A stretch of DNA of 64,000 bases from Camelus dromedarius. Taxonomy: Eukaryota. Below the pieces are notes generated by a model. That model did no database searches, was not told the origin of the DNA, and saw nothing but the letters and a program-made list of their open reading frames with translations. Below, one piece after another: positions 1 to 64,000 of this stretch. The stretch's first letter is position 1. Every line of letters starts with the position of its first letter. The stretch spans positions 91,328,001-91,392,000 of the forward strand of contig NC_087472.1 of assembly GCF_036321535.1 (NCBI RefSeq), read 5' to 3'. Both the position numbers and the translations under genes were made by a program.

Positions 1-2213
1 ATTAAGATTCAGAGAAGCTTGGTGATTCTGCCAGGGATTTTCATATATGTGATGTCATTATATCTTTGAAAACTTGCAAAGTAGACATGACAAGTGATAT
101 TCCAATTTTACAAATAGGAAAACAAAGCACAAAGAGTTTATGCCTTGTTTGTTAGCACAAGAGTAATAAAGGACTATTCCAGGATTTTTGTATTTTTTCC
201 TGTACTGCGTGACCCTTCATGAATTTTTTACTGATCTGAAGGAAATGACAGTTAAGGGATAATAATAAAAAATAAATAAATCAGCATTTCACTCTTTTCT
301 TAAGCAACCCAGTAAGGAGGTGGAAAGGGTTCTAGACTGGAGTTTGAGACATATTTCCAGCAGTTAATGGCTGAGTGACCTTTGGGCTAACTTTTTACAT
401 GTGTTCATCTTTGAGGTCATAAGCCTGGAATTTGACCTGTCTCCCAGGGTTGGTACAAAGCTCAAATGAGATAACTGATGGGAAAATGCTGTGTAGACTG
501 CTAAATCTTAACTGATTATATGGTGAAAACATATTCTTGATGATCAATGTTTTAGAAATGCAGGGGATAATAAAAACATTAACTTTTAGGTACTAATCTA
601 ATGAGAGACTTCTGTAACTTATAAAGGAGGATTTGACAACTTTTTAACAGCAGAAATGATAATCCTGGACACAAGAAGAAATATATATGCTCTTGTTTGG
701 GAAGACAATATAATAGAGAAGGTATTTCAGAAATTAATTTACAGAGTCAGTACATTACCAATTAAAATCTCAACAGACTACTTAACAGAACTTGACTACC
801 TGTCAACTTTTTATGGAAAAACATTCAACCAATGTTTCTACAAAAAAAGATAACAGTGTAGGATTTACTCTGCCAAACTTTTAAATAACTGTCACAACTT
901 TCTGCACTATCTTAAGTAGAGAAAATAGAACGGTGAGGTAGAATAAATTTTAAAAGTAGACTAACATTTTAAGATGTCAATATATGGCAAGTCAATGACA
1001 CAAAATAATAAAAATGAATCACTAATAAATGTGCTAAGGAGAATGGAAAGGAATACACAGAAAAATTAATTTCTAGTAATATCTTGTATCACATCCTAAA
1101 TACATTTTAAATTAAAGAGTTAAATATTAAAAAGCCACCTACAAACAATGCCAGAAGAAAACAGGATCATAAATCTTAAAATGCTTGTGAAAGGGAGATA
1201 ATTTCTTGATAATTAAATGAATAAAATATCCATTGTAAAATGGATAAAATAAGAAATGAAATGTTTTCCTATAACAATGAATACTAAAATGAAAACAACT
1301 GGATGAGAAAGTTGTTTGTATTTGATACGTAGGAATAAAAATTTTAGCCCCAAAGTATGTAAGTAAGAGAGATACTGGTTTATAAAGGCAGTAACTACTT
1401 TCTAATGGCAGCATGGTCAAAGAATAGGAATATACAATTACATAAGAAGAAATATATGTAGTAATCAAAGGTTACTCAACAGTTAAGCTTCCAGAAGAAT
1501 TTAAAATTTCGTGAATTAGAGCAACTATAAGATGTCATCGTAACTATATTTAATTAGTAAAAATAAATCAATTTAAATAGGTCATTTGATGACAAGGAAG
1601 TGGGGAAAAAAGATATTTCTATACAGTGGTGATAGAATGTGGGCAATCCTTCCGAAGGAAATATTTCAAAAGAAAAGAAAAGAAAAAGACCATTTTGGAC
1701 AAAGGCATTTACATTTGCATACCATATTCCAGTCAAAACTGGAAATGATCTGATCTGATAACTTAATTTTAAAAAGTTTAAAAAAAAACTGGAAAGATCT
1801 GAAATACTGCTGTGGAGAAATTACTAGACAAACTGTGACATGTTTGGCAATGGATTAATATTCTCATTAGAAATGACAGATGTTAGGACCATATAAATAT
1901 GTGGAAATAAATACATAAAATAATGTTAAGTAAAACAAATAAACAATGTATAGATGTTGATACCAGCCTTACAAAATTTATAGTATAAACAGTGGGCTTG
2001 GAAAGGACCCTGTTGCTAAAAAACAAATGATTTTAAAATGAAGGTTTCCTCTCTCATTTAATTATTTTGGTATGACTTCATTTTATGCCATGTATAAACA
2101 CAAAGATATGAAAATACATTAAAAACCAGAGATAAATAAAATTCTTCCCTAGTGCTGTGAATTATTATTATCTATAAAATTTTTTCCACATTTATAAATT
2201 ATGGTTTATTTAC

Positions 2214-2549
2214 TGCTATAGATTGAATTTTTGTGTCCCATTAAAGTTCATTTTGTTGTGACCTAATCCCCAATGTCATAATGTTTGAAGGTGGGACCTT
2301 TGGGAGATGACATAAGATTAGTGGCCTTATGAATGGGGCCTCACAGAGCTCCCTTGTCCCTTCTGCCATGTAAGGTTATAGTGAGAAAGACGGCTATAGA
2401 AACTAGGAAGGGGGCTCTCATCGGACACCAAATCTGCCGGTGCTTTGATCTTGGAATTCCTGGGCTTCCAGAACTGTGAGAAGTAAGTATTTGTTGTTTA
2501 TGTCACCCAGTATGCTATTTTGTTACAGCAGCCCTAATGGGCTAAGATA
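2214..2549 (+). mobile_element. MaLR solo LTR (MLT1A-like)
   Basis: Starts tgctatagattgaatttttgtgtccc, contains ggtgggacctttgggag, ends tttgttacagcagccctaatgggctaagata. Confidence 0.8.
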
Positions 2550-2879
2550 CTTATTATTTATGATTGTGATATCCATTGATCTTTTTTTCTTTTATCAACT
2601 CAATTTGTAAACCTGGAACTAGATATATTCTTAGAGATTACTAAATCCAACCTTCCCATTTTGAGAATGAGGACAGTGAGGCCCAGGGAGATTAAGGGAC
2701 TCCTCAAAGCCACAGAACTTGTCAGTTACTAATTAATATTTAGATTATATACAAGCATTATTTATTTTCTTATAAACACATTTGTCATACCTCCAAATAA
2801 GCATGTTATCCATCAGAGTAACTCAATGTCAGAAGTATTACCTCAACCTTGCTTATAATTAAAGAAATAAAAATCAAAG

Positions 2880-3520
2880 TAATAAAATGTTATGTATCAC
2901 TTATAAGGTTACTGATAAATTAAAAATGTATTATGATATCTAGTGGGAGTTCAGGGAAATAGGCATTCACATATCATGTTGGAGTGAGTGTCAGTCAATA
3001 GCAGGGATTTCTGGAAGGCAATTTTGGCAACAGCTACCAATATTTAAATGTACTTTTCATCCAGAAATCCCACTGTTAGGAATTTACCCTAGAGATATAC
3101 TTGGAAAAGTTCTTCAAAATATGTCCAAAAGGATGTTCATAACAACATTATCATATAAGGAAAAAAAAAAAGAAACCACTAAAGCACTGATTAATTGAAA
3201 ACTGGTTAAATTAATAGGGACTATCCTTCAGGTGGAGTACTATACAACCACTAAAAATGAAACTGAGTGTGTCAAATTAGGAACGGTCCATAAGATATAT
3301 TATTAAGAAAAAAAGAGGTACATAATCATGAATGGTCCCTGGTGTATATGGAACATACATACACAAACACATACAAACATACACACAGACACAAATGTAT
3401 GAATTCTAGAAGAGAACACAAGAAACTTTGACTAGTAGTTGCCTTTGGAGAGAGGGATATGGAAGAAGGGAAGAAGGAAATCCTTTACTTAATATTTTAT
3501 CTCAATTTGTACAGTGTAGA
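2880..3520 (+). mobile_element. Old L1 (L1ME-like) 3' end fragment
   Basis: cagaaatcccactgttaggaatttaccctagag and gtagttgcctttggagag motifs. Boundaries approximate. Confidence 0.6.
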
Positions 3521-3931
3521 TTTTCTACTCCGTCACACCCATTACTGACAGTTTTAAATTGCCATCAGAGTTCTTGGAGGTTGTGGAGTCATTAGTCAAT
3601 ATTTTTTTCTTTATTTTTCTTGTTTGAACTTTATACTTCTCTGTATATTTTCTTAATATTTTCCTGATAGAAAGAATAAGTATTTTAACTTTTATATTGA
3701 GTTACATCATGTGAAAGGACCTAGAAAAATGTTCATGGAATTTTATATGAAAAAAGCACATTGCACAGTGAAATTTTTCATTAAAAAAAACCTGGGGAAG
3801 GAGACCTATTACATTATAAACTTGGATGGGCAGTATTAGTGAGGAAGAACAAAAAATCTCTTTTTTCTAAAAATAAAAATGCAGTAAGGTAAAAAAAAAT
3901 TTTAAATATCACCAAGAAGCCATATGGGACC

Positions 3932-4397
3932 TGTATTATTTTCCTATTACTGCTGTAACAAAATACCAAAAACTTAGTGGCTTAAAGCTACACACATTTA
4001 TTATCTTATAGTCCTGAGGTGAAAAGCCCTGAATGGATCTCACTGAGGTTAAATCAAAGCAGGATCCAGAAGAGAATCTGTTTTCTTGCCTTTTCCAGCT
4101 TCTCGAGGTATAAAGCTTCCTTTATGCCAGGCCACCTTCAAAGTCAGCAATGGCCAGTCCAGTCTTTCTCACATTGCATCACTCTGACACTCTCCTGCTT
4201 CCATATTTAAGGACCCGTTTGATTATAATGGGTCCACTGAATAATCCAGGAAAAATTCCCTATCATAAAGTCAACTGATTAGCAACCTTAATTCAACCTG
4301 CAACCATAATTCTCCTTTGCCATGGGATTAGAATTTGGGATTGCTCAAGGGATCAGGACATGGACATTTGGAGGGGACCATTATTCTGCCTACCACA
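3932..4397 (-). mobile_element. MaLR solo LTR (MLT1D-like)
   Basis: tgtattattttcctattactgctgtaacaaaatacca ... ccattattctgcctaccaca, the reverse of TGTGGTAGGCAGAATAATGG. Confidence 0.8.
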
Positions 4398-4841
4398 AGA
4401 CACGAGGACGATGGCCACTTCTGGGACTATATAGGAATGCTCCCAACGTGAGCCAGAGGGGCTGGAATGCTAGTAATTTATCAGAAGAGGCTGAATGTGG
4501 TTTTATAATCCTACCATGACAGTACCTCAATCTAGTGTAGCCTGAAGGAAAACTTGTTATTATGCTAAGTTATTCCTGAGTGAAGCTGGGAAGCAGACAG
4601 GACTCCCAGTTGTTCAATTCCTTTATCTTTTCCCCCTTCCTTTTATTTTAAGATGTATTTGCTGGCCCTATGTCTGCATCAGTGCTTTTGCCCTTCTGTG
4701 GAATCCTTCATCCACCGACACTACCATATTCTTAGTGTGAAAATACGCCACCACAGTACTCTTGTCCTTGGTACACTTCCTGAGAAAGTTCTGCCACTCA
4801 CAAGAGCCCCTGCTAAAACACACTATCATCATCACTCTTCA

Positions 4842-5377
4842 CTGACAAAAGATATAAGTTAAGTGTGAATGAAAAATATTGCCAGCCATATCAGTAAACA
4901 AAGAATGTTGTCTGTGGCCATCAAGTCATCAGCTGCTACTGCCACCCTCAACAGGGAGAGGAAGGAATTTAGGATGCAGACAAGCAGGCAGCCTGCCCTC
5001 TGCAGCCACGCACAACCATGCACCCTGAGGGAACTCAGGATATATAAGAACAGAATCCTGGCCCTAGATAGCTAAGGTGCATATTAAAGGAATGATTTTA
5101 ATGAGCCCAGACCTTTGCACATTCCCACATTCAGAAAAGCACTAAATTCCTTAACTTGAGATGTCTGGTTTTCTTTAATTAACAGTAATCTTTTGATGTT
5201 CTGACTACCTGGTCTTTGTTGCAAAAGCTCCTATATATCCTGGCTTCTACCTTGCCACTTTGGAGCAGTCCCTCAGAGTGATCTGAGATGCTGTGTCCTG
5301 GGCTCAAGTCCTAAGAAAATTCACTGACTAAAACATGGCTCTCAACTTTTAGATTGTACATTTTATTTCAGTCAACA
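4842..5377 (+). mobile_element. ERV-type solo LTR
   Basis: TATA-like ctatatatcc, degenerate polyA signal actaaa and terminal ttcagtcaaCA. The 5' boundary is approximate. Confidence 0.55.
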
Positions 5378-5576
5378 TTAGCAACTTATTTGAGGTGCAT
5401 ATATGTGACACACCCACAGACACACATACACAAAATTTATTTTACAGTTTTAGGTGGAAAAAGGAAAGGAGACTATAATTTGACTTGAAATAAAACACCC
5501 ATGCAAAATTCAGGAGTAAAGTTAATTTGGGGATAATAAGATAAACTGCTTCTAAAATTAAAATCATATGTTTTAG

Positions 5577-6048
5577 ACTCAGCCATAAAAAAGACTAAAA
5601 TAATGCCATTTGCAGCAACATGGATAGACCTAGAGATCGTCATTCTAAGTGAAGTAAGCCAGGAAGAGAAAGAGAAATACCATATGATATCACTCATATG
5701 TGGAATCTAAAAAAAAAAAAAAGGACACTATGAACTCATCTCCAAACAGAAAGATTCCAAGACATAGTAAACAATCTTATGGTTACTGGGGAAAGGGGGT
5801 GGGAAGGGATAAATTTGGGAGTTTGAGATTTGCAAATGTTAGTCACTATATATAATAATAGATTAAAAAAACAAGTTTCTTCTGTATAGCACAGGGAACT
5901 ATATTCAGTATCTTGTAATAACCTTTAATGAAAAAGAATATGAAAACAAATATATGTATGTATATGTATGACTGGGACATTGTGCTGTACACCAGAAATC
6001 GACACATTGTAATTGACTATACTTGAGTAAAACAAAAGATTCTGAAAA
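5577..6048 (+). mobile_element. 5'-truncated L1 3' end
   Basis: gccatttgcagcaacatggatagacc L1 3'UTR. TSD aaaatcatatg(t/g)tttag at 5560-5576 and 6049-6065. Confidence 0.9.
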
Positions 6049-8110
6049 AAAATCATATGGTTTAGGAACATCAATTCTTTCCTAAGGTCCCAGGTGCACA
6101 TTTTCATGAATAATTATGTAATTCTCCACTAAGCTTAATCTTCCCTTCCAATTTTGTGGCATTAGTAATATCCAACTCAGAATTTGAAAACAAGGTAAAA
6201 AAAAAAAAGTCACCATCTGAAATGGAGCTAGTATGAATCAAAATGGGGGAGATTAATTATGAACAAGAGTGATCTAACTATAGAGGCGGGATGGTTAGTA
6301 GGGTTATGAGGGAACTAATAAGCCAGAACTTAAGTGCAGGTCTTTGGACTTACAGTTCCGGAAGTTTTATTTTTTAAAGTGGAGACAAAATGTTTGTTCA
6401 CTTGTCGCATTTGAGAGGCATGGGCAAATCTTCAAGACTGAGGTGGCTGTCCAAATAGGGGAATCCCTCACGGTTGGCAAAAGTAGGATTCGAGTTTCCT
6501 GTTTGGAAGGACACTTCCTGAATTTGATCTACTTCATATTAGGTAAATGTGTGGGCCATAGCAGGCTCTCAGCAAATTTTGTGTCTCCAGCATAGTATTC
6601 TTACCAGGTTTAAAAGTGAAAAATATTAGAAACCAGGTGATAGTCTCCACCATGGTTGGTTCAGAAGGAAAGAATGCCAAGGGAAAATGGGTTGAGGAGG
6701 GGTTGGAGTGGTAAGGAATGGAGGTTATGCATGGCTCTGGGCCATGTCAATGCAGGGAAAAGCAGCTGAGAGACACACAGTTACTGTGTCATTTTCAAGG
6801 CAATATAAAGAATTTCTTTCATCTGCATGGGGCTCTTTACCTAATGAGGGTGTGTATGTTGGCTTGGGGGGATAAACAGGGAGCACATGCTTGTCTTTCT
6901 CCACGCAGCCCTACAAGAACATTCCTGTCACTCCTGTCTCTCTCTCCCATCTCCTCCCACTCTACCCACCAAGAGGAAAGACAGGAAGCAACAAAGCCCA
7001 CTTTAAACAACACATACTAAAAAGCCAAGTACCCTTGTGTATGTGTTATTTACATATGTTGCTACTGCTGATGACATAGCCTGAAATGGTTATGTAATCT
7101 GCTTGTGAAATGCACAACAAAGAAAGGCATTATCTACATTGGCAATTGTAAATTGCACCTATTTTTTTTCCCCTTAACTCAAAGAGTGACTGTATATTAT
7201 CTTGCCCATTAACTGTGGAATCTAGAGAAAAGGGCACATCACATGAAAAACAGAAGTTTTTATTGTGTTCAAATCTAAAGGTCAAACTTATGACTTTTAT
7301 AAAGCTTTATTTCCTGAGTTAATGGAAAAAATTCTTTAGCACTAGAAATTTAATGGTACCATGCTTTATTTTCTCTTTTCCAAATAAGGTTTACGTCATG
7401 GCCTATCTTTCCCGTCTGTGTTTTCTTATTGCTGAAAATTTTATGTTTGCACTGTGCTTATCCTGACTAGAGATCAAAACTAGTTAAATGTCTTTCAGCA
7501 AGGAAGAACATATTAAGAAATCACAAATCATCACTCTGTTTACATTTCCATTAAAAGAGGTGAATATTAGTTTAAATAAAACATACTTTTAGTCATTTCT
7601 TTTAATGAAAGTCATTTAGGGAAGCCACTTCAAAGCGATGGGAACATGACAATTCTGTATCTGTTTCTTACTCATTTTTACAACCGGAATCAAAGTTTAG
7701 TCAATGCTCTAACCTGCAGAAACTCCTAACTGAATAAACAACTGGATTTTTCATGTATTTAGTCTTTGTTGGGCAATATTTAATGAATTTGTTAATTGTT
7801 CTTTGGAAATTAAGAGGTAGTTACAGAAGACCAAGCAGGGAGTAGGGAAAATAATTACTCAGGTGAGAAAGTCCCCAAACTTTTCTTTTTTCTTTTATTA
7901 TTATTTATTTACTTATGTTTAACTCTTATTTTTTATTGAAGTGTAGTCAATTTACAATGTTAGCAAAAACTTAGTTTTAAGGCCCTAATTTATTAACTGA
8001 ATGACCACATGAAATTGAGGGGAAGTTTTATCTTTCCTTGACTTTTAAAGGACAGTTTTGCCTCCTGTAGTTAGTATTTCTGGTTCATAGTTTTTTTCTT
8101 TCAGCACTTT

Positions 8111-8244
8111 TTGTTGTTGTTGGGAGGAGGTAATTTGGCTTGTTTGTTTGTTTATGTTACTAGAGGTATTGGAGATTAAGCCCAGGACTTCACCATGCTA
8201 GGCATGTGCTCTACCACTGTTCTGTGCCCTGACCCCACCCTCTC
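8111..8244 (-). mobile_element. tRNA-Ala-derived SINE (Vic-1-like)
   Basis: Similar to the other four copies in the window. TSD tcagcacttt at 8101-8110 and 8245-8254. Confidence 0.85.
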
Positions 8245-8400
8245 TCAGCACTTTGAATATATCATCCCATTCTTTCCTGGGATGCAAGGTTTCTGCTGAG
8301 AAATCTGCTGATAGTTTTATGGGGGTCCCTTTATACATAATGAGTCACTCTTTTCTTGCTCCTTTCAAAATTCTCCTTATCTCTGACTTTTGACAATTTA

Positions 8401-8897
8401 TAGGCATCCCTTGAAGATATTGTGGGTTTGGTTTCAGACCACCACAATAAAGTGAATATCGCAGTAAAGTGAGTCACACAAACTTTTTGGTTTCCCAGTA
8501 CATATAAAAGTTATGTTTACCCTATACTGTATCTATTAAGTGTGCAATAGCAATACAACTAAAGAAACAATGTACCTACCTTAAATAAACAATCCTTTAT
8601 TGCTAAAATATGCTAACCATTATCGGAGCCCTCAGCACGTTGTAAGCTTTTTGCAACAGTAACATCAAAGATCATGGATCGATCATCAATCACCAAAAAA
8701 AATATAATAAGAAACTTTGAACTATTGCGACAATTACCAAAATGTGACACGGAGACATGAGGTGAACAAATGCTGTTGGAAAATGGCACTGGTAGACTTA
8801 CTCTATGTGGGGTTGCTACAAACCTTCAATTTGTAAAACAAAATGCAATGTCTGTGAAGCACAGTAAAGCAAAGCACAATAAAACAAGGTACATCTG
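8401..8897 (-). mobile_element. Internally deleted Tigger1-type DNA transposon
   Basis: Degenerate terminal inverted repeats taggcatccctt / aaggtacatctg, TA TSD at 8399-8400 and 8898-8899, and the Tigger1 motif cagaccaccacaataaagtgaatatcgc. Confidence 0.85.
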
Positions 8898-9035
8898 TAA
8901 CTATTACGTATATCAGTGTAGACCTTTTTAGGTTCAACCTATTTGAATCCTATGGGCTTCATGAATCTGGATGTCCATTTTTCTCCCCAGATTTGGGAAG
9001 ATTTCAGTCATTATTTCTTTTAATAAGCTTTCTGT

Positions 9036-9927
9036 TAGAGCTAAGGATATTCATCAACAAAACGAAAAGACAACCTACAGAATGAGAAAATATTTGCAAA
9101 TAATGCAACCGACAAGGGGCTAATTTCCAAAATATACAAACAGCTCATATACCTTAATAATGGAAAAAAAAAAAACAACAACCCCAGCAACCCAATCAAA
9201 AAATGGGCAGAACACCTAAATAGATATCTCTCCAAGGAAAACATCCAGATGGCCAACAAGCACGTGAAAAGATGCTCAACATCACCAATTGTTAGAGAAA
9301 TGCAAATCAACTACAATGAGATATCACCTCACACCAGCCAGAATGGACATCACTAAAAGGTCTACAAACAATAAATGCTGGAGAGGGTGTGGAGAAAAGG
9401 GAACCCTCCGATACTGTTGGTGGGAATGTAAATTGGTGCAGCCACTATGGAGGAGAGTATGGAGGGTCCATAAAAAACTAAAAATAGACTTACCATTTGA
9501 TCCAGCAATCCCACTCCCGGGCATATATCCAGATAAAAATGTAATTCAGACACATGCACCCCAATGTTTATAACAGCACTATTTACAATAGCCAAGACAT
9601 GGAAACAACCTAAAAGTCAATCAACAAGATGACTGGATATAAGAAGTGGTGTACACACACACACAATGGAATACTACTCAGTCATAAAAAAGAATAAAAT
9701 AATGCCATTTGCAGCAACTTCAATGGACCTGGAGATCGTCATTCTAAGTGAAGCCAGAAAGAGGATGAAAAATGCCATATGATATCGTTTATAAGTGGAA
9801 TCTAAAAAAAGGACAGAAATGAATTATTATTTACAACTTAGATGACTGATTTCTTCAATATGTGTAAGCACATTCAACTGCCCTTTATGAATGGATTACT
9901 GCATTCTGTTGATTCTTAAAAAAAAAA
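9036..9927 (+). mobile_element. L1 ORF2 C-terminus plus partial 3'UTR with variant tail and polyA
   Basis: ORF2 remnant (RYHLTPARM...[23 protein letters not shown]). TSD aagctttctgt at 9025-9035 and 9928-9938. Confidence 0.9.
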
Positions 9928-10737
9928 AAGCTTTCTGTCCCTTTCTCTTCTCTTTCTGGGATTTCCATGCTGCATGTATTGGTCTGAGGGCTGGAAGCTC
10001 CTATTTCAGCATCTTGCTGATGTCACTTCTCATTAATAATTCTTTATAACACACATTCTCTGTGTGCTTTTTCTTTTCTGACTGGACTTAGACTGATATG
10101 CTTCGCAAACCATTTCTCTCTCTTTATTCTTTTCCTTCGGCAGGAGATGAGGCCTTGCCCTAAGTATTTGCCAAATTCCCCAGCAGAAATAATCAAGTCA
10201 CAGCACCCATTAGTCTCTTCTGGAGTTGTGCAGATTTTGTAGCTTTAGGAACTCCTAATTTCAATATGCCTTTCTTTTCCTTCTCGTTACCACTGCTCCA
10301 AGGCAGATAAGCTCAGACTCTGGTGGTCTCTACTGTGGGAAAGGGGTCATAGAAAAAGGGGACATGAAGAGTGAGGGGCTCTGGTTGATCTTCTAGAGAA
10401 TTTAAAATCAAACACAACCTGCCTTCACAAAAATTAATTTTCTTCCAAATGGCTGCCTATAAGAGACAAAAGACAAAGGCCTATAAGAGAAATTGATTTT
10501 TCTAATACCTACTTGACTTTTATTTATTGGGAAATAAAACCCTAGTTTTATTACCTTAAAAGAACAACTGCCACCTCTTATTTACATTATATTAATTAAT
10601 TTGACAAATTGCAGGCCTAATTTACATTACAAAGCATGCCACATTATTTGATAATAACTAGTCACAATGATTGCAGTCTCTTTCCTCACTGAAATGTGTG
10701 TTTATGTATCTTTTCAATTTTAAATTAAAAAAACTTC

Positions 10738-11122
10738 TTAAGTCAGACAAATATCATACGACATCACTTATATGTGGCATAAAAATATGATAGAAATGAA
10801 TTTATTTACAAAACAGAAACAGACACACAGACATAGAAAACAAACTTATGATTACCAAAGGAGAAAGGTAGGGGGAAGAGGGATAAATTAGGAGTTTGGG
10901 ATTAGCAGATACAAACTACTATATATAAAACAGACAAACAACAAGGTCCTTCTGTACAGCACAGGACACTCCATTCAGAATCTTGTAATAAACCATAATG
11001 GAAAAGAATATTAAAAAGAATATATATATATATAACTGAATCACTTTATTGTACATCAGAAACTTAACACAACATTGTAAATAACTATACTTCAATCAAA
11101 AAAAAGAAAAAATTTTTAAATG
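10738..11122 (+). mobile_element. L1 3' end
   Basis: L1 3'UTR with A-rich tail, flanked by aaaaaaacttc duplications. Confidence 0.85.
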
Positions 11123-11429
11123 AAAAAAACTTCAACTTTAGGGAATAAAACAGGTTACTAATAAAATATATTTAGAAATAATGTATAAAATGAGCAATGA
11201 TTGGCATTTATTTCTAAAATTGCTTCCCCTTTCTGCACTAACTTTTCAGTTGGTTGAAGTTATTTTTATATTCTTTTAACCCACAAGGCAGCTGCTCTTT
11301 GACCATGTCCCTCATTCTGCTCATTACTTCTCAGTCTTTTGCAATAATGCCAAAGTACCAAATGTAACAGTGAACATCTTTTGGAATACAGCAAACTAAT
11401 TTACTGCAGGAGAAAATTTTTCTATATTT

Positions 11430-12690
11430 TTAATAGCTTTATTTAGCTATAACTGACATGTAATGAAGTTCACGTATTTAAAGTATATAACTTAATGTGT
11501 TTTGACATATGTACACACTCATGAAATCATCACCACAATCAAGATAATGAACATTTTACTCCCAAAAGGTTCTTTATGCCCCTTTGTAATTCTTCTCTCC
11601 TGTACTCTCCACCTCTATTTTTCCAGGCAACCACTGGTGTATTTTTTGTTGCTATTGATTAATTTGTATATTTTAGAGTTTTATGTAAATGGAACCGTAC
11701 AGTATGTACTCATTTCTGATTGGCTTTTTTAACATGGAAAAATTACTTTGACATTCACCCATGTTGTTGTATGTATTACTGCTGTATTCCTTTTTATTGT
11801 TTAGTAATATTTCATTGCATGACATACCAGAATCTTTTAATTGACTCAGTTGTTGACGGACATGTGAGATATTTCTAGTTTTTGGTTACTACAAGTAAAA
11901 TTGTAAAGTATGAACATTTGCATACAAGTCTTTGTGTGGATATGGGCTTTTATTCCTCTTTCATTGGGCAAATAACTAGAAGTAGAATAGTTGGATCATA
12001 TGGTTGGTATATGTTTAATATTTGATAAACTGTAAAACAGTCTTCTGAAGTCATTGTATCATTTTATATTCCCACCATAAATGTATGAGAGCTCTAGTGG
12101 CTTCACATCCTCACCAAGACTTGGTATGGTCAGTCATTTTAATTTTTGACGTTCTAATAGGTGTGTAGTAGTAGTTCATTTTAATTTTAATTTGCATTTC
12201 CTTGAACTAATGATGTTGAACATCTGTTTATGTGCTTATCTGACATCCACTTGTCATCTTTGGTGAAATATCTATTCAGTTTTTTGGCCTATTTTTAAGT
12301 TGGGTTGTTTGTTTTCATATTATTGAGATGTGAGAGTTCTTTATATATTCTGAATACTAATTATTTTAACATATGTGCAATTTGCATATATTTTCTCCCA
12401 GTCTGTGGCTTGTCTTTTTTTTTAATAGTTTTTTTTGGGGGGGTGTTGGAGGTAATGAGGTTTATTTATTTTTTAAATGGAGGTACTAGGGATTGAACTC
12501 AGAACCTTGCTCATGCTAAGCATGCAATCTACTGCTTGAGCTATCCCCTCCCTCTGCGGCTTGTCTTTTTATGCTCTTAACAGTATTTTTTTGAAGAGCA
12601 GAAATTCTTAATTTGGTTGAAGTCCAATTTATCATTTCTTTTATGCAACACGGTTTTACTTTCATATATAAGAAATCATTGCCCAAATGA
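11430..12690 (-). mobile_element. Old L1 (L1MB/MC-like) 3' region
   Basis: catgaaatcatcaccacaatcaagata and taatgatgttgaacatctgtttatgtgc motifs. Contains a SINE at 12420-12553. Confidence 0.8.
12420..12553 (-). mobile_element. tRNA-Ala-derived SINE (Vic-1-like)
   Basis: TSD ctg(t/c)ggcttgtcttttt at 12403-12419 and 12554-12570. Confidence 0.88.
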
Positions 12691-13329
12691 ACCTTAAATT
12701 TCATCATCTTTACATAGAATGAAATCTTGGCTACCAGAGCACATCAATTAATACAGTAGTTTATATACATGACAGTTGCCTATGTCAGTCTAAGATCTGA
12801 TGACTCACATTTTCCTTCCATGGACTTTCTATTTCTTCAAAATTCAGTATTTATGGAGCAGCTAAATTTCTCTCTTCAAAAGACTATTAGCAAAATGACA
12901 ATATAGTTCAAAGAGGTATTAACTAGATAGCATACCTTGAGCTCTGGTTTCAGATCGAACTAAATTTAAATTTTGGCTTTATTACTTACCAGCTGTATAA
13001 CTGTGCCTCAGTTTCCTAATTTTTAGAAGTGGGAATATGACTACTATCTAATTCATGGGGCCATGGAAATGAAAAAATGAAACAAAACCCTGTAAAGGGC
13101 TTAGTAGTGAGCTTCACACATGGAAAAGCTTCAGAAATTATATTATTGTCTCAGATTAAAACCAGAACACTGGGAATGTTTTCAAGGGAGTATAGCACTT
13201 TCAAAAAGATAAAATTTCTGATTTTCCTAAGAAAATAACAAATGGAAGTAGGCTGTTGGAGTCTGGTAACCTTGGCCCTCTGAGGATGACTGTCTTGTCT
13301 TAAACCATAGTCTCCCTGGCTCCTTCTTG

Positions 13330-13716
13330 CGGCCCCATTCAATATGAGCTTTGTTCATTCCTTGAACACATCATACTTTCTCTCAGCTCTGAGCCTATAA
13401 GCATGCAGTTATTTCTGCTCAGTTTCTTCACTCCCAAGTCTCAGCCTGGAAGATTGCATCTTATTCAAGTTTCAGTTGAAATGTCATTTTCTGGGGAGGC
13501 TCTGCCTGATCAGGATTAGGTCAGGTTCCCTCTTATTACCCACTCCGTGTCATGTGTATTTCTTCTTTTCTTACATTTGCCATCATTGTTATTATCTGTT
13601 TAGGACCTGACTTCTACATGACACCAGACGATCCCTGATCCTAGGGACCTCCAGCTCTATTTACCATGCCTAGCACAGGGCCTAGACAAGAATAGATGCT
13701 CAAAAGTATTTGCTGA
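13330..13716 (+). mobile_element. L2 3' fragment
   Basis: ttcaagtttcagttgaaatgtcattttctgggg ... ctagcacagggcctagaca ... gctcaaaagtatttgctga. Confidence 0.6.
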
Positions 13717-14190
13717 TTTTTTCATGTCCCTATTGGCCATTTCTATGTCTTCATTGGAAAACTGCTTGTTCAGATCTTCTGCCCATTTTTGGATTGGGTT
13801 GTTTGTTTTTATGTTATGAAGTAAGCCAGAAAGAGAAAGAAAAATACGACATGATAGCACTTACATGTAGAATCTAAAAAAAGACACAAGTGAACTTATT
13901 TACAAAAAAGAAATAGACTCACAGACACACAGAACAAACTTCTGGTTACCGGGGGAGAAGGGGGTGGGAAGGGATAAATTGGGAGTTCAAGATTTGTAAA
14001 TACTAACTACTATATATAAAACAGATAAACAACAAGTTTATAATTTATAGTACAGGGAACTACATTCAGTATCCTGTAGTAACCTATAATGAAAAAAATA
14101 TGAAAAGGAATATATGACTGAAACATTATGCTGTATACCAGGAACTGACACATTATAAACTGACTATACTTCAATTTAAAAAATGGAAAA
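13717..14190 (+). mobile_element. L1 with 5' inversion
   Basis: Antisense ORF2 piece at 13717-13816 joined to a sense 3'UTR. 15-bp TSD aaaagtatttgctga at 13702-13716 and 14191-14205. Confidence 0.9.
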
Positions 14191-14259
14191 AAAAGTATTT
14201 GCTGAAATTATTGAGGCAAAATCCCACAATCAATAGTACAACTCGGCCAGCACGTCCAG

Positions 14260-14839
14260 TGTATAAGTTTTCCTGTATAACAAACCACCCCAAAGTGTAT
14301 ACTGGTTTAAAACTATCGCCATTTTATTTGCTCACCACTTGGTACGCCAGCAACTTGGGCTTGCGTCAGCAATTTGAATCAGCTGGATAATTCTTTTGTT
14401 GTTCTTGCTTTTGGTCATGAATGTGGCTACAGTCGTCTGGCGGCTTGCCTATGGCTGGATGGTCCCACACAGCCTCATTCACATGTCTGGTAGTCAATAC
14501 TGGCTGTCAACTGGACCTCCCTCTCCCTTGAACCTCATCATCAAAGAGGTTAGCCTGGGCTTCCTCACATGTCAGTTTCAGCATCCCAAGAAGTGAGAAC
14601 AGAAGCTTCAAGGTCTCCTGAGGGCTAGGTTGGAGCCGGCATGGCATAATTTCTGCTGCATTCTATTGGTTAAAGCAAGTCTCAAGTCCAGCCCACATTC
14701 AAGAGGTGAGAAAATAAACTATCTATTGATGAGAGAAACAGCTACACTGCAAAGAGTATGCCAGGAGTTACAGCGCAAAGAGTATGCATTCAGGGCTAGG
14801 AGTAATTTTTGCAGTCATCTTTGCAAACAATCTGCCACA
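14260..14839 (-). mobile_element. MaLR solo LTR (MLT1H-like)
   Basis: TG...CA ends (catctttgcaaacaatctgccaca) and 5-bp TSD tccag at 14255-14259 and 14840-14844. Confidence 0.82.
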
Positions 14840-16333
14840 TCCAGATTCACCAGTAGTGCAAAATTAGCCTAATTACCTGGTACATGACGGGGCTTCAGAC
14901 AAGGCGCACAGGACAGAAAAAAATGGGTTTGTATCTGACAGGAATAAGCTAGGTAATGATATGTGACTGTCCCTGAAGTGAAAGGGAGAAAACTCTGTAG
15001 ATGGAGAGGGGTCTTCTCATAGAGACCAAGGGTGGAAAGCATCTACTCATTTTACAGAGTACAGGCCTAAAACAGAAGGGCTAGAAAAGGTTGCAAAGGC
15101 TACAAGACAAACAGACTGCCACCCTCAACTAATTTCAGGGTGGAGAGGAGGAGAAGAAACTATAGAAAACTGACAGGAGAGAGCCTCCAAACCAGTATCT
15201 GAGGTTTGGTTCGCAGCCCCCAAGGACATCCTTTTATAGCACAGGGTAATGATACATGGTGACTATGATGATACCAATTCGTCAAAAACAATTTATATTT
15301 AAAGCTGTCTGTTAGAAAAATAGGAATTTATTTAGAACAGTTTCCAGCAAACATAGTGACACCCGTGACTTTAAGTTTTAATTCATAAGGAATTAAATTA
15401 TTTGGAAAAAATATTCATAAAGAAAACATTTATTCTACAAATCTGGTGAAGAATTAGAGTGTTACTATTTTTCTCTATACTTCTTTACCTGGTATTTCTT
15501 CTTTAGTCTCAGAAATATCCATAATACAGATGAGAATATGATTTACACCATTGCAGTTGTACAGTGCACCCAGGTACACACTGTGTGTTGTGCAATGCAC
15601 ACAACCACATATGGTATAAACCTACTTTCATGAGACCATCACTTACCTCCACGTAAGCATATGTTGAGTCCAGAAAACCCCATGATATAGACTGATGGTA
15701 ATGGCTTTCCTTGAGCTGTGCAGTCCACTGAAGTATGCGTGAGGTAAGTCTACATTCATAGGGCCATCATTTATTTCTGCACTGAGCATGTAGGAATCCA
15801 GAAAATTTATGGTTTAGAATGTGATGGGAATGGCACTCATTGAGTTATGCAGTACACCTGACTGAACATGGAATAAATCTTCTTCTGTGTGTCCATTAAT
15901 TACCACTACACTGAGGATATAAGTAACTCAGAAAGATACATGGTATAGACTGCGATGCAAATCACATTCATTGAATTGTGCAGTGCACCTAACAGTACCC
16001 AGAACACGTCTACTTTCATGTGTCCTTCACTAACCTCTACACTGGGCATATGCAAATCCAATGTGAACTGTAACACAGGCTGTGATGTGACTGGCACTCC
16101 CAGAGTTATGTAGTTCACTCATCTGTACATGGATTTTTTTTTCTACCTTCATGTGGTCACCACTTACCACCACATTAAACATACAGAGTATCTAGAAAGA
16201 TCCACGGCTAATATTAGGATGTCAATTGCGCTCCTTTAGTTGTACAATGTCCCAAATGTACAAGGAATAAATATACTTTAATATGGCAATCCCCTACTTC
16301 TACACTGAGCATATATGGAGTCAAGAATGATGA

Positions 16334-16489
16334 GGAGCATAGTAGGCGGAGGGTATAGCTCAAGTGGCAGAGTGTACGCTTAGCATGCTTGAGGCCCTGT
16401 GTTCAATCCCCAGTATCTCCTCTAAAAAATATAAATAAACAAACCTAATTACCACCCTCCCCCAAAAAACTAAAACAAAACAAAACAAA
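16334..16489 (+). mobile_element. tRNA-Ala-derived SINE (Vic-1-like) inserted into the tandem array
   Basis: ggagggtatagctcaagtggcagag (A box), gttcaatcc (B box), A-rich tail. TSD aagaatgatga at 16323-16333 and 16490-16500. Confidence 0.9.
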
Positions 16490-17474
16490 AAGAATGATGA
16501 ACATAAACTATGATATGAATGGTAATCCTTGAGTGCACAGTTTGTACAGTCCTTCATGGACTATGTTTACTTTCATGTGATCATCATTTGCCACCACATG
16601 AGCATATGAAGTGTCCAATAAGACCCAGGGCATAGATTGTGATGTGAAAGGCACTTCTACAGTTAACAGTGCACTAACCATACATGGAATAGATCTATCT
16701 CTATGCGGCCATCACTTAGGTCCACTTTAAACAGATGAGAAATCAGGAAAAAAACATGGCTAGTCACCTGTGATGTGAAAAGCACTTGTTTAATGTACAA
16801 TGTACGCTATCATTGAGGAATAAGTCTACTTTATTGTGGCCATCAATTATCTCCACATTGAATATGTGAAGAATCCAGAGAATCTAAGGCATAGATTGTG
16901 ATGTGAATGGCACTTCTTCATCGTGCAGTGCACTGAACTGTACGTGGAATAAGTCTACCTTCATGTGGGCATTGCTTACTACAACTTTAAGAATAGAAGA
17001 GCCCAGAAAACTCCATGGACTAGACCAAACAGTCAATGAAATTCATCCAGCTGTGCAGTGCATACATATAGGTATTAAATACATCTACTTTCATGTGGTG
17101 ATTTCTTACCTCCAAATCGATCATATGAGATTAGAAAGGTGTATCATATGTAATAGTATATGCAAGGCACCTTATGAGTTGTGCAGTGCACCAAAACTAC
17201 AAAAAATATTTCAATTTTATGATGTCTTTCATTACCACCACACTGATCATATGAGAAGTCCAGAAATATCCACAGCGCTACACCGTTGTATAAATGGCAT
17301 TCCTTGAATATGCAGTACAAAGAACCATTCATGGAATAAATCTAGTTCAAGGAAGCCATCATTTTCCTTTACATTGGACATACGAGCAGTCAGGAAAAAT
17401 CCATGATATAGACTGATGTGGATGGCAACCTTTGAGTGTATAGTGCATACAATTTCTCATGGCGTAATCTTTAT

Positions 17475-18309
17475 AAAAAATAATTAACGTAACATTATGC
17501 TAGTTTCAGGTGTACAATGTAATAATTCAATATTTGTATATATTGCAAAAATGATCACAAGTCCAGTTCCCATCCATCACCATACATAGTTATGAAAATT
17601 TTTTTCTCATAATGAGAACTTTCAAGATCCCCTTGCTTAACTGTCAAATACGCAGTGCAGTATTATTAAGTATAGTCACCGTGTTGTACATTATATTCCC
17701 ATGATTTACTCTCTTTATAACTGCAAATTTTCACCTTTTGAGTCCCTTCACCCATTTTACCCATTCCCCATCCCTACTCCCTGTCTCAGATAACCACTGA
17801 TCTGTTCTCTATATTCATAAAATTAGATTTCTTAATTTTTTAAAAATTCAGCATATAAGTGAGATCATATGGTATTTATCTTTTTATGTATTACTTATTT
17901 CATTTAGCATAATGCTCTTGAGGTACATCCATGCCATTGCAAATGGCAAGGCTTCGTTCTTTTTTAGGGCTTAATAGTATTTCATTGCATACATATAACA
18001 CATTTTCTTTATCCATTCATCCATTGATGGACATTTAGGTTGTTTCCATGCCTTGGGTATTGTAAAAAAAATGCTGCAAAGAACATATGGGTGCATATAT
18101 ATTTTCTAATTAGTACCCAGAAGTGGAATTGCTAGATCATATGGTAGTCCTATTTTTAATTTTCTAAGGAAATTAGTCATTGCATCAATTTATATTCCTA
18201 CCAAGTATACAAGGGTTCCCTTTTACCCACATCTTTGCCAATACCTATTTCTTGTCTTTTTGGTAACAGCCACTCTAACAGATGTAACGTGGTTTTGATT
18301 TGCATTTTG
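17475..18309 (-). mobile_element. L1 (L1MA-like) 3' end inserted into the tandem array
   Basis: cattttctttatccattcatccattgatggacatttaggttgtttcca antisense L1 motif. The array unit resumes at about 18310. Confidence 0.88.
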
Positions 18310-19619
18310 CATAATCCTTAATTACTGTGGAAATCACTTCATCCTTGAGCATATGAGGAGTCCAGAAAGTTCTATGCCATAAATTAGGATGTGACTGACA
18401 TCTTTAAGTTTTGTAGTGTACCAAAATTTACATAGAATATATCTATTTGAATGTGACATTTACCTCACATTAAGCATATGGGTTCAGAATTCATCATGCG
18501 ACTGGCAGTGCACTCAACTGTATATACAATAAGTCTAATTTCATTAAGCCACCATTAACCTCCACAGTGACTATATGAAGAATCCAGAAAGACCCATGAC
18601 AAAGCAGAATGTAGCTGTCAGTCCCTGAACAGTACAGTATACTCAACTGTAAGTGAAATAAGTCTAAACTCACATGACCAACCCTTACCTCCACATTAGC
18701 ATATGAGGAGCCCAGAAATAACTATACAATTTACCAAACAGTGAATAGCATCTCTTCAGTTGTACAGTGTACCCAAATGTACAAGGATTAATTGACTTTC
18801 ACGGGGTCATCATTTACTTCCATACTGAGCACATGAGGAGACCAGAAAGATCTATGGCATAGACTAAGATATGACTGGCACCACTAGTGTTTTGCAGTGC
18901 ACCCAAAGTACATGGCACAATCAAACTTCTTATAGCCAACACTTACTTTCACATTGAACATATGAGAAATTCAGAAAGATTCACTGCATAGACTATAATA
19001 TGAACAGAATCCCTTAAGTTGTGGAGTACACCCACATTTATTTTGATGAGGTCATCACTAACTCCACATTGACTATATGAGGAATCCAGAAAGTTACATG
19101 GTATATACTGCATGTAAATGACACCAACTGAGTTGTGTAGTGCAGCCATCAGTACATACCTAAATTCTGAGCATATCAGGAGTCCAGAAAGAGATGCGGT
19201 ATAGGCTGATATGGATGGCATCCTCTGAGTGTGCAGTGCTCACAAGCAAATATGGAATAAGTCTTCTTTTATGTGGCCATCTGTTACCTCCATATCGAGC
19301 ATATAGAGTCCAGAAAGATCTGTGGGATAGAGTAGAATATGAATGGCACCCCCCTTCAGTTTTGCAGTGCACCCAACTGTACATAGTCATCATTTACCTT
19401 CACACTGAGTATAGGAGGAATTAAGAAAGATTCAAGGCATAGACTGTGATATGATTGGTGCCCCTTCATTTGTACAGTCCTTTCAACCATATACAGACTA
19501 AGTCTACTTCTATGTGATACTCACTAATTCACATTCATATATGAGAAGCCTGAAAATTTATGGTGTAGACCATGATAGAAAAAGCACCCCTTCAGGTGTT
19601 CAGTATAGTAATGTGTACA

Positions 19620-20073
19620 TGGTAGACCAAGTCCCAATAGCTATCCATTCTTTTTTCTTCCATGAATTTCAAAGTTCAGATTCCCTGAATTTTAGCCAGG
19701 TAAATAAACACCGAAATAAAAACAATATTTCTCAGCCTCCTTAACTAATTGTGTCTATGTAACTAAATTCTAGATCATGTGTATAATACATATGAAACTT
19801 CCAGATAATACATCTTTTCCTCCCCTACCCCATCTTTCTGCAAACTTGAATGAGACTGATAGTTGAGGCTAAAGCACTCATCTTGGGTCATGAGGCAGAA
19901 GCTACATATTGAGGATGTTAAAGCAACAAACTGTAATAGGCCTGGACTCTTATTGAAGGCAGTCACTATACCAGCTCTAGACTGCTACTTTTCACTGCTC
20001 ATTTGAAATCTATCTTGCTTAAGCCATTGTTAATTTAGGATATGAGTCACACACAGCCATTCCAAATCCTAAC
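19620..20073 (+). mobile_element. MaLR LTR (MLT1J-like)
   Basis: atttctcagcctccttaact, cttgcttaagccattg and ccaaatcctaact motifs. Confidence 0.6.
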
Positions 20074-20476
20074 TGTGATGGTTAATTTTATGTATCAATT
20101 TGACTAGGCTATGGTGCCTGGTTGATTGGTCAAATACCAGTTTAGAGGCTGCTGTAAAGGTATTTTTCAAATGTCTTTAACATAAGTAGACAATAAGTAA
20201 AGCAGATTATTCTCTGTAATGTGGGTGGGCCTTATCCAATCAGTTGAAAGCTGTAAAAGAAAAGAGTGAAGTCCATCTGAGGAATTCTGCCTCCAAGTAT
20301 CTTTTGGACTCAAGACATCAAGTTTTTGCTGGAATTTCCAGCCTATCAGGTTTCCCTGCAGATTTAGGACTTTCCAGCCCCTGCTATCATATGAGGAAAT
20401 TAGAATATGAGGAAATTCTCTCTCTCTCTTTCTCTCTCACACACACAATTTGTTTCTCTGGAGAACTCTAATACCA
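20074..20476 (+). mobile_element. ERVL LTR (MLT2-like)
   Basis: tgtgatggttaattttatgtatcaatttgactagg ... gtttctctggagaactctaat. Confidence 0.85.
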
Positions 20477-20526
20477 CCAACTAAGTCAGTTTCCAATTTA
20501 TTTCACTTTACTATATTCTTTTTTAC

Positions 20527-20696
20527 AGGATGTATAGCACAGGGAAATATACACAAAATGTTATGATAACTCACAGAAAAAAATGTGACAATGAGTGTGT
20601 ATATGTCCATGAATAACTGAAAAATGGTGCTGAACACTGGAATTTGACACAACATTGTAAAATGATTATAAATCAATAAAAAATGTTAAAAAAAAT
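20527..20696 (+). mobile_element. Short L1 3' terminus, distinct subfamily
   Basis: gtatagcacagggaaatatac ... aataaaaaatgttaaaaaaaa. Confidence 0.75.
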
Positions 20697-21879
20697 TCCC
20701 TAATGTTGTAGAAACTAGTTGGGCAAGCCACTTCATACCTCCAAAATTAGTTACAAATAGGTAATAATTAGGCAATAACACTCTGTTTATCACAGAGAAC
20801 AAACATTTGAGGACAAAAGAGTTGTGTCTGTTTGAAAAACAAAGGCATTTATGAAAGTACTTATAAATATGCAAAAATTATAAATAAATATGAGAGTCTA
20901 TTATCTTTGACATCTAAAGCTAGCTATTAACCAACTGTCAGGTAAAACAACTTATTAAACAGCTCAAAAGAACAGACTTTGTAGGTTGTAAAGAGAGACT
21001 GCCTCATTTCTAAGTGCTTCAAACAAAATTTCAAGTGAATGTTTGTAAGATGCCATTTATGACTGGGATATTTTGTCTGGTTATTGGGTTGAGTACGATG
21101 GGAAATTGGTAGACTAGGTGCTCATGCCCAGATGCCCATCATCAGGATTTTAAAGGGGTTCTGGAGGTCCTGTCAAAGTTGGGTACCAAGAGGCATGTCT
21201 TTTCCACCTCAACCTGTATAGCTGGACCTTAGCATCAGGAATTCACTAGCTCATGGAATATCTCTTGTCCTTGACCCAAAGGGTAGCCCATGTTTCAGGC
21301 CTGTTCCTTTCACTTCTCTGGTTATAAAGAAACTACTTAAAAAAAAACAAAATAAAACACACTTCTCTTTTTTGATATATTCCATGTACATAATTCTCAA
21401 TATTTGAAGTTTGGCCTCATTGTCTTTGTGGCATCCCCAAACTCCTTCTGTTATGGGGATTTGATTACCTCTGTCTCAGTTCTCCCCAATACACACCAAT
21501 CATTCTTCCATTAAGCCCACTGGTTTCTGCACATGAATATCTTCCTAGTTCCTCATCATGCCCCTATGCCATCCCTAAGACTGATTATGCATTCATCATA
21601 CTAACTCTCTTATTCTCTGGTGTATCTCACTCCTTGGCATTGCTCCTGGGTCTATATGTTTTTCTTACCTATACATGTTCCTAAAACCTCCTAAGCAGAA
21701 TCTCTTTTGCAGGGGAAATCTGGGTTTTAGCTTGCTTAATCTTAGGTATCACTGTCACTCCTGTTCTTCAGGCCATTTCTGCCATGGGAAAAAGGTCAAG
21801 GGCCATCTCTTGAAAAGTGGTATTTGGAACAAGTCTGCAACAGTTTTAAAAATTAAGTTTCTGGTGGAAAAGCTAATGT

Positions 21880-22152
21880 AGACACACTGTACAAAAGTTA
21901 CTGGGGGGAAAGAGGGTGGGAAGGGATAAATTGGGAGTTCAAGATTTGCAGATAGTAACTACTATATATATAAAATAGATAAACAATAAGTTTCTTCTTT
22001 ATAGCACAGGGAACTATATTCAATATCTTGTAGTACCCTATAATGAAAAAGAATATGAAAACAAATATATGTATGTCTATATGTGACTGAACTATTATGC
22101 TCTACACCAGAAATTGACACATTATAAACTGACCATACTTAAATTAAAAAAA
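21880..22152 (+). mobile_element. L1 3' end
   Basis: gggtgggaagggataaattgggagttcaagatttgcag, same family as 5577-6048. Confidence 0.85.
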
Positions 22153-23052
22153 GTGTAAGAAGTTCCCTAGGCACCTAATTCTTTTCTTTAGAGGTAATCA
22201 AAATGACAAGTTTCATGTGAATTCTTCCAGAGATTTCCCTGCATTTAAAATACATACACACACACAGAGAAGCATACTGCACACATTATGTAAGCCCTTC
22301 TTTCCATTTAACAATATATCTTAAAGACTGTTTCATATCAGTATACATACAGCAGATTCATTTTTTTTTAAAGCATTATGCTCTGTTATATAGATGAACC
22401 ATTATTTACATATCCAACCCCTTAGTGGGGAACACTTGGGTAATTTCCAATCTCTTGGAAAAAAGCTGCAACGGCTATCCTTACACATACATCATTTCAC
22501 ACACATGTGAAAATAACTCTATGATAAATAAGTAAGAGTAAAATCACCCAGTCAGAGGGTTAGTGTAATTAAATTTTTTACAGTTATCTTTGCCCATTTG
22601 TGTAGGGGAAAAATGAAACCACTTTCTAGTTTCAATTTACATTTCTCTAATTACAGTGAAGTTGAACATTTTCTCTCAGCAAGTTTTATAGACTTCATGT
22701 TGACTGTTGCATCTGACACTAGCTGCAGTCTGAACAAATTCTCCATTGCTCTAGACTACCCTCCTCTCCTCAATGTTCACTTAGGGAAGTGTGAAGAGGT
22801 TGGTGTTCTTAAGCTGACAGGTCCCTAGCAGTGAGACCCCAGATGGTACAGCACCACCACAGCTTCTGTCCTCTGCTCTGATTTCCTCCCTTTTGATTCA
22901 CTGATGGTTATCTCAGTTTTTCTCTACCTGAGGATTATGGTATTTTCAGCCCTGTGTGGAAGGAGACGACTAGAAGTTTCTTCTACTCATCTTGGCTGGC
23001 CAGGGTTTTCAAGGGTCTCTGTGTTGGTCAGTCAGAGAAACAGAACTACCAG

Positions 23053-23058
<6 letters not shown>

Positions 23059-23090
<32 letters not shown>
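23059..23090. repeat. (AC)n microsatellite, within an MLT2-like fragment
   Basis: About 16 AC units seen directly, followed by TA-rich sequence. Confidence 0.9.
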
Positions 23091-23092
<2 letters not shown>

Positions 23093-23814
23093 TTGTATAT
23101 TATATATAATTTGAATATTATAATTTATATATTATAGATAATCTGTATATTATACTTTATACTACATATATATTTATTATAGGGATTTGACCTTATTCAA
23201 TTTTGGGAGCTAATTAAAAAAATCTACTTAAGGCTGTTGATGCTGGAGCTGGCTTCAGGCAGGCAGCTGGGAGGGAAACAACCATGAATATCCACCCTCC
23301 CCACTTGTATTTTATCTTGTGGGCGTTGACCCAGGCCTGATTGTGCCTCTGGGCCAACATTTCCTTTTAAAACTAGTTCCTCAGCTTCTGTCCCCGGGGC
23401 ATATTCCCAATGTAAGTCACACATCCAAGGGCAGGGAACCCATATCTGGGACAGATATCATGTCTTCCTTTTCATTGCCAAAGGTATCTTTGTACAAACA
23501 GAGTCCTCCTGACCTTTCTTATTCACCAGTTTATCAGGTGAGCCTGAATGCCAGCTCAAATGAAGGCTGAGGACAGGGCTCCACAAGGCACGCTAGGTCC
23601 TTCCCAGTGGGGGTCCCTCCCCCATTTTTCTGGCTCTTCTCCTTCTGTTCCCTTCACATCCACCCCGCCCACCTTATCCTTCCTCTCTTCCACTTTTAGG
23701 TCTTTGTGCTCTGCTTACTGGGAATTACTGGCTGTTTCCTCAACAAGCATCGGCTTTTACATCTCCTTAACTTTACCCATACTGGTTTCCTCCTTGAAAT
23801 ATTCTTTTACCAAT

Positions 23815-23957
23815 TTTTTTGGCTTTTTTGGAGGGGGGCTAATTAGGTTTATTTATTATTATTATATTTTATTTAGAGGAGGTACTGGGGATCAAACCCA
23901 GGACCTCGTGCATACTAAGCATGCGCTCTACCACTGAGCTATATCCTCCCCCTCCCC
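23815..23957 (-). mobile_element. tRNA-Ala-derived SINE (Vic-1-like)
   Basis: ggaggtactggggatcaaacccaggacctcgtgcatactaagcatgcgctctaccactgagctatatcctcccc. Confidence 0.9.
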
Positions 23958-24491
23958 TTTCACTAATTTCTACTTGGAGGCTGCATCTTCATTCTTCATG
24001 ATGCAGCTCTAATGTTTATTCACCTGTCAAATCTCCCTCAAGCTTTTTGCCCATAACTAGTTACTTTAGTAGCATCTTTTAAAATAATTTTCCTACTAAA
24101 ATATTTATGCAATTTTAACTTGAAACTACTTATGACTCAACCTTGGTAGTCTCTAACTGGGAAATCAAACACAGACTTCCAAGTCTTGTGATTGATGGCA
24201 GGAGCCATCTCCTAGCCTCTAGCACTGGGGATAAGGTAAAAAAAAAATACTTAAAATGTGCATGGTGAAATGACCAAACAGATAAAGAAGCAATGATGTA
24301 GAAGACAAGACTGCATGTGGGAGGTTTATGGCAATGCCACAGCCGAAGGCATGGAGAAATGACAAGCACTGCCCTAGTTCTTGGAGTGACAAGTTATCTC
24401 AGAAGATTAAGGAGGCAGTCTGCTGGAATCCTTGACTTCTTAGTCAAAGTGCTTTGATCAAGGTGCATTTGAGGGGAAGAGGAACAGTTCC

Positions 24492-24956
24492 TGTGAAGGA
24501 AAAGCTGGGCTGGTCTAACAAGGTAACTCACAAGTCTAGGAATGTGAAGGAGAGGCTGGGCTGGGCTAACAAGATAACTCACAAGTCTAAGTAATGGAAT
24601 ACTGATCTGAGTTCTGCTGGACTAACTTGTAAATCTAAGTTAATTAGTGTTGGTTTGCTGTTTATATTTTTTTGCTAGCCAGCTGGATTTTCAAAGATAC
24701 ATATCTGGCTTTGGAATGTTGGTTTGCTGCCTCCCCGCCTCCACTTTTGTGATGATAATGCTGCTAAAGCTGTTCCATGCCTATTGGCCGAATACCCCAA
24801 GCTTGTACTTTACCCTACAAAACCTCATGCGCACGTCTTGGAGGTGCTCAGAGCTTCGGAGAAGAAGCCCCTCTGAGCCCGCCAGCGTAATACATCTGAG
24901 TACTCCAACCCTCCGAGTGGTGCTTGTTTCTTGACTGGCCTGTCGTTTCCGTAACA
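24492..24956 (+). mobile_element. Young ERV1-type solo LTR
   Basis: TGT...ACA ends, perfect 4-bp TSD ttcc (24488-24491, 24957-24960), retained CpGs and a 51-bp tandem duplication at the 5' end. Confidence 0.88.
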
Positions 24957-26307
24957 TTCCTAAAATTGGAACCTGTCCCAGTCTGGGCAGTGGGCTGAGG
25001 GTTTTTGTGGAATAGCGACTTGGGAAGGGATGCCCTAGATGATTCTGAACTGAGGCTACCCTGAGGAGGGGGCTCTCAGGTCTTGGATTTCTTGGCTGTT
25101 TGAGGATGTCTGGATAGACACAAAGCTGTGCCTTGTGGGTGTGTATTTACAATAACAAACGAGGCACTCAGTATACTAGTGGATAAATAATAGAAAGTAT
25201 CTCTAGCTTCAAACTGGGCAATCATTAGGAAGATATATATATATATGGAAATGTGTATGGTACATTTCTGTAAACAGTTTTTTCCCTGGCTTTTCTCCTG
25301 TTCCTTGAATTTCTATAATTTTGTCTTTTATACATGGCAATAGTCCAATCATTTTCAAAAGACTTTAAAAAGCAGTTGTAGGTTTACAGAAAAATTAAGC
25401 AGAAGGTACAGAGATTTCCCATTCACTCTCTGCCCTCACAATGCTCATTTTATTTTCCACTTTATTTTCATATATAAGCAAAACATATTAATTATAAAAA
25501 GTAAACCTCAAATAAGCAAAAAGGGAGGGGAAGGAAAAACTTTTCCCATATATTTTAAAGATAACCACTGTTAATTTTTGTTGGCTCCCCTTATGTAGAT
25601 AAAAATTTTTCTTAATAATCTTGCTTATAACATAATTGGGTGGCAAATAACTTCTTATACACTATAGTTTTATTTTTCACAGATTTACTCTTTTTTGTAC
25701 AAAAGGTAACTCATGCACAAAATATCAATTTCAAAAGTCAGCAAAGGGTATATAGCTTCTTTCATACCTTCCCAGATATAATGTATGTATTCAGAATTGT
25801 TTATATGTGTGTGTGTGTATACATATACATTTCCCCCCTACATAAATGGTAGCACACCTGAAACATTACTCAGGATCTTTCTTGTTTATTACTTATGATA
25901 GATCTTGGAGATCTACTACATTTTAGTTCACTGAAATTCTCAATACTTTTGCTAACAATTTCTCAATAATTTTACTTCTGGCAAGAACTATTAAAGTCAA
26001 AGATAACTTCTTCTGAGTAAGTCTAATTGAGACGATTAAGCAATTAAGGAGAAGATAATGCCTTTTGAATGATACTCAGAATGGCTGGTAGCAGAAGGCA
26101 CAGGAATGGGGATTAGGCAGAGAGCTGGGACTGTGGATTGGATGGGAGGGGACCGGCCAGAGGCTGGGGAAGGGTGGGGAAGACGCTGATCAGTTCTAGC
26201 TGGGAAGAGAGGCTGCTGGGGAGAATGGGAGTGGCTGAGGTCAGTGACTAGAGATTGGAAAGGAAAGGGAAATTTGTGGGGAAGAATGAGCAAGAACTAT
26301 TGAAAGC

Positions 26308-26750
26308 ATTTGCAGCAACATGGATGGACCTGGAGATCGTCATTCTAAGTGAAATAAGCCAGAAAGAGAAAGAAAAATTCCATATGATATCACTTATATG
26401 TGGAATCTAAAAAAAAAAAAGGCAAACAAACTTATCTACAAAACAGAAACAGACTAACAGACATAGAAAACAAACTTAATGGTTACAGGGGAGGGGGGAA
26501 GGGGGTGGGAAGGGATAAATTGGGAGTTTGAGATTTGCAGATACTAACTACTATATATAAAACAGATAAAGAACAGGTTCATACTGTATAGCACAGAGAA
26601 CTATATTCAATATCTTGTAGTAACTTATGGTGAAAAAGAATGTGAAAATGAATATATGTACGTTCCTATATGACTGAAGTATTGTGCTGTACACCAGAAA
26701 TTGACACTACATTGTAAACTGATTATACTTCAATAAAATATTTTAAAAAC
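26308..26750 (+). mobile_element. L1 3' end
   Basis: TSD aactattgaaagc at 26295-26307 and 26751-26763. Confidence 0.9.
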
Positions 26751-28939
26751 AACTATTGAAAGCTTAAAGAATCTGGTTTTGTTCCACTGTGTATGTGTAA
26801 AGGAGAACCCTGCCTAGCTGCAGTCTGCAATTTATGTCTCATGGCGCATCCTCATGGCCTGTCTCTCCCAGCTACTGTCCTAGTTGCTTCTGCCTCTGGC
26901 AATCCTCCCTCCCACAGCCAGGCTGCCCTGAAGTGAGGGGACTGTCAAGGCCAGTCTGCACCTGTTCTGTGTGGCTCCGCTTGAGGTGACTTCTTTACCA
27001 TGGCTGGGACAGACGTCAGGATAGAATCAATCCCTCCTTCCCTGAGACTCTTTTCCTGATCTCTCAGGGGACCCAGAACATTCATTCAGCACCCTTCCTA
27101 GTATAGTGCTGGAGCTGCCACTTCTCACCGATCCCCTAGTCTTTGCCCCGAGGGGAAGGGCTTTGGGAATTAATGGCCGCTCCCCGCTTTCTGAGGGAAC
27201 AGGTCTTCTGCCAACCTTCTGAGGGGCCCAGGCTATACTTGTGTTATAACTCTCTGGCTGGGGATTTCTGCTTACCCCCAGTGACAGCACTCAAGTTGGA
27301 TCAATGTATCTGTCTCCTGCGTGAAAGGAAGGATTTTATTCTGTACAAGGTCTAAAATAGTTCTCAGGACAGGCTCTGTGTTCAAAAAAACATTGAGCAG
27401 CGAGAAATAATGAGCAGATAGAAACGTGGTTAGGCCCCCAGGCTAGCACAAATAAGCAGAATGAAGGCGGAGTCTATATTAAAAGAACAATAGATCAGAA
27501 CCACTAGGTGTAGCTATACTTCTGGGGGAAATGTCTTCAGCGGTTGCTGACAGCTCTAAATGGGAGAGTAGATCCTTCCAGTTCCAAGCTCCAGGTGGAG
27601 TCCATCTGGGAAGAGATTGGAATTCTAGGGTTGGAAAATAGCCTGTAAGGGGGAGTGGGAAGGCTTTAGGAGGCAGAAACCCCTACTGGGTTTGGAGCTG
27701 AGCGGCTGCGGTGGGCATGAGGGAGTTGATGAGCCTGGGAAAAGGAAGGTTCCTGTGGAGAGGACAGGTTGATGGTCTCTTCCTTTCTCATCCATGTCAC
27801 CAGGGCACTTCTGCATGTGATAAGCAGAGAATGAAACCGAAGGGGGAAGAGGACAAGTGGGAGGAGAAAGAGGAGGATGAATGGCAGCTAAGAAGTTTTA
27901 GGTCCTGAGTTACAGAACAGGTTTTTCTCTTCTCTACTTCCTTGCCTGTAGATGCTGTTGACCACTGAGGGAGGGGTTTCCTGCCCATCAAGTCCCTTCT
28001 CTTCTTACAGAGACCCTCCACCCTGCTTTGATCTAGGAAAGGCAAGAAGGCGCAGTCAGGACTTGGGAAGGGAGATTGAGAAAAGATGGAAGTGTGGCAG
28101 GGAAGTAGAGTCAGAGTTAGCTGCACGTCCACAGCAGGTGAGGGGGAGGAGACAAGGGAGGAATTCCATGGTCCAAAGGGAGGTATTTCTTAAGCACACA
28201 GGGAAGGACCAAGTGGGGGGCTTGTTTGCATTTTTATGCTTTTTCATAGGTAAAAATGAATAACCATTCTTCTAAGTGAGGAGTCTCCCATTGGCTGGAG
28301 AAAAGGAGTTGCACTTAGGAAAAAGAGATTTTTGTCTTGGGAGTTAATATATAAACCCATTTTAGTGGATTGAGTAACACTATGACTACCATTATTTTTA
28401 GAAAAAGGAAATATGCCCCAAGATGACTAATTCTGGTGGTGGTAAATGGTAAAGGAAATGGTTCTATTGTCACATTCATAATTGTTCCAGTGCCCTGGTC
28501 TTCTCCAGGAACAGGTGTGCTTTTCAAAGGATGTCTGTCATATGCTCAGTATGACAAAGACCACATCACTTTGCCATCTGCAGACTTGGCCACCACATCC
28601 TGATCTTGAAAATGTGAAATGTAAACCGAACCATGCTCCTTTTAGGACTCTATTCTTAGTAATTTATGTGAATTAACTTCTAGCCTAAATTTCCACATAC
28701 TTAAGAAGGTTTTCCATATATGCTTTTGCCACTCCTTAAGAAAACGAAACAAACCAAGACCTTTTGATCGCATGATGCTTTATATGCAAACAGGCAAGAG
28801 TATGTGTTTGATGTATTTAAGTAGTTCTTTTATTCAAAAAATGATTACAAGTATGCCAGATATATATATATATATATATATATAAAATGAGAAGTGTATA
28901 TATATATACTTCTCATTAGTGTTTCTAATTAGGGGATGT

Positions 28940-29400
28940 TTTAGCAAAATGCTTTTGAAGTCAGTCTTCCTGGGTTAAAATCTGAGCTCTACAGTTATTA
29001 GCTCTGTGTCCTTAGGAAAGCTAAGTAACTTCTTTTCGTCTCTGTCTCCTCATGTCTAAAACAGGACTAACATGGGCCCTGTTGGCAGGATTAAATAAGT
29101 TAATACATTTAAAGTTCTGAGAGCATTTTTTAGTGTATAATAAGTGCTCATCAAGTCTTAGTAGCTGTTATGTAAACCCAAAATAGTTCAATGGTGTGGT
29201 GGCAACAGAACAAGCTTAAAATCAGGAAGATCCAGATTTGTATCTTTAAATTTTGGTCTTTGCTAGATCTAGAAAATTATTTAACCTTTCTGAGCTTCAG
29301 TTTTCTTGTCTGTAAAACAGGAATAATGATACCTACTTTTGTGAATGTTACCGTGAGTCCTAAATAAGGTTAAGTAAATAACCCACATGTCATAGATACC
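28940..29400 (+). mobile_element. Two adjacent MIR elements
   Basis: ctgggttaaaatctgagctctac ... ctctgtgtccttagg and ctttctgagcttcagttttcttgtctgtaaaac MIR core motifs. Confidence 0.65.
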
Positions 29401-29901
29401 CTAGTCTCAGCAATACATACGTAAATGAATGAATTTAATTTTATTTAGTCCTGACTCTTGAGTACACTTAAAAATATTCTCTGTAGTGAAATATGAAGTA
29501 TGCAGAAAGCACTTCTGCTGCATATTGAAGTAGCATTGATGCCTCCAGGAAAAGCATTTGAGTGATTGAGATTCGGGCTGAACTAGCAGCTTTCCTCAGA
29601 AAACACCATTTTTTTCCTAAAAAACAACAAACTATGGCTATTCAGATTTGGAATACTGGTAGGTATTTTCTTGAAAAAGAATGGAGTCTGTCACTTCAAG
29701 GAAACCAATTGACAGTTTATGTTGCCAATGACCAAATTCAAGCCTCCAAATGAAAATTAAAATTTTGGAAAACTTGAGCCACTGTCATGAAATGTGTAAG
29801 CATTTGGAAGGGCTACATAACTCATTGAACCACTATTTTTTCAAATGACCAATGCATGATGTTATAAAATCATGCATGAACAAAAGACATATTCAAAGTA
29901 T

Positions 29902-32900
29902 GTCACCTTATACCTGCCAGTATGGCTATTATCAAAAAGACAGGAAATACCAAGTGTTAGAGAGGATGTGGAGAAAAGGGACCCCGCGTGCGCTGTTGGT
30001 GGGAGTATAAATTGGTGCAGCCACTATGGAAAGAGTATGTAAGTTCCTCGAAAAATTAAAAATAGGTCTACTGTATGATCCAGCAATGCCACCAATGGTA
30101 TCTATCTGAAGAAAATGAAAACACTAATTTGAAAAGATATATGCACTCCCATGTTCATTGCAGTATTATTTATAATACCCAAGATATGAAACAACCTAAA
30201 TATCCACTGATGAATGAATAGATAAAGATACGGTGTATGTGCATATACGTGCATGTGCACACATATACACACAATGGAACAATATTCAGCCATAAAAAAG
30301 AATGAAATCTTGCCATTTGAGACAACATGAATGGACCTTCAGGGTATTATGCTAAGTGGAATAAGTCAGACAGAGAAAAAGACAAATATCACATGAATTC
30401 CCTTATATGTGGAATCCAAAAAACAAAAGAAAACAAAACCCAGATTCATAGATACAGAGAACAGATTGGTGGTTGCCAGACGGGTAGGGGGCGGCAAAAT
30501 TGGTGAAGAGGATCAAGGAGTACAAACTTCTACCCTAGACACAGCAGAAAGACAATAAAAATAAATAAAAGGTATCCAAATTGGAAAGGAGGACGTAAAA
30601 CTGTCACTGTTTGCGTATGACATGATACTCTAGAGAACCCCCAAGACTTCATACAAAAACTACTAGAATTAATAAATGAATTCACAGCAAGGTAGCAGGA
30701 TAGAAGATTAGCACATAGAAATCTTTTTTATTTCTTTACAGTAACAATAAAATATGAGAGAGAGAAAGTAAAAATAAAATCTCATTTAAAATTGCATTAA
30801 AAAAATAACCTTAGAATAAGCTTAACCAAAGAGGTGAAAGACCTATAAAACACTCATAAAGGAAATTGAAGATGATTCAAAGAAATGAAAAGATATCCCA
30901 TGTTCTTATATTGGAAGAGAGATTATTTAAATGGCCATACTACCCAAAGAAATCTCCAGACTTAATGCAATCCCTACCAAAACACCCATGACATTTTTCA
31001 CAGATCTATAACAAATAATACTACAATTTATATGGAACCATAAAGGAGTCAGAATTACCAAAGCAATCCTCAGAAAAAAGAACAAAGCTGGAGGCATAAT
31101 CTGCTGAGACTGCAGACAAAACTATGAAGCTATAGTATTTGTTTAATCAAAACAGTATGGTACTGGCACAAAAACATACATATAAATCAATGGAACAGAA
31201 CAGAGAGCCCAGAAATAAACCCACATATCTACAGTCAATTAATCTATGACAAAGGAGGCAAGAATATACCATGGAGAAAAGATAGTCCCTTCAGCAACTG
31301 GTGCTGGGAAAGCTAGGCAGCTACATGTAAATCAATGTAGATCAATTAAATTAGTACACTCCCTCACATCATATACAAAAATACACTCAAAATGGTGTAA
31401 AGACCTAAATGTAACATACGACACTGTAAAACTCCTAGAAGAGAACATAGCTAAAACATTCTTGGACATAAATGGCAGAAATATTTTCTTAAATCTGTCT
31501 CTCAAGGCAAAAGAAATAAAAGCAAAAATAAACAAATCGGACCTAATCAAACTTAAAAGCTTCTTCACAGCAAAAGTACCATCAACAAAACGAACAGACG
31601 ACTGACGGAAAGGGAGAAAATATTTGCAAGCAATGTGACAGAAAATGGGTTAATATTCAAAATATACAAACAGCTCATATATCTCAATATAAAAAACAAA
31701 GAATCTAATCAAAAATGGGCAGAAGACCTAAACAGACATTTCTCTAAAGAAAACATATAGATGGCCAACAGGCACATGAAAAGATGCTCAACATTGCTAA
31801 TTATTAGAAAAATGCACATCAAAACCACAGTGAGGAATGTCGCGAGTATCTTGAAGGGGGTTGCACTGGATCTGTGGATTGCTTTGGGCAGTGTGGCCAT
31901 TTTCATAGTGTTGATTCTTACAATTCAAGAGCACAAGAAATCTTTCCATTTCTTTGTGTCATTTCGGTTTTCAGAGTATACGTAACCTCCTTGGTTAAGT
32001 TTATTTCTAGGTATTTTGTTGTTTTTGATATAATGGAAATGTCTCTGCTGGTTATAAAATTCTGGTTTTTGAAGTGAAGAAAAAAAGTGAATGAAGGGCC
32101 GCAAATGGCAAAATATCCTTCTGTTTTATGGGTGAGTTGCATTTCATTATATATATATATATGCAGCATATATATACTATTCAAATACTTATGTGCACTT
32201 AGGATGCTTCCATATCTTGGCAATTATAAATAATGTTGCTGTTGACAGCAAGGTGTATGTATCTTTTTGAATTAATTCTTATTTTGTGGTTGGCATTATT
32301 CCTTTGATAACTATGTAAGTTTAAAAAGCTAAAGCTCTAAACGTTCTAAGAAACAATGAACAGTACATCTATGTAGATTAAAAAATACATGTACAGTAAA
32401 AAAAAATCTATCAAGCCATGAAAGACATGGAAGAAACTTAAAAGACATATTGCTAAATGAAAGAAGCCAGTCAGAAAAGGCTACAAACTGTACGATTCCA
32501 ACCAAATGCCATTCTGGAAAAGGCACCGCTACAGAAACAATAAAAAGATCGTGGTTTCCAGGGGTTTGGGGAGAGGGATGGAGGGAGGAATGAATAGATG
32601 GAGCTCAAGGGATTTTTAGGGCAATGAAAATTATTCTGTATGATACTATAGTGGTGGCTACATGTCATTATGCATTTGTCAAAATCCATAGAATGTACAA
32701 CATCAAGAGTGAACCCTAATGTAAACTATGGACTTTGGTTGATAATAATGTGCCCATGTTGGTTTGTTGATTGTACCAAATATGCCACACTGATGAGGGA
32801 TGTTGAGGGTAGGGGAGTATGTATGTGTGGGTGGGGAGGGCTATGTGGGAACTCTGTATTTTCTGCTCAATTCTGCTGTGAACCTGAAACTGCTCTAAAA

Positions 32901-33908
32901 GAATAAAGTCTATTTAAAAAAAAAAAACCACAATGAGGTGTCCTCACATCAGTCAAAATGGCTAACATCAAAAAGCCTACAAATAATAAATGCTGGAGAG
33001 GGTGTGGAGAAAATGGAACCCTCCTCTACTGTTAGTAGGAATTTAAATTGGTGCAGTCACTATGGAAAACAGAATTACTGTATTATCCAGCAATCTCACT
33101 CCTGGCCATATATCTGGAAAAGATGAAAACTCTAACTTGAAAAGATACACACACCCCGATGTTCAAAAAAATACTATTTACAAAAGCCAAGACATGGAAA
33201 CAACCCATCAACAGATGACTGGTTTAAAAAGATATGTTATATATAATGGAATATTACTCAGCCATAAAAAGAATAAAATATTGCCATTTGCAGCAACATG
33301 GATGGAGTTAGAGAGTATCATAGTAAGTCAAGTAAGTCAGGAAAAGAAAAATATTGTATCACTTATATGTGGAATCTAAAAAACAATACAAATGAATCTA
33401 TATACAAAATAGAAACAGACTCACATACATAAAAAACAAACGAAAGGGAAAGAGGAGGGGATGATAAATTAGGAGTATGGGATTAACAGATACAAACTAC
33501 TATACATAAAGTAGATAAGCAACAAGGATTTATGGTATAGCACAGGGAACTATATTCAATATCTTATAAGAATCTATAATGGAAAATAATCTGAAAAAAA
33601 TGTAACTGATTCACTCTGCTGTATACCTGAGACTAACACAATATTGTAAGTCAACTATACTTCAATTAAAGAAAAGAAATACAAACCTCGAGTTATAAAA
33701 TACATAAATCATGGTGATGCAAAGTACAGCGTGGGGAATACAGTCAGTAACATTGTATTAACTTTGTATAGTGACAGAGAGTAACTGGACTTATTGTAGT
33801 GACTACTTCACGATGTATACAAATATCATATCACTATGTTGTACCTTGAAACTAACATAATATTGTATGTCAGTTATATCTCAATTAAAAAATGAAAAAA
33901 AAAAAACC
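29902..33908 (+). mobile_element. Nested L1 cluster: outer L1 (29902-30530 + 33680-33908), inner L1 with ORF2 remnants (30531-33679), innermost composite (31836-32923)
   Basis: ORF2-like translation at 31246-31605. Duplications tacaaac(t/c)tc at 30521 and 33680, and aaaaccaca(g/a)tgagg at 31821-31835 and 32924-32938. Confidence 0.88.
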
Positions 33909-34020
33909 TTCAAAGTATAAGACAGACCCATGGATTTTAATGTAACATAGTATGGAAAGTTCATTGATATGGTTTCAGATTCTACATTACAAACAATCTT
34001 TAATAAATTATCACTTGTTG

Positions 34021-34660
34021 ATTTGAAAAGATACATGCACCTCAATGTCCATAGCAGCACTATATATAACAGCCAAGACACAGAAACAACCTATATGTCC
34101 ATCGACAGATGGCTGGATAGACAAGTTGTGGTATGTTTATACAGTGGAATACTACTCAGCCATAAAAATAAAATAATGTGATTTGCAGCAACATGAATGG
34201 ACCTAGAGACTGTCATTCTAAGTGAAGTAAGCCAGAAAGAGAAAGAAAAATAGCATATGATATCATTCATATGTGGAATCTAAAATAAAGAAAAAAAAAG
34301 AGGACACTAATGAACTCATCTACAAAACAGAAACAGACTTGCAGACATAGTAAACATACGGTTACCGGGGGGGAATGGGGTGGGAAGGGATAAACTTGGG
34401 AGTTTGAGATTTGCAAATGTTAGTCACTATATATAAAAATAAATAAAACCCCCAAATTTCTTCTGTATAGCACAGGGAACTATATTCAATATCTTGTAAT
34501 AACCTTTAATGAAAAAGAATATGAAAATGAATATATGTATGTATATGCATGACTGGGACATTGTGCTGTATACCAGAGATTGATACATTGTAACTGATTG
34601 TACTTCAATGAAACAAACAAACAAACAAACAAACAAACCCCAAAAAGCAAAAAGAAGAAG
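34021..34660 (+). mobile_element. L1 3' end with (AAAC)n tail
   Basis: Same family as 5577-6048. Confidence 0.85.
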
Positions 34661-35124
34661 TTATAAGTTGAGTTGTGGTGTCATGTCAAAGCAGGATATT
34701 CATAATTATCTGAAAAGCCTACCAAAATACTCTTCCCTTGTCCAACTGCACATTTCTGAGGGGCTGGATTTTCTTCATATACTTCAAGTTGAAGTCTTCA
34801 ACCAAAACAAAGTATCCCAATAGATTAAATGCAGAACTAGCTGTCTTCTATAAACCAACATTAAAGAGATTTGTAAAAATAGAAAATGATTCTACTCTTC
34901 TCGTCAGTAATTTTGAAAAATAAATTTTTCTTCAAAACTGTCACTTATATTACTATTTAATGGGTCCATTATTGTGGTCTTTAAGCTAGCTAATACATAA
35001 TAAAATTATTGATATTTGGAAAATATCAGCATAATCCATCTAAACAAAAGCTCTTTGGCATCCTCCATACTTTTTAAGTGTGTGAAGGTATCCTGACATT
35101 AAAAATTTGACAACTACTGCTCTG

Positions 35125-35450
35125 GACCATTATTTCTGAACATTAGAACAGCAGAATGCTAGAATCACCTGAGGAGCTTTTTAAAACTATCAATGCCTGG
35201 CCTCACCCCAGATAACTTAAATCAGAATTTCTAAGTCTAAAACCTGGGCATTAATATATATGTATGTTTTTAAACTCCCAAGGTGATACTACTGTACATC
35301 CAGGGTTGAAAACTATCACCCTAGTGTATTGTTTTTTAAACTTGCCCAATCTTGGATCTAATGAACCAAATCCCTGGGGGAAGTGGCTGGAAAATCTGTC
35401 TGTTGAATAAACATCTCAGATGATTCTTAAAATGAGACAACTGAAGGAAA
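35125..35450. mobile_element. MER5-type hAT MITE fragments
   Basis: agaatcacctgaggagctttttaaaa ... aaatcagaatttct ... cagggttgaaaact. Confidence 0.65.
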
Positions 35451-35684
35451 CATGGCACCATTCTCTTCCCAACCTCCTCAGTCTTGATGGCAAGCTAGCT
35501 AAGGCGTTAGTGGCTAACAAAGGCATTACTCAAAAAATTCAACTCACAGAGTTTGGAATACACTTTAAAACTTCCCCTGGGAAATTACCTATTGATGTGA
35601 GATTTTGCATGCAGAAATGACTTTAAAATCTAAAGGAATAAGGACAGTGTAGTTAATTAATTGACAAGGTATTATTCTTGTGCG

Positions 35685-36110
35685 GAGGGACTTTTCTCCC
35701 AGACCCCTCAAGTTTCACAGTTTTGGGGGAAGTATGTTGTATATTTGGGTTGGGCGCGTGAACTTTGCATAGGCAGCTGACTCCTCAGCCCAAGTGTTTA
35801 GAGGGACTTAAGTCACAGGACTGGCAAGAACCAGTTTTTCTTGATTTGACTGTCTTGAAACTATGATAAAAGCTTTGTAAATACAATTCCATTTCCTCAT
35901 GAATTTTAAGAAGGCAAATAGATCCAAGGAGGGGGTCCAAAGGATTACCTTGGAGTGCTGACCAGAAAGTGGTTTATGGGAATCACAGTGGAGAAGTGAA
36001 ACTTGCCTGAGAGAATACACCCTCAAATTCCTACTTTTTATCTTTGGGTAAAACAGGAAGAAGGCACCGCCAGTATTCAATAGTAATTTCCTGTCTGCAG
36101 CACCACAGTC
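35685..36110. promoter_or_regulatory. Candidate immune enhancer (IRF/ETS/RUNX/NF-kB-like cluster)
   Basis: GGGACTTTTC at 35687, GGGGAAGT at 35726, GAGAAGTGAAACT at 35991-36003, ACAGGAAG at 36053, TTTCCTGT at 36087 and ACCACA at 36102. Confidence 0.4.
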
Positions 36111-36529
36111 GTTCTTTTTCCTAGTCAAGGAAATGTAGAAATCACTTAAGTAAGAGTGAGAGGAGGGAGAGACTGAGCCTTAGTTTTTATGGACTAAATG
36201 TGTAATGCTGGGGTCATAATAAATGTTCAATAATAGTAGTGATCATTTGTCTAGAGCTCAATGTTCAAAAGGTGCAAAAATATTAATAATTCTGTGCAGA
36301 ACATTTCTTTAATATAACTTGTTTTCCACAAGGCTCACACTGAAAATTTGTACAAACCTCTAAGAAAAACTTAGCAGCCAGAAAAGATAACCATAAAGAT
36401 GAAAACAGTATTTTCCTTTAGGGAGTGCAAATGAGGGGGTTAGGGAATGAATCTTTTCCCTTTATAGCTCTCAACTATTATATTTTTTAAACCATGAGCA
36501 GCTAGTTTTTAGGCATTTAAAAATTTTAT

Positions 36530-37163
36530 TTACCTATTTAATTTTAATTTTTTATTGAAGTATAGTCGATTTACAATGTTGTGTTAGTTTCTGGTGTGCA
36601 GCATAATGATTCAGTTATATATATATATAAAAATATACATATATATTCCTTCAGTTATATGTATTATTCAGTTATATATATATTCCTTTTCTTCTCCTTT
36701 TTCAGTTTTATTAGGTAGAATTATTACAGTTAGACTGCAATATACATTATATTGTGTGTAAATACATATATACAGTAGACTGCACTTTTTTTAGTTTACA
36801 TGTGTGTACTGATCATTGTTTCTAAGAACAGATTAGAGCTTTAGCTTTTTAAACTTACATAGTTATGAAAGGAATAAAGCCAATTACAAAATAAGAATCA
36901 ACAGAAAGTGGTAATCCAATCATAAAGGGCAGTCAAATGTGCTTACATATATTCAAGAAATCAAAATAATAATTAGTTCATTTGCGTCCTTATTATTATT
37001 GTTTATAGGTTATTACAAGATATTGAATATAGTTCCCTATACAGTAGGACCTTGTTTATCTATTTTATATATAGTAATTAGTATCTACAAATCCTGAACT
37101 CCTTAACTCCCAATTTATCTCTCCGCACCCTCTTCCCCCCCGGTAACCGTAAGTTTATTTTAT
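36530..37163 (-). mobile_element. L1 3' end interrupted by a variant-tail segment (about 36690-37000)
   Basis: ttattgaagtatagtcgatttacaatgttg ... ttacaagatattgaatatagttccct. Confidence 0.85.
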
Positions 37164-37179
37164 CATAGACATTTAAAAA

Positions 37180-37302
37180 TTTTTTATTTATTATTTAATA
37201 AATTTAAATTTTATTTATTTTTTAATCAAGGTACTGGGGATCAAACCCAGGACCTCATGCATGCTAAGCTGGAACTCTACCACTGAGTTGTAGCCCCCAG
37301 CC
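37180..37302 (-). mobile_element. tRNA-Ala-derived SINE (Vic-1-like)
   Basis: ggtactggggatcaaacccaggacctc. TSD catagacatt at 37164-37173 and 37303-37312. Confidence 0.85.
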
Positions 37303-37444
37303 CATAGACATTTTTTCAAATGAGAAGTTTAAATATTGAATTACATGATTATACAATTGGAGACCTAGAAGGGGCCTTGGAGATCCCTCTCTCCCCCTCA
37401 ATCCCAACTCTCAGAATAATTCCAACTTCCTCTTCATTATTATC

Positions 37445-37900
37445 TAGTAGCAGTATTGGAATTCCCACAATTCTTTTCTTCCATCAAGAAGTAGAATCTT
37501 CTACATATGGGTTGGCCATGTGAGTTGCTTTGATTAACAGGCTGTGCTTTGATCAATGGAATGTGAGCACATGTTACACAAGCAGAATCTTGAAAAACAC
37601 TGGGTCACTGGGGTCTGCCAGTGTGTTCTTGTCACTTGTCTACCTGTTGATGATGAGAGAAAGGGCCTATTTGTCCTCATTGCCCTAGCCAATCACTGGA
37701 CATGTTAGCAAGGCCACCTGGGGCCAGTCAGCCGCCATCTGTTTCTCCAACCAACCACAGACACATGAGCAATCCCAGATGAGATCAGGTCAGCATGACC
37801 CAGACCAGTAGAACCCTCTTAGAGAATGGTGAACTAAATAAATGGTGGTTGTTTTAAACCACAAAGTTTCAGTATGGTTTGTTATGTAGTAACTGATACA
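37445..37900 (+). mobile_element. MaLR LTR (MLT1H/I-like)
   Basis: ccatcaagaagtagaatct, tgttttaaaccacaaagttt and gtttgttatgtag motifs. Confidence 0.65.
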
Positions 37901-39614
37901 ATCTCTAAACTAGGAATTTTCTGCTCTAGTCAAATAGGTACATTCAATCTCCACGACAAACCATTCATTGCTCATATGCCTTTGTTCACACTCTTTCCCT
38001 AAACAAACTCTGCTCCTTGCCTTCACTCTGTATTCAAGACCTGTTTTCTTTGATGGTATCCTCAAGTCTTCTACCTCTCCACGACCAAGCGCTTCCTTTC
38101 CTAAACTCTTGAAACATGTTTTATATCTCTTAAGCATGCCAATGTTAGTTTCAAAATTCTGTTGGAAATATTTATGTAGTTGAACACAACAGAGGTTAAT
38201 GAGATTTAATCCAAAGTAATTTTACAGAAATAAGTTGTTTACTTTTTTCTTTCCAATTTTATTACTATTTAAGTCAACAGTTACTACTTAACTAAAGTTA
38301 CTACTTAACTTCTTTGACAGTTGTACAGCACTTAAAAGCAGTTATTTACCTTTGTATGTATATGTCCAATTTCTGTCATAATGTTGACTTCTAAAGGGTA
38401 GAAATTTTTCCTCATCTCTTTCTTAAAGTGTTCTGTACAGGACCTAGTATATAATACAAAAAGAACAGTGCTCTGGCTTTGGAGTCAGAAAAACCTGGGT
38501 CCAAATCCCTGGCACCTACTAGCTGTGTGTCCTTGGGTAAAAGAATTAACTTCTCTGAAAGCCAAACTTTTCTTATTTAAAAAATAATTATATTTACTTT
38601 ACAAGGTTATTTTGAGGATTAAATGGCATAAACCTTTTAGCCAGTACTGAACACTTAGTAGGCATGCTGCAAATAAAAACTTACTATGTAGATACACATT
38701 ACTACATATAAAATAGATAAACAACAAGGACCTCCTGTACAGCACTGGGAATTATATTAAACTTCTTGTAATGAGTTGTAATGGAAAAGAATCTGAAAAA
38801 AAATGTATATGTAAAAAAACACTTTTGCTATGAAAAAAGCCTCATGTTATGATGCCGAGCACAGGTGCCTCAAAACCTGGCTACTCAAAGTGTGCATACG
38901 AGCATCACTGTCATCCCCTAGGAGACTGCTACAACTACAGAACGTCAGACCCCACCTCAGACCTCCTGAGTTTGGTTTTAATAAGATTCCTTGGTGATTC
39001 CTATGTATGTCAAAATATGAGAAGCACTGCCTTAAAAGACCTTAAAGTAAAGCCAAGAGACCTGTAAATTGATTTGACATGATGTCTGGGCAATTAAGCA
39101 CTTAAATCCATTGGGTGAGATTTTCATCTAATCTCATTATTTGATGGGAATTTCTGATCCTGAGCCCCCAAAAGAAAACTTGCATCAGCATATGCATCAT
39201 TAGTAATTCCTCCAAGAGAACTGATAAAAAGGATTTCCTTCTTCTCTAAACTTCAAAACTGATTGATTTCTACTAAATGTGAATGCAGAGGGACTTGAAG
39301 GTTTAAAATTTATTTTGAAACATTTTTCATTAGCCTCAAACATCTTTCTTTTCAAACCTAGGAATTAAAGAGCAAGGGAAAGAGCTACAAAGAATACTAT
39401 TTGTTGTTGTAAATGGTACCTGTAAATAGAAGTTGCTTAAACAAAGTTAGTTCTTGAATCTATAGTCCAATATACACACTGCTTGAATTTTACTCTATAT
39501 GAACAGGAACCAAAGGAGGGTTTGATGCAGCCAGTAGGAGACAAGAGATGGAAAATTTCTACCCCAGAAGACTTTCCACTAAGGGAGGAAATCTGGAGAC
39601 TTAAGGGCTCAACG

Positions 39615-39730
39615 GTACTATTTTCACTTCCCTGTTGCTTTGTGAAATAATGTTATTTGGACTGAGGTTCTAGTTTCTCCTCCATAGCCCTCATGTGTCC
39701 CTGGCTGCCTTTATAAACATGAGTCAGTAT
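39615..39730 (+). promoter_or_regulatory. Candidate TASL promoter with ETS-IRF composite element
   Basis: TTTTCACTTCCC at 39621-39632 (reverse complement contains GGAAGTGAAA, the EICE consensus), TATAAA at 39712-39717 and AP-1 TGAGTCA at 39720-39726. No recognisable repeat; about 16 kb upstream of the coding exon. Confidence 0.5.
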
Positions 39731-40659
39731 AATGACATGACAAAAATAGAATCAAGGGGAAAAAAAAAACTAAGAAAGAGCATTCCAAAGAGAATGCCAT
39801 TTTAAAAAAATCTGTAACCTTCTCTGGGGTGCTAGAAACTTCTACTTGCCGTCAGAGTGTATAGCCCCTTTTCCTTCAGAAATCTACCGAAATTACACAA
39901 TCTGGTGGAGTGAGAGCTCACAAACATTATGCAGGTTTAATTTTTCTAGGTTCTTTTACCTTTGGGCCAGGATCTTAGAGTCATTCAGTTCGCTCTATGA
40001 AAGACTTCTATGGACTTCTAATAACAGCTTGGTGACAGAAACTAACATTTTCATTAGAAGCGTGGGTGTAGGGCAATATTTAAACTGCTTGGGACCTTTG
40101 CCTTCCAGAGCCACTGTCCTAAATCAGTCAGGCTGGGGGAGAAAGATACATTTGGCAAGTTCAAAATTTCTTCAGATTTAAAGTTTTACTATGTTAATTC
40201 TTTGTATTAGGGTTCAGATTACCTAAAAAATGTAGAGACAAGGATGCTAGTGAGAATGGAATTCATATCCTACAAAAAATCCAATTTTAACCTATTGGTT
40301 TAATAAATCCTTATCATCTAATTCAATCCTTTAGGGAGGCATGAATAAGAGGAAGGAATTCTAACAGATTCAACTTTCCCTTTTCCTTCATTCTTTTAAA
40401 TATCTTAATGGCAGATACAAAAGGATTATGAGACAGACTTGGGTTTAGGATAAAAATTGATGCATGAAAATTGAGATGCTCCACAAATTTGGTTGAATCT
40501 TTTGGCCTCCTGGCCTTAACACAAATAAATTATTAGAAGACTAAAGCAGAGTTTATGACAATACTCATTTGTGTGATCTGCAAAGAATAAACAAACAACA
40601 CCAGTAAAATGGAAATTCTCAGTTGCTCAACTAAGAAGCAGTATGTTTTTCTCTTCAAG

Positions 40660-40752
40660 ACCGATTTATAGTAGAGGAAGTAAAGCAATATCTTGACTTG
40701 AGGAGAAAGTGTCTCTATGTCCCAAGACCTGGATATCATATTGGGAGGAGAG
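40660..40752 (+). other. Candidate non-coding 5'UTR exon of TASL
   Basis: Acceptor tttttctcttcaAG (AG at 40658-40659) and donor GAG|gtacga at 40753. Donor strength is only moderate. Confidence 0.35.
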
Positions 40753-43700
40753 GTACGAAGTAAACAGAGAAAAACCATAGTAACTAGGAAAGAGAGGCAT
40801 AAGTGTGTAAAGACAGGCAGAAAGAAGCAAGAACGTGTAGCAAAATTCTGTCAAGTGTTTCCAGGGATGATTTATTTTAGAGAGAATGATAGAAATTTCA
40901 GTTTTGGTGTTAGAGATTTCTGTTAGATCTTTAAGGCACAGAATGTCAAGTAATAGCAAAGACTGACAATTAGAAAACAGAAACTAAAATATTTCATGGC
41001 ATTGCTAATTCGTTAATCATTCAGGTACTTGCCTTGCTACCTCTGATTAATGCCAACTACCAGCTAACAGCCGACAAGGATGCACTATTCTATATACTAC
41101 ACATGGCCTTAAAATGAAACATATGGGATTAAATTCAATTTGCCCCTTTAATTTATATCATATTTCAATTTGGAATCATTTTTCAACTGAACGAATTTCA
41201 AAATGCTTCAGAAACTTTACAAATGCAGTAATCATATTATTTGATACTGAAATGAAAATCTCTCTGAGGTGGAAAATGGGAGTTATTCAAGAGCAAACAG
41301 CATCCATTACAATCAATTATATTCTAAATAACAAAATCTCCAGTGCGCAACAAGCCATTACAGTTTCATAGGAATTTAGAATGTTGTACTTAATAAAGCA
41401 ATTATAATCTGTCATCCTGTCCTCAAAATCAGCAGTACTGCCCCAGAGCTTACCTTATGGATTTCTTTGGTATAAATTAGACCCATTGAAGTATAACCAG
41501 GAATTTCTAAATGTCATGTTAATTTTACTCTGTGGAATATATAATATGTTTCTATACTCTAACATCTTCATGTTAATTTTTATAGAATAGCGATTAAAAT
41601 TAATCTTCTGCAGGGGAAATTCATTAAAACTTTATATATAATTCTGTAATTGCCTCTGCAGGAAATAGTGATTATAAAAGTGCCTAAGGTAAAATGTGAA
41701 AAATAAATATGAAAAAAATAGAATCACATTTTTAGAGATGTTATAAGTTATACCTTATTATGAAAAAGTTTATTTTTATACCATTATGTACTATCATAAT
41801 AGCACGAGGGTTTTTGTTCACTTTTCCTAGAGGCATAGACTAAATTCAGTTGTAAATTTCTCTGGTATATTGAGTTGCCTTGGCAGGCATTGGTGACTAA
41901 TTGTAGAGATGGAACAAAGCGGAATTAGAGAGGACTTTGAGGTATTGAGCTTGGGTAATGCAATAAAGGTAAGTAAGGATATAGATTTTGGGGCCTAAAG
42001 ATTAAAACTTTGGCCTTATTTATATGAAGCAAAGATTCACAAATGAAAATCTGGAGGTCATAGGAGAAAGACATCTGGAGGACTGAAGATACAGATTCCC
42101 AGGTCATCCAAAGAAGATAATGAAAGCTGTGGCAAGTGAGGAGTTTACCAAGATAGGATACTTAGGAAAAAAAAAAAAAGTAGAAAACCAGTTCTAGGAA
42201 ATAAATGGTTGATAGGCAACCCATGAAAGAGCTTAGAAAGGAGAAAGTTGGGGGGTAGAATTACTAGTAATATGCAGTGACACCAAATCCACTTGGTGGT
42301 AGTAGGGAGACCTTCCCAAAAGAGGGGTGGCATCAATAAAGAACCGAGTGAAAATATTATTATTCGAACAGTCAAGCATTGAAAGTCTATGTAGTTTTTT
42401 AAAAGGATGAAGTCAATCTGCATGTACTGACACTGAAAAATTTAAACAAAAAAGATAAGGGACAAAATAGCATACAAAATATCCTATCATTTGTATACAA
42501 AAGAGGACATAAGAGATCACTGGACTGATACACAAGAAACTGACGATCATAATTGCCTTTGGGGAGGCTCCTGAGAGCTGGAGATCAGAAGGGGAGAGAG
42601 GTTTAATTTTCACTATACATTTTTTTGTACCATTTATGCTTTTTATCACATATATTAATTTTTAAAAACTATTTAAAAAGATTATTGAACAGTGTCAAAT
42701 ATTGTAGAAATGTCAAAGAGGATATAGACTGAGATAAGGTCATTAGACTTGATGACTAAGGGATGTTGGGAATTTTGAGAAGGTAGGTTCAGTTGAGTCA
42801 ATTTGGTTTTGAGAGAAAACTGTATTTTAAACAGCTAGAGAGCACACACACTTCAGGAAGACAAAGAATTTACCTTGAAATAATTGAGGTTTGATGGAAT
42901 AAATTTATGAACTGATAAGTTGTGTGTATGTGCATATATACATACATATATATATTTAATACATATAGATTTCTCTAGTTATGGGAAAGACAATAATGGG
43001 TTTTATCTGGAACTGGCAATTGGCAAGTGAGATGTGACAGAAAGACAAACTGTTGAGGAATTTGAGAGTGCTGGTAAGGGCACTTGGGAAGTGAGTATAG
43101 GGTGGACTGGGTAGGGGAAATCGTGAGGATTCAGGGTAAGCTAAGTATGGATGACATTATCATGGAAATAGCTTGGAAGAAGTTTTGACACCAGGAGGGT
43201 AACTGAATGATAGGAATAATATCCATTTAGAGGCATAAACCATCCATCCAGCAGATTGATACAAAACCGTATTATAAGATTTCAGCTACAAAGGATGTAA
43301 TTCTGCTTTATTACAGTCAGCAAAGGGAAAGCAGTTTAAAGCCAATTTCATAAGTTCAGGTCTTATCAAAAGAGCAAACTTGACATAGTGCCAACTTCTT
43401 GATTACAGAAAATATTTGCTGCAAAGGATGATTTCCATAAAACGAGTACTTTAAGAGACAAAAATCGAGAGTGAATAAGTGAATATAATAAAAATTCTGC
43501 ATATTGTATTTGAATAAAATAATCAATGTGACTTAATCCAACCTAAAGCAGATGGAATCCCCCTACAGTGGTTATTGTATGGCACTACAGGTGAGCTCTT
43601 GGGGACCCCATCAGAAAGTGTTTCTGGAGGTTGGTAAGACCTACTCTAGGATCCCTACAACCAGCATATAGCTGGTTGTGGTTGAACTTACACTAGAATG

Positions 43701-45199
43701 GGATAAAACAATATTTGGCCCTGAAATTGCTATGATCTCTTTCTCACAGCTAAACTCTACAAAAGCTTGGACACATTCCTGGGCCTGATTTTATAGGATT
43801 ACACTGCATATCAACCTGCCCCTGAGGCAACGAGTTTGGTCCTCCTAGTGGAAGCAGGGCAAGACAGACTTGAGACTAATTGAGAAACTGTCTGTTATGG
43901 CTCAAATGTGGGAACCTGCCTTTTCAACTGGATCTAAGTAATGTTCCGTGAAATAATGCAGAAAATTAAGAGATTGTAACAGAAATCAAAATGTCATTAC
44001 ACTTTTAAAGATAAAACTTTTGAAGATTAGTCATAGATAAGAAGTGAACAGAACAAACCCATTAAGTGGAAATGCTCACAAACTCAGTCTAGAGCTTAGC
44101 TTTGCTCAGAATCAGGTAGAAAAAGACAACAGAAGTAGGTATTACTTGGGGCAGGATTATTCTTTGTTGGTTTAATTGAAGCAGTCAGGGTAAACTAGTT
44201 ATTTTGAGAACTCTAAACATTTTTCTGCTTTTGGGCAAGAATAACTGACTCATTTGTAGACAGACTTCTCTGTCCTCCAGGGAAGATAAAGATTATAATT
44301 TGTTTGGACTGTAAAATCAAATAAAATTAAGTATGACTTAAAATAATACTTTTAAAAAGAAAAAGTAATACATATACACAGTAAAAATTTCAAAAGGGTA
44401 TAGTGTGAAAATTCAGACTCACTCTCGAAAGGCAATTGCTTGTTTCTAGTTTCTTGCATATCCCTATAGAAATATTCAACGCATAGGCAAAAAAATAAAT
44501 TTCTTTAAAAATACAAATTGGAGCATACTATATGTTTTATGTTTTTGCTAAACAATGTTTCCTGGAGCTCCTTTCCTATTATTAGACATAAAATTACCTC
44601 ACTCTAACAACTACATAGTTTTCTACAGTAGGGATAAACAGACTCTCAGTTTTTTAGTCAGTATTCTATTTATGAATATTTTTTCCTAGTTGTTTCTCAA
44701 GCAATGCTGGAAAAATTATCTTTTTACCCATCTTCGTACACAGGAGCAAATATATTCTATGAATAAACTTCAGAAATGGAATTATTGGGTCAAAGGATGT
44801 GAATATTTAAAATTTTGAGGAAAAAACTTTGACAGATACATACTTTTTAAAATGTTTATCATCTCACCAATAGTGTATGAGAGTGCCTGTTTCTTCACAA
44901 TCTTACCCACTCAAGTGTATTATCACACTTTTTACCTTGGTTAATTTGAGAGAGAAAATTGTTTTCATTTGCATTTTTTAAAGTTATGAGTACAATGGAG
45001 AAATAATACTTCTTAAAAATGACAGGTTAATGATACAACTGGAAATTTGCTAAATCATATCTGACTTTGGCTCCCTTTTGGGAGAGGGGCCCCAGAGAAT
45101 TTGTTGTTATTGGAGTAAATGTATGTTAATAAGTTTCTTACATAATGTGTAGCAATAAACTATTTTAACAAGAGGCAGTTTCATAGATAGGTTTCATTT

Positions 45200-45350
45200 T
45201 TCGAAAAAGGGGAAGAAACAGCATTCTGTGGCTCGATGTGGGTTTGTCAGTTATTGCCTCCCCCCTTCCTGGGACTTCCCACTGCTCTTTAGCACAAATC
45301 AGACTCGAGCACAAACAACTCTTTTTCCATAGGATCAGTTATAAAAAGAA
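45200..45350 (+). promoter_or_regulatory. Candidate alternative promoter or intronic enhancer (PU.1/ETS, NF-kB, TATA)
   Basis: AAAAAGGGGAAG at about 45205, GGGACTTCCC at 45271-45280 and TATAAAAAG at 45340-45348. Confidence 0.45.
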
Positions 45351-45582
45351 TGGCCAGTGCAATGAGCAGCTTACTTTCTTGGTCTCATCAGTGAAAAGTA
45401 GACTCACCAAAGGCGTGCAACCATTTCTGGAAACAGCACTGGCTGACTCGTTCATCTCTATATGGTCAGTCGTGTTTCTGCAGGACCAAAAGAGCAGACT
45501 GGTTAGTGAAGGTAAGGAAAGGAGGCAACAGGCCCTGTGACTGCTAACTTTTTCTGTCATTTCTCTTCTCACACCTTCTTAG

Positions 45583-45651
45583 CCTCTTATCATCAGAGCT
45601 TCGATCCGATCTCATGACATCTAAAATGCTTCTCTAGTTTACAAATCAGAG
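45583..45651 (+). other. Candidate non-coding exon
   Basis: Branch-like gctaac at 45543-45548, long pyrimidine tract, AG at 45581-45582 and donor GAG|gtgagt at 45652. An upstream donor AAG|gtaagg lies at 45512. Confidence 0.5.
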
Positions 45652-46559
45652 GTGAGTGGGCATGTAAGCAAGCATTCAATGGACTTAGACAATCAAGAGA
45701 AATTAAGTCAAACACTCTTCTTATCTCATGTTCACATTTTGGACATTTCCAATTTTTAATTTTTTCCTTAAAATTTGGGGTGGGTCTGATCAAATATCTG
45801 TTGCATAATTTATTCAGTCCTCGTTCACTAATTGCTACACAGGTTTAGCTTCTGCATTTTTAAAAGAAGGCCTAAAAACCTAAGCAGAATTTTGCAGGGA
45901 CAGCACAACTCTTAAATTCGGTTACAGTGAAATAGTTTTTGAAATGAATACAATCATAATAAATTCCAATTGGATTAGACTTTCAATTATTCATTTGGCG
46001 AGCTTGTGGTGAGTGTTTCTGTGCGGCAGGACATACTCAAAGTGAATGTGATCTACAGTGATGATGCTTTTCAAATTGTCATCTGGGTGATTTGGGGAAA
46101 GTCTCCCTGTTGGTACTAAAGACAGTACATGCACAGGTGGGCTTTTGTTTGAATTATCTTTAGACCTGCTCAAACATTCTTCTTCTTGTGCATATCTATG
46201 TGTGCTTAAATGTAAGACTAGTTTGGCCAGAACATTCATAAGGTTATTTTTAGACCATATCTTGCATAGGTTAATGTAAGAAGATTGTGTTTCTGAGCTT
46301 GAGAAGCTTCTAGGAGAATTGGAGAGTATTTGAAATCAGTGTAAAACATTCACATTATAACACTAATTTGTGGGATATATAAATGTAGTGCACTAATTTT
46401 ATTATCTCAGAGCAAAGTGATGTTTTTGAAAGTTATTTCAAGTTACTGAAACATTTCCAAACACATACCTAACGCTTTTCTTAGATATATAGGATCCTGT
46501 CCCTCTAAGTTCTTCATAAACATGGTAAATTTGTCTCTATTAACTAAATATAGTTACTT

Positions 46560-47000
46560 TCCCCCCAATTTTTGTTTTGCAGTTTCGAACCGATATAAAA
46601 ATGAAAGAACAGAACAATGAACACACGTATTTCCATCGTGTAGATGAATCAGTTACAGCATTTTGCCACATTTAGCTTCTCTCTTGCTATGTCTCTCTCT
46701 CTCTGTATATATATTACTAAACACACATATACACAGGTTTTTTTCCTGAACTGTTGGAAAGTATATTGTTGATTTTAAGGCACATTACCTCAAATTCTTG
46801 AGCCCCTTTCTCCTAAGAAAAAAGGTAGTCTTCTATATGATTATAATGATAAGGAAATTTAACATTATTACATCACTATTATCTAATATACAATCCATAT
46901 TCAAATTTGTCCAATTCTCTACATGTCCTTTAGAGTGTTTTTATTTTTAAAATTTCAGATGTAATCAAGTATCTTGCATTGCATTTAGTTGATATGCCTA
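46560..47000 (-). mobile_element. Old L1 (L1MC-like) 3' end
   Basis: aatgaacacacgtattt and taatatacaatccatattcaaattt motifs. Confidence 0.6.
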
Positions 47001-49775
47001 CAATTAAGTAAATGTTAACAGGCATAATTAACAATATAATTAAACATGATTAACAATTATAACACCAAGGAATTACGATCAGTCAATACTATTACGATTA
47101 CTTTTCTTATATTTTTAGTCCTCTCATTTTGGGACAAAGTACTTTAAAAGTAATTTGAAAAAGTGATCATAAGTTTAATTTTTCTGATATAAAGACAGAA
47201 TATGAAGAAAAATCCATATATGAGAAATACATGTTTAATAAGGTATCTGCACCAAAAATTTACATTTTCTGAAATAAGGAAATTCATATCCAGATACAGT
47301 CCTTGGAAGTAGCTGTTACCTTTGGTCATAAGGAACTAAGTAGAACTAAACAGAAAATTATTTATTTTCTTGCTGATGTTAATGTGGAAAATAGAGGCCT
47401 TCTGACTTATGATTATGTTATATGAACCATCAAATTAGACTTTGAGAAATTAACTTGGTAAGTAAGAAACACGTTATATTTGAGAGTAGAATTGATAATC
47501 CCAAATTATGTGTTTTTTAAAATAAGAACTGAAATATAAACTAAGTGATATGTCACAGCATCCATCAACAAATGCCACAAAATATGAAATAACAGGGATA
47601 TAATCCAAGGTATATGATTAAGCAAATGGTTATTTCCAGCTTTAAGGAACACCTACTTTCAAAGATAAGGGTGAGGAAAATGCAGACTTTTTCTATACAG
47701 GGATATCCTTTCTAAAGAAACCCCTTGTTTTGTGTAAAGTTCTTGTATCATTCACTGAAAAAAAATTTAAAACATGTACTATAAATTTCGTTACATTATC
47801 ATTATCATAACTAGATTCTGAACAAAATAATATTCAAGGTTTTCAATGATAAACTTTCAGTGGTTTATTTACAAGTCCCCAAATAAAGATCTTTAAAAAA
47901 CAGAGATTGGAATTATGAGATCTAAAATTTAGATTGTAGGAAAAAGAGATGAAAAGAAGAAATAGAGTATTTTGAAGATTGAGAGGGATTAAAAAGAACA
48001 TTTCTGATGTATCACCTACACATAATCCTGACAAGACAGTTTACTTCACTCTCAAATTTGAGGCAAAAATAAATTTGCTCATCTGATTGGAAAATCAAAA
48101 AATAATAATGTGTTGGAAAATGTCAGTGGAAACAGTCAATCTTAGACATGGAGGGTGAGAGACTAAATTGGCCCAAGCTACTTGAAAGGCAATTTGCAAT
48201 AGATGTGGTCTAGTAATTCGGCTTATCCCAATCTGACCTAAGGAAATATTCATGGAGGCATATGCAGTGATTACACATAGTAAGACAGCAAGAAAAACCT
48301 CAGTGTCTACTATGAGAAATTATTTGCTAATGTAAGATGTGCCTGTAGATGTCCTATTTTCTAACTGTTAGAAGGCAGATCTATATAAGCAGACATGCTG
48401 ACAAGTGGGAACCAAACTGTACCCCAACTAGCTAGGCTTAAGATCTTCTACCAACAGCAGATCACATTTTCCTGTTATTATTTCTGTGGGTTACATCTGT
48501 GATGCCAAGAGCCAACCCCATCCCACCACCTCCATTTCGGTGCGGCCGTGGACGTCTTGTTTGCACTGTCTCAACACAGCTTCTCAGAACTCTTGGTTTC
48601 ATGTGCACAATTTGTCCTTCCAGAGACGGGATCTGTTTTGCTACTTATCACCCCCCCCCCAGTTCCCCACTTCCTACCAATGCTCAATCTTCTTGCTTTT
48701 CTTTTGCAATTGCCAGTTACTCCTTCATTTAAAGGATCTTCCCAATGATTTATTTCACTGTTTGAGGTAGCAGCTGGATTTTGCTCATGTTCCATGCAAT
48801 CCTGATACATATACTGGTGTAGGGGAGAGAAGAACTTAGAATTTCTTTCTAATTTAGGGGCAAAGATTCTGAACGGATGGCTGGGGGCTCTGAAATGTTG
48901 AGATATGAGACTTGAAGGGTAGGGGTGGTGGCACGGGGGATGGGTAGGGAAACAGGAAGCTCAGAACAGAAGAAAAAAGCAGAAACGCCTGGATGGGCGT
49001 GGGGTTTGGGAAAACTGGGAGGAATTCAGTATGGCTGGAGTCCTGGGTTCTGTAGGGAGAGGCAGAGATGAGATGGAGAACGCAGATAAGGACCACATAT
49101 CATGAGAGCCTAACGTTATCCTGGAGGTAATGGGGAGCTACTGATATTTAAACAGGGCATCTGTAATATACCTCTGTAGTTGTAAGATAAAGGGTGAGAT
49201 GATACTAGGCTATAGTACTAGAAATGGTTATGGAAAATGTTCATATGGTTAGATTAAAAGAGCAGAGGATAAATTATTTGTATATCTCTAACACATATGA
49301 GCACTGATGCACAATTGGGACTCGTGTGTAGCCCTGTAGTATGGGCACTGGCTGTCTTCTTGGAGCTTTTCTTTCTGTACTTCACTTCCTTGCTTTGTTC
49401 AGCAAGTGTTGTTTATTAAATGGAGTCAGGGCTGGTACCCGTTTCCTGGAAGGACTAATTGCTTGTCATGACTGTGATATTAACTGCTCTCAACTATGCA
49501 GTAGTGTGATATGTTTTAAGAACAGACCATACACTTTGGGGTTAGGAAATTTGGACTTGAATCTTGCTTCTACTGCTTATTTGCTTTGTGACCTAGGGAA
49601 GGTCACTTGTCCTATCAATCTTAGCTTTCTCATTTGGATCACCCAGATTATGACAACAATGAACAGTGCAGTGTTGTCAGAAGATTAGGGGTAATGTCTG
49701 GAAAGCACCTGACACAATTGCCTTTATTATTACTATGCCCTATCCAACTTACTGCCTCTGCTTTTTGACTTAGGT

Positions 49776-49966
49776 CAAGGATAGGCAAGTCATAGCCTAT
49801 GGGTCAAATTGGCCCTCTGCCTGTTTCTGTAAATAAAGTTTTACTGGAACACAGACATACCCATTTGTTCACATATCGTCTACTATGATGGCAGAGTTGA
49901 GTAGTTGTGACAGAAACCTAAAATATTAAGTATTTGGTCATTTATAGAAAAAGCCTGCAGATCTCT
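49776..49966 (+). mobile_element. MER58A-like hAT MITE
   Basis: ctgcctgtttctgtaaataaagttttactggaacacag ... tttatagaaaaagcctgc. Confidence 0.75.
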
Positions 49967-50790
49967 AACTTAGATTTTTCCAAACATTCCCTCTTAAAAA
50001 GTTCTTCCCCCTTTAGTTTTTCTCTTTGAATCCATGCTTGTGTTGTTTGTAAATTAAAAGTCTGTCTATGTACAGAGTTATAATAAATTTTCTGAAAAAC
50101 TATGCCAATGTTAGTGTAGAAGGAAGAATTTATATTACAATTTCTTCGGAAATCCAAGTAAATGATTTAACAAGGTGCTGCACTTTAGCACATATTTCTA
50201 AGTTGTGAATTTGCACATAAGGTTAATTTTGGTATTCCCCTGTCTGGTAATGATTAATGTAGGCTATATTTGCCTAGAACATCTCATCTGCAAATGTCCT
50301 TGAGAGTCTTTCCCTGCACACTTAATCAGTCATGGAGAATTTCAGATATATCTCTGTCTATATCTCTATCTTCTCTATAATGAGAAACAAAAATTCAAGT
50401 GATAACATATCTTTGAACAATTGAAGTAATCCACTGGCTTAAGTTTTATTGTCTCAGATGAAATTCAGCCAAATATGTTAACATTTGTTTGAAGTACATC
50501 TTTTATAATACTTTTCACAACATTGAGTAATGTCTTGTAAGAATTTTACAGATAATCACAAATTTACTAAGAAAAAATGCCAATAATTAATCAAAATAAA
50601 CCCAAATAATTTTCTCTACCTTGAATTTTACGACATAACGATATATAGTACTATTTTTATTCTAATCGTACATTAAAGGGTTTTTATAAAGATCAAATGA
50701 GTTAATGTATGTATAATTTTTATTTCTCACACAATATTCCTCTGCATAGCTTGAGAACAAGCTTTCAAAAGCTGCCTTAGCATGCTCTCT

Positions 50791-50805
50791 GCTGCCCTCT
50801 GCTGC
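50791..50805 (-). promoter_or_regulatory. Candidate CTCF site
   Basis: GCTGCCCTCTGCTGC; the reverse complement GCAGCAGAGGGCAGC resembles the CTCF core CCASYAGRKGGCRS. Confidence 0.45.
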
Positions 50806-52744
50806 TAATTCCCAGAAACTGATTTTGACTCTAAGCGATGCTCACCTCAATTTCTCTCCTCTTAATATACTCAAAAATCCATGCAATATTAAAGTTTGAG
50901 GAGACTCTAAAAATAATTTAATCCCACATTCCCAACGTACAGGTAAGAATTTGAGTCTCTGAGAAGTTAAGTGACATGTGAGCGTGGGCTGTTTCCTGAC
51001 TGCCAGCTTTTCAATGCCTGCTGGCTTCGGACACACTAATTTTGACATCTATAAAACAAGCACAACGACAGTGCCCACACCTTCAAGTCTTTTTGGGGAG
51101 CCAATGATTTAGTACATTAAAAGCATGAAGAATCGTGTCTGGGTTGTAGCTAGTACCAATGTTGGCTATTTATAAACTTGCCATTAACTAGGCTAAAACC
51201 ACAGTTAGTGACAAGGTCAGAACTAGAATTCTGGTCTCTTGACTACCAGTTCAAGAATTTTTTTTTTTGCCTTAGTGAGTCTGAATAACAAATTTAACTT
51301 CAAATGTAGATTTTTATAACATGACCTGTTCACATGTGAAGCTCTCACTGTCTTGACAAAGCTACTGACACTATAGCTCTTGCAATAGCTCATTCCTCCT
51401 TATACTGTTCAAGGCAGGTTCCCCACAGAAATGATAATTAACACTCATGAGCTCAAGCCCCCAGATATAAAATCCTACAGCCCACACTTGGGATATGATT
51501 TCACTGTTGACCGTAAGTAACCCCTCAAATGGGTGCCCTGCTTGAATTTCCATGTACAATTAGACACTTCCACTCAGTTTACCTCCTATCAGACTCAAGA
51601 GGAACCAAACTAAACCTATCAGCTCTTTTCCTGGCTCCTTCTTCTGATCTCCCCATTTTGGGCAATGCTGGTGCCATATGCCAGTGTGCCCAGACTCGGT
51701 TACTTCTGACTTCTCTCTCCTTCACTTCTAAGTCCAGCAGCCTTGGTCTCTCCAGTTCATTCCTTCTCTTCTACCTCCCTCCTGGTTCCTGTCCCAATCA
51801 TCTCAGGATGATGAATCCAGCAGCCTCCTAACCTGGGTCCCTAACTCCAGTCTCAGCCTGCTGAAATTCATCTTGTCCTTTACTGGTAGACCGCATCATG
51901 CCTTAAATGACTTTGGCTGCCTTCCAGAGCTCTGTATTGCCTTTGGGATAAACTGAACATCTTCAGCCTTGCATGTCCCAATTTACCTCTCTGATCGAAA
52001 TCTTTTCCTTTAGGCACGGGTGTAACTATCCCTAGACATCAGGACACATTTTCTGCTTTCCCATCATTGGACCTACCATCGTAGTGGTCTACCTTAGGCC
52101 CCACACATCAGAAAGGGAGGGCTCTTACACTACCAGAATGAAAGTATCAACAAAACTCTCAGACCATGATAAATCGGGCAAAGGGCCCATTACTCAAGAC
52201 AAAATCCCGGACCCGCTTCCTTCACCGTTGTGAAAGAGCAGAGATTACTTGGAGGACCCGTAAATATCATCCACATAAAGTTAAAGACTCCACAAGAAGT
52301 TAGAACTTGTTTACTTGATCCCCAACTTTTAAGAAATGTTATGTTGTAAATCCTTGAAGTTTAAAATATTTTACTACAGCTGTGTAAAAGAACTGATTTT
52401 CTAAAAAGAACTGATTTTCCCCTTACCTCATGTTGTAAACTAAAAGGATCAATGAAAATTTATCCAATGGGGGGGAAAAACTAGTGTGATGTCTTAGTGA
52501 TTGGTAATGGGAACTACTTCTAGAACATTTTAATAAATTATTTGGAAGGTGGATCAGAGGGCTACTTTAGAGCTTCAGTAAATAGTGGGCTCTACTCAAT
52601 AGAGAAATATTGGTATTAAAAAAAAGAAAAAATATTCTGAAATTCAATGAGAAAACAGGCAACATATAAGCTGCAAATATACATTTAGGAAAAAAACCAT
52701 AAACGATGCATAAAGAATCCTCTGGGGTGGACCTACAGGTTATC

Positions 52745-53110
52745 ACACTAAGTTAAGAAAGAGAAAGACAAATATCATATGATAGCACTTACATGTGGAA
52801 TCTAAAAAAATGGCACAAATGAACTTATTTACACAACAGAAACAGATTCACAGAACATAGAAAATAAACTAATGGTTACCGGGGTGTGGGGGATGTAGGG
52901 AATGGGGTTAGGGAGAGATAAATTAGGAGTTCAGGATTTGCAGATACAGACTACTATATATAAAATAGATAAACAACAAGGTTCTATTGTATCTTGTAGT
53001 AAACTATAATGAAAAAGAATATACATATATGTGTGTGTATAACTAAGTTATCTTGCTGTATACCAGAGACTAACACAACATTGTAAATCAACTATACTTC
53101 AATTTAAAAA
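52745..53110 (+). mobile_element. L1 3' end
   Basis: L1 3'UTR; aaagaatcc duplicated at 52712 and 53111. Confidence 0.82.
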
Positions 53111-53241
53111 AAAGAATCCATTAGGACTGATAGTTTAATATGAAAAGGACTATGATAAATAGGAGATCTGCGATATGACTGAATGGAAACAAGGGGTACT
53201 CACGTGTGACTTTGCATTATCACCTTCACTGTCTTCTAAGT

Positions 53242-53433
53242 CTGTGCTGCCCAATATTATAGCCATGAGGTATTTTTAAATAATTTAAATTTAAAAAGTT
53301 AATTCATGAATTAATGAAATTCATTAGCCACATTCCAAATGCTTAAAAGCCACATATGGCTATTTGTTAATATTTTGGACAGCACATATCCAGATCATTC
53401 TATCATCCCAGAAAGTTCTGCTGGATCACACTG
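53242..53433. mobile_element. MER3/MER33-like hAT MITE
   Basis: ctgtgctgcccaat ... agccacatatggcta ... gaaagttctgctggatcacactg. Confidence 0.65.
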
Positions 53434-56020
53434 GTCTAGACTTTTCATTAGCTTCTCTAAGTTATTAACCCCTGGCCTGCTGCTTTCCAGCTTCTAAAAC
53501 CTAACTGCTCTAGTCTCTGCTCCTGTTCTCCCTTTTCTTGTGTACTATATATTTTTTTTTTAAAAATCATTTACTGTTGTATTAGTTGGAGGGAGAAAAA
53601 ATACATGTATATACCTAATCTGTTACTTGCCCTGAAAATCTTTGCTTTTCTCTACCTCGGTGTGATCTGGCTTTTGAGCTCAGGTTCTGAGGGATCCCTG
53701 TCAACAAGGCTTTTCCTCAGTCACTTCAGGGCTTCCTCCTCTTTGAGTTTGCCTCTAAGTTCCAGCTCACTTCCATCAAGCCATACAGTCAGCTGGGGAT
53801 GGGAGAGGAGAAGTTTTGGCTGTGATCATGTAGTCACATTGGCATCGATGGTAACTTCTCCCCAGTCACCTGGCCCCTGGTTGATAGTCTATAAACATCA
53901 TGTCTGCAACCTTCCCATCCCAAATTGAGGTGTTCTCCAGATTTTCAGGCTCTCAGCAACATGCTGTGAGCAGACTTCATGGGGCAGCCTGTCCAACCCG
54001 GCATTCCATGTTGTTGGCTTTCCTCCTGCTCCCACACCATGCTGGGCAGGAGAGAACTGAGACTTCCTGCTTCTTCAGGTCCTACTTGGTAGGCAGGGCA
54101 CAGACCTCTTGTACTCTTGGCTCCCCAAATGTATCTGGAGCCATACTGTTTCCCTCCACACGGAATTCCATCCACTGGGTCTATAGTTGATAAATATTAC
54201 GCCCTAAGTCATACGGTTCTGGATTCTGATGTTAAAAAGCTCAAGTTATGGTATCTCAAAAGCCATTTCTTTAAAACTATGACTTCTGTCAGAGTTTCTG
54301 AAGCCTATTTAGAAACTCGAAAGATGAGAGTTGCATTTTCACTCTGGTTTTTCCACAGTGATATTCTGACGTCTTGAAGGTGGAAGGCCCTCACTGCAGC
54401 CTGGGTGGGTGGAGTGGGAGGGTTGTGAAGTAACTCCATCACTATTACAACTTTATGATGAGTTTTCTCACTCTATTATCTTCTTATGTATGTAAGATTT
54501 GCCTTTTCACCTAGATGTTCACTTTGTTGAGAGCAGAAACATACTTAAGAAGTGTTTTCAGGGAAGAACATTTTCCTATCCTTGTCTGTCCAACATACAA
54601 GAATTACTTCATGGATTTGTTGAAGACCTTTAACTTTGTATCTTTATGGTGCATGACTGCCTGGGATATAGTTAGTATTTAAATAACTGGCAAATTTGCT
54701 GAACATATCTTGGAATAGTTCCAAAAGAGGAAATAAACATTGACAATACTACCCTTACATATTTAAAATAATTATGCTACTTATATTAACTTTGTACAAT
54801 AAAATTTTTACTTGGGAAATAATTACATGAATATAAAAAGATGCTAAAATTAAAAAAAAAAGGACCCTTATGATTAATTTTTTTCCCATTTGATTTGCTA
54901 ATTTCAGGCTCAAGTTGATGGGTCTGTTTTGGAAGCCCAGCCCTTGAGGTCAAAAAGGACCAGTTCTCCTTGCTGTTGTCTGTTGCCCCATTGCCAGGAA
55001 CACCAGTGCGTTCCTTTTTTAGAAAATGCAGCTGCTGGTTTCTAGCCTGTTCTAGCCACTCCAGAATCCGGTGCTAACTGCTAAGGTGGTGTTGGGTGGG
55101 GGATGGGGCTGTTAGAGGAAAAGCTCATAGTCAGGAAGGCTCCTTGGTAACTGGGGTAGAGATAAACATGTCAGTCGGGCACAGAGATATTTCCAGAACG
55201 TATTCTAAGTGGGAGGAGAAAGCCATCCTGGGCAGCAAAGGTAGATGAAGATTTCATGGTCCTTCATGATGGGTTGAGAGTCAGTTAAATAATTGACAGC
55301 AATGACAAAAATTAATTCAAGTTAAATGTCTTTTGATTGCCTCCTAAGTGCAGACAACTGTGCTAGTTCCCAGGGTTAAAGTTACAAAGATGAGTAAGAT
55401 ACAGCTCTCATTTTCAGCAGAATCTGCCACAAATTTCCTTTTTTCATAACCCACAAGCTGTGCTGCTTCCCCAAATTGCAGCTTCTCCATCACTCTCCAT
55501 TTCCTCTGGGGCAGAATACAAATGCCTTCGCCCAACTCCCAAGGGCCTTCAGAATCCAATTCCAGCTTATTTCCCCAGTCCTTTCTGCTTATGCTCAGTG
55601 TCCTGCACATGCTGAACAGGCCATGCCACCACATCCTCTTGTAACTCCGGGCCTAGGGATGCAACCCCTAGTCTTCAGTTTAACTCAAGTATCATCTCTG
55701 TGACTTTCCTCCTGTGACTTCTCCTCCTTTGCCCCAGTTTGTATTAGGGGCTTCTCTTCCTTTGTCCCACGGCTATTGTAATGTTCAGTAATATTGGAAT
55801 TGTGTCCAGTTTATTTTCTCCAATAGCAGAAACTTCTTGCAGGAGGGAACTGTGTCCTACTCAGCTTCATACCTCCAGTACATGCCACAGTCCTGGTATA
55901 TAGCAGGCACAGAATGAGGCATGGCTTGGGGAATGAATGAAATGAACTTACTGCCCGTTACTTTTGATACACCAACTGCCAATTTATAAAATTCCAATAT
56001 CCTTCTTCCCTATGGTTACT

Positions 56021-56039
56021 CACAAATTCTCTTTCCAGA
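56021..56039 (+). other. TASL: 3' splice acceptor immediately upstream of the TASL start codon
   Basis: ttctctttccAG (AG at 56037-56038) followed by A-ATG. Pyrimidine tract present, with a branch-like actcac at 56018-56023. Confidence 0.85.
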
Positions 56040-56942
56040 ATGCTGTCAGAAGGGTATCTCAGTGGACTTGCCTACCGGAATGAGACCCTCTGGAGTTGTA
56101 CATCTTATAACGAGCAGGTGGCTGAGGAAAAGGAAGAGGAGACCGAAGCCACAGCTGCATCTGCTCTTTCCTATTCCTCTGTGGATGAAACACAAGTCCA
56201 AAGTCTCTATGTGAGCTGCAAATCCTCTGGCAAGTTTATTTCTTCCGTGCGTTCAAGAGAGAGCCAACGCAGTAGAAATCCGAGAATCACAGTGGTGCAG
56301 ACAAACCCTAACCCTGTCTTTGAAAGCCCAAACTTGGCTGCAGTTGAAATATATAGAGACCCCAGCAGAGAGACCTATTTGGTTCCACCTTCCTGCAAGA
56401 GTATTTGCAAGAATTACAATGACTTACATATTGCAGGGGGCCAGGTGATGGCAATTAATTCAGTGACAACAGATTTTCCCTCCGAGAGCAGTTTTGAATG
56501 TGGTCCTTTGCTGAAATCGTCTGAGATTCCTTTGCCCATGGAGGATTCCATTTCCACTCAGCCCAGCGACTTTCCACCAAAACCGATCCAGCGGTATTCA
56601 TCCTACTGGAGAATAACCAGCATCAAAGAGAAAAGCAGTCTGCAAATGCAGAAGCCTATTTCGAATGCAGTGCTGAATGAATACCTGGAGCAGAAGGTGG
56701 TGGAGTTATATAACCAATACATCATGGACACTGTGTTTCAGGACAGTTCTCCTACCCAGATTCTGGCATCTGAACTCATCATGACAAGTGTGGACCAAAT
56801 TAGTATTCAAGTCTCTAGAGAGAAGAACCTGGAGACCTCCAAAGCCAGGGATATAGTCATTAACCGCCTCTTACAGTTGGTGTCAACTGAAATCAGCACT
56901 CCTAGTCTCCATATTTCTCAGTATAGCAACGTGAATCCATAG
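56040..56942 (+). CDS. TASL: TLR adaptor interacting with SLC15A4 on the lysosome (CXorf21), 300 aa, single coding exon
   Basis: Only long ORF in the window. N-terminus MLSEGYLSGL, internal CKSICKNYNDL and PISNAVLNEYLEQKVVELY, and C-terminus STPSLHISQYSNVNP match recalled human TASL. pLxIS motif SLHIS is encoded at 56904-56918. Confidence 0.97.
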   Translation: MLSEGYLSGLAYRNETLWSCTSYNEQVAEEKEEETEATAASALSYSSVDETQVQSLYVSCKSSGKFISSVRSRESQRSRNPRITVVQTNPNPVFESPNLAAVEIYRDPSRETYLVPPSCKSICKNYNDLHIAGGQVMAINSVTTDFPSESSFECGPLLKSSEIPLPMEDSISTQPSDFPPKPIQRYSSYWRITSIKEKSSLQMQKPISNAVLNEYLEQKVVELYNQYIMDTVFQDSSPTQILASELIMTSVDQISIQVSREKNLETSKARDIVINRLLQLVSTEISTPSLHISQYSNVNP

Positions 56943-57469
56943 AGAGGATGCTTCTATTCCTCTTTCTCAACTACTCAAATTCTAAGCAACAATTATTCAT
57001 TTATTCTGAGAATATGTCAGAAAGGGTTATGAAGGGGAGTCAGAGCTCGAGAAATGAAGGTTGGCTGGAGATCCGGTATGGAATAAGAGGAAATCTACTA
57101 ATATTTTACATGAAGGAATGTGGTGAGAGGAACTACAGTGATTTCAAAGCAAGGGCTATATAGCAACAAAGCAAAACTAAAAATCATCAGAGAAAAGGTA
57201 TGGTTCATTAAAGGGAATACAGAAATTGAGAAAGACAAGCCAAGTATGAATACACACCACAGCAAAACTAAAAGCCAAAGGTTTCAGGGTATGGAGTTTC
57301 GAATAGATTTTTCACCCAAGTAACTTTTTCCAAGTTGTTTCTTCTTGAGGGAAATGTACTGTAGAAGGCTGCTATATTTGGGGAGAAAGACAGGTTCAGT
57401 TTTCAAAACATGTTTATTTCTCTTTTCTCTATCCTGTATCCGATCATTTAAAATATATTCTTTATAAAT

Positions 57470-57510
57470 ATTAAAACGGTAGCAAATTGCAGTTGTGTTT
57501 TTATTTTTAA
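57470..57510 (+). terminator. Candidate TASL polyadenylation signal
   Basis: ATTAAA at 57470-57475 followed by GU/U-rich gttgtgtttttattttt about 17 nt downstream. About 530 nt after the stop codon. Confidence 0.5.
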
Positions 57511-60500
57511 TGATTGCTTAGCTACAACCACAAAACAGCCACTCAGATCTAATTCTGCTTACTGGGGGAGATGAAGTTTTCTAAATGCAAAATACCACAT
57601 AGTGAATATTGTTTTATTTTGCTGTGTTTGGTTTTCTTGGTGGTGGTAAGTGTCAAAAGAAATTTTGAATCTTTTCCCATTTTTTTCTCTTCCTTTTCTA
57701 CATGCCCTCTTGACCCTTGTGGAGCCAGGAAGGGGTCTTCTGTATCCTCTTATAAGCTCTAGGGTTCCATGATATCAAATTCTGCAGATTCATGCACTAG
57801 AACTATAATTTCACGAGAGCCTTACTGCTCTACTCCATTCCTCTAGCTCAGGGATTGGCAAACTAGGGTTCATTGGCCACATCTAGTCTGCCACCTGTTT
57901 CTTTTATTGAGATATAATTGACATACAACATGTTAGTTTCACGTGTACATGACTTGCTGTTTGCACATTATGAAACGATCACCATAATAAATCCAATTAT
58001 ATCCTTTTTGAACATCCATGAATTAAGAAATTCGACATCATTCCAGGTGAGTCTTTTCAAATGGTGGATGACGATATCCAGCCTGTGATAAACTCTACTG
58101 TCTAGGGTTTCTGCTCACAAACAAGAAGAAATCACAAAACTGAATAGGTCTACTGAAGTTCATGCCACTGCACTTAAGTAGTATATCCTAGATGATTGTT
58201 CCCTGGGGGTCTCAAATTCAACATATTTTAAACCTGAACTTTTTCTTATGTCCTTTTTCACATGTTCTACTTTCTTGGCTTCGAATGTGTATTAATGCCA
58301 CACCATTTTCCCAGGCACACAGACTGCACAGCTAATTCATATCTGTCTAGGGGCTAGAGGTGGGTACTTCCCTTCTCCCATGTGGAAGGCTAGAACCTGC
58401 TCGAGTTGGGCATTTCACTTTCCCACATCAGTTAAGCTCCAATAATACCCCAGCAGCTTAGGCTCTAGTTAACCAGTTTGTTTCTATTGAGGGCAGGTCT
58501 TGTTAAGACTTAACAAGTGCTCTGGCATATTTCAAAATGGTTCCTTTTCCCTTCCCTCTGCCAGAAGCAGAAGCAGGGTGTGAGTAATTTTTCTTGAATA
58601 TTTACTGTGTGAACCTGGTCTAGCTCCTGAAGGTAAATCTCACAATTGTGGTGGCCTCCTTATGATTGGGTTCCTCTAGAGTTTTTAACTCTCAGAGTTG
58701 CCCACCCTGAGCTTCCATCAGTTCATCAATTTCAGTTCAGGTTTTCCTATCCTGGCACCAGTTTTCAGGGCAGTTTCCACTTGTGAATCTCTGCTCCAAT
58801 AAGTGTGACTCCCTGAATTCACTTGTCAGTCTCTTCAATCTTGGGGGCAGTGGTTTGACCTGTGTCCTCCTCTCTATTATTCCAAGAATAGTTAATATTT
58901 CAGTCTGTTTAGCTTTTCATTTGTTGTTAGGATGACTTTCAAGTTCCTTACATGCAGAACTGGAAACTGAAAGTTGTTATGTTTCTTTATATCTTTTAAA
59001 TTTGGACCCTCCTTTCCATTCCCCTTGTTAGTGCCCTGGTCTGAAATTTCATTACTGGGCTATTATCATAGCCATCTTGTTAGTGTCCATCTGAAGTCTC
59101 TCTCTCTCCTTTATTGTAGCCTCACATCACTTCCAAATTAAATGTAACTGATATCATGTAATTTCCCCACTTTGAAGTGTTCTCATTATCTTATAAAATC
59201 CAAATTCTTAGCCCTAACACTCAAGGTCACCCATTATTTGTTCTATACTTAGCTTTTCAGACCTTCTCCCACTGCTCTCTCTTCACTCCTAGGGGAACTG
59301 GACTCTTTGCCTCTTCTTGAAGACCCCTGGTCCTATGTTTATTCCATCTTCTTTCACTAGAATGCCTTTATATTCCCATTCCCAGTTAGTTCTGAATTTA
59401 CCCCTTCTTTCCCTGAGCATTGCTGGCAATTCTGACAACTTTCTAAGACAGTTATTATTCTCTACATTTATATTATTTGTGTACATCTCTTACTGTCCCT
59501 GCCAAAATGGCAGTTCTCTGAGGAAAGGGGTTATTTATATTTGTAATCCTCACAAGGGCCTCTTACATTTAGATTATGCTTTTTTAAATGAAAAGTGATT
59601 AAATATTAGGTTTGGATTATTTTGCTTAGGGTGACTGGAAAATCAGAATCGTTGTATGTGTGTTCATTTTGACCTCTGTTTTGAACCTCTTTCTAAATTC
59701 TAACTTAATTTAGGATTGTAGGTAGTTAAGGAATAGGAAAATGTCTTTCTTTGTTCTTTGTGCTATTAAGGCACTGTTGGGAGCTGTTTTTAAAGCATGG
59801 AGATAGATAGAAGGCAGAGTTCTCTAATATTTTAAAATTTAGATAGATATAGTATAAATCATTTCTGGAGGTGACACAGTACCCCACTGTAGTACTGTAT
59901 CTGAGAGGGCTGTTAGGTGAAAGTAATCTTTTCTAAACTCAAACTGACATGGGAACAGTTAAATCTGATTTGTGAGCTATTGAAGTGTCATCTTTTATTC
60001 TTCTCAAAGACCTTAACAACTTGAAGGTGAGAATAAAGAGAAGGAAAGAAATGGAGGCTCATTTATTTTTCCTGATGTAGAAACTGATGTTCATCAAAAT
60101 CTTCTCTTGAATGACTTGCAATGATACAACTGATGGGTCATAAAAGTGTTCACTGAGTTTTGACATATTGGGTCACATTTTAATTTTATTTCTGGTGGAT
60201 TTTGGAATTCAGCTCTCTTTCTGTGGATGGGATTATGTCCCACTACTTAACAGTGGTCGTATTAATGACCACTAACTTGTACCATGATCTGTCATAATTT
60301 CCCAGGTCTTTTTCCCACTTTATTTTATTCTAAGTATATCAATCTAATTCCATATTTATTTATTCATAAAAATATTTTTCTCTATGAAGGGACCAACTCA
60401 TAGGCTCTTTTAAGAACTGAAACATATTCTCACTGATGGAATTGAATAGTACTCTGAACTGCAGAAAATGAAAATGGGGGGAAAAAACCTAGAGAATATG

Positions 60501-60997
60501 ACAGGTAAATTATTATGCTTTTTTATTATAACTATATGAGGGAGGTCATTAATATTTCTTGCCATTTCAGAGAGTATAATAAGAAAGTCATTTTTTTTAA
60601 TATCTACTTTTCCTGTTTCTTCATTCATTTATCCATCAAATACTCTCTGAATGCTACTCTATGTCAGGTAGAGTTCTGGGCGCTGGCACTCAGTAGTGGG
60701 TTCTTAATTGACAGGGTGACATCCCCACGCCCACTGTTATCTTTATTCACTACATGATATGCAGCACTGATGATGGAGCACTAACATTTTATTTTCTGCC
60801 TGTTTTACAGTGTTTTGCATAGTCCACATGTGATAAAGTAATTCTCAGAAATTTATCATGTTGTGAAGACATGTAAGCCTGATGCAAATTGAAATTTCTC
60901 TTATCCATGCCAGGAGGGCAGCTATTTCAAATAAGCAATTTTTTTTCCATGAAGAATAATACAGAAATTCCGTTTCAATTAAGAATGAGTTTCCCCA

Positions 60998-61291
60998 TAA
61001 AAAAACAAACTTACTGTTGCCAAAGGGAAAGTCAAGGGAGGGATAAATTAGGGATTTGGGATTAACAGATACACATAACAGATACATATAAATAAAGCAG
61101 ATAAACAACAAGGACCTACCATACAGCACAGAGAACTATATTCAATACCTTGTAATAACCTATGATGGAAAAGAATCTGAAAAAGAATATATATGTGTGT
61201 GTGTGTGTGTGTGTGTATACTTGAATCACTTTGCTGAAACATTGTAAATCAACTATACTTCAATAAAAATAAAATAACCAGTTAAAAAAAC
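60998..61291 (+). mobile_element. L1 3' end with internal (GT)n
   Basis: Degenerate TSD aatgagt(t/c)tccc(c/t)at at 60983-60997 and 61292-61306. Confidence 0.85.
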
Positions 61292-64000
61292 AATGAGTCT
61301 CCCTATGAGAAGACTCATGTTTTGTCCCTAGCAGCTACTTCACTAGTCCTGAGAAAGGAATTCTTGATTAGAGAGAATACTTGTCAGCCTGACAACTATC
61401 ATGATGCATCTTAGCAACTGGGAAATTTTAGTTTTCTCATCTATGTGAACAAGTGGTTGTTTTTTATATACCTCTTGTTTGAGTACTGAACTTTCATTAT
61501 TTCTATCTCCTGAGGTCACCTGGAAGAAATCCGTCCTCTGTCCACAAACTCCACATTTGGTCTTTTAAAATAAATAGCTGTTGACCGATTAATTTTAAGA
61601 ACCTCAACTAATTTGTCCCTGCCTGAGTGTTTTTTCAAGAAAGCTGATCTAATCCTGCCTTTCTCCAGCTTTAAGTCTCCAATGGTTTTTCAAGGCCCAC
61701 CTTAGCTACAGAACCTCCTCTGACCTGCCCTTTTCCCTCCCACTGACAGCCAGAAACTAGATCATTCCTTCCCTGCTTGCTCCCATACCACTCTCTTTAT
61801 ATTTCTAACGTAGCATTTACTACACTATAATATAAGCATTTATATCTTTGTCTTCCTCACTTAGATTTGAGCACGTTGAGGGCAAAGAGAATGTCCTAAT
61901 TATCTTTGCCTTTCCAGTACCTAGCATGTTCTCTGGCATAAAATAGGCAATAATTAAATTTGTTAAATTGAGTTAAATAAATACACTGAAAGCTCCCAGT
62001 AAAGTCCTGAGGAATTTTCAGGAAACATTAAATTCTTTTTATGTTTTATGAATCTGTACCTTTTCAGCAACCACTTGTTACTTGGTAGAATATTCCTAGT
62101 CCAAAGAATAAGTTATCCTATAGCAATTCAACGAGTTCTGCATCTTTTTACTCTTGATGAAGCATAATTGATCATTTACTGTATGACAGACTTTAGAACA
62201 TGTAACACAACTATCAGACCCTGCTATGCCCATTTTGTCCTATTTTTCCTTTCCAGCATCTATGAAAAATATGAAATAAATAATTTTGAGGCTATTCTTC
62301 CTTGGGCAATTCATTCCAAAAATATATTGTTTGAAATGGACGTTTTGAGCTCTGGATCAATCAAAATTTTAGCAAATGCCACAATAAGAGTAGAATCCAA
62401 AGGAAGTTCACCTACTTGGTTTTCTCCACAGAAGGAGAGGTATAAGTGAACTTACTAAGGGCCCTTTGTTCAGAAAAAATTATCTCCATATGGCTTGCTG
62501 GAGCTCACTTTGTGAAAAAGTGCTACTCAGACAAGGCTTGACTCTGGTTTGAATTCACCTCATCTTTCCACTTCCATCTCCTTTTTTTCCCTGCTCACTT
62601 TTTTCAGAGCTTCTTCTTACCCCCTGCACCATGACCCTTGGACATCTAAGTCTAGCAGCTCTTACCCCACCTGCATGCACTGTTTATAGGCCACTCTCCC
62701 CCAACCCTAGTAAAGCTAAGGTATTAATGGGCTGATGGATTACTTACCTAAAGAGATTTCACATTTTTAAAAGGGCTCCTGGACGAGAAAATGCCCTAGA
62801 CCACAGCAGTGGTGCCTTCAATTGTAGATATTCAGGCACTGTACCAGACTAAAGGGAAAGAAAATTTCACATCCATCTCAGATCACAACACAGAGGCCCT
62901 GGGACCAACACAGCTTTATGCTTTGACAGAGGTTGTGGGAGACTCAGTGTAATTTGAAGATGAGAGGCTATCCCAGACATTCCTAACGTAAGAGTTCACG
63001 TCATGGGTTTTCAAACTGTTCTTCAGTACCTGAAGATTTTGTGGAAGATCTTCAGAGATCACCAAGGTGATATGAGGGAGAGACCGAGAGAACAAGTGGG
63101 ACCGAGAGAACAAGTTGAAACAAGTGAACAAGGGAAGAGAGCAAGGCTCTTTCCTGCCCTCCACATGAACTAATAATTGTTGACTATTAATAATTATATT
63201 AATGTCATTTGACTAATAATAGGATAATAGTACCACTATCATTTTTTTTCATAATTTGGGTTTTAAATTAAGTTTATTTGAAGATCAAAGAGTTTTATTT
63301 CCAAAAAGGGATTTTTCAGCAACTGCTATTTAAGCTCACACACTCTGTGCCCAGGAATCCCCAGTTTAAAATGTAGATGTGTTTAGTAAAAACTTATTCA
63401 GCGGTCACTGTTTCAGGGTGTTAGTTATCAGATAGCTAAGCCTTGAAATGCAGCAGGTAGGGTTGAGGGAGAGAGTGGGCTACAGGGATGGAACATTTTG
63501 TGATGGAGACTGAAGAAATAGATAAGACAGAGCCATGACAGTGGGGATAATGAGAGGTGAGATTAAGGAGTGTCAAAGGCAAATATGCCTGCTTCATGAT
63601 TTTGCCTATGATGGGCCCTGCCAGTGATGCTAGACTTCAGCTTTTCAGAACTTAGAGATAGATCACCTGTCTTGTTTAATCAAACACATTTGATATTCTT
63701 TCAGTACCGAGTATATCAGAATGATAGCTCATGCCTTGCTTCACTACAAACACATACATCTCAAATTAATTTTTGAAAGATTATAACGCAACGGGAGCCG
63801 ACTGACACGGTGAGTGGGATATGCTGAATCCTTGTTTCCTATTTTTCACCCTTTCCTGGATCCACACTCTTTGCCACATAACTTTGCGTGTCCTTTTATT
63901 GAAAGAGGGATATACTTCCGTGCTCCTTAACTCGGAGCCTGGCCACATGACTTATTTTGGTCAGTGGGATGTGGGTGGAAACAACATTGTACCAGTTCCG

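Follow-up and report, generated by a model that had tools for sequence, protein, structure and literature searches.

A decayed tandem array upstream of TASL in the dromedary, probably derived from the transposon MER91C

A 131-bp tandem array upstream of TASL

A tandem array of 25 diverged head-to-tail units with a consensus of 131 bp was resolved at 15505..19620 (plus strand) of the window, the 64-kb stretch of dromedary DNA analysed here. Each unit carries a segment that closely matches the catalogued transposon MER91C, and most likely the array arose by tandem amplification of transposon DNA and has since decayed neutrally. It lies approximately 36 kb upstream of the coding exon of TASL (56040..56942, plus strand; Pfam PF15133, E 1.8e-122), and from this neighbour, which the available part of PMC10176412 places at human Xp21.2, we infer that the array is X-linked.

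The array was confirmed as a genuine repeat, delimited by periodicity, a unit HMM and the alignment of the units. At a distance of 120–139 bases, 86 6-mer matches were counted in the left block and 67 in the right block, against means of 12.4 and 8.8 and maxima of 23 and 25 in 100 shuffles, and across the 64 kb only 2-kb segments starting at 15001–19001 held more than 30 such matches. The HMM found 27 matches in 15511–19657 and one weak match elsewhere in the window (E 0.89). The 25 units and their consensus were obtained after excising a SINE, an L1 fragment and an internal 31-bp duplication in unit 1 (15548..15615, plus strand), which spans the core motif discussed below and was recognised from a spacing-31 repeat family and the HMM. 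Units 1–13 start at 15511, 15672, 15799, 15930, 16062, 16194, 16324, 16617, 16746, 16877, 17005, 17133, and 17262, and units 14–25 at 17393, 18364, 18485, 18586, 18714, 18844, 18973, 19088, 19186, 19312, 19424, and 19550, the last ending at approximately column 73–75. These results bear out the preliminary description of this DNA, which reported about 25 diverged head-to-tail units of about 131 bp and whose by-eye consensus differs from the computed one only at the near-tied columns 23, 39, 79, and 113. Its observation that no ORF crosses the array also holds, the longest open frame being 139 aa (16888–17307) without a match in Pfam. Tandem Repeats Finder, which it proposed as a check, was run on the window and missed the array entirely because the units are too decayed. 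At least 0.95 of the words searched were contained in 14 of 24 sequencing-run rows (8 studies, 3 organism labels; the run kind is guessed or unknown, and two rows may be the source of the present DNA), which makes an artefact of assembly less likely. In six rows of RNA or guessed-RNA runs, 0.12–0.29 of the words were contained, which gave no evidence of expression.

Two elements with target-site duplications (TSDs) are inserted in the array; the preliminary description had noted both, the SINE as TSD-flanked. A tRNA-derived SINE in unit 7 (16323..16500, plus strand; tRNA-like head at 16349–16421) is flanked by a TSD matching at 11 of 11 bases (16323–16333 and 16490–16500) and has three further copies in the window with 75–79% identity. 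Unit 14 is interrupted at 17462..18320 by what is, judging from the typical ends of L1 elements, probably an L1 3′ fragment on the minus strand, presumably of the L1MA subfamily, with a TSD matching at 10 of 12 bases (17462 and 18309). Unit 14 continues in register past this fragment, for which seven other matches (67–76%) were found in the window. At its right end, the array stops at an LTR-like flank (19618..20075, plus strand, with approximate boundaries read from the sequence), which we assume to be MLT1J-like; the HMM scan detected no array unit beyond it, and a scan of the window no second copy of it. Rfam at the gathering score reported tRNA-like SINE heads only.

The MER91C-like segment and its 72-bp neighbour

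Columns 15–73 of the consensus match positions 65–132 of MER91C at 56 of 59 bases (55 of 59 with a second consensus build) in an alignment made by eye rather than computed, which contains identical stretches of 16, 16, and 13 bases as well as gaps of 1, 1, and 7. The reference is the 140-bp palindrome published in supplementary table 2 of PMC5424272. By this match, each unit holds the palindrome centre of MER91C with a single arm, to which 72 bp of other DNA are attached; in unit 10, for example, the MER91C-derived segment occupies 16890..16947 (plus strand). The second arm is reduced to 6 bases per unit, and the terminal 8 bases are missing from the consensus. The match is supported by the published primer for miR-652-3p, a MER91C-derived microRNA (PMC5424272), which agrees with the consensus at 17 of 22 positions, a score equalled in 1 of 20,000 shuffles. 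In the window the primer matches best at 18874..18895 (plus strand; 18 of 22), within unit 19 and at the column where the site is expected, and sites with at least 14 matches lie inside the array in 9 of 13 cases on the plus strand, all in register, and in none of 5 on the minus strand. The preliminary description held that the unit matches no repeat class; with 59 of its 131 bp matching a catalogued dispersed element, the very outcome that it had named as contradicting it, this claim falls.

Whereas MER91C is dispersed, the present units stand in tandem at one locus, with a 7-base internal deletion and foreign DNA attached. A search of the array flanks found no inverted arm, left arm or founder TSD; the ends of the founder are lost, leaving no end pair for comparison. 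Insertions of hAT elements are marked by 8-bp TSDs, and MER91C belongs to the Tip100 group, a placement documented for MER91A and MER91B. MER91C itself is grouped among the hAT families (PMC5753468). Pattern scans for dispersed copies gave one locus in viral contigs, 77 in metagenome contigs and none in prokaryote genomes. These 78 loci were taken as chance: the top unit-HMM score, 21.5 bits, covers no more than the motif, and a palindromic element was seen at none of the best 20 of the 78.

The remaining 72 bp (columns 74–131 and 1–14; for example 16948..17018, plus strand) match 24 times in the array and have no copy elsewhere in the window (best outside match, E 0.18). By eye, a degenerate extra copy seemed conceivable to the left of unit 1, but it was rejected, as 607 of 653 background tiles scored as high. 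It is quite unlikely that all 131 bp come from the interior of a longer transposon related to MER91C and not yet catalogued, which would make the 72-bp half transposon DNA as well. Such an origin would fit the equal divergence of the two halves, the lack of an assigned origin for the 72 bp and the lack of a full extra 72-bp copy before unit 1; however, a co-amplified flank also predicts equal divergence, the junctions sit within the MER91C palindrome, and neither half was found elsewhere in the 64 kb, which is a small sample.

For an array derived from MER91C itself, the following history can be proposed. A copy would have integrated upstream of TASL in some early mammal, and the perfect palindrome would have been stripped of the greater part of one arm, of its terminal 8 bases and of approximately 7 bases in a short internal direct repeat. 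The remnant with its flank, 131 bp in all, may then have multiplied rapidly to about 25 units, early in the life of the element, through slippage or unequal crossing-over; a single early burst is suggested because the divergence of the units is star-like. The units later diverged independently with a GC-to-AT bias, and the L1 and then the SINE inserted. In the available text of PMC9659126, transposon-derived repeats make up approximately 23% of human tandem arrays. The present array resembles the members of this class (Giordano et al. 2007, PMC1914374; PMC9659126, in the part available), being a head-to-tail transposon fragment with younger insertions: its units are head-to-tail above chance and carry a fragment of a catalogued transposon. 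Unlike the repeats of Giordano et al., it has decayed beyond what Tandem Repeats Finder can detect; the term MER91 is absent from their datasets S3 and S4, and none of the four chrX entries in S3 lies near TASL.

Divergence of the units and a better-kept core

The units differ from the consensus by a median of 26.0% (quartiles 22.2–28.5), close to the 26.5% of dispersed human MER91C copies (1,231 elements), in a comparison that mixes lineages and methods. GC-to-AT changes were seen at 413 of 1,387 sites and AT-to-GC changes at 206 of 1,673, and several deletions of 15–32 bases occur among the units. The founder CpG at columns 65–66 has decayed in both directions (TG in 9 units, CA in 6, CG in none). 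MER91C and other columns diverged by 26.8% and 24.2%, respectively (p 0.11). In satellites under concerted evolution, neighbours are more alike than distant units; here, no homogenisation of neighbours was detected (lag-1 p 0.72), nor any linked variants among 1,035 column pairs beyond the CpG pair. A higher-order repeat, for which one of 12 lags (lag 7) reached p 0.028, was rejected. The star-like divergence, the lag-1 result and the two later insertions uphold the earlier view of the array as old and no longer homogenising, and a pan-eutherian age is plausible because of the age of MER91C.

Column rates are overdispersed (chi2 213 on 127 df; 203 on 121 after CpG exclusion), and columns 46–55 are better kept than the rest (permutation p 0.022; 0.040 without CpG-like columns), although this column range was picked post hoc. 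These columns carry 39 changes where trinucleotide context predicts 69, none of 60 realigned neutral simulations was equally extreme, and at columns 53 and 55 all 25 units share the same base. A 12-base core, also picked post hoc, is present with at most one mismatch in 9 of 25 units against 2.8 expected. An array of the same origin might have been recruited as a set of clustered protein-binding sites, formed by the small palindromic core at columns 46–59, with the cluster enhancing or silencing expression in the TASL–GK domain. The kept columns and core argue for this, and two published observations are compatible with it: the sister family MER91B gives CTCF sites conserved in human and mouse (PMC4248313, available part), and predicted human enhancers upstream of TASL, with no reported tie to the array, contact NR0B1 after rearrangement (PMC10176412, available part). 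However, of about eight constraint tests the core is the single positive, and alignment anchoring (7 gaps at column 46) may inflate its conservation. Overall divergence equals that of dispersed copies, two insertions and the 15–32 base deletions were tolerated, and 7 of 25 units retain an intact metal-response-type motif, at background (4.4 expected, 95% range 1–8). We therefore consider co-option unlikely, and it is likewise improbable that the half-MER91C array forms a phased cluster of about 25 candidate binding sites that is kept across placentals and regulates the TASL–GK domain.

Hairpins, CTCF sites and wider context

MER91C is also the parent of X-linked microRNAs, the MIR-506 family, which is expressed in the testis and maps between SLITRK2 and FMR1, miR-513 and miR-652 (PMC11031087, PMC3840687, PMC5424272), and these have multiplied locally on the X chromosome, as has the array if its likely X linkage holds. 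With this shared parent and a decayed equivalent of the miR-652-3p arm in each unit, a small-RNA locus akin to the MIR-506 cluster or miR-652 could be envisaged, but it is extremely unlikely. Those microRNAs have two arms and stable precursor hairpins, whereas the units have one arm each, all head-to-tail, and so cannot form the hairpin that yields MER91C-derived microRNAs. No such hairpin was seen: folding z-scores on the two strands are 0.0 and +1.8 for the consensus and average −0.2 and −0.3 for the units, a short stem is paired in 132 of 185 cells against 133 when shuffled (p 0.81), and Rfam returned no microRNA match at E up to 10.

DXZ4, FIRRE and XIST contain local repeats that are locus-specific on the X chromosome, and the array, presumably also X-linked, is likewise a locus-specific tandem repeat. 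By this analogy, the preliminary description had suggested a relic regulatory or chromatin element or a repeat domain of an lncRNA; a chromatin-architecture array bound by CTCF in the manner of DXZ4 and FIRRE, or such an lncRNA domain, was considered here. The likely X linkage, the CTCF sites of MER91B elements and the effect of these elements on predicted folding would favour such a role, which is nevertheless very unlikely. With a 13-base IUPAC pattern as the CTCF core, in place of a weight matrix, none of 25 units had a site with at most two mismatches against 17 of 446 background tiles, and the consensus is three mismatches away. The array is short (4 kb), AT-rich (34–39% GC) and unhomogenised, and the human TAD boundary separates NR0B1 from TASL and is thus across TASL from the array (PMC10176412, available part). 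With CTCF cores not above background and folding at shuffle level, the analogy with DXZ4, FIRRE and XIST finds no support; what survives of the earlier interpretation is an old, unhomogenised array, and what does not is the missing repeat class.

A literature search, with most subscription journals outside its scope, found no description of the array. As a fossil it is of little weight and adds a further case, if a clean one, to the known tandem arrays of transposon origin. Binding at the better-kept core would give it greater importance, given its place upstream of TASL in a domain with enhancers discussed in sex-reversal rearrangements; predicted enhancers of the TASL–GK region have been linked to mis-expression of NR0B1 and to XY gonadal dysgenesis. 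Besides the MIR-506 cluster, the array would be a second X-linked site of local MER91C multiplication. The consensus of its 25 units recovers the parent element at approximately 95% identity, providing a built-in record of independent neutral change.

Detection and structure of the array

The array, about 36 kb upstream of the TASL coding exon (56040-56942) and on the same strand, is inferred to be X-linked from the location of human TASL at Xp21.2. It lies at window positions 15505-19620, where the preliminary description placed it, and was recovered by 6-mer recurrence, a repeat finder, and an HMM of the repeat built by iteration from one unit. Exact 6-mers recurring at a distance of 120-139 numbered 86 in the left block versus a shuffled mean of 12.4, and 67 in the right block versus 8.8. 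The repeat finder returned families at a 126-134-base spacing; Tandem Repeats Finder did not detect the array. When the window was searched with the HMM, 27 matches were found within 15511-19657 and none with E < 0.89 outside it. Two pairs of matches each represent one unit, namely unit 1, which is internally duplicated, and unit 14, which is split by an L1, and merging them gives 25 units with a 131-bp consensus, to which individual units are 66-83% identical.

Both insertions reported earlier were confirmed. A tRNA-derived SINE, which we take to be camelid, lies within unit 7 with a target-site duplication of 11/11, and an L1 fragment, presumably L1MA, lies within unit 14 with one of 10/12. 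The duplication in unit 1 (15548-15615) is a 31-bp repeat that covers the core motif (columns 46-55 of the consensus). Nowhere else in the array is the folding energy as low as in this duplication, where it reaches -33 to -34 kcal/mol per 100 nt on the minus strand. The last unit stops at the end of its MER91C part (within 19590-19630), adjoining an LTR-like flank that we assume to be MLT1J. The 8 bases that follow match the missing MER91C end at 4/8 positions by eye and also resemble the start of this flank. No inverted arm of MER91C was detectable at either flank of the array.

Relation of the unit to MER91C

Identification of the unit started from a suspected resemblance to MER91C, a palindromic non-autonomous DNA transposon, and to the microRNA derived from it, miR-652; this resemblance was then tested. 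In a by-eye alignment with the 140-bp MER91C consensus printed in the supplement of PMC5424272, columns 15-73 match MER91C positions 65-132 with 56/59 identities, including uninterrupted stretches of 16, 16, and 13 bases, and three gaps (1, 1, and 7); the HMM-stage consensus gives 55/59, the difference being one tied column. The published 22-base miR-652-3p primer matches the array consensus at 17/22 positions, a computed score attained by only 1 of 20,000 shuffles. The best primer site on either strand of the window (18/22) is in unit 19, and 9 of the 13 plus-strand sites with at least 14 matches fall in the array, all at one column, as do none of the five minus-strand sites. The alignment and the primer test together indicate that the unit contains the palindrome centre and one arm without its last 8 bases. 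Outside the array, the window contains no copy of the other 72 bp of the unit (best E 0.18). Judged from sequence, the array almost certainly originated from MER91C, and RepeatMasker is expected to annotate fragments of MER91C in some of its units. The preliminary description is upheld as an observation; its interpretation holds in part, but not in the statement that the array matches no recognised repeat class.

This array is a further example of the known class of tandem arrays derived from transposons: 40 human clusters are listed in PMC1914374, whose datasets S3 and S4 do not contain the term MER91, and about 23% of human tandem arrays are transposon-derived (cited in PMC9659126). An earlier X-linked multiplication of MER91C is described for the MIR-506 family, whose copies keep both arms (PMC3840687, PMC4105748, PMC11031087), whereas the array units have one. 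We found no account of the present array in the literature searched.

Amplification and decay

The array consensus differs from MER91C by about 5%, and the units diverge from the consensus by a median of 26.0% (quartiles 22.2-28.5; Kimura median 0.33), close to the mean of 26.5% given for dispersed human MER91C copies (PMC1914374), although the compared divergences differ in lineage and method. These values suggest that amplification rapidly followed insertion of MER91C, for which an age of 100-150 million years is given (PMC11031087). The unit is composite, its copies stand head to tail and have decayed independently, and the two insertions came later. Adjacent units do not have more derived bases in common than randomly chosen ones (lag 1 p 0.72). 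Among 1,035 column pairs, subfamilies are absent apart from one CpG pair, at which 9 units have TG, 6 have CA, and 0 have CG, as expected from unit-by-unit decay of a methylated founder CpG. Base changes are biased, with GC-to-AT at 413/1,387 and AT-to-GC at 206/1,673, and the MER91C half and the other half are alike in divergence (26.8% versus 24.2%, p 0.11). Units 19-23 (18844-19422) are nearer the consensus (Kimura 0.20-0.27 versus the median of 0.33), which may reflect chance or local late exchange; three of them bear deletions of 15-32 bases.

Perfect palindromes tend to lose an arm, and the inserted MER91C would have lost most of one arm plus its end. The remnant and adjacent DNA would then have been multiplied about 25 times via slippage or unequal crossing-over. 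Because the copies have no ends, they are unlikely to have arisen by transposition.

Probable neutrality and neighbouring features

The MER91C-derived array is probably neutral now. The units were scanned for CTCF sites because MER91B supplies conserved ones (PMC4248313, PMC10589630). A 13-base CTCF core was found with at most two mismatches in 0/25 units versus 17/446 background tiles. No Rfam microRNA match was found in the array, the units fold at the shuffle level, and a short stem is paired in 132/185 cells versus 133 when shuffled. The metal-response-type motif of the consensus is intact in 7/25 units versus 4.4 expected. Co-option of the array as a cluster of binding sites is improbable, yet two results speak against a purely neutral reading: column rates are overdispersed over the whole unit, and columns 46-55 are more conserved than under a simple neutral model (p 0.022; p 0.040 without CpG-like columns; realigned simulations as extreme, 0/60; 39 changes versus 69 expected with trinucleotide context). 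However, the latter is one among about eight tests, its columns were picked post hoc, and gaps concentrate at column 46, so we take it as a lead.

Papers on rearrangements in humans locate predicted enhancers upstream of TASL, and their main text does not mention repeats (PMC10176412, PMC9820669). In the window, a purine-skewed, GC-richer stretch at 26000-28200 (GC up to 0.50 versus about 0.36 typically) could be a candidate regulatory region (promoter or enhancer) upstream of TASL. Three further copies of the tRNA-derived SINE (12431-12551, 23824-23952, and 37210-37298) are 75-79% identical to that in the array. Two similar L1-like 3' ends in the same orientation (13945-14192 and 21897-22161; 77-90% identity) flank the array about 7.95 kb apart. 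A 51-bp unit occurs in two copies with 91% identity at 24492-24589, inside a stretch (about 24190-24960) that we take to be LTR-like.
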